Source: Ramlibacter tataouinensis
GTDB lineage: Bacteria > Pseudomonadota > Gammaproteobacteria > Burkholderiales > Burkholderiaceae_C
Assembly (NCBI GenBank): GCA_002427815.1
Contig: DIZF01000066.1
Span: 54,542-94,541 of the forward strand
DNA: 40,000 nt
Direction of reading: 5' to 3'
In this document: positions 1 through 40,000 of the stretch, one piece after another
How the letters are laid out: the number at the start of each line of letters is the position of its first letter
Position numbering within the stretch: position 1 is the stretch's first letter
Notes under the pieces: model-generated
What the model saw: only the letters and a program-made list of their open reading frames with translations
Database searches by the model: none
What the model was told of the DNA's origin: nothing
Translations under genes and position numbers: made by a program

Positions 1-543
1 CACCAACACCGCCAAGCCGTCGCCGGGATCAATCCGCTGGCGCAGGTGGTGGTCGAGCCCGAGCGGGCCGCCGCGGTGGCGCACGCGTTCGCCCCCATGC
101 CGGCGCTGGCCGATCCGACCGAGCCGGCCATGCAGGCTCTGTGGGCCCCGACGGCCGGGGCATTGCGGCATCCGCGCATTCATGTCATGAAAGGCGAGGC
201 CCGGCCGGATCTGGCGTGGCCCGACCTGGCGCTGTGGCTGGACGATCTGGCAGGCCTGTGCGGCGACCGGCTGTTGCGGTTCAAAGCCATCGCGCATGTG
301 ACGGATTGCGACGATCCGATCCTGATCCAGAGCGTGGGCACCACGTTCGGCGCACCGCAGCGCCTGCGCTCCTACGCAGCGGGCAAGGATGTGTTCGTGG
401 TGATCACGCGCGATATCGATGCCGATGAAATCAACGCCATGGCCGGTGGCGCACCCATTCGCCTGATGGCGCAGCCAGCCAGTCATGGCCGTGACAGGTC
501 TGGGACTATTCCCAGGTTCATTGCATCGAAAATGCGGTTGTAA
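1..543 (+). CDS. COG0523/CobW-family GTPase, C-terminal part (5' end lies outside the window)
   Basis: Frame 1 is open from base 1 to TAA 541-543. The tail (...LLRFKAIAHVTDCDDPILIQSVGTTFG...VFVVITRDIDADEI) follows the CobW C-terminal domain pattern. Confidence 0.55.
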   Translation, partial: HQHRQAVAGINPLAQVVVEPERAAAVAHAFAPMPALADPTEPAMQALWAPTAGALRHPRIHVMKGEARPDLAWPDLALWLDDLAGLCGDRLLRFKAIAHVTDCDDPILIQSVGTTFGAPQRLRSYAAGKDVFVVITRDIDADEINAMAGGAPIRLMAQPASHGRDRSGTIPRFIASKMRL

Positions 544-583
544 TGAGCAGCGAACCCTTCCACTGAAAACCAGGAGCAAATCC

Positions 584-1639
584 ATGTACACGAAAGACCT
601 GAAGCGCCGCAACCTGTTGAAGATGGCATCGAGCCTGGCGCTGGCGCCGGCTTTGCCGCTGCTGCCGTTGTCGGCCCGGGCGGCCGATAACGATGTGGTG
701 GTGGGCACCTGGGGCGGGGACTACCAGAACCTGCTGCAGCAGTTCATTGCGCCGTCCATGACCAAGGCCGGCGTCAACGTGGTGTACGACACGGGCAGCG
801 CCGTCGCGCGCGTGACCAAGCTGAAGGCTGAACACGCATCGCGCCGGGGCTCGATGGACGTGGCGCTGCTGGGCGACCTGGACATGTACGAGGCCTATCG
901 TGGTGAAGCGCTGGCTCCTCCGGATGCGAAACTGGTTCCCAACCTGGCCAACGTCTACGATCAGTTCCGCACGGCGTATTCGATTCCGCACATCTTCAGC
1001 GCCATGGTGATCGTCTACAACAAGGAAAAGTTCAAGACCAGGCCCGAGTCGTTCACGATCGCGATGGATCCTGCCTACAAGGGCCGGGTGGGTTTCTCCG
1101 ACATCCTTTTCAATTTCAATACCTTGTTCGTCGGCCTCGCCGCGGGCGGTGGCGCCAACAGCTTCGATCCGGGCATGAAGTTTCTGACCGAGTTGAAGAA
1201 GAACGAGCCCAAGGTGTTTCCGTCCAACGAGGCCGTGGCGGCCGCGTTCAAGTCGGGCGAGATCTGGATGGCGTGCATGTGGAAAGCGCGCGCGCTGCAA
1301 TGGCGCGACGCGGGCCTGCCGGTTGACTACGTGATTCCCAAGGAAGGCGCGATCCCGGTGACATTCGAGGGAGCCGTGCCCAAGAACAGCCGCAACCCGA
1401 AGGCCGCCTGGCAGTACGCCAACGCCTTGCTCGACCCCGAGGGCCAGTTGCAGTTCGCCCGGGCGATGGGCTATGCCCCGACAGTGCGCAACGCGGGCCT
1501 GCCGCCCGACTTGCAGGCGCGGGTGGGCTTTACCGACGAAGAGATCAAGCGCATCCACAAGTACGACCTGAAAGTGCTGTACGAGACCAAGAATGCGTGT
1601 CTGGACTTTTGGAACAAGAGCTTCAAGACCGGCCTTTAA
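584..1639 (+). CDS. ABC transporter periplasmic substrate-binding protein (PotD/PotF-like) with a twin-arginine signal
   Basis: ATG 584 is preceded by AGGAG at 572-576. The N-terminus MYTKDLKRRNLLKMASSLALAPALPLLPLSARA/AD has an RRxLLK Tat motif and an ARA cleavage site. The body resembles polyamine-type binding proteins and is a distant paralogue of 25892-26959. Confidence 0.8.
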   Translation: MYTKDLKRRNLLKMASSLALAPALPLLPLSARAADNDVVVGTWGGDYQNLLQQFIAPSMTKAGVNVVYDTGSAVARVTKLKAEHASRRGSMDVALLGDLDMYEAYRGEALAPPDAKLVPNLANVYDQFRTAYSIPHIFSAMVIVYNKEKFKTRPESFTIAMDPAYKGRVGFSDILFNFNTLFVGLAAGGGANSFDPGMKFLTELKKNEPKVFPSNEAVAAAFKSGEIWMACMWKARALQWRDAGLPVDYVIPKEGAIPVTFEGAVPKNSRNPKAAWQYANALLDPEGQLQFARAMGYAPTVRNAGLPPDLQARVGFTDEEIKRIHKYDLKVLYETKNACLDFWNKSFKTGL

Positions 1640-1900
1640 GGATCAATTGGTCCCCGCCACAGGCTGAGGACTACGGCAACGCTTCGTGATCGCGGGCCGC
1701 AGCCCTTGACGTTGCGTGCGCGTGGAACGTTGAGGAAGCCGACGCTCACCTCACTTGGAAGTTAGGGTTTCCTCGGCACCCACGCAAGGAGTGTCTGCTT
1801 TGAGTCAATTGTGTTGAAGAACTCGACGGGCGCAGGACGCGGGCAAGTGGGCCCGTGCGCCGCCGGCGCGTTGGTGCTGTAATAGCACGCTTCGCCACCT

Positions 1901-2674
1901 GTGGTGGGTTCCATCGTGGATGCACGCGCAGCGGCAGGCAGCCCGCTTTACCTTCTCGAACGCAGCGACGTCGGCCTGGTTCAACTCGACCGTGACCTCA
2001 AGGTCGTAGCCATGAACAGCTTCGCGCGGCGCGCGCTGCCGGTCGAACACATGCAGCCCTTCGAGAAGATCGTGCTCTCGTTCCATCCGGAGCGCTCCCA
2101 GTCGAAGGTGAAGTTCCTGCTCGACCAGGCCGAGTGCCCCGTCAGCAATCCGCCGCTGATGACGATGATCATCAATATTCCCGAGCGCGTGCTGCTGATC
2201 AAGGTCAGCAAGATGTCGGACCTGCTCGGCGACACCTTCGGGTATACCCTAGTGTTCTACGACATCACCGAAGCCGTGAGCCGTGACGAGCCTGGCGTGC
2301 CGCGCGCCGACACCAAGCGTCAGCTGCTGAAGATTCCCACTGTGTCGGGCAATCGCATCGTGCTGGTCGATGCGACCGCGGTGCGTTACGTCCGGGCGGA
2401 AGGTCACTACACCTGGGTCCACACGGCGCAGGGGTCGAGTTTCTGCAACCTGACCATCAGCGACCTGGAGGGCCGCCTGGACACCGGCTCGTTCTTGCGC
2501 ATCCATCGCAGCTACGTGGCCAACCTCGATTTCGCCGAGCAGATCGTGCGCGACGACGGCAAGGTCATGCTCAAGCTGAGCGGCGGCGACGATCGCGGCC
2601 TGCCGGTCGCGCGCGCCAGCGTGCCGCGGCTGCTCGAGCGCCTGGGTATCGCGGAACCCGTCGGCGAGCGCTGA
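1901..2674 (+). CDS. PAS-like sensor fused to a LytTR DNA-binding domain (no receiver domain)
   Basis: The C-terminus (IVLVDATAVRYVRAEGHYTWVHTAQGSSFCNLTISDLEGRL..FLRIHRSYVANL) is a textbook LytTR domain. The N-terminal ~130 aa ends in ...LVFYDITE, like a PAS fold. GTG start at 1901; exact start uncertain. Confidence 0.75.
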   Translation: MVGSIVDARAAAGSPLYLLERSDVGLVQLDRDLKVVAMNSFARRALPVEHMQPFEKIVLSFHPERSQSKVKFLLDQAECPVSNPPLMTMIINIPERVLLIKVSKMSDLLGDTFGYTLVFYDITEAVSRDEPGVPRADTKRQLLKIPTVSGNRIVLVDATAVRYVRAEGHYTWVHTAQGSSFCNLTISDLEGRLDTGSFLRIHRSYVANLDFAEQIVRDDGKVMLKLSGGDDRGLPVARASVPRLLERLGIAEPVGER

Positions 2675-2839
2675 GGCCACCGGCAAGCCGCTCGTGCGCC
2701 ATATGGCGCTATTCATGTTCGAGACGCCACCATTCGTGCATCTCCCGGACATGCTGCGCTGCACTATCGCTATCGTCGCCCCCCACGACAGGACTGGGCC
2801 TATCCGGGTCCATCACCGGTTCACGAGGAGACAAAGATC

Positions 2840-3709
2840 ATGATTGCAGCCGGATTCGACTATCACGTCCCGCGCTCGGTCGCCGATGCGATCAAGCTGC
2901 TCGCCGATCTCGGCCCCGACGCCAAACTGCTGGCGGGTGGCCACAGCCTGCTGCCGATGATGAAGCTGCGGTTCGCGCAGCCGAGTCACCTGGTCGACCT
3001 GGGCAAGATTGCGGACCTGCGCGGCATCTCGCAGGTCGGCAACGAAATCCGCATCGGGGCGATGACGACCGAGCACGACCTGCTCCACTCGGCGCTGCTG
3101 GCTGCCAAGGTGCCGCTCCTGGTCGAGGGCGCGGGGTGGATTGCCGATCCCCAGGTGCGCTACAAGGGCACCATCGGAGGCGACATCTCGCACGGCGACC
3201 CGGGCAACGACCAGCCGGCCTTGATGCTGGCGCTGGATGCATCGTTCGTCCTGAAAGGTCCCGGGGGCGAACGCGTGGTCAAGGCCGACAGCTTCTTCCT
3301 CGGCCTGTATTCGACGCTGCTGGAGCCCGGCGAGATCCTGACCGAGATCCGCCTGCCGATTCCCGCCGTGGGCAGCGGCTGGTCCTACCAGAAGCTCAAG
3401 CGCAAGACCGGCGACTTTGCCACCGCGGCCACCGCGGTCCTGCTGGAGATGAAGGGCGCCAATGTCGCCCAGGTCCGCATTGCCCTCACCAACGCCGGCG
3501 CGACCGCGCTCAAGGCCAGCGCGGCCGAGGATTACCTCGCCGGCAAGCCGATCAACGACGCCAGCCTCAACGAAGCGGCCCGCCTGGCCATGAGCATCTG
3601 CGACCCGACGCCCGACCAGCGCGGCGATGTGGCCTACAAGGTGGCCATGTGCGGCGAGATGACGCGGCGTGCGCTGCAGGCGGCCCACGCGCGTGCGACC
3701 AAGGCGTAG
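2840..3709 (+). CDS. coxM: Mo-hydroxylase/CO-dehydrogenase medium (FAD-binding) subunit
   Basis: ATG 2840 follows [28 protein letters not shown]...[17 protein letters not shown] is the CoxM/CutM FAD-binding signature. Confidence 0.9.
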
Positions 3710-3734
3710 ATCACAGCAACCCAGGAGTCGGAAC

Positions 3735-4229
3735 ATGGCGAACACGCACAAGGTGTCATTCAAGCTCAACGGCAAGGACGTCGAGGTGGCAGTCGAGTCA
3801 CGCGAACTGCTGATCCACACGCTGCGCGAGCGGCTGGCCCACACCGGGCCGCACATCGGCTGCGAAACTTCGCACTGCGGCGCGTGCACGGTCGACGTGG
3901 ACGGGATGTCGGTCAAGTCCTGCACCGTCCTGTCCGTGCAGTGCGACGGCGCCGAAATGCTCACCGTCGAAGGCCTCGAGCAGGGCGGTGTGCTGCACGC
4001 GCTGCAACAGGCGTTCCACGAGGAGCACGGCCTGCAATGCGGCTACTGCACGCCCGGCATGCTGACGCGTGCCTACCGCCTGCTCAAGGAGAACCCGAAC
4101 CCGAGCGAGCAGGAGATCCGCTACGGCATCGCCGGCAATCTGTGCCGCTGCACCGGCTACCAGAACATCGTCAAGGCGGTGCAGTCCGCGGCCAGGAAGC
4201 TGGCAGCCGCGCAGACCGCGGCCGCCTGA
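3735..4229 (+). CDS. coxS: Mo-hydroxylase small subunit, two [2Fe-2S] clusters
   Basis: ATG 3735 follows AGGAG at 3723-3727. Cys motifs C-x4-C-G-A-C...C and C-G-Y-C-T-P-G...C-R-C-T-G-Y are present. Confidence 0.9.
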
Positions 4230-4260
4230 ACCCCCCCACAGAACACCAGGAGACTCCGCT

Positions 4261-6675
<2,415 letters not shown>

Positions 6676-6715
6676 ACGCAGCGGCAATGTGGCTTGCGAT
6701 TGACGAAAAGGACAC

Positions 6716-7336
6716 ATGAAAGTACAGCTCGAAAAGACCTTCGCGATGCCGGCGTCGGCGGACACGGCCTGGGTTCTGCTGCAAGACATCGAGCGGGTGG
6801 CCGGCTGCGTGCCCGGCGCCAGGATCACCGAGCGGATCGACGACCAGCACTACAAGGGCACGATGGCCGTCAAGTTCGGCCCGGCCAGCATGTCGTTTCG
6901 CGGCGAGGTGGAAGTCCTGGCGCTGGAGCACGCGAGCAAGACCCTGCGCCTCGTCGGCAAGGGCACCGACACCACCGGAAGCTCCGGCGCGTCCATGGAC
7001 CTGACGGCCCGTGTGGAGGCGATTGATGCGTCCTCCTGCAATCTGGTGGGCACCAGCGAGGTGTCGTTGAGCGGCAAGGCGGCCGCCTTTGGCGGACGCA
7101 TGATGAGTTCGGTGGCCGACCAGGTGCTCAAGCAGTTCGCCGACACCTTCGCCGCCCAGGTGCGGGACTTGCAGAATCGGCCACCCCCTGGGCCGCCGCA
7201 TGCGACAGCGCGCACGCAATCCGCATCCACGCCAGTGGCGGCGGCGCCTGCGCCGACGCAGCTCGACGGCCTGGCCCTGCTCTGGGCGATCATCAAGGAT
7301 TGGCTGCGCTCGCTGTTCGCGGCGAGGGGGACATGA
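6716..7336 (+). CDS. coxG: CoxG-like SRPBCC protein
   Basis: MKVQLEKTFAMPASADTAWVLLQDIERVAGCVPGARI... is the typical CoxG N-terminus. It has a low-complexity Ala/Pro tail. Confidence 0.8.
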   Translation: MKVQLEKTFAMPASADTAWVLLQDIERVAGCVPGARITERIDDQHYKGTMAVKFGPASMSFRGEVEVLALEHASKTLRLVGKGTDTTGSSGASMDLTARVEAIDASSCNLVGTSEVSLSGKAAAFGGRMMSSVADQVLKQFADTFAAQVRDLQNRPPPGPPHATARTQSASTPVAAAPAPTQLDGLALLWAIIKDWLRSLFAARGT

Positions 7337-7407
7337 GCGCCGCGCGGCCGTTCAGTAGGCCGCTCGCTCCCCCTCGGGGGGACGGCCCAAAGGGCCAAGG
7401 GGGCCAC

Positions 7408-8306
<899 letters not shown>

Positions 8307-8313
<7 letters not shown>

Positions 8314-9452
8314 GCCTGGACCCATCGGCACTTCATGACCAGGCCGCCTCGCGCCTGACGGGATTCGCCGGCTTCTTGCGGGCCAACGGGTTTGGCGTGG
8401 GCGGCGGCGACGCCGTCCAGGTGCTGCAAACCGCGCAACGCGTGGGCGTGCTGGATTCCCGCATCCTGCGCTGGAGCCTGCAGGCGTTGCTGTGCGGCCG
8501 CTGCGACGAGTGGCAACGCTTCGACGAACTGTTCGACGCCTGGTTCCTGCCGGCCAACCGGTGGCAGCGTCCGGAACACCGCGACGCCGACGACGGCGCA
8601 TTGAGCGGCGAGTGGCCCAATGGCCCCGCCGGCGATAGCGATGCGGTGGACGACGGCGAAGAGCTGCGGCCACGCACGGCGGCGAGCCGCCAGGAGCTGT
8701 TGACCTCGGCTGACTTCCGCGCCCTGACCGAGCGGGAGCATGCGCTGGACATCGAGGCGCTCATGCGGCGCTTTGCCAGGCAGTTGAAACTCATCCGGCT
8801 GCGCCGCGAGGCGCGCGCCCGCCACGGCCGCCGCCTCGACCTCCCCGCGACGATACGGCGCAGCGTGGCCAGCGGCGGCACGCCGTTCCATCTGGCATGG
8901 AAGGACCGCCGCCGCGTGCGTCCGCGCCTGGTGCTGCTGATCGACGTGAGCCGGTCGATGGCGCTGTACAGCTTCTTCTATCTGCGCCTGGCGCGCGCGC
9001 TCAGCGCCGAACTGTCCGACGTGTACAGCTTCATCTTCCACACCCGCGTCACAGCAGTGTCGCAGGCGCTGCACGATCCCGACCCGTGGCGCGCCCAGGA
9101 GCGGCTGCACCTGATCGCCCAGGGTTGGGCCGGCGGCACGCGCATCGGAGACAGCCTGGCGCAGTTCAATCGCGAGCATGCGCCGCGCATCGTGCACTCG
9201 CGCACCGCCATCCTCATCATGAGCGACGGCTACGACACCGGCGAGCCCGACCGCTTGTCGGACGCACTGGCGCAGCTGCAGCGGCGCGCACGGCGGGTGG
9301 TCTGGCTCAATCCGCTGTGCAACCGGCCCGGCTACGCACCCATCTGCCAGGGCATGCAGGCGGCCATGCCGCACCTGGACCTGCTGGCACCGGGAGCCGA
9401 CCTGGCCAGCATCCAGGCCGTGCTGCCCAACCTGATCGACGCGCTCAGATGA
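8307..9452 (+). CDS. coxE: VWA-domain protein (CoxE-like)
   Basis: The ATG overlaps the coxD stop (ATGTTGA). It has the MIDAS-like LVLLIDVSRSM motif and a C-terminal ...VVWLNPL motif typical of CoxE/VWA partners of MoxR. Confidence 0.8.
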
Positions 9453-9539
9453 CCCCCACGCTCACTGCGTTCGCTGCCCCCGAAGGGGGCGTCAGTACGC
9501 TTGGGGCGGCCCGGCGCGTACTGAGATAGGAGACCCGAC

Positions 9540-10235
9540 ATGGGATGCATCTTCAAAGCCAACGGCCTGTACAGCCGGATGACGGTGGGTGCCGTGCTGC
9601 TGGCGGCCGGCGCCGGCTCGCGTCTGGGCGGGCGACCGAAAGCGCTGCTCGAACTCGGTGGTGTGCCGCTGATCATGCGCCAGCTGATCGCGCTGTCAGG
9701 GGCCGGCGTCGACGAGGTCGTCGTGGTGCTCGGCCATCATGCGCAGGCGATCGAGGCCGCTGTGCGCCAGTTCCCGATCACGCTGGCGCACAACCCGTCG
9801 CCCGACGACGGCCAGGCCTCGTCGGTTCGCATCGGGCTGCAGGCACTGTCGCCCAGGCTCGACGCGGTGATCGTCGCGCTGGCCGATCAGCCGTTGATCA
9901 ACGCGCAGGACATCACCGCGCTGATAGCCGCGTTCAAGAAGCGCGGCGACGCCGCCATGGTGGTGCCGCGGGTGACGACCGCAAGCGGCGATCCCCAACC
10001 GGGCAATCCGGTGATCTTCGACGCAGCGCTGCGCGAGCAATGGCTGTCCGGTGCTGCCGATCTCGCATGCCGGAAGTGGCGGCAGGCCCATCCCGAGCGC
10101 GTGCTCTGGTTCGACACCGACAACCGGCGCTTTCGCGTCGACATCGACACGCTGGAGGATCTGGAGCGCTTTGCCGCGAGCACCGGTCACACGCTGACAT
10201 GGCCGTCGGCGCTCGCACGGGAAGAGGCCGTATGA
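9540..10235 (+). CDS. MobA-like NTP transferase (molybdenum cofactor cytidylyltransferase, MocA-like)
   Basis: VLLAAGAGSRLGG.PKALLELGG.PLI... is the nucleotidyltransferase motif. ATG 9540 is preceded by TAGGAGA; an alternative ATG lies at 9579. Confidence 0.75.
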   Translation: MGCIFKANGLYSRMTVGAVLLAAGAGSRLGGRPKALLELGGVPLIMRQLIALSGAGVDEVVVVLGHHAQAIEAAVRQFPITLAHNPSPDDGQASSVRIGLQALSPRLDAVIVALADQPLINAQDITALIAAFKKRGDAAMVVPRVTTASGDPQPGNPVIFDAALREQWLSGAADLACRKWRQAHPERVLWFDTDNRRFRVDIDTLEDLERFAASTGHTLTWPSALAREEAV

Positions 10236-10446
10236 AGCGAAGGGCGAGGGGCCCCGCTTGCGGGGATCGACCAGCGCAGTGCGGCCATGGCATCCGACGC
10301 CAAGGTCGTTCGATCCAGGACCATCTGCCGGAGGATGCCGTATGAAGCGAAGGGCGAGGGGCCCCGCTTGCGGGGATCGACCAGCGCAGTGCGGCCATGG
10401 CATCCGACGCCAAGGCCGTTCGATCCAGGACCATCTGCCGGAGGAT
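10227..10446 (+). repeat. Tandem direct duplication, 2 x 110 bp, with one mismatch (10306 T vs 10416 C)
   Basis: Read directly: 10227-10336 and 10337-10446 are identical except at one base. Each unit contains a CCCCG-CTTG-CGGGG hairpin and ends in GGAGGATGCC followed by NNATGA. Confidence 0.95.
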
Positions 10447-10451
10447 GCCAC

Positions 10452-11627
10452 ATGACCCGCCTGGCCGGTGCCGTGCTGCTGCGTCTGACGCTGGCGCGCG
10501 CCTGCGCCTGGGCGCTGCTGGTCGCGGGCTGGGTCGGCATCGGCAGCTTCGCGCTGCAGTTCGCACCGTCCGTGAGCTACGGCTTTGCGCTCGTCGCCTT
10601 GTGGCTGGTGGCGCTGGGCGCCGCCGCCGCCGTGGCTACGCGCGGCGGCATGCGCCGGTGGACGCGCGCGCTGGCCCTGGTCGCCGGCGCGGCGATCACC
10701 GTCGTCGGTTTGTCGTCGTCGGTGCATGGCGGGGGCATGGTCGCCGTGCTGCTGGCGCTCGTCGGCTGGGCGGCGTTGACGGCGCTGGCATCCGGTGTGG
10801 TGCGCAGCCTGCGCCTGGCGCAATCCGCGGCGCCGGCGCCGCCGGTCGCTGCCGCGAGCCTGGGTGCCCTGTGCGCTGGCCTGGCGTTGGGCGACCCCGG
10901 CGACTTGCCCGCGCTCGCCACTCGCCTGGCGATATTCGTAGTCGCGACCGCCGCCTTGCTCGTGCTGCTGCAGCGCCGGATCGACGAGGGTCCACGCGTG
11001 CCGGGGTGCCGCGCCGGCCTGTTCGATTGTTCGCTGCCGGCCTGGCCTTCGGGCGCGTGGCACGACCTGCGGCAATGGCCGATGCTGCTGGCCGGGCTGG
11101 CCATGCTGCCGATGATGGCGGCCTGGTGCAGCGCCGAGGCGGTAGCGCCGCAGACCATGGTGCTGCTGCATCTGGGGGCGATGTTCGGCCCGCCGCTGGT
11201 GCTTAGGGCGTCCGTCTCGCGCTGGTCGCAGGGCACCCTGTCGCTCGTATGCGCCATGCTGCTGGCGGCAGGAGCGGGCTTTGTGACGTGGGCCCCTGCG
11301 CCGCTGGACCTGCTGGGCCTGGCCGTCACGCATGGGGCCGCGTGGGGACTGGCCTGGAGCGGGCAGTTATGGGCGCCGGCGCGGCGCGGCCGGCAGGGCG
11401 CATCGCCCTTGCGTGCCGCCGCGGGTTATGCGGTGTTGACGCTGGCCTTCGGGCTCCTCGTGGAGCATTTCGGCGTGCGCGGCGTAGCGGCGATGCACGT
11501 GGCGTTGGGCCTGGCCGCCGCGCTGGCCTGGTTGTTCGCGCTGGTGGCCGGTCCCGGGTCGGCGGTGACCGATCGCGGGCATTCTCCGGCGGCCCGGCCG
11601 CCGGCTCGTCATGGCGGTGGGCAATGA
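10452..11627 (+). CDS. Polytopic inner-membrane protein of unknown function (~10-12 predicted helices)
   Basis: ATG 10452 lies 6 nt after GGAGGA. The translation is dominated by long Ala/Leu/Val/Gly hydrophobic runs. No family motif was recognised. Confidence 0.6.
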   Translation: MTRLAGAVLLRLTLARACAWALLVAGWVGIGSFALQFAPSVSYGFALVALWLVALGAAAAVATRGGMRRWTRALALVAGAAITVVGLSSSVHGGGMVAVLLALVGWAALTALASGVVRSLRLAQSAAPAPPVAAASLGALCAGLALGDPGDLPALATRLAIFVVATAALLVLLQRRIDEGPRVPGCRAGLFDCSLPAWPSGAWHDLRQWPMLLAGLAMLPMMAAWCSAEAVAPQTMVLLHLGAMFGPPLVLRASVSRWSQGTLSLVCAMLLAAGAGFVTWAPAPLDLLGLAVTHGAAWGLAWSGQLWAPARRGRQGASPLRAAAGYAVLTLAFGLLVEHFGVRGVAAMHVALGLAAALAWLFALVAGPGSAVTDRGHSPAARPPARHGGGQ

Positions 11628-11669
11628 TCTGTTGCACACTGGCAGGCAGTTCGAATCCATCGGAAGCGG

Positions 11670-13715
11670 ATGAAGGCGATACGTGCCCTCCTTGTCATGG
11701 TTGCCGCGTTGACGGTGCTGGGTGTGCAAGCCCAGCAGGCGACAGCGCACCTGAACCTGGAGCTAAGCCTCGACCCGCTCACCAGGAAATTCGAGGCCAA
11801 GGCGGATCTGACAACCACCGGTCGGGTGGACTTGGCGCTCGACCCGCTGTTCAAGGTTTCCCATGTCACGCTGAACGGCGTGAATGTGCCCGTCGAGAGA
11901 CCGGCGGCCTCGAGCCTTGGCCCGGGGTCTGCGCAACAAGCTGCAAGCGGCGCGCCACAACGCCTCAGGATGGAGTATTCCGGCACCTTGCCGGCGCTGC
12001 CCCAGGGCCAGCAAGGCAACTCGCCCAATCCGGCCGGCCTGTTTGCCTCGCCTGAGGGCAGCTTTCTGGCGGCCGGTGCCGGCTGGTACCCCGACCCGGG
12101 CGTTCCATTCACTTATCGGGTGAGGCTGTCGCTGCCCGCCGGCCAGAAGGCCCTCGCACCGGGCCGGCAAACCCGCCGGAGCGAGAGCGGTGCCCGCTAC
12201 AGCGCGGAGTACAACTTCGATCATCCCGCCGAAGGCATCTGGGTCATGGCGGGCCCCTACCAGGTGGCGCAGCAATCCTTTGTGTTGGACGGCGGCAAGC
12301 CGGTCACGGTCAGCACCTGGTTTCACCCCGAGCTTTCCGGCCTTGCCGCCGATTACCTGCGCGACAGCGGCCGCTACATCCGGCGGTACAGCCGGCTGAT
12401 CGGCAATTACCCGTTCGAGGACTTCAGCATCGTCTCCAGCCCCTTGTCGCATGGCCTGGGCATGCCCAGCCTCACCTACATCGGGCGGGACGTCCTGCGC
12501 CTGCCCTTCATCCGTGCGACTTCGCTGGGGCACGAGGTGTTGCACAACTGGTGGGGCAACGGCGTCTATCCCGAATGGTCGGCGGGTAACTGGTCGGAGG
12601 GACTGACCACCTTCATGGCCGACTACGCCTTCCGGGAGGACGAGTCGGCGCAGGCCGCCCGTGAGATGCGCCTGAACTGGCTGCGCGACCTGGCTGCGGT
12701 CGCGCCGTCGGACGAGACGTCGCTGGTGGACTTCAAGTCGCGCAGCCACGGAATCTCCTCCGTGATCGGCTACGCCAAATCGGCGATGGTGTTCTTCATG
12801 CTGCGCGATGAAATCGGGCCACCGGCGTTCGAGCGGGGCATCCGCCTGTTCTGGCAACGCCACCGGTTCCAGACCGCGAACTGGAAAGACCTGGAAAGCG
12901 CGTTTTCCGAAGCGAGCGGTCGTGACCTGTCGGGCTTCTTCGCGCAATGGACCACTCGCCCGTCTTCCCCTCGACTGGTCCTCGCCCCCGTGGAGAACCC
13001 GGCGGCAAGCGGCGGTCTCCAGCTGGTTCAACAGGGCGATGTGTTTGACCTGCTGGTGCCGCTGCGCATCCGGATGGCTTCGGGCGAAACACGCGAGCTG
13101 AAGGTGCGGGTGCGGGACAGGCAAACCGTCGTCGATCTGTCTTCGGCGTCGCTTCCGGCCGGAGACAAGGTTGTGGAACTCGACCCCGAGTTGCGTCTCT
13201 GGCGCCGATTGGACCCGCAGGCCCTGCCGCCCATCTTTCGGGAGGCGTTCATATCCCCCCGTTCGCAAGTGTTCCTGGCCAGGCGCAGCCCGGAGTGGAC
13301 CGCGCCGGCCGTGGCCCTTGCGGAAAGGTTGCTGGACTCCCCGGCGCGCCAGGTGTCCGAGGCCGAACTGCTGTCTTCACCCGGAGCGCCCGCGCTCGTG
13401 GTGGGTGACCGCGACAGCATCGTGCGGTTGCTTTCAACGCTGGGCCTGGGCGGACTGCCCGATGTGCTGTTCCAGGAAAACCCGGCCAATCCGATCGACC
13501 CGCGCCCGCTCAAGGGCTCTGCACAGGCATGGACCGCGCGTGCGGCCAACGGCAAGACCTTCGCCTTCGTGATGGCCGACGACCCTTCGAAGCTCGGACC
13601 GCTGCAGCGGTCGATGCCACACTACGGCCGGCAGAGCTGGCTGGCGTTCCAGGATGGGCGAGTGGTCGGCCAGGGAGCCTGGCCGGCGCCGGCGCAGACT
13701 CTGGCCATCCGATAA
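11670..13715 (+). CDS. Secreted M1-family zinc metallopeptidase
   Basis: Signal peptide MKAIRALLVMVAALTVLGVQAQQ. HEVLH is encoded at 12531-12545, followed by NWSEGLTTF (HExxH-x18-E gluzincin motif). Confidence 0.8.
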   Translation: MKAIRALLVMVAALTVLGVQAQQATAHLNLELSLDPLTRKFEAKADLTTTGRVDLALDPLFKVSHVTLNGVNVPVERPAASSLGPGSAQQAASGAPQRLRMEYSGTLPALPQGQQGNSPNPAGLFASPEGSFLAAGAGWYPDPGVPFTYRVRLSLPAGQKALAPGRQTRRSESGARYSAEYNFDHPAEGIWVMAGPYQVAQQSFVLDGGKPVTVSTWFHPELSGLAADYLRDSGRYIRRYSRLIGNYPFEDFSIVSSPLSHGLGMPSLTYIGRDVLRLPFIRATSLGHEVLHNWWGNGVYPEWSAGNWSEGLTTFMADYAFREDESAQAAREMRLNWLRDLAAVAPSDETSLVDFKSRSHGISSVIGYAKSAMVFFMLRDEIGPPAFERGIRLFWQRHRFQTANWKDLESAFSEASGRDLSGFFAQWTTRPSSPRLVLAPVENPAASGGLQLVQQGDVFDLLVPLRIRMASGETRELKVRVRDRQTVVDLSSASLPAGDKVVELDPELRLWRRLDPQALPPIFREAFISPRSQVFLARRSPEWTAPAVALAERLLDSPARQVSEAELLSSPGAPALVVGDRDSIVRLLSTLGLGGLPDVLFQENPANPIDPRPLKGSAQAWTARAANGKTFAFVMADDPSKLGPLQRSMPHYGRQSWLAFQDGRVVGQGAWPAPAQTLAIR

Positions 13716-13739
13716 GACGTCAACCAGGATTCGAAAACT

Positions 13740-15347
13740 ATGACTCCCACTTTTTCTTCTGCCGACGTGCGCCGGCGCCTGCAGGCGCGGCAGGAGATCG
13801 CCCTGATCGACCTGCGCGAGGAGGGCCCTTACTCGCAAGGCCATCCGCTGTGGGCCGCCAACATGCCGCTGTCGCGACTGGAACTCGAGGCCCGGCGCCG
13901 CATCCCCCGCCTGGACACGCTGATCGTGATCTATGGCGAATACGAAGGCGTGGACCTGGTCCCGCTCGCGGCGCAACGCCTCGCCGCGCTCGGCTACACG
14001 GGCGTGCATGTGCTCGAAGGCGGTCTGGGCGGATGGCGCGCTGCCGGGGGTGAACTGTTCCGCGATGTCAATGTGCCCAGCAAGGCGTTCGGCGAATGGG
14101 TTGAGCACCAGCGGCACACCCCCTCGCTGTCGGCGCACGAGGTGCAGGCGCTGATCGACGGACACGCCGACCCGGTGGTGCTCGACGCCCGCCGCTACGA
14201 CGAATACCAGAACATGAGCATCCCGACCGCCATCAGCGTGCCGGGGGCCGAACTCGTCCTGCGGGTCCGCGAACTGGCGCCGGATCCCAGGACCCAGGTC
14301 ATCGTCAATTGCGCCGGCCGCACCCGCAGTCTCATCGGCACCCAGTCGCTGGTCAATGCCGGCATTCCCAACCCGGTCGCCGCGCTGCGCAACGGCACCA
14401 TCGGATGGAAGCTCGCCGGACTGGCGCTCGACCACGGTGCCTCGCGCCGGGCGCCCGCGCCGAGCAAAGCCAATCTGGCGATAGCGCAGGCGCAGGCGCG
14501 TGCCGTGGCGGGAAAAGCCGGCGTGCGCACGATTGCCTTCGAAAAGCTGTCCTCGCTGGCAGCGCCGGGGCGCACGGTCTATCGCTTCGACGTGCGCTCC
14601 CCGGATGAATACGAAGCCGGCCACCTCGCGGGCTTCGCCAGCGCGCCCGGCGGCCAGCTGGTACAGGAAACCGATCACCACGCGCCGGTGCGCGGAGCGC
14701 GCCTGGTGCTTGCGGACGACGAGGGCGTGCGGGCGCCGATGACGGCGTCCTGGCTGGCGCAAATGGGCTGGGAGGTCCATGTGCTGGAGCCGATGCCGTC
14801 ATTGACGGGCCAGGAGCCCGGTGCGCCGCTGACGCCTGGCGTGGCTGCACCGGCTGCAGCCGAGCTATCGGTCACGACCTTGTCGCAGTGGCTGCAGGAA
14901 ACGCCGGCTACTGTCGCTGTGATCGACGTATCCACCAGCGCCAGCTATGCCGCAAGGCACATCCCGGGCGCGTGGTTCGCCATTCGGGCGCAGCTTGCCC
15001 AGGCGCTGGACCGCATTCCCCCTGCGACCCGGTACGTGGTGACGGGCGACAGCAATGCGCTTGCCGCCTTCGCTGCCCAGGATTTGCGGGGGCTGCTGGT
15101 GGATCGCCGCAGCGATGGGCAGGCATGGCTGCTGGCCGGCGGCAACGCAGCCTGGTGGGCGGCCGGGCTGCCGGCCCAATCACAGGAGCAGCGCCACGCT
15201 ACGCCGCCGGTGGACCGCTATCGCCGCCCCTACGAAGGAACGGCCGCGCCGACGCAGGCGATGCAGGACTATCTGGACTGGGAGTTTGGATTGGTGGCGC
15301 AACTGGAGCGCGACGGCACCCATTGCTTCAACGTGCTGGCCGCGTAG
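13740..15347 (+). CDS. Multi-domain rhodanese-like sulfurtransferase
   Basis: Repeated rhodanese-like segments. The active-site loop is VNCAGRTRS (Cys-x4-Arg). Confidence 0.75.
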   Translation: MTPTFSSADVRRRLQARQEIALIDLREEGPYSQGHPLWAANMPLSRLELEARRRIPRLDTLIVIYGEYEGVDLVPLAAQRLAALGYTGVHVLEGGLGGWRAAGGELFRDVNVPSKAFGEWVEHQRHTPSLSAHEVQALIDGHADPVVLDARRYDEYQNMSIPTAISVPGAELVLRVRELAPDPRTQVIVNCAGRTRSLIGTQSLVNAGIPNPVAALRNGTIGWKLAGLALDHGASRRAPAPSKANLAIAQAQARAVAGKAGVRTIAFEKLSSLAAPGRTVYRFDVRSPDEYEAGHLAGFASAPGGQLVQETDHHAPVRGARLVLADDEGVRAPMTASWLAQMGWEVHVLEPMPSLTGQEPGAPLTPGVAAPAAAELSVTTLSQWLQETPATVAVIDVSTSASYAARHIPGAWFAIRAQLAQALDRIPPATRYVVTGDSNALAAFAAQDLRGLLVDRRSDGQAWLLAGGNAAWWAAGLPAQSQEQRHATPPVDRYRRPYEGTAAPTQAMQDYLDWEFGLVAQLERDGTHCFNVLAA

Positions 15348-15388
15348 TGGTCCGGCCGCGAAACTCCGCGTCGAACTCAGCGTCGAAC

Positions 15389-16258
15389 TCAGCGTCCTTC
15401 CTGAACCGGCGTTGCGGCCCCGCCTGCCTGCGCCGCCAGCGAAACCGCGACCGCCGCCGCCGGGTTCATGCTGTCGACCATCGAACTCGGGATCAGGATG
15501 GTCGTCCCCCGCTCCTTGGTGGTCTCGTAGATGATGTTCATCGCACGCAGCTGCAAGGCGCCCGGCTGCTCCGCATAGATCCGCGCCGCCTCCACGAACT
15601 TGCCCGCAATCTCCGCCTCGGCCGCGCCGAGAATGACGCGGGCCTGCTTCTCGCGTTCGGCCTGCGCCTGGCGCGACATGGCGTCCTGCAATGCCACGGG
15701 GATGGCCACGTCGCGGATCTCGACCGAACGCACGGTGATGCCCCACTCGCCGGTCTTGCTGCCGATATCCTCGCTCAGCTTCTGGTCGGCCGCACGGCGG
15801 TCGGACAGCAGCGCGCCCAGCATCGACGAGCCGATCATCTCGCGCAGGGAGGTCTGCGCCACGCGATCGATGGCCAGCCGGTAATCCGTGATCGCCAGCG
15901 CCGCCTTCTGCGCATCGTGCACATGCCAGAAGATGATGGCGTCCACGTTCACCGGCACCGTATCCCGCGTCAAGGCCTGCTCGGCATTGAAGGCGGTGGT
16001 CTGGATGCGCTCGTCGATCACGGCCACCACGTTGTCCACGATGGGAATGATCATGAACAGGCCGGGGCCTCTGACGCCCTGCAGCTTGCCGGCGCGCAGC
16101 ACCACGAACTTCTGCCAGGTGTTGGCCATCTTGAGCGACAGCGCGACGATCCCTGCCAGGACAAACAGGGCGATGCCCAAGCCCAACCGTCCAGTGGCCG
16201 CGGCCAGGGCGCCGGGCGCCGCGATGATGACGACAACAAAAAGGGTGATCGGGTTCAT
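15389..16258 (-). CDS. SPFH/Band-7 (stomatin-like) membrane protein
   Basis: The start at 16258 (MNPITLF...) follows AGGAG on the minus strand. It has an N-terminal TM helix, then FVVLRAGKLQGVRGPGLFMIIP..., and a coiled-coil QAQAEREKQARVI. Confidence 0.85.
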   Translation of the reverse strand: MNPITLFVVVIIAAPGALAAATGRLGLGIALFVLAGIVALSLKMANTWQKFVVLRAGKLQGVRGPGLFMIIPIVDNVVAVIDERIQTTAFNAEQALTRDTVPVNVDAIIFWHVHDAQKAALAITDYRLAIDRVAQTSLREMIGSSMLGALLSDRRAADQKLSEDIGSKTGEWGITVRSVEIRDVAIPVALQDAMSRQAQAEREKQARVILGAAEAEIAGKFVEAARIYAEQPGALQLRAMNIIYETTKERGTTILIPSSMVDSMNPAAAVAVSLAAQAGGAATPVQEGR

Positions 16259-16356
16259 CGTGGAACTCCTGCAGGGATGATTTTTGCAGTGTACGCCGCG
16301 TGTTGCTGCTGGCCAGGGGGTCGGCCAGAAGCAGATCTCAACCGCCAGCCATCGAG

Positions 16357-16965
16357 TCAAGAGGACTGAGGGAGTCCCAGGTTTCGGTCGTGCTCCCATA
16401 CAGCATGGGCGGCAGCCAACTGCGCCTTCAGATGCGCCGCCAGGCTGCGGGGCAACATGACTACGAGATCCTTGCCGCCCTTGCCGTCGCGCACTACCAG
16501 CGCAGCGCGCTCGAAATCGACATCCTTGACCCGCAGACACAAGCCCTCGGTCAGACGCATACCCGTGCCATACAGCAACTTGCCCAGCAGGGCCATCTCG
16601 CCATCCAGCGCGCCCAGCAGCGCGGCCACTTCGCTTTGAGTCAGAACGCAAGGGATCCGCCGGGCTCGTGTCGGCCGCTTCAAGTCTTCGAGCCATGGCA
16701 GGGCGACGCCCAGGACATGGCGGTACAGGGAAAGCAACGCGCTGAGCGCCTGGTTGTGGGTGGACACGGACACATTGCGCTCGGTGGCCAGCATCGTCAA
16801 AAAGGCGCGAACCTCCTGCGCACCCATTTCGCGCGGATGGCGCATCGTCCCGGATCGGCCGTGCCAGCGGATGAAGAAACGAATCCAATAGCGGTAAGCC
16901 TGCTCGGTTCGCAGGCTATAGTGCCGGTAGCGAAGCACCTCGCGAACCTGGTCCAGCAGGCGCAA
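16357..16965 (-). pseudogene. intI: Integron integrase fragment (N-terminal ~200 aa only; no ATG)
   Basis: LDQVREVLRYRHYSLRTEQAYRYWIRFFIRWHG...VSVSTHNQALSALLSLYRHVLG..LPWL...LLYGTGMRLTEGLCLRVKDVDF...VRDGKGGKD matches my recollection of IntI1 (recalled, not aligned). It stops before the IntI-specific insertion and the His-Arg-His-Tyr catalytic half. It starts at TTG directly after an in-frame TAA. Confidence 0.8.
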
Positions 16966-16996
16966 AGGCTGGGCGACATTACGTTAGAGGTTTTCC

Positions 16997-17545
16997 ATGA
17001 CCCAAGCATTGCTTCTCATCGACATTCAAAATGACTACTTCCCTGGCGGGGCTATGGAACTCGTTGGGAGTCCACTAGCTGGAGTTCAGGGCGGGAAGCT
17101 ACTCCACGCATTCAGACAGAAATCTCTCCCGATTATTCACATCCAACACATCTCTACACGCCAAGGCGTAACTTTCTTCTTGCCAAATACGGCGGGCGTA
17201 CAAATAAACGAGTGCGTAGCGCCAAAAGTGGGCGAAACAGTGTTTCAGAAGAATTTCCCAAACAGCTTTCGTGAAACACCGCTGCTTGAGCATCTACGCA
17301 AGCATGACGTTACTCAGCTCGTTATCGCAGGCATGATGACCCAAATGTGCATTGATACAACCACGCGCGCCGCTACTGACCTTGGCTTTCAGTGCCTTCT
17401 AGCTCATGATGCGTGTGCTACAAAATCCCTGTCATTTAATGGCGTTACTGTATCCGCCGAGAACGTGCAAACTGCATTTCTTGCCGCACTCAATGGCTTG
17501 TTTGCACGGGTGCTGTCTGTGGAAGAAATATGCACCAACCTCTAA
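16997..17545 (+). CDS. Isochorismatase-family cysteine hydrolase (cassette 1)
   Basis: ALLLIDIQNDYFPGG...LVIAGMMTQMCIDTTTRAA is the isochorismatase/YcaC-type pattern. The RBS (GAGG) and the stop (TAA) both lie inside attC-derived core sequences. Confidence 0.85.
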   Translation: MTQALLLIDIQNDYFPGGAMELVGSPLAGVQGGKLLHAFRQKSLPIIHIQHISTRQGVTFFLPNTAGVQINECVAPKVGETVFQKNFPNSFRETPLLEHLRKHDVTQLVIAGMMTQMCIDTTTRAATDLGFQCLLAHDACATKSLSFNGVTVSAENVQTAFLAALNGLFARVLSVEEICTNL

Positions 17546-17604
17546 CCCGGCAGTCAACACGGACGCTGCGCGATAAAGCCGCGCAGCGCCGGTTACTTCT
17601 ACGT
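17539..17604 (+). other. attC site 1 (left 66 bp; the last 5 bp, TATCC, continue at 19503-19507 after the intron)
   Basis: R'' CCTCTAAC (17539-46), 6-nt spacer, L'' GTCAAC (17553-58), imperfect palindrome, L' GTTAC (17592-96), spacer TTCTAC, R' GT|TATCC. The left arm carries extra C, A and A bases, as expected for attC extrahelical bases. Confidence 0.8.
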
Positions 17605-19502
17605 GTGTGCCGTGCATGGCACGAATCCCGCCGGGTGCAAGTCCCGGTACCAAGTATCAGCAGAGCCGGAGGTTAGCCAAAGGGCAAGTGCGTCGTCGCG
17701 AGGGGGGGTGCGGAGGAAGCTCAAGGCGAAATCGCGGGGCGATGAACAAAAACCGGATATGAGGCGTGATGCATTCGGGGCGAGCGGGCACGTGACCGCC
17801 AAGCCCTCCATCTGCAACAGCGGCGGCGACGCCGTGGTGGATGCATTTTGTAAATCCGGCGCCTATGCGAGGAAGGATTCGTGTCTTACCACGGGAGATC
17901 TGCCCGGTGTCACTGCGGCGAGAGAAGCGGCGACTGAAGGTTGGGAAACCGGCTTTGACCGCTGGGCAGAAGTCAGCAAAGGGCGTACGAGGCCGGGGGC
18001 TCCCGGCCAAAGGCCCGAACGTAGCGAGAGCTGGGCACTGACATGAAGGGCGGCGGGACTGCACCAGACCTGCGAGGCGGGCCACACGGCTCGCTCTCGG
18101 CCGAGGCAGCGATGCCCCGGAGTGAACCCGGGGCCAATGACGGTCAGACAGCCCAGTCGATGCATGGCGAGTTGCTCGCGCGCGTTCTCAAACGCGCCAA
18201 CCTGCAACGCGCCCTCAAGCAAGTGCGCCATAACAAAGGCGCGCCGGGCGTCGACGGCATGAGCGTCGATGAACTACCCCAGTATCTGAAGCACCATTGG
18301 CTGGAGCTTCGCGCGCAACTGGAGGCGGGCAGCTACTGCCCGCAGCCGGTACGCCGCGTGGAAATCGACAAGGACGATGGCCGCAAGCGGATGCTGGGAA
18401 TTCCCACCGTGCTGGACAGATTTCTCCAGCAGGCCATTGCGCAGATCGTGAGTGCGCAGTGGGAGCCACACTTCCACCACCACAGCTACGGCTTTCGGCC
18501 CAAGCGCTCGGCCCACCAGGCCGTGCGCGAACTGCAGGCCCAAGTCCAGGCTGGGCGCAACTGGGTGGTTGATCTTGATCTGGAATCTTTCTTCGATCGA
18601 GTCAACCACGACCGGCTTGTGCACCGGCTTGCAACGCATGTGCCCGACGCGGCACTGCTCAAGCTGATACGCCGCTTCCTGAAAGCCGGTGCGTGGGTGG
18701 ACGGGCACGTGCAAGCCAGCGCCCGGGGCGTTCCGCAAGGCGGTCCCCTATCACCGGTGCTGGCGAACGTCCTGCTCGACGAGATGGACTGGGAATTGCA
18801 CCGGCGTGGCCACCGCTTTGCGAGGTATGCCGACGACTGCAATATTGCAGTGGCCAGTGAGCGTGCCGGCAAGCGGGTGATGGCTAGCGTAACGCGCTGG
18901 ATCGAAGAGTCACTGCGGCTCACAGTGAATTCACGCAAAAGCGCTGTGGACAGGCCCTGGAACCGCAAGTTCCTGGGCTTCACGCTCACTCGCCGGGACA
19001 AGAGACTGAAGGTGGCCGAACAGGCCATCGACAAACTCAAGGACCGCGTGCGCGAGTTGAGCCGTCGTACACGAGGCCACCGCTTGGACGCGATCGTGGC
19101 AGAGCTGAGGACTACCCTGCTTGGTTGGAAAGCGTACTTCGGCATCGCCGAGGTGTTGAGCCCTCTGCGCGACGTGGACAAGTGGATACGACGACGGTTA
19201 CGATGCTATCAATGGAAGCAGTGGGGACCCAGGGGCTACCGGGAATTGCGCAAACGAGGGGTGAGCGTGCGAGAAGCATGGAACACCAGCAAGAGCGCGC
19301 ACGGTCCCTGGCGCCTAGCCCGAACCCCCGCGCTGACGCTGGCGTTGCCGGCGAAATACTTCAGCCGTTTGGGACTGCCGCAACTGGCCCCTTACCAGGC
19401 CTGACTGGCAGTATGTATTCAACGCAACGAACCGCCGTGTACGTGACCCGTACGCACGGTGGTGTGGGAGGGAGGGGCCGTGAGGCTTCTTCCTATCCCG
19501 AT
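17605..19502 (+). mobile_element. Group II intron, bacterial class C-like, ORF-containing, apparently intact
   Basis: The 5' end is GTGTGCC. Domain V is 19432-19462 (CGC triad, 2-nt AC bulge). Domain VI is 19466-19499 with a bulged A at 19495, 7 nt before the 3' end ...CCCGAT. The RT/maturase ORF sits in domain IV. Length 1898 bp. Confidence 0.85.
18160..19404 (+). CDS. Group II intron reverse transcriptase/maturase (no endonuclease domain)
   Basis: NKGAPGVDG, RMLGIPTVLDRFLQQA, SYGFRPKRSAHQA, the YADD catalytic box (FARYADDCNI) and the maturase X domain (LLGWKAYFG) are present. There is no HNH tail. The ORF is open from 18043; ATG 18160 best fits typical N-termini. Confidence 0.9.
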   Translation: MHGELLARVLKRANLQRALKQVRHNKGAPGVDGMSVDELPQYLKHHWLELRAQLEAGSYCPQPVRRVEIDKDDGRKRMLGIPTVLDRFLQQAIAQIVSAQWEPHFHHHSYGFRPKRSAHQAVRELQAQVQAGRNWVVDLDLESFFDRVNHDRLVHRLATHVPDAALLKLIRRFLKAGAWVDGHVQASARGVPQGGPLSPVLANVLLDEMDWELHRRGHRFARYADDCNIAVASERAGKRVMASVTRWIEESLRLTVNSRKSAVDRPWNRKFLGFTLTRRDKRLKVAEQAIDKLKDRVRELSRRTRGHRLDAIVAELRTTLLGWKAYFGIAEVLSPLRDVDKWIRRRLRCYQWKQWGPRGYRELRKRGVSVREAWNTSKSAHGPWRLARTPALTLALPAKYFSRLGLPQLAPYQA

Positions 19503-19531
19503 TATCCGTCGAGTGGTGTCGACGTAGCGCC

Positions 19532-19828
19532 TCAGCGATCTTTCCAATATCCTGGGCGCCTACGGTGATGCGCAATAGCAAAGACGGTCACATTCCGGTC
19601 GACGACCTCATACATCACCGTGTACGGGAAATGCTTGCAGTGGTAGTGCCTGGTGCCATCCCCGTCTGCGGGCCAGTCTCTCGCCGTTTCGCTCAAACCA
19701 TCGATGGCATCGAACAGCTCGACCCGAAACGCATCGGCGGCAATTGGGCTTCGGTCGAAATACCAGAGGAATGCCTCGCGCGCCTCTGCCTCCGCTTCGG
19801 GCAGTACTTCAACGTCGAAGGAACTCAC
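19532..19828 (-). CDS. RelE/ParE-family type II toxin (cassette 2)
   Basis: 98 aa, with ...EAREAFLWY...HYHCKHFPYTVMYEVVDRNVTVFAIAHHRRRPGYW, the ParE/RelE fold pattern. There is a 4-nt overlap with the upstream antitoxin. Confidence 0.8.
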   Translation of the reverse strand: MSSFDVEVLPEAEAEAREAFLWYFDRSPIAADAFRVELFDAIDGLSETARDWPADGDGTRHYHCKHFPYTVMYEVVDRNVTVFAIAHHRRRPGYWKDR

Positions 19829-20049
19829 AGGGAGCTAAGGCGCTGGCGAACTTCAGCCCAGGGAGCGGCTTGCACTCGCCCGGCACGCAACTCCGCGCGG
19901 CGTCGGTTTACCTCGGCGCGCCACAGCTCAGAGACCGTCGCCTCGTCGGCCGTTTCGAGGCTGTCGAGGAGAGCAACCGCCAAGGCTGAGCGCTCCTCGA
20001 CCGGAAGGCCGAGGACCTCGTCCAGAAGGTGGTCTACACGCGCATTCAT
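19825..20049 (-). CDS. Addiction-module antitoxin (PF09720-like component)
   Basis: MNARVDHLLDEVLGLPVEERSALAVALLDSLE...ELWRAEVNRRRAEL. The longer ORF to 20112 would start inside attC2, so the ATG at 20049 is preferred. Confidence 0.7.
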   Translation of the reverse strand: MNARVDHLLDEVLGLPVEERSALAVALLDSLETADEATVSELWRAEVNRRRAELRAGRVQAAPWAEVRQRLSSL

Positions 20050-20093
20050 GGGGTTCAGTCTAGCACCGCGGGTGTCGTGCGGGAAGGGCTCGA

Positions 20094-20183
20094 CGGATAA
20101 CATATCAGTCAACGCGGACGCCCAATGGCGTCCCGCCGCTGCGCGGCGTCCTCTTGGGCGCCGGTTACTTTCATTCGTTATCC
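20094..20183 (+). other. attC site 2
   Basis: R'' CGGATAAC (20094-20101), spacer ATATCA, L'' GTCAAC (20108-13), imperfect palindrome, L' GTTAC (20164-68), spacer TTTCATTC, R' GTTATCC (20177-83). Confidence 0.8.
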
Positions 20184-20205
20184 CTGGACCGGGGAGCCTC
20201 GCGAC

Positions 20206-20234
20206 TTGACATATAGTACGTTTAAACGTACGAT
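20206..20234 (+). promoter_or_regulatory. Cassette-internal promoter with palindromic operator for yefM-yoeB
   Basis: TTGACA (20206-11), 17-nt spacer, TACGAT (20229-34). The perfect 16-bp palindrome GTACGTTTAAACGTAC (20217-32) overlaps the spacer and the -10 element. Confidence 0.6.
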
Positions 20235-20258
20235 TGGCGCCATTTCGAGAGAATCATC

Positions 20259-20504
20259 ATGGCTATTCCCATTACAGCAAGTGCGGCGCGCGCCAGCCTG
20301 TACCGCTTGATCGACGAGGCCAGTCAGTCCCATCGTCCAGTGCTGATCGCAGGCAAGCGCGCTAGCGCCGTGCTCCTGTCGGCCGAGGATTGGGAGGCGA
20401 TCCAAGAGACGCTGTATCTTCTTTCTGTTCCGGGCATGCGCGAATCTATCAAGAAGGGCATGGCTGAGCCGTTGGACAAGAGCGCCAGAGAAGTCAAGTG
20501 GTGA
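20259..20504 (+). CDS. yefM: Phd/YefM-family antitoxin (cassette 3)
   Basis: MAIPITASAARASLYRLIDEA..SHRPVLIAGKR.SAVLLSAEDWEAIQETLYLLS.PG is the YefM pattern. Confidence 0.9.
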   Translation: MAIPITASAARASLYRLIDEASQSHRPVLIAGKRASAVLLSAEDWEAIQETLYLLSVPGMRESIKKGMAEPLDKSAREVKW

Positions 20505-20764
20505 AGTGGCAGGTCGTCTTCGCGAAACACGCACTCAAGGACGCCAAGAAGCTCAAAGCGGCGGGACTGAAGGAGAAGGCTCAGGAATTGCTGCAAGTGC
20601 TGGCCACTGATCCGTTCCAGAATCCACCGGCGTACGAAAAATTGGTTGGCGATCTTGAGGGCACGTATTCGCGGCGCATCAACATCCAGCATCGCCTGGT
20701 CTACGAAGTGTTCAAGAAAGAGCGCATCGTACGGGTCCTTCGTATGTGGACGCACTACGAATGA
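20498..20764 (+). CDS. yoeB: Txe/YoeB-family toxin
   Basis: The GTG start overlaps the yefM stop. ...LQVLATDPFQNPPAYEKLVGDLEGTYSRRINIQHRLVYEV...VRVLRMWTHYE is the YoeB signature. Confidence 0.9.
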   Translation: MVKWQVVFAKHALKDAKKLKAAGLKEKAQELLQVLATDPFQNPPAYEKLVGDLEGTYSRRINIQHRLVYEVFKKERIVRVLRMWTHYE

Positions 20765-20770
20765 ACTCGA

Positions 20771-20861
20771 GGGATAACATGCCCGTCAACGCGAACGCCC
20801 ACGGGCGTCCGCGCGTTGCGCGCGCATCTTTCCCTGGTCGCCGGTTACGTTTACGTTATAG
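20771..20861 (+). other. attC site 3
   Basis: R'' GGGATAAC (20771-78), spacer ATGCCC, L'' GTCAAC (20785-90), L' GTTAC (20844-48), spacer GTTTAC, R' GTTATAG (20855-61). Confidence 0.8.
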
Positions 20862-20875
20862 GGCGGGCCAAGCGC

Positions 20876-20903
20876 TTGACGTACATACATAGTGTATATA
20901 CAC
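20876..20903 (+). promoter_or_regulatory. Possible cassette-internal promoter/operator for brnT-brnA
   Basis: TTGACG at 20876-81. The perfect 12-bp palindrome GTGTATATACAC at 20892-20903 contains TATACA. The spacing is suboptimal (about 15 nt). Confidence 0.35.
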
Positions 20904-20910
20904 CAGGCGC

Positions 20911-21186
20911 ATGGAGTTCACGTGGTCGGAAGCGAAGCGGACCGCCAATCTCAAGGCACACGGGCTCGACTTCGTCGATGCGGCGTTTGTATTTGAGGGT
21001 GTGACGTTCACCTTCGAAGACGATCGGTTTTCCTGCGGTGAGCAGCGCTTCGTCACGCCTGGGCTGCTTGCTGGCATTCCCGTCTCAGTAGTTCATACGG
21101 AGAGTGAAAATGAAATCCGCATCATCTCGTTCCGCAAAGCCACAAACCGCGAAGCGCAAATCTACTGCAATGAAATCCAGGACTGA
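20911..21186 (+). CDS. brnT: BrnT-family (DUF497) toxin (cassette 4)
   Basis: MEFTWSEAKRTANLKAHGLDFVDAAFVFEG..FTFEDDRFSCGEQRF...IRIISFRKATNRE is the BrnT pattern. Confidence 0.85.
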   Translation: MEFTWSEAKRTANLKAHGLDFVDAAFVFEGVTFTFEDDRFSCGEQRFVTPGLLAGIPVSVVHTESENEIRIISFRKATNREAQIYCNEIQD

Positions 21187-21424
21187 CTGGGCTCGCCTCA
21201 AGGCAACTGGTAGCGCTGCCGCACCAACCGAAGAGCATCCGGAAGCCAGCGTTGCCCATATCGTGCGTGGAGTCGTTCGACGTGGGCTACAGCCTCTTCC
21301 GTCCAAAGCGTCCATCTCGCTGCGGGTAGACCAAGACGTTCTGGAGTGGTTCAAGGCGCAAGGCCCCGGCTATCAAACCCGCATCAACACCGTGCTACGG
21401 GCATTTCGTGACGCATCGGTATAA
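21170..21424 (+). CDS. brnA: BrnA-family antitoxin
   Basis: MKSRTDWARLKA...ISLRVDQDVLEWFKAQGPGYQTRINTVLRAF. It overlaps the brnT 3' end. The TAA stop lies in the R'' box of attC4. Confidence 0.8.
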   Translation: MKSRTDWARLKATGSAAAPTEEHPEASVAHIVRGVVRRGLQPLPSKASISLRVDQDVLEWFKAQGPGYQTRINTVLRAFRDASV

Positions 21425-21502
21425 CTGGTCGACACGGACACGAAGCAGAGGGCTGCCGCTTCGCGGCGTGTGCTGCGTGCCGGTCAGTTCCAACGGTCAG
21501 AG
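21418..21502 (+). other. attC site 4, degenerate
   Basis: R'' GGTATAAC (21418-25), but only a 2-nt spacer before GTCGACACGGAC. On the right side the boxes read GGTCAG (21482-87) and GGTCAGAG (21495-21502), so the GTT core has become GTC. Confidence 0.5.
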
Positions 21503-21505
21503 CGC

Positions 21506-22072
21506 ATGAACGTCATCACCGCCGGCAGTCTCACGCTGGAGCCACAGGTGGCGGCACATGCGGAGGAGATGTTGGTCGTCCTCGGCGACCCCGCGATCTA
21601 CCAGTACGAGGGCGAACCGCCTCCGTCGCTCGAGTGGTTGCGGGCTCGCTATGCAAGACTCGAATCCAGATTGTCCCCCGAGGGGCACGAGCAGTGGCTC
21701 AACTGGGTCATCCGCCTTCCGGCGTCTGGGCTCATTGGTTATGTCCAGGCCACAGTGCAACCGGACAATCGGGCCGCAATTGCCTACGTGCTGTCCAGCG
21801 CGTACTGGGGTCGCGGGCTTGCGCGCCAGGCCGTGCAGGCAATGGTCGCGGAGCTTGTCGAGCACTACCAGGTTCGCGAGCTGGCCGCGGTGCTCAAGCG
21901 CGAGAACCAGCGCTCGCTAGGGCTTCTTCAGCGGCTTGGATTCTCACTGGCTTCCCCCGAGCAGCATACCGAGCTTCTGGTTGCGCGCGACGAGGTGCTG
22001 ATGCAACGCACTTCGGCGCCGGCTGAGCGCGAACCTTGGGCGTCACCCAACCCTGCGAGGAGACTCACTTGA
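21506..22072 (+). CDS. GNAT-family N-acetyltransferase (cassette 5, gene 1)
   Basis: ...AIAYVLSSAYWGRGLARQAVQAMVAELVEHY is the acetyl-CoA binding motif Q/RxxGxG/A. ATG 21506 lies just outside attC4. Confidence 0.8.
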   Translation: MNVITAGSLTLEPQVAAHAEEMLVVLGDPAIYQYEGEPPPSLEWLRARYARLESRLSPEGHEQWLNWVIRLPASGLIGYVQATVQPDNRAAIAYVLSSAYWGRGLARQAVQAMVAELVEHYQVRELAAVLKRENQRSLGLLQRLGFSLASPEQHTELLVARDEVLMQRTSAPAEREPWASPNPARRLT

Positions 22073-22767
22073 AAGTCATCGGTCTGATCGGCGGCATGAG
22101 CTGGGAGTCCACAGTCCCGTATTACCGTCAAGTCAACGAGACGGTCAGGGAGCGCCTGGGTGGCCTCCACTCCGCAAAGATCGTTCTCTACAGCGTCGAC
22201 TTCCATGAAATTGAACGATTGCAGCACGCCGGAAACTGGGATGCCGCCGGCAAAGTACTGGGTGAGGCCGCCCGCGCACTCGAGTCCGCCGGCGCCGATT
22301 TCCTCGTGCTTTGCACGAACACCATGCACAAGGTTGCTCCAGCGATTGAATCGGCCGTGCGCATTCCGTTGTTCCACATTGCCGACCCTACAGCCGACGA
22401 GATCAAGCAAGCCGGCTTCTCGGCGGTCGGCTTGCTGGGTACCCGCTTCACCATGGAGCAGGAGTTCTATACGGATCGACTCCGTGAACGACACGGGCTT
22501 CGCGTGCTGACACCGAAGCAGGAAGACCGCGAAGTCGTGCATCGTGTCATCTACGAAGAGCTCTGCCTCGGAAAAGTCCTTCCTGAATCGCGCCTCGAGT
22601 ACCGGAGAATCATTTCCGGCCTGGTGGCCCAAGGGGCGGAGGCGGTCATTCTGGGTTGCACGGAGATCTCGCTTCTGGTCGGGCAGCAGGATTCGGACGT
22701 TCCGCTGTTCGACACAACGAGCATTCACGCTCGCAGGGCCGCCGAATGGGCGCTCTCTTCAGCATGA
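22069..22767 (+). CDS. Aspartate/glutamate racemase family protein (cassette 5, gene 2)
   Basis: (L/M)KVIGLIGGMSWESTVPYYRQVNE... and ...AVILGCTEISLLV carry the two catalytic Cys motifs (LCTNTMH and GCTE). TTG 22069 follows GAGGAG and overlaps the GNAT stop (TTGA). An in-frame GTG at 22036 is the alternative start. Confidence 0.8.
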   Translation: MKVIGLIGGMSWESTVPYYRQVNETVRERLGGLHSAKIVLYSVDFHEIERLQHAGNWDAAGKVLGEAARALESAGADFLVLCTNTMHKVAPAIESAVRIPLFHIADPTADEIKQAGFSAVGLLGTRFTMEQEFYTDRLRERHGLRVLTPKQEDREVVHRVIYEELCLGKVLPESRLEYRRIISGLVAQGAEAVILGCTEISLLVGQQDSDVPLFDTTSIHARRAAEWALSSA

Positions 22768-22814
22768 CGCGCTAAACTTTGCCGCCCTGTTTCCGACAGG
22801 CGGGCCTGGGCATC

Positions 22815-23012
22815 ATGTTTCACACGGTTGCCGCCGCCCTCGGCCTTGCCCTTGTCCTGATCAGGCAGGAGTACGCCTTTGTCCCGGAGGCGCTGTTCCG
22901 ACAGAGGCGTGAGGCCATCCTCCGCTCATTCCTCGACCGCTCGTACATCTACAGCACGGCCCGGTTCCAGTCCTCCCTGGAAGAGCGCGCCCGTGCCAAC
23001 CTGCGCCGGTGA
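22815..23012 (+). CDS. Small hypothetical protein (65 aa) with an N-terminal hydrophobic helix
   Basis: 55 of 65 codons end in G/C (hand count), typical of real genes here. No recognisable family and a weak RBS. Confidence 0.35.
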   Translation: MFHTVAAALGLALVLIRQEYAFVPEALFRQRREAILRSFLDRSYIYSTARFQSSLEERARANLRR

Positions 23013-24215
23013 TGGCTGGATCGCTGCGTCGGCAAGACTCATCAGCGCGCGCCGCGTTCCGCCATCGCCCACCGGGACGCCCAGCGTGACCAGCGCCGCT
23101 TCAACGCCGGCAATCGCGCCCAGGATCATGGCGGGATTGCAGTCGCCCAGGTGGCCGATGCGAAAGGCACGCCCCGTCAGCGGGCCCAGGCCGCCGGCCA
23201 GCGCGACCTGGAAGCGGTCGCGCGCCACTGCGCGAAGCGCCTCGACGTCGATGCCCTGGGCCACGGTGATGGTGGTGACCGAATGGGAGCGGGTGGCCGG
23301 GTCCTGCGCGAAGAACCCCAGCGCTCCGCCCTCGCGCCAACCCTCGACGGCGGCCTGCACGGCGCGTGCCAGTTGCGCGTGGCGGCGCCATACCGCGTCC
23401 AGCCCCTCGCTGAAGATCAGGCCCAGTGCCGCCTCCAGCCCCAGCAACAGGTTCTGCGGCGGCGTTCCACAAAACTTGCGGTAAGACTGCTCGTGCTTGC
23501 GACGCGCCCAGTCCCAATAGAAGCGCGGTGAAGGATTGCGCTGGGCGGCGGCCAACGCGGCCGCATTGACGGCCACGAACCCGAGCCCGGTCGGGCACAT
23601 CAGTCCCTTCTGCGACGCGCCCACGGCCACGTCCACGCCGGTGTCGTCCATCGCGAACGGCACGGCGGCGAGCGTCGAGACCACGTCGGCAACCAGGATC
23701 GCCGGGTGGCCGGCGGCGTCGATGGCACAGCGCACCGCGCGCAGGTCGTTGGTGACGCCCGAAGCGGTGTCGGTGTGGATCGCGAACACGGCCTTGATCG
23801 CATGCGCCTTGTCGTCACGCAGGCCTTGCTCGACGGCGGCGACGTCCATCGGCCAGCCTTCGCGCCAGGGCGTGCGGACCACGCGCCGGCCCAGCGCTTC
23901 GGTCTGCACGGCCCACGATTCGCTGAAATGCCCGGTGGCGGGTACCAGCACGGCTTCGCCCGGCGCCGCCAGGTTTTCGATGACGGCCTCCCAGACGCCG
24001 TGGCCGTTGGCGGCGTACATGAAGACGTCGGCTGCGCTGGTATGCAACAGGCGCTTCAGGCCCTGCTCGCAGGCAACGATGTTGGCATCCACCCGCGGGT
24101 CGCCCAGGTCCATGGGCTGCGCGCTCATCGCGTGCAGCACGGCTTCGGGAATCGGTGTGGGGCCGGGCGAGTGGAGGAAGCGGCGACCGGGGATGCGGGG
24201 GTGAGGGTGTGTCAT
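22926..24215 (-). CDS. Class V (AGXT/serine-pyruvate type) PLP aminotransferase
   Basis: It has the SQKGLMCPTGLGF PLP-lysine motif and ...AFRIGHLGD near the C-terminus. The last ~29 codons overlap the small plus-strand ORF and look non-native. Confidence 0.8.
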   Translation of the reverse strand: MTHPHPRIPGRRFLHSPGPTPIPEAVLHAMSAQPMDLGDPRVDANIVACEQGLKRLLHTSAADVFMYAANGHGVWEAVIENLAAPGEAVLVPATGHFSESWAVQTEALGRRVVRTPWREGWPMDVAAVEQGLRDDKAHAIKAVFAIHTDTASGVTNDLRAVRCAIDAAGHPAILVADVVSTLAAVPFAMDDTGVDVAVGASQKGLMCPTGLGFVAVNAAALAAAQRNPSPRFYWDWARRKHEQSYRKFCGTPPQNLLLGLEAALGLIFSEGLDAVWRRHAQLARAVQAAVEGWREGGALGFFAQDPATRSHSVTTITVAQGIDVEALRAVARDRFQVALAGGLGPLTGRAFRIGHLGDCNPAMILGAIAGVEAALVTLGVPVGDGGTRRALMSLADAAIQPSPAQVGTGALFQGGLEPGRAVDVRAVEE

Positions 24216-24310
24216 GGAGGGGCTCGGCCAGGAGGGCGCCCGGCAATGGTACCGCCTGCAGGATGCCGGACGCTGTCCGAACGGCGACCTCGAGGGTCAG
24301 GCCGCCGGCC

Positions 24311-25819
24311 TCAGATCTCGAAGCGGATGCCCTGTGCCAGCGGCAGGCTCAATCCGTAGTTGATCGTGTTGGTGGCGCGGCGCATGTAGGCCTTCCAGGC
24401 GTCCGAGCCCGATTCGCGCCCGCCGCCGGTTTCCTTTTCGCCGCCGAACGCACCGCCGATTTCGGCGCCGCTGGTGCCGATGTTGACGTTGGCGATGCCG
24501 CAGTCCGAGCCGCGGGCGGAGGTGAACAGCTCGGCCTCGCGCAGGTCGCGGGTGAAGATGGCGGACGACAGGCCGTGGGCCACGGCGTTGTTCATCGCCA
24601 CCGCGTCTTCGAATTGGTCATAAGGCGTCACGTACAGGATGGGCGCGAAAGTCTCGTGCAGCATCGGGCCGGCCTGTTCCTCCATTTCGACGATCGCGGG
24701 CCGCACGTAATGCGCGGCAGCGGCACCCGGTTCGCGGTTGCCGAAGTGGACCGTGGCGCCGAGCGAGCGCGCCGCGGACAGTGCCGCCTGCATCGTGTCA
24801 AAGGCACGGGCATCGATCAGCGGGCCGACCAGCGTTCCGTCCTTGAGCGGATCGCCGACCGGCAGCCGCCCGAACACCGCAACCAGGCGCTCCACCAATT
24901 GGGCATAGATAGCGCGTTGCACGATAAGCCTTCGCAGGCTGGTGCAACGCTGGCCGGCGGTTCCGGCGGCGGCGAAGGCGGCACCGCGTACCACCAGTTC
25001 CAGGTCGGCCGAGGGGCAGACGATGGCGGCGTTGTTGCCGCCCAGTTCGAGCAGCGAGCGCTTGAAGAGCGACGCGCAGGCGACGCCCACGTTCTTGCCC
25101 ATGGCGGTGGAGCCGGTGGCGCTGACCAGCTTCACGTGGGGGTGCGCCACCAGCGCTTCGCCGGTTGCGCGGTCGCCGATCAGGACTTCGCTGAGGCCGC
25201 TGTCGAATCCGTTGTCACGGGCGGCGCGCTGCAGCAGGCCGTTGAGCGCCAGCGCGCTCAATGGTGTCTTTTCCGACGGCTTCCAGGCCAGCGTATTGCC
25301 GCACACCAGCGCCAGCGCAGCGTTCCAGGCGAACACCGCCATCGGGAAGTTGAAGGCCGAGATCACGCCCACCACGCCCAGCGGATGCCAGGTCTCCAGC
25401 AGCTTGTGGTCCGGCCGCTCGCTGGCGATCGTGAGGCCGTAGAGCTGGCGCGACAGGCCGACCGCGAATTCGCAGATGTCGATCACCTCCTGCACTTCGC
25501 CCAGGCCTTCCTGCAGGATCTTGCCGGTCTCCAGCGAAATCAGCCTCGCCAGATCGCCCTTGTGGCTGCGCACCAGCTCGCCAAAGGCGCGCACCAATTC
25601 ACCGCGCCGTGGCGCAGGGACGTCGCGCCAGGCCAGGAACTGTTCGTGCGCCCGCTTCAGCGCGGCACCGGCGGCGGCCGGACTGCTCGCCGCCACCCGG
25701 GCGAGCAGGCTGCCGTCGATGGGCGTGTGAACTTCCAGGCCCGCTTGGGCGGTGCTGCGCAAGTCGGGCGCGAGGCCGAGGGCTTGAAAGACTGATGTGG
25801 TGTCGTTGGCGTAGGTCAT
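24311..25819 (-). CDS. amaB: ALDH7-family aldehyde dehydrogenase (piperideine-6-carboxylate / aminoadipate-semialdehyde dehydrogenase type)
   Basis: It has ELGGNNA and the catalytic Cys in GQRCTS. The C-terminal GGEKETGGGRESGSDAWKAYMRR.TNTINYG..LPLAQGI.F is the antiquitin/AmaB hallmark. Confidence 0.8.
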   Translation of the reverse strand: MTYANDTTSVFQALGLAPDLRSTAQAGLEVHTPIDGSLLARVAASSPAAAGAALKRAHEQFLAWRDVPAPRRGELVRAFGELVRSHKGDLARLISLETGKILQEGLGEVQEVIDICEFAVGLSRQLYGLTIASERPDHKLLETWHPLGVVGVISAFNFPMAVFAWNAALALVCGNTLAWKPSEKTPLSALALNGLLQRAARDNGFDSGLSEVLIGDRATGEALVAHPHVKLVSATGSTAMGKNVGVACASLFKRSLLELGGNNAAIVCPSADLELVVRGAAFAAAGTAGQRCTSLRRLIVQRAIYAQLVERLVAVFGRLPVGDPLKDGTLVGPLIDARAFDTMQAALSAARSLGATVHFGNREPGAAAAHYVRPAIVEMEEQAGPMLHETFAPILYVTPYDQFEDAVAMNNAVAHGLSSAIFTRDLREAELFTSARGSDCGIANVNIGTSGAEIGGAFGGEKETGGGRESGSDAWKAYMRRATNTINYGLSLPLAQGIRFEI

Positions 25820-25891
25820 GGCGAGGTCCGTTCGAGAGGAGATTGTCGCGCGGTGCCGAGCGGATCGGGTCGACGCCGGCGACAGGCAGCC

Positions 25892-26959
25892 TTAGCGCTC
25901 GACGGTCTTGTTCCAGCGTGCGTTCCAGGCCGGGCGGTTTTCGTTGATCGAATCCCAGTCGACGGTCTTGGCGGTCTTCATGTACTCGTTCATCTGGTTC
26001 ACCAGCGCCGCGGCTTCACCGGTGGCCTTGGTCTTGGGATTGGACGGGATCTGGTCGCCATGTTGCAGGGCGAGCGCCTGGGCTTCCGGCGACAGCAGGT
26101 ACTGCGCCAGCTTCTGGGCCAGCGCCGGCTCGCTGTTGCCGGCGATCACGCATTCGCCCACCGTGAGCACGGCCGAGCCTTCCTTGGGCTGCACATACTC
26201 GACCGGCAGTCCCTTGCTCTTGAGCACGCCCACGGCCGTGGGGGTCAGCGGAAAGATCGCCGCCTCGCCGGTCTGGACCATTTCCGAAAGCTTGGCCGAG
26301 CTGGGGATGTACTCCAGCACGTTCGGGCCGATCGTGGTCGGCCAGGCCTTGAAGCCGGGCTCGACGTTCTTGTCGGTGCCGCCCTGGATGCGGTTGAAGA
26401 GCAGGAAGCCGTGCAGGCCGAAGGTCGACGACGACAGCGACTGGAATACGACCTTGCCCTTGAATTTGGGGTCCGCCAGATCCATCCAGGAGGTCGGGGC
26501 CGGCCAGCCTTTCTCGGTGAACATCTTCTTGTTGTAGGCCAGGCCGGTCATGCCCACGTTGACGCCGGCGGCCATGTCGCCCTTGAAGCGCGCGGTCGGA
26601 TACAGGTCATTGAGCGCCTGGCTGGGCTGCATCTTCTCGCACAGGCCCATGCCGATGGCGCGGTACATGATCCCGTCGTCCAGGAACATCACGTGCATCT
26701 GCGGCTTGTCCTTGGTGGCCTGCGCCTTGGCCAGGATGTCCGACGAGGTGCCGGGCACCACCACCACCTTGGCACCATTGGCCTTTTCGAAGGGGCCGAA
26801 CACGTACTCGGTATAGGTCTTCTCCATCGTGCCGCCGTTCATGCCGATGTAGAGCGTCCTGGTCTGGGCGATCGCCGGGGCCGCGCACAGCCAGGCGGCC
26901 GCGATGGCCAGCGATACCGCGCAGTCGCGGAAGGACGGGAAGCTTGGGGTTTGGGTCAT
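25892..26959 (-). CDS. ABC transporter substrate-binding protein (PotD/PotF-like)
   Basis: Sec signal ...AAAWLCAAPAIAQT. The start at 26959 is preceded by GAGGAG on the minus strand. It has a polyamine/opine-type binding-protein body. Confidence 0.8.
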   Translation of the reverse strand: MTQTPSFPSFRDCAVSLAIAAAWLCAAPAIAQTRTLYIGMNGGTMEKTYTEYVFGPFEKANGAKVVVVPGTSSDILAKAQATKDKPQMHVMFLDDGIMYRAIGMGLCEKMQPSQALNDLYPTARFKGDMAAGVNVGMTGLAYNKKMFTEKGWPAPTSWMDLADPKFKGKVVFQSLSSSTFGLHGFLLFNRIQGGTDKNVEPGFKAWPTTIGPNVLEYIPSSAKLSEMVQTGEAAIFPLTPTAVGVLKSKGLPVEYVQPKEGSAVLTVGECVIAGNSEPALAQKLAQYLLSPEAQALALQHGDQIPSNPKTKATGEAAALVNQMNEYMKTAKTVDWDSINENRPAWNARWNKTVER

Positions 26960-26968
26960 GGGAACTCC

Positions 26969-28132
26969 TCAGGGCTGGTGGGTTGCTGAAAGGGCCAGCC
27001 CGGCGGATGCCGTGCCGGTGCCGGGGGAAAAACGCGAAACGGAAAAGGCGTCGATAGCGGTGGCGCTCCTGCCATCGCGTACCAGGTCGGCCAGCACGGC
27101 GCCCACGGCGGGGCCGAGCTGGAAGCCGCCGCCGGCAAAGCCGAACGCGTGCCAGAGGCCGGGGGTGGTGGCGCTGGCGCCGATGACCGGGAGCCGGTCC
27201 GGCAGGTAGCCTTCGGTGCCGCTCCAGGTCCGGATGATGTGGGCGTTGCGCAGCGAGGGCAGCAGGGCGACGGCCTGCTGCATCAGGCTGGCCAGGCTGC
27301 TGCGCTCGACGCGGGCACGCAGGTTGTCCAGCGCCTGGCCCCGGCCGCCGCCGATGACGCAGTTGCCGCGCGCGACCTGGCGGGCATAGACGCCGCCGCC
27401 TTCGACGCCCAGGCTGAAGTCCATGAACGCGGGCAGCGCCTCGGTCACGGCCATCTGCGGGTGGCCCGACTCCATCGGCACGTGGTCGCCGAACTGCGCG
27501 GAGATGCTGCCGGCCCAGGCACCGGCGCAATTGAGCAGATGGGTGCTGCGCACTTCCAGCGCGTTGCCCGATCGCACCACGAAGCGGCGGCCATCGTGCC
27601 CGGTCTCGTCGACGCGGGTCTGCTCGCGCACATCGGCGCCCAGCCGCTGGGCCGCGCGCGCAAACGCCGGCGACACCAGCCGCGGGTTGGCCTGGCCGTC
27701 GTCGGGACACAGGGAGCCGCCGACCGCGGCGTGGCCCAGCCAGGGGCAGCGTTCATGCACGCTGCGAGCCGACAGCATTTCCAGGTTCATTCCGAAGCCG
27801 CGCGTGCTCTCGCGGTATTTTTCCAGCGCGGCCAGGTCGGCCTCGCTGCGCGCGATCTTGAGGTGGCCCGAACGCAGGTATTCGCCGTCGATGCCGATCA
27901 GCTGAGGCAGTTGCGCCCAGATGGCGTGGGCGCGCTGCGACAGCGGCAATTGGCTCGGCGGCCGGCCCTGGCGCCGCACGCCGCCATAGTTGACGCCGCT
28001 GGAGCGCGAACCGCATAGGTCGCGCTCGATCAGCACCACCGCGAGGCCCATGCGGCGCAGGAACAGCGCGGCCGAGGCGCCGACGATGCCGCCGCCGATG
28101 ATCGCCACGTCGGTCGTGATGCGTTCGCTCAT
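26969..28132 (-). CDS. FAD-dependent oxidoreductase, beta subunit type (HcnC / opine oxidase B / D-hydroxyproline dehydrogenase beta-like)
   Basis: MSERITTDVAIIGGGIVGASAALFL is a dinucleotide-binding motif on a DAO-family body. Its ATG overlaps the upstream stop (ATGA). Confidence 0.75.
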   Translation of the reverse strand: MSERITTDVAIIGGGIVGASAALFLRRMGLAVVLIERDLCGSRSSGVNYGGVRRQGRPPSQLPLSQRAHAIWAQLPQLIGIDGEYLRSGHLKIARSEADLAALEKYRESTRGFGMNLEMLSARSVHERCPWLGHAAVGGSLCPDDGQANPRLVSPAFARAAQRLGADVREQTRVDETGHDGRRFVVRSGNALEVRSTHLLNCAGAWAGSISAQFGDHVPMESGHPQMAVTEALPAFMDFSLGVEGGGVYARQVARGNCVIGGGRGQALDNLRARVERSSLASLMQQAVALLPSLRNAHIIRTWSGTEGYLPDRLPVIGASATTPGLWHAFGFAGGGFQLGPAVGAVLADLVRDGRSATAIDAFSVSRFSPGTGTASAGLALSATHQP

Positions 28133-29511
28133 CCTGCATCCTTCGCGGTCGGCACGGCCGCCGAAAACGGCAGCGGCTTGATCGGCGCCTGCCCGCGCAG
28201 CCGGCCGACCTGGCCGGGCGCTTTGCCGCAGGCCTGGGCCAGGATCTCGGCGGCGGCCACGCCGCAGGTGCGGCCCTGGCAGCGGCCCATGCCGACGCGG
28301 GTGAGCGCCTTGAGCCGGTTCATCTCGACGGTGCCGGTCTCGCGCACGCACTGGCGCAACTGCCCCGCCGTGACTTCCTCGCAGCGGCAGATCACCAGGT
28401 CGTCGGTGGCCTGCGCGGCCCAATCCTGCGGGAACGGAAACGCGCGTTCCAGCCCGCTGCGAAACGCAGCGGTGTCCGACAGGCCTTCCTCCAGCTCCCC
28501 GGCGCGCGGTCCATCGATGGCTTCGCCCGCATCGGCCAGCAATGCCAGGGCGGCGAGCTCGCCGGCCCACTCGGCCGCGTCGGCGCCCATGATGCCCGCG
28601 CCGTCACCGGCCAGATAGACACCCGTCACGCTGGCTCGGCCCGCCGCGTCGCGCTCGGGCAAGGCCGCTCGCTGCATTTCGTCGTAACGGAAGCGGCAAC
28701 CCAGCAGGTCAGCCAATTGGGTTTCCGAGCGCAGCCCGTAGCCGAAGGCGACGGCATCGCAGGCCAGTTCGTTCGACGAATCGCCACTGCGCCAGCGCAT
28801 GGCGGCGACCTGATGGGTGCCGCTCGCCCGTTCGAGCTGCACGCCGTCATGGACCGGAATGCCGTGCAGGCGCAGCCAGGCCAGGTAATAAAGGCCTTTG
28901 CCGAACACCGCGCGATTGCGCAACAGCGCGGGCACCGCGGCCAGCTTGTCGGCGAAGCGGGCCGTGTCGAGCACGGCCGCGACCTGTGCGCCGGCCTTCG
29001 CATACTGGTAGGCCACCAGGTAGAGCAGGGGGCCTGTCCCCGCGAAAATCACGTGCTCGCCGATCGCGCACCCCTGGTATTTCAATGCAACCTGGGCCGC
29101 GCCCAGGGTGTAGACGCCGGGCAGGGTCCAGCCCGGAAAGGGCAGCACGCGGTCCGCCGCGCCGGTGGCCACGATCAGTTGGCTGTAGGGCACGCAGTCG
29201 ATGCCGCCGCGGCACAGCAGGTCGAGCCGCCCGCCCTCGGCATTCCAGACCAGGGTCTCGGGCCGGTAATCGACCTGGTCCAGGATGCCGGCCATGGCCT
29301 GGTGCACGGATTCGGCACTGGCCGCCTCGAAGCCATACAGCACCTTCTTGGAGCGGCCGAAATTGGCCGGCGGCTGCCGGTAGATCTGCCCGCCCCAGCG
29401 CGGCGCTTCGTCGATCACGACCGGACGCACGCCATGGCGGCACAGCGTCTGCGCCGCGCGCACGCCGGCCGGGCCGGCGCCCACGATGACGGGTTGCAGG
29501 AGCGTTGTCAT
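28129..29511 (-). CDS. FAD/NAD(P)-binding oxidoreductase, alpha subunit type (HcnB / opine oxidase A-like) with a BFD-like [2Fe-2S] domain
   Basis: VIVGAGPAGVRAA..., a second GTGPLLY motif, and a C-terminal CRCEEVT...GMGRCQGRTC cluster. Confidence 0.75.
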   Translation of the reverse strand: MTTLLQPVIVGAGPAGVRAAQTLCRHGVRPVVIDEAPRWGGQIYRQPPANFGRSKKVLYGFEAASAESVHQAMAGILDQVDYRPETLVWNAEGGRLDLLCRGGIDCVPYSQLIVATGAADRVLPFPGWTLPGVYTLGAAQVALKYQGCAIGEHVIFAGTGPLLYLVAYQYAKAGAQVAAVLDTARFADKLAAVPALLRNRAVFGKGLYYLAWLRLHGIPVHDGVQLERASGTHQVAAMRWRSGDSSNELACDAVAFGYGLRSETQLADLLGCRFRYDEMQRAALPERDAAGRASVTGVYLAGDGAGIMGADAAEWAGELAALALLADAGEAIDGPRAGELEEGLSDTAAFRSGLERAFPFPQDWAAQATDDLVICRCEEVTAGQLRQCVRETGTVEMNRLKALTRVGMGRCQGRTCGVAAAEILAQACGKAPGQVGRLRGQAPIKPLPFSAAVPTAKDAG

Positions 29512-29810
29512 GGCTGAGCCTGTGCGCCGGTGACCAGGCGCATGCCTTCCTCGATGAAGGTGCCGCAGGCGCGCAGGCGCTCGCCGGATTCGGTGGTCAT
29601 CCAGCAGTCCTGGCAGGCGCCCATCAGGCAGAAGCCGGCGCGCGGCTCGCCGCTGAATTCGCTGCGGCGCAGTAGCGCTGCCTGCGTCAGGACGGCCGTG
29701 AGCACGGTGTCGCCGGCGAAGGCCGTGCGCGGCTGGCCGTCGAGTGTGAAGGCAACCGGCGCTCTATCGGTCTCGGCCAGTCGTTTCAGCAGCGCCATTG
29801 AGTATTCCAT
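29508..29810 (-). CDS. Small (2Fe-2S)-binding subunit (HcnA-like)
   Basis: 100 aa. ...GFCLMGACQDCW...LRAC has the HcnA / sarcosine-oxidase-alpha N-terminal-like Cys pattern. There is a 4-nt overlap with the downstream gene. Confidence 0.7.
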   Translation of the reverse strand: MEYSMALLKRLAETDRAPVAFTLDGQPRTAFAGDTVLTAVLTQAALLRRSEFSGEPRAGFCLMGACQDCWMTTESGERLRACGTFIEEGMRLVTGAQAQP

Positions 29811-29826
29811 TCGGTCGCAAACGGGT

Positions 29827-30621
29827 TCATCGGTGTCCCACCAGAATCTTGTCGAGGCCGTACACGCGATCGAGCACCAGCATCGCGATCGCCGTGATGG
29901 CGACCATCAACGCCGAGACGGCTGCCATCAGCGGGTCGATCGACTCGGTCGCATACATGTACATGCGCACCGGCAAGGTCACCGTCTGCGGCGCGGTGAC
30001 GAAGATCGACATGGTCACCTCGTCGAAGCTGTTGATGAACGCCAGCAGCCAGCCGCCGGTGACGCCCGGCAGGATCATCGGCAGCGTGACGCGCCGGAAC
30101 ACGGTGGCCTGGCTCGCGCCGAGCGACAGCGCGGCCTGCTCGGCGCTGCGATCCGTGCCCTCGACGGCTGCGACCACCAGCCGCAACACATAGGGTGTGA
30201 TCACCACCACATGCGCGAGCGCGAGCCAGAAGAAGCTCCCGGTGGCGCCGATCAGCGAGAACGTGTGCAACAGCGCGACACCGAGCACCAGGTGGGGAAT
30301 GATCAGCGGCGACAGGAACAGCCCGTTGAGAAAGTCGCGCCCCGGAAAGGTGTGGCGTGCAATGGCGATGCCGGCCGGCACCGCAATGACGGTGGACAGC
30401 GTGGCCGCACTCAAGGCCAGCCACAGGCTGTTCTTGAACGACTGCACGAAGTCGGGGTGGGCGAACACCGCCCTGAACCAGCGCAGGGACAGATGGGTGG
30501 TCGGGATGGTCAGCGTGTTTTCCGGCGTGAAGGCGACCACGCAGACCACCACCAGCGGGGCCAGCATGAAGGCGACCACCAGGGCGTTGAACAGCAGGGC
30601 GAGCGGACCGTTCCTGGACAT
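29827..30621 (-). CDS. ABC transporter permease (PotC-like)
   Basis: Six hydrophobic segments, with an EAA-loop-like motif SAEQAALSLGASQATVFRRVTLP. Confidence 0.8.
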   Translation of the reverse strand: MSRNGPLALLFNALVVAFMLAPLVVVCVVAFTPENTLTIPTTHLSLRWFRAVFAHPDFVQSFKNSLWLALSAATLSTVIAVPAGIAIARHTFPGRDFLNGLFLSPLIIPHLVLGVALLHTFSLIGATGSFFWLALAHVVVITPYVLRLVVAAVEGTDRSAEQAALSLGASQATVFRRVTLPMILPGVTGGWLLAFINSFDEVTMSIFVTAPQTVTLPVRMYMYATESIDPLMAAVSALMVAITAIAMLVLDRVYGLDKILVGHR

Positions 30622-30625
30622 GGCC

Positions 30626-31516
30626 TTACCCCAACGACTTCTTGTACGAGCGCTCGACCACGCGGTTGTAGCTGAGCATCACCACCAGGTTGGCGAGCAG
30701 CAAGGTCAGCGCGATCGCGGCTCCCAGCGGCCAGTTGAGCTCGTGCAGGTACTCGTCGTACACCACGGTGGCCACCATCTTCAGGCGCCGCCCGCCCAGC
30801 AGGCCGGGGATGGCGAAGGCGCTGGCACTCAGGCCGAACACGATCAGGCTGCCCGACAGGATGCCGGGCAGCACCTGCGGCAGGATGATCCGGCGCAAGG
30901 TGGTGAAGTGCGAAGCGCGCAGCGACAGGGCGGCATCCTCGACACCCGGATCGAGCTTCTGCAGCGAAGTCCAGACCGGGATCACCATGAACGGCAGCAT
31001 CACGTGGACCAGCGCGATGACGACTGCCGCTTCGGTGTAGAGAATACGCATGGGCGGCATGCCGAGCCAGCGGATGACGTGGTTGACCAGCCCCTGCGGG
31101 CCCAGCAGCATGCTCCAGCCGAAAGCCCGCACCACCACCGACACCAGCAGCGGCGCCAGCACCACCAGCAGCAGGATCGAGCGCCAGGGCGCGCGCATGC
31201 GGCTGAGCACGTAGGCCTCGGGTGCGCCGACCACCACGCAGATCAGCGTCACCAGCCCCGAGATCCAGAACGTGCGCCAGAAAATGCCCAGGTAATAGTC
31301 GTCGGTGAACACCGCCGCGTAGTGCGAGAGCGTGAATGCGTTCTTCACGCCGGTCGCGTAATCGAACACCTGGAACGACAGCACGGCCGTGAGGACCAGG
31401 GGCACCAGCAACAGGCAGGCGAACAGGACAAAGGCGGGCGCCGAAAGCAGCCAGGGCCCGCGCACCGTGCCCGGCGCGGCTGGGCCGGGAGTGACGAGGA
31501 CAGCCGATCCGCTCAT
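30626..31516 (-). CDS. ABC transporter permease (PotB-like)
   Basis: The start at 31516 (MSGSAVLV...) overlaps the ATPase stop (ATGA). EAA loop: VEDAALSLRASHFTTLRRIILP. Confidence 0.8.
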   Translation of the reverse strand: MSGSAVLVTPGPAAPGTVRGPWLLSAPAFVLFACLLLVPLVLTAVLSFQVFDYATGVKNAFTLSHYAAVFTDDYYLGIFWRTFWISGLVTLICVVVGAPEAYVLSRMRAPWRSILLLVVLAPLLVSVVVRAFGWSMLLGPQGLVNHVIRWLGMPPMRILYTEAAVVIALVHVMLPFMVIPVWTSLQKLDPGVEDAALSLRASHFTTLRRIILPQVLPGILSGSLIVFGLSASAFAIPGLLGGRRLKMVATVVYDEYLHELNWPLGAAIALTLLLANLVVMLSYNRVVERSYKKSLG

Positions 31517-32574
31517 GACACAGTGGCGCCGGGCAACAGGCGCACCATCGCCGCGGACCAGTCCAGGCCCACGGTCATGCCTTCTTCCGCCGGGGCCGCG
31601 CCGTCGTTGCTGCAGACCACCAGCAACTCGCCCAGGTCCGTGGCAACCCGGTACAGCCACTGGCTGCCCAGAAAGAAGCGCTCGCGCACGCTGCCTTCGA
31701 GCTGGCCCTGGTGCGGCGCGACCAGGCGAATCTTTTCCGGGCGCAGGCTCAGCACGACGGCCGCGCCGAGTGCCGCCCCCGGTGCCTCGACCCGCAGCGA
31801 GAACGCGCCCACCTGCACCGTGGCGGGCGTTCCGGTCGCAGTCACCCGGCCTTCGAGCAGGTTGGCCTTGCCCACGAAGCTGGAGATGAAGCGGGTCTGC
31901 GGATGCTCGTAGAGGCGGTGCGGGCGGTCGATCTGGGTCACGCGGCCGGCTTCCATCACCACGACCCGGTCGCTGATGGACATCGCCTCGGTCTGGTCGT
32001 GCGTGACCATCACGGTGGTGGTGCCGACCTCGCGCTGGATCTGGCGCAGTTCGAACTGCATTTCCTCGCGCAGTTTGGCGTCCAGGTTGGACAACGGTTC
32101 GTCCAGCAGCAGCACCGGCGGCTCTATCACCAGGGCACGCGCCAGGGCCACGCGCTGCCGCTGTCCGCCGGACAGCTCGCGCGGATAACGCGTCGCATGC
32201 GGCTCCAGGTGCACCAGTTCCAGCACGGCCTGCACCCGCTTGCTGCGCTCGGGCCTGGGCACGTGCAGCATCTCCAGGCCGAAGCTCACGTTGTCGTGCA
32301 CCGTCATGTGCGGGAACAGGGCGTAGCTCTGGAACACGATGCCCAGGCCGCGCGTGTTGGGCCTGGCGTGGGTGATGTCGCGGCCGTCGAGCGTGATGCG
32401 CCCGGCGCTGACCCCGACGAAGCCCGCGATCATCTGCAGCGTGGTGGTCTTGCCGCAACCGGAGGGCCCCAGCAGCGAAACGAATTCGCCCTTCTCGACC
32501 GAAAGGTTCATGTCGATCACTGCCGGCGTCCCGCCATAGGACTTGGCGATATCGGTCAGGGTCAGAAAGGACAT
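31513..32574 (-). CDS. ABC transporter ATP-binding protein (PotA-like)
   Basis: Walker A is GPSGCGKTT, the signature is LSGGQRQRVALARAL and Walker B is VLLLDEP. The start at 32574 gives MSFLTLTDIAKSYGG. Confidence 0.85.
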   Translation of the reverse strand: MSFLTLTDIAKSYGGTPAVIDMNLSVEKGEFVSLLGPSGCGKTTTLQMIAGFVGVSAGRITLDGRDITHARPNTRGLGIVFQSYALFPHMTVHDNVSFGLEMLHVPRPERSKRVQAVLELVHLEPHATRYPRELSGGQRQRVALARALVIEPPVLLLDEPLSNLDAKLREEMQFELRQIQREVGTTTVMVTHDQTEAMSISDRVVVMEAGRVTQIDRPHRLYEHPQTRFISSFVGKANLLEGRVTATGTPATVQVGAFSLRVEAPGAALGAAVVLSLRPEKIRLVAPHQGQLEGSVRERFFLGSQWLYRVATDLGELLVVCSNDGAAPAEEGMTVGLDWSAAMVRLLPGATVS

Positions 32575-32679
32575 GGCAACCTCGGGCAGGAAGGCGGCGA
32601 TTCCCGCGATCGGAGGGTCGCGAAAGCGGTACGCGCTGAGCATTCATGCTAGGGCAACTAAAAAAGACAGGTCAACGGG

Positions 32680-32730
32680 TTATTCCGTACACAGAGATTT
32701 ATTTCTTATTTATTCCGTTCAATGGAATAA
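32680..32730. promoter_or_regulatory. Putative IclR operator in an AT-rich divergent promoter region
   Basis: Inverted repeat TTATTCC-N7-GGAATAA at 32710-32730, plus an extra TTATTCCGT half-site at 32680-88. It lies between the divergent ABC operon and iclR. Confidence 0.45.
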
Positions 32731-32746
32731 CATTAGAATTGTGTCA

Positions 32747-33601
32747 ATGAAAATTCCGGCAGCAGTGAAAACGGATATAGATGAAGCAGCCTCCAGCAGC
32801 GTCGGGCGGGCTTTTGCGATCATCCGGGCGCTGGCCGAGACACAGGCCAAAGGCGGGCGCGTGACCCAGCTGGCCAAGGCCACCGGCCTCACCCAGGCCA
32901 CGACGCACCGACTGCTGCAGTCGCTGGCGGCCGAGCGCATCGTCGAACAGGACGCGCAGTCCAGGCTGTACCGGCTCTCCATCGATTTCTTTGCGCTGGC
33001 GGCGCGCGCCGGTGACTCGATGGATCTGCGCGCGTTGTGCCGTCCCTCCTTGCTGCGGCTGTGCGCCAGCCTGGGCGACACCATCTTCCTGCTGGTGCGC
33101 AGCGGTTTCGACGCCGTGTGCCTGGACCGCACCGAGGGCCCGTTTCCGATCCGTTCGTTCACCGGCGACATCGGCGGGCGGGTGGCGCTGGGCGTCGGCC
33201 AGGGCGGCATGGCGATCCTGGCGCTGTTGGCCGAGGCCGAACGCGAGGAGGTGATCCGCTTCAACCTGCCGCGCGTGCGCGAGTTCGGCGTGCTGGACGA
33301 GGTCTACCTGCGCACTGAAATCGAAAACGTGCGCCAACTCGGCTATGCGGGCCGCAACACCGGTTTGCTCGAAGGCATGGCCGGCGTGGCGGTGCCTATC
33401 CTGGATCGCGAAGGCCGGGCGGTGGCGGCGCTCAGCGTGGGCACCATATCTTCCCGGCTCAGCCCGGACCGTCTGCCCACGGTGGTCGAATTGCTCAAGC
33501 GCGAAGCCGCCGCCATCGGTGCCCGTCTCAACCCGTTCGACGCCACCCTGCGCCGGCCGGCGCAAAGCCTGACGCCGCGAGACGGGCCGGCGGCTGACTG
33601 A
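32747..33601 (+). CDS. IclR-family transcriptional regulator
   Basis: The N-terminal wHTH is VGRAFAIIRALAE....RVTQLAKATGLTQATTHRLLQSL. The C-terminal effector domain has ...GRVALGVGQGGMAIL and ...AALSVG. Confidence 0.85.
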   Translation: MKIPAAVKTDIDEAASSSVGRAFAIIRALAETQAKGGRVTQLAKATGLTQATTHRLLQSLAAERIVEQDAQSRLYRLSIDFFALAARAGDSMDLRALCRPSLLRLCASLGDTIFLLVRSGFDAVCLDRTEGPFPIRSFTGDIGGRVALGVGQGGMAILALLAEAEREEVIRFNLPRVREFGVLDEVYLRTEIENVRQLGYAGRNTGLLEGMAGVAVPILDREGRAVAALSVGTISSRLSPDRLPTVVELLKREAAAIGARLNPFDATLRRPAQSLTPRDGPAAD

Positions 33602-33983
33602 AGAAGCGCCGGCTTTCGCGGCCGGGGGACATTTTCGCAACGCACCGGCGTTGTCAAGACGGGTCTCGATTCGCCGCACTGTTTGATGAGCCAGATCAAA
33701 CAACGAGCGACATCCAGCGCGTCATCCTGCGCAGATTTGGCAGCTCGGGATGCCGATTTCAGATCCCGCGTTCAAGATGCCGGAGTGCCAATCCGGGGCG
33801 GCCCAGAGGCAAAGCACAAGCGTTGCGCCGGAAAGAGCGCGGCGGATGCGTGGAAAGACTCTTGTCAACTGTCAACGTTGACGAGGTATTGACCGCTTGC
33901 AGCACTCAGACAGAATTGCCTGGCCCCAGGGCGATCCACAGAACTGGCGGATGAGTCTATTTCGACCAATGAGGGGAGAGGGA

Positions 33984-34550
33984 ATGGGAACACTTCGAGT
34001 ATTGCTTTGCCTCGCGATGGCGGCGGTGGCGTGCGGCGCTCATGCCCAGACGCGCTATCAGTGCAACACCAATGGGGTCGCGTATCTGTCCGACCGGCCA
34101 TGCTCACAAAGCCGCGCCGTGTACTACGGGCCCACCGAGAGGCCGGTGTCCCCGCACATTCCAGGTATCGGAGAGGCGCCGGCCCAAGCCAAATACATGA
34201 GCCCGCGCTGCAGTTCGCTGAACGATGCCCTGCGAACCGCAGCGGTAAGGGGTCTACGCTCCGAGACCGTGGCGGAAATGCGCAAGAACTACCGCCTTGA
34301 ATGCGGCGAGGATGAGAGCGAAGCGGCCGGGAAGCTGTCCGAGGAGCGAAAGGAAAAGGGCCTGCAGCGCAAGGCCGAAAGATCGGCCAGCAAGCAGGAG
34401 CAGGACCGCGCCGCGCTGCAGGAGCAGCAGTGCGCCGAATCCAAGCGCATCCTGGTGACCAAGCGGTCCCGCACCGACCTGACTGAAGGCGAGAAGGCGG
34501 AACTGCGCCGTTTCGAGGCGAACTACCGTGGCCGCTGCACGGTTGGGTGA
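33984..34550 (+). CDS. DUF4124-like secreted protein with a charged coiled-coil tail
   Basis: Signal MGTLRVLLCLAMAAVACGAHAQ, then YQC.TNGVAYLSDRPC (DUF4124 pattern). ATG 33984 follows GAGGGGAGAGGG. Confidence 0.6.
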   Translation: MGTLRVLLCLAMAAVACGAHAQTRYQCNTNGVAYLSDRPCSQSRAVYYGPTERPVSPHIPGIGEAPAQAKYMSPRCSSLNDALRTAAVRGLRSETVAEMRKNYRLECGEDESEAAGKLSEERKEKGLQRKAERSASKQEQDRAALQEQQCAESKRILVTKRSRTDLTEGEKAELRRFEANYRGRCTVG

Positions 34551-34703
34551 AAGCCAACGGAACGCAAGAAAGGGAAGCGACTTTGGCGGGCTGTTGTCCC
34601 TGTCAGGATCCGGCGCAGACGGTGTACCCTGTGAAGCTCGTCTGTAGCTCCTGTCGGGGTGATCGAACAGACAGTAGATCGACACTTGACGTTTTCTGAT
34701 CGC

Positions 34704-35288
34704 ATGGACGGTACTGGAATGCCACCTCATTCACCCTCGCGCTATGGAAGAGTCGCCCAGGCCTTGCACTGGGCTACGGCTCTGTTGGTTCTGGTCGCGT
34801 TCGTCTACGGCCCGGGAGGATCGGAAGAGCGCGTGTACTCACCTGCACGCGATTTTGATCGCCAACTCCACGAGTCGCTGGGGCTGTGTGTGTTTGCGCT
34901 CTTCGCACTGCGCGTACTTTGGCGAGTCGTCGACAAGCGCCCGGACCCTCCGCAGGCGTCGTGGTGGATGGGCACTGCGGCAACGGTCGTACAGGGAGTG
35001 CTGTACCTGCTTCTCTTCGCGGTACCAATGACCGCCATTGCGGGCGCCTGGCTCGAAGGGCATCCTCTGACGCTGCTCGGCCGCTTGGACATTGCTCCTC
35101 TTATCGGGAAATCACACGATCTGGGCGCAACCGTTGCGGTCGTCCACACCTGGCTTGGCGACACGATCCTGTGGGTTGCAGGATTCCACGCGCTTGCCGC
35201 CCTGTACCATCACCTTGTCCTCAAAGATGAAGTTCTCGAGTCCATGCTGCCACGCTGGCTTCCCATTCGGCGATCAGGCCGCGAGTGA
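34704..35288 (+). CDS. Cytochrome b561 family protein
   Basis: RYGRVAQALHWATALLVL..., four TM helices with conserved His (HW..., LHESLG, ...HTWLG, ...HALAALYHH). An alternative ATG lies at 34719. Confidence 0.75.
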   Translation: MDGTGMPPHSPSRYGRVAQALHWATALLVLVAFVYGPGGSEERVYSPARDFDRQLHESLGLCVFALFALRVLWRVVDKRPDPPQASWWMGTAATVVQGVLYLLLFAVPMTAIAGAWLEGHPLTLLGRLDIAPLIGKSHDLGATVAVVHTWLGDTILWVAGFHALAALYHHLVLKDEVLESMLPRWLPIRRSGRE

Positions 35289-35398
35289 AACGCCGAAGGA
35301 CGTAGCAAGTGTCGCCAGCGAGGCCTGAAGGTCCGGCGCGAGCACCAACGGAATCTGCTAGCCTTTGCGGCTTCGTTCATCCGAGCTGGAGTTACCTC

Positions 35399-36379
35399 AT
35401 GCAATACCGACGTCTCGGCCGCAGCGGCCTGCAGGTCAGCGAACTCTCGCTGGGCTCGTGGGTGACGTATCACAACCAGGTGGACGTGACGGCGGCGCGC
35501 GAAATGATGGCGGCCGCGTTCGACGCGGGCGTCAATTTCTTCGACAACGCCGAGGTCTATGCCGCCGGACAGAGCGAAGTGGTGATGGGCGAAGCGCTCA
35601 AGGCCCTGAAGTGGCCGCGGCTCAACTACGTGGTGTCGACCAAGTTCTTCTGGGGCCTGGACCGCGAGGGCCAGGCGGCCAACCGCAAGGACACGCTCAA
35701 CCGCAAGTACCTGACCCAGGCCATCGATGGGTCGCTCAGGCGGATGGGCCTGGATTTCATCGATCTGGTGTTCTGCCACCGGCCCGACCCGAACACGCCC
35801 GTCGAGGAAACCGTGTGGGCGATGAGCGACATGATCACCCGTGGCAAGGCGCTGTACTGGGGCACCAGCGAATGGTCGGCGCAGGAGATCCGCGCGGCCT
35901 GGGAGATTGCCGAGCGACACCACCTGCACAAGCCGGTGATGGAGCAGCCGCAGTACAACCTGTTCCACCGCAAGCGGGTCGAGCAGGAATACGCACGCCT
36001 TTACGAGGACATCGGTCTGGGCCTGACCATCTGGAGCCCGCTGGCCAGCGGCCTGCTGACCGGCAAGTACCGCAGCGGCGTGCCTTCGGACAGCCGCGGC
36101 GCGCTGGAAGGCATGGGATTTCTTGTCAAGGGACTGACCCACGCCGAAAAGAATGCCGCAGTCGCGCAGCTCGAAGCGGTGGCGGCCGAGCTGGGCTGCA
36201 CGCTGGGGCAGATGGCAATTGCCTGGGCCGCCCACAACCCCCGGGTCAGCACCGTGATCACCGGGGCGTCCCGGATTTCCCAGCTGCAGGAAAACCTGGG
36301 TGCGGTGGACGTCATACCCAAGCTGACGCCCCAAGTGCTCGCGCGTATCGACGAGATCGCCTTGCCGCTGGCGAGCTGA
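35399..36379 (+). CDS. Aldo/keto reductase (Kv-beta-subunit-like subfamily)
   Basis: [24 protein letters not shown]...[13 protein letters not shown]...GEAL and ...[10 protein letters not shown]. Confidence 0.85.
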
Positions 36380-37126
36380 TCAGGCCTTTCTTTTGGCGAT
36401 CCACGCCTCGACGGCGTCACTGCCGCCTATCAGTTCGCCGTTGACGAACAGTTGAGGCACGGTCCTGGCCTTGGCGATGGCGCCGAGCGCGCGCGTGCGG
36501 ATGGTGTGCGGCAGGTCGACGTCGGCAAAAGCGATGCCCGCGTCTTTCAGCTGCTTCTTGGCCTTGGCGCAGAACGCGCATCCTTCGCGCGTGAGCAGGG
36601 CGATCTGGTCGGGGTCTTTCGCATTCTTGTTGACGTAGTGCAGCAGCGTGTCGGCATCCGACACCTTGAAGGGATCACCCGGCTCATCGGGCTCGATGAA
36701 CATCTTTTCGATCACCCCGTCGCGCACCAGCATCGAATAACGCCACGACCGCTTGCCGAAGTTCAGGTCGCTCTTGTCGACGAGCATGCCCATCTGTTCG
36801 GTAAAGGCGCCGTTGCCGTCGGGCAGCATGAAGACGTTGGTGCATTCCTGGCTCTTGGCCCACTCTTCCATGACGAACGGATCATTGACGGCGATGCAGA
36901 TGACCTCGTCGACCCCGTTTTCCTTGAAGGTGGGCGCCAGTTCATTGAAGCGCGGCAGGTGCGTGCTGGAGCAGGTGGGCGTGAACGCTCCGGGCAGCGA
37001 AAACACCGCGACCGTGCGTCCCTTGAACAGCTTGTTGGAATCGGTTTCCTTCCATTCGCCGTTCTCGCGGTAGCGAAACTTGACGTTGGGAACAGGCTTG
37101 CCTTCGCGTGACTGAAGTTGTGGCAT
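36380..37126 (-). CDS. Hybrid peroxiredoxin-glutaredoxin (Prx5-Grx fusion)
   Basis: The Prx5 motif is FSLPGAFTPTCS. The C-terminal Grx domain has the REGCAFC active site and TVPQLFVNGELIGG. Confidence 0.85.
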   Translation of the reverse strand: MPQLQSREGKPVPNVKFRYRENGEWKETDSNKLFKGRTVAVFSLPGAFTPTCSSTHLPRFNELAPTFKENGVDEVICIAVNDPFVMEEWAKSQECTNVFMLPDGNGAFTEQMGMLVDKSDLNFGKRSWRYSMLVRDGVIEKMFIEPDEPGDPFKVSDADTLLHYVNKNAKDPDQIALLTREGCAFCAKAKKQLKDAGIAFADVDLPHTIRTRALGAIAKARTVPQLFVNGELIGGSDAVEAWIAKRKA

Positions 37127-37279
37127 GACAGTGATTTCCTGAGAGTGGCTGAACGACAGTATCTTCGCTCAATTCCGTGCTCTTCAATGTGCGGAAAGCT
37201 ATAGTCCAGATAGCAGACAGCTATCTCGAGTGCGGTCGGCTCAAGTCAAATGTCGCGATGACCGCCAACCTTCAAGACC

Positions 37280-37747
37280 ATGTCCCACTCCGCTCTCGTC
37301 CGCCCGATCAGGGAATCCGACTTTCACGCCTGGAAGCCGCTCTGGGATGGATACAACGCCTTCTATGGCCGCAAGGACGAGACGGCCCTGCCGCATGAGA
37401 TCACCGAGGCAACCTGGCAGCGCTTCTTCGATCCGGACGAACCTGTCTTTGGCCTGGTGGCCGAGCGCGATGGCGTGCTGCTGGGCCTTGCTCATTACGT
37501 GTTCCACCGAAGCACCACCCGCATCGAGCTCACCTGCTACCTGCAGGACCTGTTCACGGCTCGATCCGCGCGCGGCCAGGGCGTCGGGCGGGCGCTGATT
37601 CAGGGTCTCTACGAGCGGTCACGGCCGGCGGGCATCAAGCGGGTCTACTGGCACACGCACGAGACCAACTCGGCGGGCCGCCTGCTGTATGACAAGGTGG
37701 CCGGGCATCTGGGCTTCATCGTCTACACACACGACGTTCCAGCATAA
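37280..37747 (+). CDS. GNAT-family N-acetyltransferase
   Basis: ...LQDLFTARSARGQGVGRALIQGLY is the acetyl-CoA binding motif. Confidence 0.8.
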   Translation: MSHSALVRPIRESDFHAWKPLWDGYNAFYGRKDETALPHEITEATWQRFFDPDEPVFGLVAERDGVLLGLAHYVFHRSTTRIELTCYLQDLFTARSARGQGVGRALIQGLYERSRPAGIKRVYWHTHETNSAGRLLYDKVAGHLGFIVYTHDVPA

Positions 37748-37762
37748 AGAGGAACCTGCATC

Positions 37763-38260
37763 ATGACTTCCGGGGAATTCAGCGCATTGCTGCAGCGGTT
37801 GATGGCCGCGGCCCAGGCCGGCGACGCCAAGGCCTTTGCCGCCTGCTTCACGTCGGACGGCGTCTACCACGACTACATCTATGGCGACCACGCCGGCAGG
37901 CCCGAAATCGAGCGCATGCTCTCAGAGCTGTTTCACCGCGATGCGAGCGACTATCGCTGGGAGATGTTCGACCCGGTGTGCAACGGCAGCATCGGCTATG
38001 CCTGGTCGCTCTCTGCCTTCATCTCGAAGGTGCCGGAATTCGCGGGCCGCCCCGTGCTCATCGACGGAATCAGCCGCTTCGAGCTGAAGGACGGCCTGAT
38101 CAGCGACTACAGCGAATCGGTCAATGGCGGGGTCGCGATGGTCCAGCTGGGGGTGAACGCGCAAAGGATCGAGAAGGTCTTGCAGCGCTGGAGCAAGGCG
38201 CTTCATGAGCGGCCGGCCAGCCGGGCCTTCCTGGCGCGGGCCAAAAGCGCGAAAACCTGA
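37763..38260 (+). CDS. SnoaL-like / NTF2-fold protein
   Basis: ...GDAKAFAACFTSDGVYHD... has the N-terminal pattern of SnoaL-like polyketide-cyclase-fold proteins. About 165 aa. Confidence 0.6.
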   Translation: MTSGEFSALLQRLMAAAQAGDAKAFAACFTSDGVYHDYIYGDHAGRPEIERMLSELFHRDASDYRWEMFDPVCNGSIGYAWSLSAFISKVPEFAGRPVLIDGISRFELKDGLISDYSESVNGGVAMVQLGVNAQRIEKVLQRWSKALHERPASRAFLARAKSAKT

Positions 38261-38299
38261 AACGGGGGGAGCAACGATGGGTGTTTCACCGGGCGTTGA

Positions 38300-39631
38300 T
38301 CACCGCAGGCAAGCACCGTCCTTGACCAGCGCATCGCGCAGTTGAGCGGTAGGCACGCGGCGCACATCGACTGGCGGCGGCGCCTGCCCGGCCGCCAGCG
38401 CGGCGGCAGTGCCGGCGGCCTGGCCGACGGCCATCGAAATCGTCATCACACGAATCGCCGCCAGGGCGGTGTGGGTGGCCGACACACCGCGGCCGGCGAC
38501 CAGCGCATTGTCCAGGCTCTCGGGGATGAGGCTGCGATAAGGGATCTGGTAAGCGTGGTCGCCGCCCAGGGCCTGGTAGTCGAGGCCGCCGCCGGCGGCG
38601 GGATGGACGTCGATGGGGTAGGCGCCCGCGGCGACGGCGTCTTCGAACTGCACGGGCGCGAGCAGCTCCTGCGCCGTCAGCACGTGATCGCCTGCTATGC
38701 GCCTGGATTCGCGCACGCCCACCTGGGTGGCGAAGGCGCGCAATCGGCCCGCCGCGCAGCCGGGCACGCGGTCCTTGAGATAGCACGCCGCGCGCCAGGC
38801 CTGGCGCCGCCCCTCGATCTCCGCGCGGCCCAGCGCCATGGCGTCGGTCGCGTCGACGGCCAGCCGGCTGATGTTGAACCAGCCGTCCTGCGAATAAGGG
38901 TCGCGCGCGCAGTGCAGCGCCGCGCGCGCGAGCTGGCCCTGCTCGAAGCCGGCGCGCGCCAGTGCCGACAGGTCCGATGGTGGTACGGCGTCGAAGCGCT
39001 CAAAGTCGATCGGACCGAAGCGGAACATCATCGTCGCCGCCTGCAGCGCCTCGCCTTCGCCCAGTTCGAGAAAGCTCGCACCGGCGCGCCAGAGTGCGTC
39101 GATGTCGCCCGAACTGTCGACCAGCACGCGCGGGCGGACGCGCAGAAGGCCGCTCTTGGTCAGCACCCGCAAACTGTCGATGCGGCGGCCGTCGCAGGCG
39201 ACGTCGAGCAGGCTGGCGTGCAGCAGGGGGCGGACGCCCGCTTCGCTGACCATGTCGTCGAGCACCAGCTTGAGCACCTCGGGCGCGTATTCGACGCGGT
39301 CCATCTTGTGGCCGGTCGACATGACAAAGGCCTTGTGTTCGCCCGCGGCGCCGTAGCCCGTCAGCCGCTGGACCACTTCGCTGGCCAGTCCCGCCACCAC
39401 GCGGCGGCCATTGGCAGTTTGCCAGCTGTTGAACTGGGCCACCGCGCCGGCCGTCGCGTTGCCGCCCAGGAAGCCGTAGCGCTCGACCAGCAGGACGCTC
39501 GCACCATGCCGCGCCGCCGCCACCGCGGCCATCGTGCCCGCGACGCCGCCGCCGCAGACCACCACGTCGGCATCCAGGGCGAGGGCCGGATCCGCCCGGT
39601 CCGCTGCAGCAAGCTCGTTCGGTCGGCTCAT
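38300..39631 (-). CDS. FAD-dependent oxidoreductase (GIDA/FAD_oxidored-like)
   Basis: DADVVVCGGGVAGTMAAVAAARHGASVLLVERYGFLGGNAT is a dinucleotide motif of the FAD_oxidored type. Confidence 0.7.
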   Translation of the reverse strand: MSRPNELAAADRADPALALDADVVVCGGGVAGTMAAVAAARHGASVLLVERYGFLGGNATAGAVAQFNSWQTANGRRVVAGLASEVVQRLTGYGAAGEHKAFVMSTGHKMDRVEYAPEVLKLVLDDMVSEAGVRPLLHASLLDVACDGRRIDSLRVLTKSGLLRVRPRVLVDSSGDIDALWRAGASFLELGEGEALQAATMMFRFGPIDFERFDAVPPSDLSALARAGFEQGQLARAALHCARDPYSQDGWFNISRLAVDATDAMALGRAEIEGRRQAWRAACYLKDRVPGCAAGRLRAFATQVGVRESRRIAGDHVLTAQELLAPVQFEDAVAAGAYPIDVHPAAGGGLDYQALGGDHAYQIPYRSLIPESLDNALVAGRGVSATHTALAAIRVMTISMAVGQAAGTAAALAAGQAPPPVDVRRVPTAQLRDALVKDGACLR

Positions 39632-39645
39632 GACGGGAGCCGGCT

Positions 39646-40000
39646 TCAGTCGACCTTGATGCCGCGCGCCTTGATCACGGCCGCATAACGCGCGCTTTCG
39701 GCATTGAGAAACTGGCCCGTGGCTTCGCGGCTCATCGGCAGCGGGGTGAGGCTCAGGTTGGCAAAACGCTTGCGCACCGCGTCGGACGCCAGCGCCTTGT
39801 TCAGGGCCGACTCCAGTCGGGCGAGCCCCTCCGCGGGAATGGTGCCCTTGGGCGCGACCAGGACGGCCCAGCCCTGCACTTCGAGGCTTTCGAAACCCAG
39901 CGAGCGGAACGTCGGCACGCCCGGCAGCTCGGCGACCGGTTGCGGCGAGGAAACCGCCAGCGCGCGCAGCCGCCCCGACTTGAGCGGCGAGATGACACTG
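39646..40000 (-). CDS. Bug-family (tripartite tricarboxylate transporter) substrate-binding protein, C-terminal part (5' end outside the window)
   Basis: The frame is open to the window edge. ...ISPLKSGRLRALAVSSPQPVAELPGVPTFRSLGFESLEVQGWAVLVAPKGTIP is the typical Bug/TctC motif. Confidence 0.8.
   Translation of the reverse strand, partial: SVISPLKSGRLRALAVSSPQPVAELPGVPTFRSLGFESLEVQGWAVLVAPKGTIPAEGLARLESALNKALASDAVRKRFANLSLTPLPMSREATGQFLNAESARYAAVIKARGIKVD

Follow-up and report, generated by a model that had tools for sequence, protein, structure and literature searches.

A very probable relic of a chromosomal integron, with a group IIC-type intron in one attC site, in Ramlibacter tataouinensis

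Genes and recombination sites at the locus

The window analysed here is a stretch of 40,000 nucleotides from Ramlibacter tataouinensis. Between the gene of an SPFH/Band 7 protein and the 3' end of a class V aminotransferase gene, it holds what appear to be an inactive part of an integrase gene (intI), the last ~18 bp of an attI site, four cassettes ending in attC sites, an older GNAT-racemase unit and 232 bp more (Table 1). The four cassettes would be of the promoterless type; one encodes an isochorismatase-family hydrolase, and each of the other three a type II toxin-antitoxin pair. The elements listed in the preliminary description of this DNA are all present at their places or within a few bases of them, and the drop in G+C that it had pointed out is found as well (0.51-0.64 over the units versus 0.69 in both flanks). 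The same 15 kb are identical in two further assemblies, and the NCBI MAG GCA_002427895.1 has the gene order of the window. Judging from these sequences, the array is not an assembly artefact, because the same order occurs in three independent assemblies. We also recovered one syntenic relative, L177, both flanks of which are 91-93% identical to the window; on the left side, its homology stops at position 16312 (blastn).

Table 1. Features of the locus, with positions counted from the first base of the window. Slashes within sequences mark crossover points.
Feature	Position	Strand	Basis
SPFH/Band 7 protein gene, left native flank, outside the integron	15389-16258	-	Pfam PF01145, E 1e-35
Left junction, 44 bp, from the end of shared native DNA to the stop codon of the intI fragment	16313-16356		L177 homology limit and IntI homology limit
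Truncated integron integrase gene intI, 202-aa ORF	16357-16965	-	IntI profiles, Pfam, alignment A1
attI remnant GGGCGACATTACG/TTAGAGG, crossover G/TT between 16983 and 16984	16971-16990	+	Local alignments to L089, L090, L091
Cassette 1: isochorismatase-family hydrolase, ORF 16997-17545, G+C 0.51	16984-17603	+	PF00857, E 4e-33
attC1, split site; 5' part with R'', L'', L', spacer and GT of R'	17539-17604 plus 19503-19508 (TATCCG)	+	R1 42.6 bits, E 3e-8
Group IIC-type group II intron, apparently complete, 1898 bp, ends GTGTG ... GAT	17605-19502	+	Rfam matches, TIGR04416
Cassette 2 (with T at 17604)	19503-20177	+	PF05016; PF09720/TIGR02574
Cassette 2 genes, inverted relative to the array: ParE-family toxin; putative antitoxin	19532-19828; 19825-20112	both -	
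attC2, 91 nt	20094-20184	+	R1 32.0 bits, E 1e-5
Cassette 3: YefM/Phd antitoxin 20259-20504, YoeB/Txe toxin 20498-20764	20178-20855	+	TIGR01552, TIGR02116
attC3, 92 nt, imperfect stem	20771-20862	+	R1 26.8 bits, E 2e-4
Cassette 4: BrnT toxin 20911-21186, BrnA antitoxin 21104-21424	20856-21495	+	PF04365, PF14384
attC4, decayed, from an 87-nt attC family	21418-21502	+	R1 partial match, 18.2 bits, model positions 13-58 only
Unit 5: GNAT acetyltransferase 21506-22072, Asp/Glu racemase 22069-22767	21496-22772	+	PF13302, PF01177
Terminal segment, origin without match; ORF 22779-23012, 77 aa	22773-23004		No L177 homology at 22772-23005
Class V aminotransferase gene, right native flank	22926-24215	-	Homologue alignment; L177 homology resumes at 23005

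The minus-strand fragment beside the left flank had been described as IntI-like, and the profile searches agree: it scores 228 bits (TIGR02249) and 237 bits (NF011946) on integron-integrase models versus 63-81 bits on the XerA/C/D models. It contains PF13495 and the first half of PF00589, and it is 70-87% identical to proteins of ~335 aa named 'integron integrase' in their sources. In an alignment with nine full-length homologues (A1), the fragment spans residues ~11-199, and the IntI homology stops near residue 199, at about position 16368. The C-terminal ~135 aa are gone, including the IntI-specific patch, which reads KYPDLGxRWGWFWVFP in the homologues, and the catalytic His/Arg/His/Tyr residues (HxxR motif, Tyr). 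The first ~10 codons are gone as well, and the nearly invariant Arg of KGGKDR is a Leu. The gene would thus have lost both ends since the platform was active. Deletion of the catalytic half and of the IntI-specific patch leaves a fragment that is unable to encode an active recombinase and falls short of the additional domain and catalytic RHRY residues that characterize the IntI of functional integrons.

The attI site is equally reduced. Positions 16936-16972 align to intI codons, and positions 16971-16988 to the attI core GGCCTACATTACGTTA, of three comparison loci, in which these two blocks lie about 166 bp apart. A deletion of ~165 bp appears to have joined intI to the terminal ~18 bp of attI and removed the promoter region. 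In intact relatives, about 145 bp separate the intI start from the attI core and include a LexA-box-like CTGT-N8-ACAG; of this intervening region and the core, the window retains just GCGACATTACGTTAGAGG. Whereas a functional attI has integrase-binding repeats and a GTT core, only the ~18 bp of core are left here (GCGACATTACG/TTAGAGG). The expected position of the cassette promoter Pc lies within the deleted region, and the deletion would have taken it along with the intI promoter region. A crude consensus scan found no promoter-like site upstream of cassette 1, and this cassette may be silent.

For the attC search, we used a covariance model (R1) whose training set, 30 attC sites lying upstream of intI homologues, came from metagenome contigs and included none from the window. 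The top four matches of R1 over both strands of the 40-kb window are exactly the four sites of Table 1, all on the plus strand, and the next forward-strand match scores 13.6 bits (E 0.37). Elsewhere, all 145 of its matches, across 83 other loci, lie upstream of intI on the opposite strand. A cassette array has two or more attC sites pointing the same way with ORFs between them, and this is the arrangement of the four sites here. The preliminary description had assigned them to a single family of 71-91 bp with the canonical layout. The layout stands, with AAC...GTT cores in three of the four sites, except that attC4 is without 4 nt in L'' and has G-GTCAGAG as its R' instead of GTTAGAG (GTC for GTT). 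The single family does not stand, since the sites measure 72, 91, 92 and 85 nt and represent at least three sequence and length families (70, ~91 and 87 nt). Site attC1 is 90% identical to attC sites at two other loci with unrelated arrays, attC2 is 74% identical to L131:689-778, and attC4 is 77-78% identical to sites at two further loci. Folding of the four bottom strands, a check proposed at the outset, gave canonical structures for the rejoined attC1 (z -3.6, with T, T and G as single-base bulges in the R''/L'' arm) and for attC2 (z -3.0, bulges T, C, G), whereas the folds of attC3 (z -1.0) and attC4 were not significantly better than those of shuffled sequence. The extra base that had been noticed in L'' is supported by these bulges and by the alignment of the relatives' attC sites, where the matching column holds a C that is unpaired and nearly invariant. 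Among the same relatives, four of the five pairs of the L box have compensatory changes.

The cassettes themselves begin after G/TT, and their first seven bases had been said to be the reverse complement of each cassette's own downstream R''. This is what we found: the complementarity is 7/7 in cassettes 1 (TTAGAGG and CCTCTAA), 2 (TTATCCG and CGGATAA) and 3, and 5/7 in cassette 4, against 3-6 of 7 in mismatched pairings, and the same rule holds along the array of another locus. It presumably arises because the cassettes entered as circles; when the integrase worked, these would have been inserted at attI via cleavage at G/TT. The TAA of R'' also serves, as had been remarked, as the stop codon of two ORFs, those of the isochorismatase (17543-17545) and of BrnA (21422-21424). 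Homologues of YefM/YoeB (77-81% aa identity) lie between attC matches at one other locus, and homologues of BrnT/BrnA (77-83%) at three. Cassette 3 has a promoter-like site at 20206-20234 (TTGACA-17-TACGAT), and the toxin-antitoxin cassettes may be driven by promoters of their own, keeping the array in place.

Units 1 and 2 are separated by 1.9 kb that are not cassette content but a group IIC intron inside attC1; that 1898 bp interrupt this site had been overlooked in the preliminary description. The intron matches RF02001 (111.5 bits), RF01998 (38 bits) and RF00029 (42.8 bits, ending at 19502). Its RT/maturase ORF (18043-19404, 453 aa) matches the full TIGR04416 model with 403 bits and has a YADD motif in its translation; the profile search reported no match to an endonuclease domain, from which we infer that the domain is absent. 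The element therefore combines the traits of group IIC introns, namely ribozyme domains I-VI, GUGYG...AY ends, an RT without endonuclease domain and insertion after a stem-loop. It separates GT from T in R' of the attC1 top strand, is oriented like the cassettes and begins 8 nt past the attC1 stem. Excision of 17605-19502 restores GTTATCCG. The intron would have retrohomed into the top strand at GT/T, splitting attC1 at the DNA level, and it may be able to splice out of sense transcripts.

Extent, remaining mobility and age of the array

Unit 5 is probably an old two-gene cassette common to the window and L177. Its status as a cassette rests on the comparison with L177, because no attC is detectable after the window racemase gene (no R1 match at 22700-23150 and no significant fold). 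The homology with L177 covers 21499-22009 and 22037-22772; it starts at the R' crossover (AGAGCG-ATG), upstream of which the attC sequences of the two genomes differ. In L177, the racemase gene is followed by a site 72% identical to real attCs and then by an attC-bounded 4HBT thioesterase unit. In the place of these two, the window has the terminal segment, which has no Pfam match, no attC model match and no significant fold. It seems to us rather unlikely that the GNAT and racemase genes form an ordinary native operon beside the integron and that the array ends at attC4, at about 21502. Such an operon would be in keeping with the conservation of the pair in L177 (89-91% nucleotide identity), with its two-gene composition, with the lack of an attC past it in the window, and with related GNATs (73-74% aa identity) that lie in ordinary chromosomal, non-integron contexts (LptE-holA-GNAT). 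However, the start of homology exactly at the crossover below unrelated attC sequences and the attC-like site and 4HBT unit of L177 speak for a cassette, as does the G+C of the unit (0.62 versus 0.69 in the flanks). Furthermore, the native sequence in common with non-integron aminotransferase homologues does not return before ~23005. These homologues have ~397 aa and their alignment stops near residue 395-401 of 429; the last ~30 codons of the window gene thus appear to read into integron-derived DNA.

The preliminary description held that the integrase is dead and the array frozen. The first part is borne out by the deletion of the catalytic half, while the second seems to apply in cis only, as attC2 and attC3 look intact. 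In cis, the array would no longer be able to capture, excise or reshuffle cassettes, and attC4 and the sites distal to it would have lost their GTT/AAC cores. An integrase encoded elsewhere in the genome, or by a mobile integron, could in principle still excise and reshuffle the cassettes, which would then form a satellite, CALIN-like store, but we consider this distinctly unlikely. It is true that attC2 and attC3 retain canonical AAC/GTT cores (32 and 27 bits), that the low G+C of the proximal cassettes (0.51-0.58 versus 0.69 in the host) suggests a fairly recent arrival, and that about half of CALINs occur in genomes encoding IntI elsewhere (PMC4889954). Yet YefM/YoeB is the one cassette with intact sites on both sides, attC1 being split by the intron and attC4 being without GTT, and re-insertion at the locus is impossible because attI is gone. 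In addition, the cassette order is the same in the three independent assemblies, and there is no second intI within the 40-kb window.

Considering these elements together, positions 16313-23004 are very probably what is left of a chromosomal integron. It would have occupied this locus already in the ancestor shared with L177, the one syntenic relative on which the comparison of ancestry rests. The integron is taken to be ancestral to both lineages because L177 has an intI relic (62-87 bp, approximately HYSLHTERVCLPRMRFFVRW) that adjoins the SPFH gene in the same place and orientation as the window intI, and because the GNAT-racemase unit is common to both, with homology beginning at the crossover. 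The proximal units of L177 differ from those of the window, and four degenerate attC-like sites, individually weak under R1 (E 0.013-0.46), lie between all its units. The element could also be a foreign integron piece, truncated at both ends, that replaced native genes by illegitimate recombination. Both its ends are indeed truncated (the intI 3' end on the left, the R' of attC4 within the array), and L177 has a flavin reductase gene at the corresponding position. However, a decayed intI relic is also found at this junction in L177, together with attC-like sites and with the same unit at the crossover, and the aminotransferase C-terminus is altered in both genomes, which makes a foreign origin very improbable. 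That the repeats are a generic palindromic intergenic family (REP-like elements or terminators) mimicking attC can be dismissed almost entirely: they are G+C-rich imperfect palindromes after ORFs and one holds a terminator-like stem, but in the 40-kb window all of them lie rightwards of the intI fragment, their identity to attC sites from unrelated arrays, which are found exclusively upstream of intI homologues, is 73-90%, their cassettes obey the R'/R'' circular-permutation rule, and a group IIC intron resides in one of them, its two closest relatives found being located in attC sites too.

The original view of a decayed chromosomal integron with attC-bounded cassettes is hence backed by an independent attC model, by IntI profile scores and by homologous YefM/YoeB and BrnT/BrnA cassettes in other arrays. 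Its qualification as sedentary agrees with the place and orientation of the intI relic of L177; the array is not a large homogeneous one, as there are four sites of at least three families. The search that it called for, of relatives with adjacent SPFH and aminotransferase genes and no array, did not find such an empty site; the one close relative has a different decayed array.

Comparison with known integrons and introns

CALINs are clusters of attC sites lacking an integron-integrase (Cury et al. 2016, PMC4889954). They are defined as two or more attC sites that have no integron integrase within 4 kb, 83% of them have fewer than six such sites, and loss of the integrase from a complete integron has been proposed as their origin (PMC4889954). 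The window has no functional intI, and the N-terminal pseudogene that adjoins its array is without the intI_Cterm region; IntegronFinder would probably call the array a CALIN. Like CALINs and chromosomal integrons with an inactivated intI, it is a small chromosomal array of attC-bounded, mostly unknown or non-resistance cassettes with no functional integrase. Unlike most CALINs, it keeps a recognisable intI pseudogene attached. Such pseudogenes were found with 15 of 279 CALINs in a census that searched with the intI_Cterm profile (PMC4889954), which covers exactly the part missing from the window intI. Also unlike CALINs, the window keeps a sliver of attI, and in its syntenic relative L177 the same decay has independently gone further.

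Sedentary chromosomal integrons have been recognized by their presence in 100% of a pan-genome or by an attC count above 19 (Richard et al. 2024, PMC13108822). The same chromosomal locus is occupied in a related lineage (one relative, L177), whereas the window has four attC sites instead of more than 19 homogeneous ones. As in the superintegrons of Vibrio (PMC13108822), the locus is fixed in related lineages while the cassettes vary between relatives, and there are type II toxin-antitoxin cassettes with promoter-like sites of their own, one being inverted in the window. In contrast with these superintegrons, the window has four to five units instead of tens to hundreds, attC sites of several length families rather than one homogeneous repeat, and a dead integrase. 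The element is a clear but ordinary case of a known kind.

The closest relatives found for the intron are the ltrA introns that plasmids pR148 (NC_019380) and pPp47 (NZ_MG516912) carry in class 1 integrons. They too have the orientation of the cassettes, and the junctions are of like form: ...GCGT/GTGTG...CCCGAT/TAGAT in pR148, ...ACGT/GTGTG...CCCGAT/TAGAT in pPp47 and ...ACGT/GTGTG...CCCGAT/TATCC in the window (slashes here mark intron ends). The introns have diverged (62-63% identity between RTs, 64-76% at the nucleotide level), and their hosts differ, since those of the plasmids are clinical mobile class 1 integrons and that of the window is an environmental chromosomal integron relic. A group IIC intron of Enterobacter cloacae with a top-strand attC target, as cited in PMC7923331 from Rodriguez-Martinez et al. 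2012, is likewise oriented with the cassettes, and the window intron may be of the same lineage. The group IIC-attC introns, S.ma.I2 and its relatives, target R'' (TTGT/T) in the bottom strand and run against cassette transcription (PMC3001079, PMC7923331). The window intron resembles them in having no reported endonuclease match and in its insertion just past the attC stem-loop at the core triplet of an R box. Unlike them, it lies in the top strand, at R' (ACGT/T), in sense orientation.

The cassette array and its attC sites

The region lies between an SPFH gene on its left and a class V aminotransferase gene on its right, both on the minus strand. Its G+C content of 0.51-0.64, against 0.69 in the flanks, bears out the drop reported in the preliminary description. 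Three of the four proximal units are toxin-antitoxin cassettes. Among the cassette proteins searched, only theirs have homologues in 83 other arrays, and none were found in these arrays for the isochorismatase, the GNAT acetyltransferase, the racemase or the 77-aa ORF. Over 15 kb the sequence recurs with 100% identity in two other assemblies; another assembly shares 4.9 kb at 99.7% identity, and the gene order is preserved in the NCBI MAG GCA_002427895.1. The 99.7% variant has four SNPs, of which three lie in the intI fragment (two are synonymous and one changes Arg to Leu), too few for an argument on relaxed selection. At 15368-15379, in the gap where the rhodanese and SPFH genes converge, the window has a 12-bp tandem-repeat unit, GCGTCGAACTCA, that is missing from the metagenome contig L001, which is otherwise 99.7% identical.

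Features of the integron region and matches of the attC covariance model, in window coordinates
Feature	Positions	Strand	Basis
intI fragment, 202-aa ORF	16357-16965	-	profile and family matches
isochorismatase-family ORF	16997-17545	+	family match
attC1	17540-17609	+	covariance model, 42.6 bits, E 3e-8
1.9-kb block with reverse transcriptase ORF	17605-19502	+	intron and family matches
ParE-type toxin and putative antitoxin	19532-20112	-	family matches
attC2	20095-20183	+	covariance model, 32.0 bits, E 1e-5
YefM/YoeB pair	20259-20764	+	family matches
attC3	20772-20861	+	covariance model, 26.8 bits, E 2e-4
BrnT/BrnA pair	20911-21424	+	family matches
attC4, L box only	21427-21494	+	covariance model, 18.2 bits, E 0.03
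GNAT acetyltransferase overlapping Asp/Glu racemase	21506-22767	+	family matches
77-aa ORF	22779-23012	+	no family match

We scanned metagenome contigs with an IntI alignment, which gave 80 loci, and a hairpin finder applied to the DNA upstream of intI in these loci returned 55 candidate attC sites. A covariance model was built from the alignment of 30 distinct sites. Pairing in this alignment reaches 96% in the L box, four of the five pairs vary on both sides, and an unpaired, nearly invariant C sits between the L-box pairs. On 83 loci with intI homologues, all 145 matches of this model lie upstream of intI and on the opposite strand, and 105 of the 116 distinct ones have AAC...GTT cores. The model was then run on both strands of the whole window with filters off. 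The four sites proposed from the sequence alone are its four best matches, all on the plus strand. They are followed by the reverse strand of attC2 and by a match of 13.6 bits (E 0.37) at 2564-2647 on the minus strand, far from the integron. The latter was treated as noise and is most likely a chance match in G+C-rich DNA. At the right end of the array (22700-23150) the model gives at most 3.3 bits and there is no significant fold; the R''-like GCGCTAAAC at 22769-22777 is a visual resemblance only.

The sites also resemble those of unrelated arrays. attC1 is 90% identical to sites of L098 and L103, from which it is separated by a compensatory L-box change (CAAC/GTTA to CCAC/GTGA), L131 has a 90-nt site that matches attC2 and attC3 at 73-74% identity, and attC4 is 77-78% identical to an 87-nt attC family. 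Folding of the bottom strands, suggested beforehand as a check, gave for attC1 (intron removed) and attC2 the canonical hairpin, in which three single bases bulge from the R''/L'' arm (z -3.6 and -3.0), whereas attC3 and attC4 folded no better than shuffles. The complementarity between the seven bases following each G|TT and the cassette's own R'' held at 7/7, 7/7, 7/7 and 5/7, against 3-6/7 for mismatched pairings, and the same rule is valid along the array of L095. The use of the TAA of R'' as stop codon was likewise found in the isochorismatase and BrnA ORFs.

Loss of the integrase and of attI

The intI fragment scores 228 bits with TIGR02249 and 237 bits with NF011946, both integron-integrase models, against 63-81 bits with the XerA/C/D models. 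The comparison thus favours IntI over a generic integrase, the IntI-specific domain being deleted and therefore outside this test. The fragment is 70-87% identical to source-named integron integrases of ~335 aa from Thiomonas, Rhodoferax, Ramlibacter and Acidovorax, among others. Every profile match ends near profile position 190-200, and the alignment with nine homologues shows that the fragment begins ~10 residues late and reaches only to about residue 199. The catalytic tyrosine and the HxxR box are therefore missing, as is the IntI-specific patch, which reads KYPDLGxRWGWFWVFP in the homologues. In addition, the Arg of KGGKDR, nearly invariant in the aligned homologues, is replaced by Leu. 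Hence, the integrase is dead, as had been proposed, with both its catalytic part and its IntI-specific patch missing.

In L089, L090 and L091, three loci with full-length homologues, ~145 bp separate the intI start codon from the attI core, GGCCTACATT(A/G)(C/A)GTTA, and this stretch holds a LexA-box-like CTGT-N8-ACAG. These palindromes, upstream of intact intI genes (L089 ~180-200, L090 ~1225-1245, L091 ~9925-9945), read CTGTACGCGCATACAG, CTGTCATTAAATACAG and CTGTACATTTAAACAG, respectively, and are consistent with SOS control of the integrase in these relatives. L091 also has an IS110-family transposase gene within its cassette array (6455-7666), beside an attC match at 6445-6502. We mapped the junction of intI and attI in the window with split local alignments: positions 16936-16972 align to intI codons and 16971-16988 to the attI core, so that a deletion of ~165 bp has brought codon ~10 of intI against what remains of attI, its last ~18 bp. 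The position of the palindrome falls inside the deleted segment, and attI and the promoter region were lost in this one event. The first cassette begins at the surviving G|TT (16983|16984).

Without recombinase, attI and cassette promoter region, the element is inert in cis as an integron. attC1 is split by an intron and attC4 has GTC for GTT; only the YefM/YoeB cassette is bounded by two intact-looking sites, so that it is the only unit that an IntI acting in trans could plausibly excise. The array described as frozen is thus so in cis, with this cassette as a plausible exception in trans. A promoter-like TTGACA-17-TACGAT lies at 20206-20234, and the toxin-antitoxin cassettes are probably expressed from their own promoters. 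By analogy with published work on toxin-antitoxin cassettes and array loss in chromosomal integrons (PMC13108822), we infer that they would penalise loss of the array. No promoter was detected upstream of the isochorismatase cassette, which is probably silent.

Decay of the same integron in a second lineage

A scan of genome contigs for SPFH gave 80 loci, at most 84% identical at the amino acid level and none with other genes of the neighbourhood. The closest aminotransferase homologues (~90% aa), which served to show that the C-terminal tail of the window's enzyme is non-homologous, were discarded as syntenic relatives since their neighbourhoods are unrelated and the loci paralogous. A search with the GNAT protein led to the relative L177, whose gene order is that of the window: peptidase M1, rhodanese, SPFH, a variable interval, aminotransferase, aldehyde dehydrogenase and solute-binding protein. 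Neither the SPFH loci, nor the nearest aminotransferase homologues, nor the GNAT search provided a syntenic genome free of integron, in which the adjacency of the SPFH and aminotransferase genes had been suggested as a check.

Outside the interval, L177 and the window are 91-93% identical. Homology extends up to window position 16312, covers the GNAT-racemase unit (21499-22009 and 22037-22772), and starts again at 23005. Positions 16313-21498 are replaced in L177 by 1013 bp with a flavin reductase gene, a unit of ~195 bp and, beside SPFH, a decayed intI relic of 62-87 bp (HYSLHTERVCLPRMRFFVRW versus HYSLRTEQAYRYWIRFFIRW in the window); a 4HBT thioesterase unit follows the racemase gene. Plus-strand sites separate all these units; they are weak for the covariance model (E 0.013-0.46) and 68-81% identical to bona fide attC sites. 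In both loci the crossover is the point where the GNAT unit starts (AACG-GTCAGAGCGC-ATG in the window, GACG-CTAGAGCG-ATG in L177), and the attC sequence upstream of it is unrelated between them. This comparison implies that the common ancestor had an integron at this locus, that the proximal cassettes have since turned over or been lost differentially, and that intI decayed differently in the two lineages. Judging from these alignments, the GNAT-racemase unit is quite probably an old cassette retained in both.

The array abuts the 3' end of the aminotransferase ORF, whose length differs for this reason: 429 aa in the window against 405 aa in L177, with homologues from other genomic contexts at ~397 aa. 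In the window (22926-23030) it runs ~30 codons past the end of the ~397-aa homologues, into integron-derived DNA, and the tail in L177 is different and shorter. A housekeeping-type enzyme has thus received a new C-terminus from the end of the array.

Cassette boundaries in L177 are often GTC/GAC where GTT/AAC is canonical (5701-5707, 5903-5909, 7433-7439 and ~7833-7839), and the changes occur at mutually complementary positions of one cassette (TCAGGA...CCTGAC, TCAGAC...GGCTGAC). The GTC in R' of attC4 is at 21496-21498; the 116 distinct attC matches near intI homologues include one GTC and two GAC. These boundaries could mark cassettes whose cleavage triplet has changed, a weaker thread than the intron lineage considered below, or they could result from AT-to-GC decay.

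The element is a chromosomal integron relic that IntegronFinder would probably call a CALIN. In a published census, an intI pseudogene could be recognised near only 15 of 279 CALINs, the search being made with a C-terminal IntI profile (PMC4889954). Such a profile would miss an N-terminal stub like this one, and some "orphan" CALINs may thus be relics in situ. The region adds no new mechanism; it is a well-resolved snapshot of chromosomal integron decay, with an integrase eroded from both ends, distal attC cores carrying T-to-C and A-to-G (AT-to-GC) changes, and a GNAT-racemase unit kept in two lineages as if domesticated.

A sense-oriented group II intron in attC1

The preliminary description overlooked an intron in attC1. 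Rfam group II intron domains match at 17692-17884 (111.5 bits) and 17935-18015, with domains V-VI at 19430-19502, and the intron ORF matches the group II reverse transcriptase/maturase model end to end (403 bits), its translation keeping the YADD motif. The intron runs from 17605 (GTGTG) to 19502 (GAT). Upon excision, ...TTCTACGT meets TATCCG and R' is regained as GTTATCCG, which places the intron in the top strand, in cassette orientation, between GT and T of R'. This choice of site is further independent evidence that attC1 is an attC. We found no second copy in the 40-kb window. Two independent short-read assemblies (ends of contigs L002 and L004) break within attC1 at 17590-17593, just before the intron, and these breaks would fit a multi-copy intron in the genome.

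On a more speculative view, taken up below, the intron would be a tolerated passenger: cassette transcripts could in principle be freed of it by splicing, so that read-through continues even though the recombination site is inactivated in the DNA. If so, the arrangement would also agree with ideas in the literature on cassette formation aided by introns.

Group IIC-attC introns described in the literature have their target in R'' (TTGT/T) of the bottom strand and run against the cassettes (PMC3001079; PMC7923331), whereas this one is in the top strand, at R' and in sense. PMC7923331 cites one top-strand exception, an intron of Enterobacter cloacae. In the plasmid collection, the closest reverse transcriptases (62-63% aa) are on the cassette strand of the class 1 integrons of pR148 and pPp47, and their junctions (...AAGCGT|GTGTG...CCCGAT|TAGAT in the aadA1 attC; ...AAACGT|GTGTG...CCCGAT|TAGAT in the aacA4 attC) have the same form as those in the window. 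This makes it a diverged representative of a group whose introns lie in sense and target R'. A tempting but doubtful extension is that it belongs to a separate group IIC lineage, which would recognise the attC hairpin of the top strand and insert at GT|T of R'. The natural reservoir of this lineage would be environmental chromosomal integrons of Burkholderiales-like bacteria, from which the clinical class 1 copies would derive.

The less ordinary points of this element are the sense-oriented intron and the view of decay in two lineages, neither of which is unprecedented. The former provides an environmental chromosomal example of a rarely reported top-strand arrangement, whereas the other sense-oriented attC introns that came up in this analysis belong to clinical class 1 integrons.

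Follow-up and report, generated by a model that had tools for sequence, protein, structure and literature searches.

The locus analysed here raises the question of what kind of mobile intron has entered the first attC site of a small integron array, and why it lies on the top strand. Group II introns in integrons are usually described as antisense insertions on the bottom strand, and the canonical IIC-attC introns target TTGT/T in the R'' box of that strand, antisense to the cassettes (PMC3001079, PMC7923331). The first-pass annotation of the window, i.e., the whole 40,000-nt stretch of DNA under study, had stated this rule, and both papers bear it out, as do five canonical introns inspected directly, in which the bottom-strand antisense placement in R'' was seen, with examples reading GAATTGT|TAGACA. 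Judging from the sequence, it is very probable that the window harbors a full-length, apparently functional IIC intron, which belongs to a non-canonical clade, reads a top-strand attC hairpin followed by (N)CGU|U, and retrohomed into attC1. The features of the locus are as follows:

16357..16965, minus strand: integron integrase remnant, 202 aa, C-terminally truncated (Pfam, sequence)
16983..16990, plus strand: attI-side crossover GTTAGAGG, start of cassette 1, complementary to R'' CCTCTAAC (17539-46)
16997..17545, plus strand: cassette 1 gene, isochorismatase family, 182 aa, with its stop codon inside attC1 R''
17539..17604, plus strand: 5' portion of attC1, which is the 5' exon hairpin, with R'' CCTCTAAC at 17539-46, L'' GTCAAC at 17553-58, L' GGTTAC at 17591-96, spacer TTCTAC and the first R' bases GT (sequence)
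17605..19502, plus strand: group II intron, class C (Rfam, nhmmer end models, DNA similarity to plasmid introns)
17790..17793, plus strand: EBS1 ACG (17790-92) plus U at 17793, in the domain I loop GCACGUGA, pairing with IBS1 (A)CGU
17853, plus strand: EBS3, the A in GUAAAU, pairing with IBS3 U19503
18160..19404, plus strand: intron-encoded protein (IEP), RT domains and maturase X, 414 aa as called in the source metagenome (Pfam, exact-protein look-up)
18043 onward, plus strand: longest ORF of the IEP, 453 aa
19432..19462, plus strand: domain V, CGC triad at 19433-35 and 2-nt 3' bulge at 19453-54 (RF00029 alignment, sequence)
19466..19499, plus strand: domain VI, bulged branch-point A at 19495, 7 nt from the 3' end (RF00029 alignment, sequence)
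19503..19508, plus strand: R' remainder TATCCG, the 3' exon and start of cassette 2, with IBS3 T19503, complementary to R'' CGGATAAC
20094..20183, plus strand: attC2, unoccupied, ...CATTCGT|TATCC, reading GGTTAC-TTTCATTC-GTTATCC, R' at 20177-83
20771..20862, plus strand: attC3, unoccupied, TTTACGT|TATAGG, potential insertion point 20856|20857 (sequence)

The strand of the array was assigned from several of these features. The integrase remnant and the attI lie upstream and divergent, the stop codon of cassette 1 falls in R'', each cassette start is complementary to its own R'', and the bulged bases are located on the R''/L'' arm, like those of canonical attC sites. The attC1 site is built of R'', L'', L' and R', follows the logic of cassette boundaries and is accompanied by two homologous sister sites. 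As TAC precedes the attI-side crossover, that site also reads TACGT|T. The attC3 site reads GGTTAC-GTTTAC-GTTATAGG, with R' at 20855-62, and its IBS1 and IBS3 are identical to those of the occupied attC1, yet it is empty. The array is of an environmental, chromosomal type and carries toxin-antitoxin cassettes.

The integrase remnant matches Phage_int_SAM_4 at 3-89 and covers only 2-86 of the 172 positions of the Phage_integrase profile (Pfam); it keeps the SAM-like domain at the N terminus but only the first half of the catalytic one. About 100 bp downstream of it comes a Band_7/SPFH gene. The identical 202-aa integrase remnant was also called as a gene in independent metagenome contigs. A functional integron has a complete IntI next to attI, and the gene found here is incomplete. 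The insertion splits the attC1 R box, and the site could serve neither attI x attC1 nor attC1 x attC2 recombination. The disruption of the crossover site, which had been claimed earlier, is therefore seen in the DNA, but it is without consequence in cis because the integrase is truncated, and for the same reason the biological effect at this locus is small. With R' split by about 1.9 kb, such a site would also be missed by attC finders, which bears on integron annotation.

The intron extends over 17605-19502 on the plus strand (1898 nt, 5' GUGUG ... GAU 3'), and the occupied attC1 reads GGTTAC (17591-96), TTCTAC, GT (17603-04), GTGTGCC...CCCGAT (17605-19502) and TATCCG (19503-08). Excision of the intron in silico gave GTTATCCG, the complement of the cassette 2 R'' CGGATAAC (20094-20101). 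The nhmmer models built for the two intron ends returned the same boundaries, the Rfam match to RF00029 (domains V and VI, 19430-19502) terminates exactly at 19502, and the covariation of EBS1 and EBS3 in 88 related introns agrees with these ends. A start at 17603 or 17607, elsewhere in the GTGTGTG run, was rejected because GTT is not restored and the EBS1 pairing is broken; such a start also conflicts with where the relatives begin in the alignment. Within the intron, the group-II-D1D4-3 model was matched in full at 17692-17884 with 111.5 bits and D1D4-1 at 17935-18015, and RF02001, RF01998 and RF00029 were each matched over the whole model, without truncation. Domains I-VI are present, and the ends GUGUG and GAU conform to the 5' GUGYG and 3' AY of class C ribozymes. 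The IEP matches RVT_1 (1-205/205) and GIIM and nothing else in Pfam, which corresponds to RT and X domains with no endonuclease. In a tree that contains no reference sequences of other classes, it clusters with Kl.pn.I3, called group IIc in PMC5027574, and with terminator-inserting relatives. The first-pass annotation had set the intron ends at these two bases, had read attC2 and attC3 as empty sister sites, and had described a class C intron with the domain V triad and bulge and the domain VI branch-point A listed above, inserted in the sense orientation on the top strand at GT|T of the attC1 R', a single base away from the integrase crossover (G|TT); these points hold, and the agreement goes well past coincidence.

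The possibility that the intron is an immobile relic, intact in sequence but with splicing or mobility lost and fixed in a decaying integron, has to be weighed, and we consider it rather unlikely. It is a single copy in the source contig, the integrase is truncated, and attC3 with its matching IBS is unoccupied. Moreover, all contigs with the flanking genes carry the intron, the occupied site is seen again in contigs from several metagenome samples, and exact-protein look-ups with three proteins (IEP, isochorismatase, ParE toxin) brought up no contig with an empty attC1. The sequence of the intron itself points the other way, with an uninterrupted ORF, complete RT and X domains, Rfam models matched end to end, and an EBS1 and EBS3 that still match the flanks.

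The functional intron that we favor would act as follows, by analogy with established IIC biology. It would be co-transcribed with cassette 1, splicing would restore ...CUACGU-UAUCCG... in the RNA, and the RNP would reverse-splice into single-stranded top-strand attC hairpins; since the IEP has no endonuclease, cDNA synthesis would be primed by replication. Members of its clade would recognise the hairpin of the attC top strand and, with an EBS1 of 3-4 nt (ACG[U]) and a single-nucleotide EBS3 (A), the (N)CGU|U of the R' core, and would insert at GT|TRRRY in the orientation of the cassette genes; the window copy would have retrohomed in this way into the attC1 site of a small chromosomal array that today has only a truncated integrase. 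One idea is that the top strand is targeted through the lagging-strand template, and the GC skew across the window was too weak to assign the direction of replication.

Class C introns have targets made up of a stem-loop, a short IBS1 and an IBS3, with no IBS2, and the stem-loop, IBS1 (EBS1 3-4 nt) and IBS3 (EBS3 1 nt) are all seen at the window intron. When folded as DNA, the top strand of attC1 gave an 18-bp hairpin whose three bulged bases all sit on the 5' arm, and its stem ends 7 nt upstream of the insertion point. The 5' exon ends with IBS1 (A)CGT (17601-17604), and the identification of EBS1 and EBS3, which had been proposed as a check, succeeded: ACG pairs with the CGT of the 5' exon and A17853 with the T of the 3' exon. 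The EBS1 column was fully paired with the last three nucleotides of the 5' exon in 80 of the 88 related introns, against a mean of 18 and a maximum of 29 in shuffles, and the pairs were of 17 or more types. EBS3 and IBS3 were paired in 68/72 introns, EBS3 being A where the 3' exon begins with T and G where it begins with C. A total of 27 introns carry EBS1 ACG, and their 5' exons end in CGT (26 introns) or TGT (one intron), with T next in every case where the 3' junction is readable. Most of them lie in attC-like sites, and the orientation is sense wherever the flank is readable. In all 12 clade loci that have 5' flanking sequence, the largest ORF upstream lies on the strand of the intron and stops 22-117 nt before it. 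The 14-mer scan of metagenomes returned 120 matches, most of them chance matches and only 15 of them introns.

A second alternative is a generic terminator-targeting IIC intron, which has EBS1 ACG by chance and takes the attC hairpin as a terminator mimic, with no specialisation for integrons. Ordinary terminator class C introns share with the window intron the sense orientation, the position downstream of a gene, the hairpin a few nucleotides upstream and the short EBS1; they differ in that the window hairpin is an attC and its IBS1 is CGU instead of a U-run. IIC introns usually insert in sense behind a gene and a hairpin, relatives at 50-58% IEP identity stand after a GC hairpin and T-run that their EBS1 matches, and even IIC-attC introns keep terminator targeting (PMC7923331). 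One intron with EBS1 ACG (L117) follows an ordinary, terminator-like hairpin ending in TTTTTTCGT, so the hairpin requirement may be generic rather than attC-specific. The 5' exons of three clade members (L011, L012 and L024) are not convincingly attC-like. However, CGT|T is the conserved R' junction (C-GTT), found in all three attC sites of the window and in the aadA1 and aacA4 attC sites, and most EBS1-ACG introns follow R''...AAC / GTT...R' structures with 5'-arm bulges. EBS1 is also constant across a clade whose IEP identity spans 53-76%. On this evidence, a chance match of a terminator intron appears improbable.

The relationship to the canonical introns was analysed with a neighbor-joining (NJ) tree of 95 IEPs and 100 bootstraps. 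The five canonical IIC-attC IEPs formed a clade with 100% bootstrap support that excludes the window intron, which is therefore not of the IIC-attC lineage. The window intron fell instead with introns of the pR148 and pPp47 types in a core clade (97%, NJ); the first-pass annotation had asked for a phylogeny with C-attC introns. The wider 22-member clade had a bootstrap of only 61% (NJ), with the deeper branching lacking resolution, and an exclusive group of the top-strand clade plus the canonical introns appeared in 0/100 replicates. The IEP of the window is 41-43% identical to those of the five canonical introns, and its closest relative in the genome-contig scan (L003) is 76% identical. As far as the sequences go, the window intron is a member of a separate, under-described clade, distinct from canonical IIC-attC.

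The window intron and S.ma.I2, E.c.I7, Kl.pn.I1 and Kl.pn.I3 have in common a class C ribozyme, an endonuclease-less RT/maturase and attC targets, and in both it and the canonical introns the insertion follows a DNA hairpin and falls at GT|T in a box resembling GTTRRRY, with an EBS1 of 3-4 nt and a 1-nt EBS3. Their EBS1 loops are very similar (GGCACAAGAC vs GGCACGUGAC). Nevertheless, the window intron occupies R' on the top strand (TACGT|T) whereas the canonical introns occupy R'' on the bottom strand, it is sense and not antisense to the cassettes, its IBS1 is (N)CGU instead of UUGU, its EBS1 is ACG instead of ACA, and its 5' end is GUGUG instead of GUACG. Insertion in an attC is thus shared with the IIC-attC lineage, while the strand and box, the orientation and the clade are different. 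The notion that an S.ma.I2-type intron went by a one-off ectopic retrotransposition into the wrong attC strand can draw on the fact that attC sites are imperfect palindromes offering a hairpin and GT|T on both strands, and on 'a different invasion process' proposed for a sense-oriented intron (PMC9229058), but it is hardly credible for an IEP outside the canonical clade, with an EBS1 that matches its own 5' exon as ACG and not ACA, and a junction shared by the other EBS1-ACG introns.

Insertions in sense on the top strand have been reported before, for an E. cloacae IIC intron published in 2012 (J Bacteriol), as cited in PMC7923331, and in 2022 for S. algae KC-Na-R1, as an unexplained exception (PMC9229058); in the literature consulted, such cases are treated as isolated exceptions only. 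The S. algae intron (plasmid NZ_CP033574) is among the pR148-type and pPp47 group. Our guess is that the E. cloacae intron is of the pR148 type, which is also on an Enterobacter asburiae plasmid; a literature search on intron names such as E.cl.I1 gave no match. The pR148-type introns (eight plasmids) and that of pPp47 are located in sense in class 1 integrons on IncC and related plasmids, and they have entered the aadA1 attC at ...CAAGCGT|TAGATGC and the aacA4 attC at ...CAAACGT|TAGATGC. They resemble the window intron over the full length of the DNA (65-68% identity; IEP 62-63%), have identical EBS1 and EBS3, and share the insertion at GT|T in R', top strand and sense. They differ in residing in mobile class 1 integrons, next to the resistance cassettes aadA1 and aacA4, as opposed to an environmental array with a truncated integrase, and the window intron, unlike them, carries 20-25 extra nucleotides in domain I, in common with L005-L007 and L009. 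Plasmid matches L083-L087 were rejected as integron introns, being ordinary IIC introns after terminators.

Top-strand sense insertion in attC thus has precedents and is the rule in the window intron's own clade, and the window copy is not unique. The orientation and target that the first-pass annotation called unusual do differ from those of the canonical introns; the novelty is reduced by the precedents and the clade rule, and the annotation is untouched. The literature consulted has only isolated precedents for the top-strand R' position, and the canonical norm remains bottom-strand R''. As to further copies, the source contig has none; related introns were found elsewhere.

We suggest tentatively, as somewhat short of an even chance, that these introns constitute a widespread and unnamed IIC specificity class mirroring IIC-attC, which would read NCGU|U in R' of the top strand in sense and be spread over the chromosomal integrons of several different phyla as well as clinical class 1 integrons, with the choice of strand governed by about one EBS1 nucleotide (ACG vs ACA). 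If so, that nucleotide would read the unpaired base beside the R box, and the strand difference, being traceable to the EBS1 triplet, would provide a testable rule for strand choice. The sense-oriented clade represents a second solution to invading integrons and offers an explanation for the sense-oriented introns left unexplained by recent integron surveys. Antisense IIC-attC introns block transcription from Pc and bring along an outward promoter of their own (PMC3001079), while a sense intron, unlike them, could in principle be spliced from the array transcript, so that cassette expression would be continuous. As the two lineages read opposite strands, one attC can receive mirror-image insertions, e.g., that of aadA1, which is also struck by canonical introns on the opposite strand at GAATTGT|TAGACA. 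Both types were found together at a metagenome locus (L201) that serves as an internal control: of two consecutive attC sites in one array, the first type, canonical, occupies R'' in antisense with EBS1 ACA, and the other, a clade member, occupies R' in sense with EBS1 ACG.

The intron inserted in attC1, the site of cassette 1, is real and correctly annotated, and the layout claimed for the occupied site in the first-pass annotation agrees exactly with the sequence of the region. Three group II models of Rfam were matched end to end on the + strand, and these matches, along with the domain content of the intron-encoded protein (IEP), bear out the earlier description of a group II intron with a CGC domain V, a bulged A in domain VI and an endonuclease-less reverse transcriptase/maturase. 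The features, in window positions, are as follows.

17539–17546, +: R″ of attC1, CCTCTAAC, containing the stop codon of cassette 1
17553–17558, +: L″ of attC1, GTCAAC, with a GC-rich palindrome 3′ of it
17591–17596, +: L′ of attC1, GGTTAC, then the spacer TTCTAC
17603–17604, +: first R′ bases of attC1, GT, directly 5′ of the intron
17605–19502, +: intron, 1898 nt, starting GTGTGCC and ending CCCGAT
17692–17884, +: Rfam D1D4-3, 111.5 bits
17790–17792: EBS1, ACG
17853: EBS3, A
17935–18015, +: Rfam D1D4-1 match
18043 or 18160 to 19404, +: IEP ORF, complete RVT_1 and group II maturase domain, without endonuclease
19430–19502, +: Rfam DV/DVI, the match ending exactly at the proposed intron 3′ end
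19432–19462, +: domain V, CGC triad and two-base bulge
19495, +: bulged A of domain VI, 7 nt from the intron 3′ end
19503–19508, +: R′ remainder of attC1, TATCCG

The two unoccupied homologues downstream (attC2 and attC3) read GGTTAC-TTTCATTC-GTTATCC and GGTTAC-GTTTAC-GTTATAGG. Deletion of the 1898 nt in silico leaves an attC1 with GTTATCCG, the complement of the cassette 2 R″ CGGATAAC (20094–20101), a match required by cassette structure because the last six bases of R′ in the array are those of the next cassette. In the DNA, the intron splits the R box of attC1 one base off the G|TT crossover. The EBS1 loop, found by alignment of domain I, is an invariant GC-ACG-UGA in the top-strand clade (the EBS1-ACG introns, including those of the window and of the pR148 and pPp47 types), and in other introns it is likewise complementary to the 5′ exon end (CAA/TTG, AAC/GTT, ATA/TAT, CAT/ATG and others). 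All three EBS1–IBS1 bases were paired in 80 of 88 distinct introns, against a mean of 18 and a maximum of 29 in 1000 shuffles, and in 68 of 72 EBS3 (GUA[A/G]AU) was paired with the base that opens the 3′ exon. Both elements of the window intron, which the first-pass annotation had proposed to identify against the IBS, match its flanks, with U17793 additionally pairing with A17601. The pairing therefore fixes the intron ends independently of the sister sites, with both arguments supporting the ends first claimed, and places the intron in its cognate site.

By four independent lines, the + strand corresponds to the top strand of attC, so the sense, top-strand placement first proposed holds: an integrase remnant and attI lie upstream of the array and are divergent from it; the gene of cassette 1 reads into R″; the starts of cassettes 1, 2, 3 and 4 are complementary to their own R″; and in the + strand DNA fold of attC1 all three unpaired bases, C, A and A, lie on the 5′ (R″–L″) arm, their bottom-strand counterparts being the canonical extrahelical G, T and T. 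In the same fold, 7 nt separate the hairpin end from the insertion point. Given a cognate EBS/IBS match, a sense insertion shortly after a hairpin, and a ribozyme and protein that are both intact, established class C biology suggests that the intron would be co-transcribed with cassette 1, that splicing would restore the attC sequence in the RNA, and that reverse splicing into single-stranded top-strand hairpins might be followed by cDNA synthesis primed by replication. No sign of current mobility was observed, the intron being single-copy on the source contig, the same site being occupied across samples, and attC3 being empty despite an identical TACGT|T target.

The window intron is unusual compared with textbook IIC-attC introns, yet it is not unique. 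Insertion of the latter is described in R″ with the consensus TTGT/T (PMC7923331), and the S.ma.I2-type rule given in the first-pass annotation (bottom strand, R″, TTGT/T, antisense) is confirmed by the literature (PMC3001079 and PMC7923331). All five canonical introns compared, Kl.pn.I3 (from an IncN blaIMP-4 plasmid; named in PMC5027574) and four more, are antisense to the cassettes, carry a GUACG 5′ end and a GGC-ACA-AGAC EBS1 loop, and are inserted at ...TTGT|TAGA..., with a 3′ exon that reads as the end of the cassette gene in reverse complement. The aadA1 attC is a target for canonical and pR148-type introns alike, its top strand reading ...GTCTA^ACAATTCG...CAAGCGT^TAGATGC, with the canonical bottom-strand site at the first caret and the pR148-type top-strand site at the second. 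One metagenome locus (L201, 1–4352) harbors a canonical intron in R″ (EBS1 ACA, 5′ end +1735) and, on the opposite strand in R′ of the next attC of the same array, a top-strand-clade intron (EBS1 ACG, 5′ end 2940). The base adjoining the R box, just 5′ of GTT, is T on the bottom strand and C on the top strand, and ACA versus ACG in EBS1 reads this strand difference. In the accessible literature, sense insertion is known from isolated cases only: there is at least one published precedent for sense top-strand attC insertion, an E. cloacae IIC intron of 2012 as cited in PMC7923331, and the S. algae KC-Na-R1 intron was described in 2022 as lying 'in the same orientation', with 'a different invasion process' speculated (PMC9229058).

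Full-length plasmid alignments were obtained only with the pR148 type (eight plasmids, including S. algae NZ_CP033574) and the pPp47 type, which are 65–68% identical to the window intron in DNA over the full length and 62–63% in the IEP. Both types occupy class 1 integrons, on the same strand as the cassettes, inserted at exactly GT|T of R′ (aadA1 attC, ...CAAGCGT|intron|TAGATGC; aacA4 attC, ...CAAACGT|intron|TAGATGC). A genome scan, restricted to one genome per species, yielded 80 loci, with junctions set by end models in more than 60. The 5′ exons of all close relatives (IEP 53–76%) end in CGT and their 3′ exons start with TA or TG; attC-like palindromes lie upstream of most of them, and the attC sites of L006 and L178 belong to one family with those of the window. 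More distant relatives follow GC hairpins and T-runs, like ordinary class C introns. A 5′ flank was present at 12 clade loci, and at every one of them the largest ORF 5′ of the intron shares the intron's strand and stops 22–117 nt short of it.

A neighbor-joining tree of 95 IEPs (100 bootstraps) supported the five canonical introns at 100%, a core clade of 14 with the window and plasmid introns at 97%, and the wider EBS1-ACG group of 22 members at 61%; the canonical and EBS1-ACG groups were never exclusive sisters across the 100 bootstraps. The canonical clade is fully supported without the window intron, whose IEP is 41–43% identical to the canonical IEPs. The window intron departs from the IIC-attC introns in three of their four defining features, although its working is closely analogous. 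It is a new environmental representative of a small and under-described clade, made up of class C introns that target the attC top strand in sense orientation. In an independent metagenome scan with a 14-mer spanning the EBS1 loop, 15 of 120 stretches were introns; 13 of these introns combined EBS1 ACG with an intact 5′ end, and CGT lay upstream in 12 of them and TGT (a G–U wobble) in one, the 3′ exon starting with TA wherever their 3′ junction was readable. One of these EBS1-ACG introns (L117, minus strand, 5′ end 11128) follows a classic terminator-like hairpin ending TTTTTTCGT, suggesting that the clade is also able to use non-attC hairpins.

Several other arrangements were observed. The second-closest relative (L004, 71% IEP identity; 568–4430, 3863 nt) is extended by about 2 kb containing several ORFs, which lies between domain I and the IEP and may be a nested element. 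Tandem or nested introns occur in L029 (13–4411) and L034 (around 4331), where a 3′ end …CTATGCCGAT abuts the next 5′ end (GTGTGCCGAGC / GGTACGCC) and EBS1 is unmatched (0/3 paired). A class C subgroup with EBS1 AAC and EBS3 G (L052, L058–L060, L065, L068, L069, L072, L077, L081 and L082) is always inserted after a short CCGC…GCGG hairpin followed by (T)TCGTT|C, and this target resembles neither a terminator nor attC but a repeated extragenic motif. A different class C intron lies in the IncC-type transfer region of C. freundii p48846_1 (L083) and V. parahaemolyticus plasmids, between an Ig-like protein gene and dsbC/traC, and some plasmids carry it together with the pR148-type integron intron.

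The integron-type integrase upstream, on the strand opposite to the intron, is a remnant and already defective: it has only 202 aa, with a SAM-like N-terminal domain and a catalytic domain covering only positions 2–86 of 172, and a Band_7 gene lies about 100 bp or less beyond it. The gene (16357–16965) is C-terminally truncated, and its N-terminus starts only ~20 nt off the attI crossover. The attI-side crossover GTTAGAGG (16983–16990) is complementary to the cassette 1 R″; the junction, TACGT|TAGAGG, has IBS1/IBS3 as in the intron target but without an attC hairpin upstream. Cassette 1 encodes an isochorismatase-family protein, and cassettes 2–4 (19532–21420) all encode type II toxin-antitoxin pairs, namely ParE with an Unstab_antitox antitoxin in reverse orientation, Phd/YoeB and BrnT/BrnA, respectively. 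The window is included in the JGI metagenome contig Ga0120161_1000109, the occupied attC1 is also present in other metagenome contigs, and none of the metagenome contigs examined carried an empty attC1 allele. The GC content of the cassette array is 0.61, against 0.68–0.70 in the flanks. The site 3′ of cassette 4 (21422–21500) has a proper R″ TATAAC, matching GTTATA at the cassette start, and GGTCAGTTCCAACGGTCAGAGC with no clear GTT core on its 3′ side, and may be a degenerate attC closing the array, just 5′ of a GNAT acetyltransferase gene.
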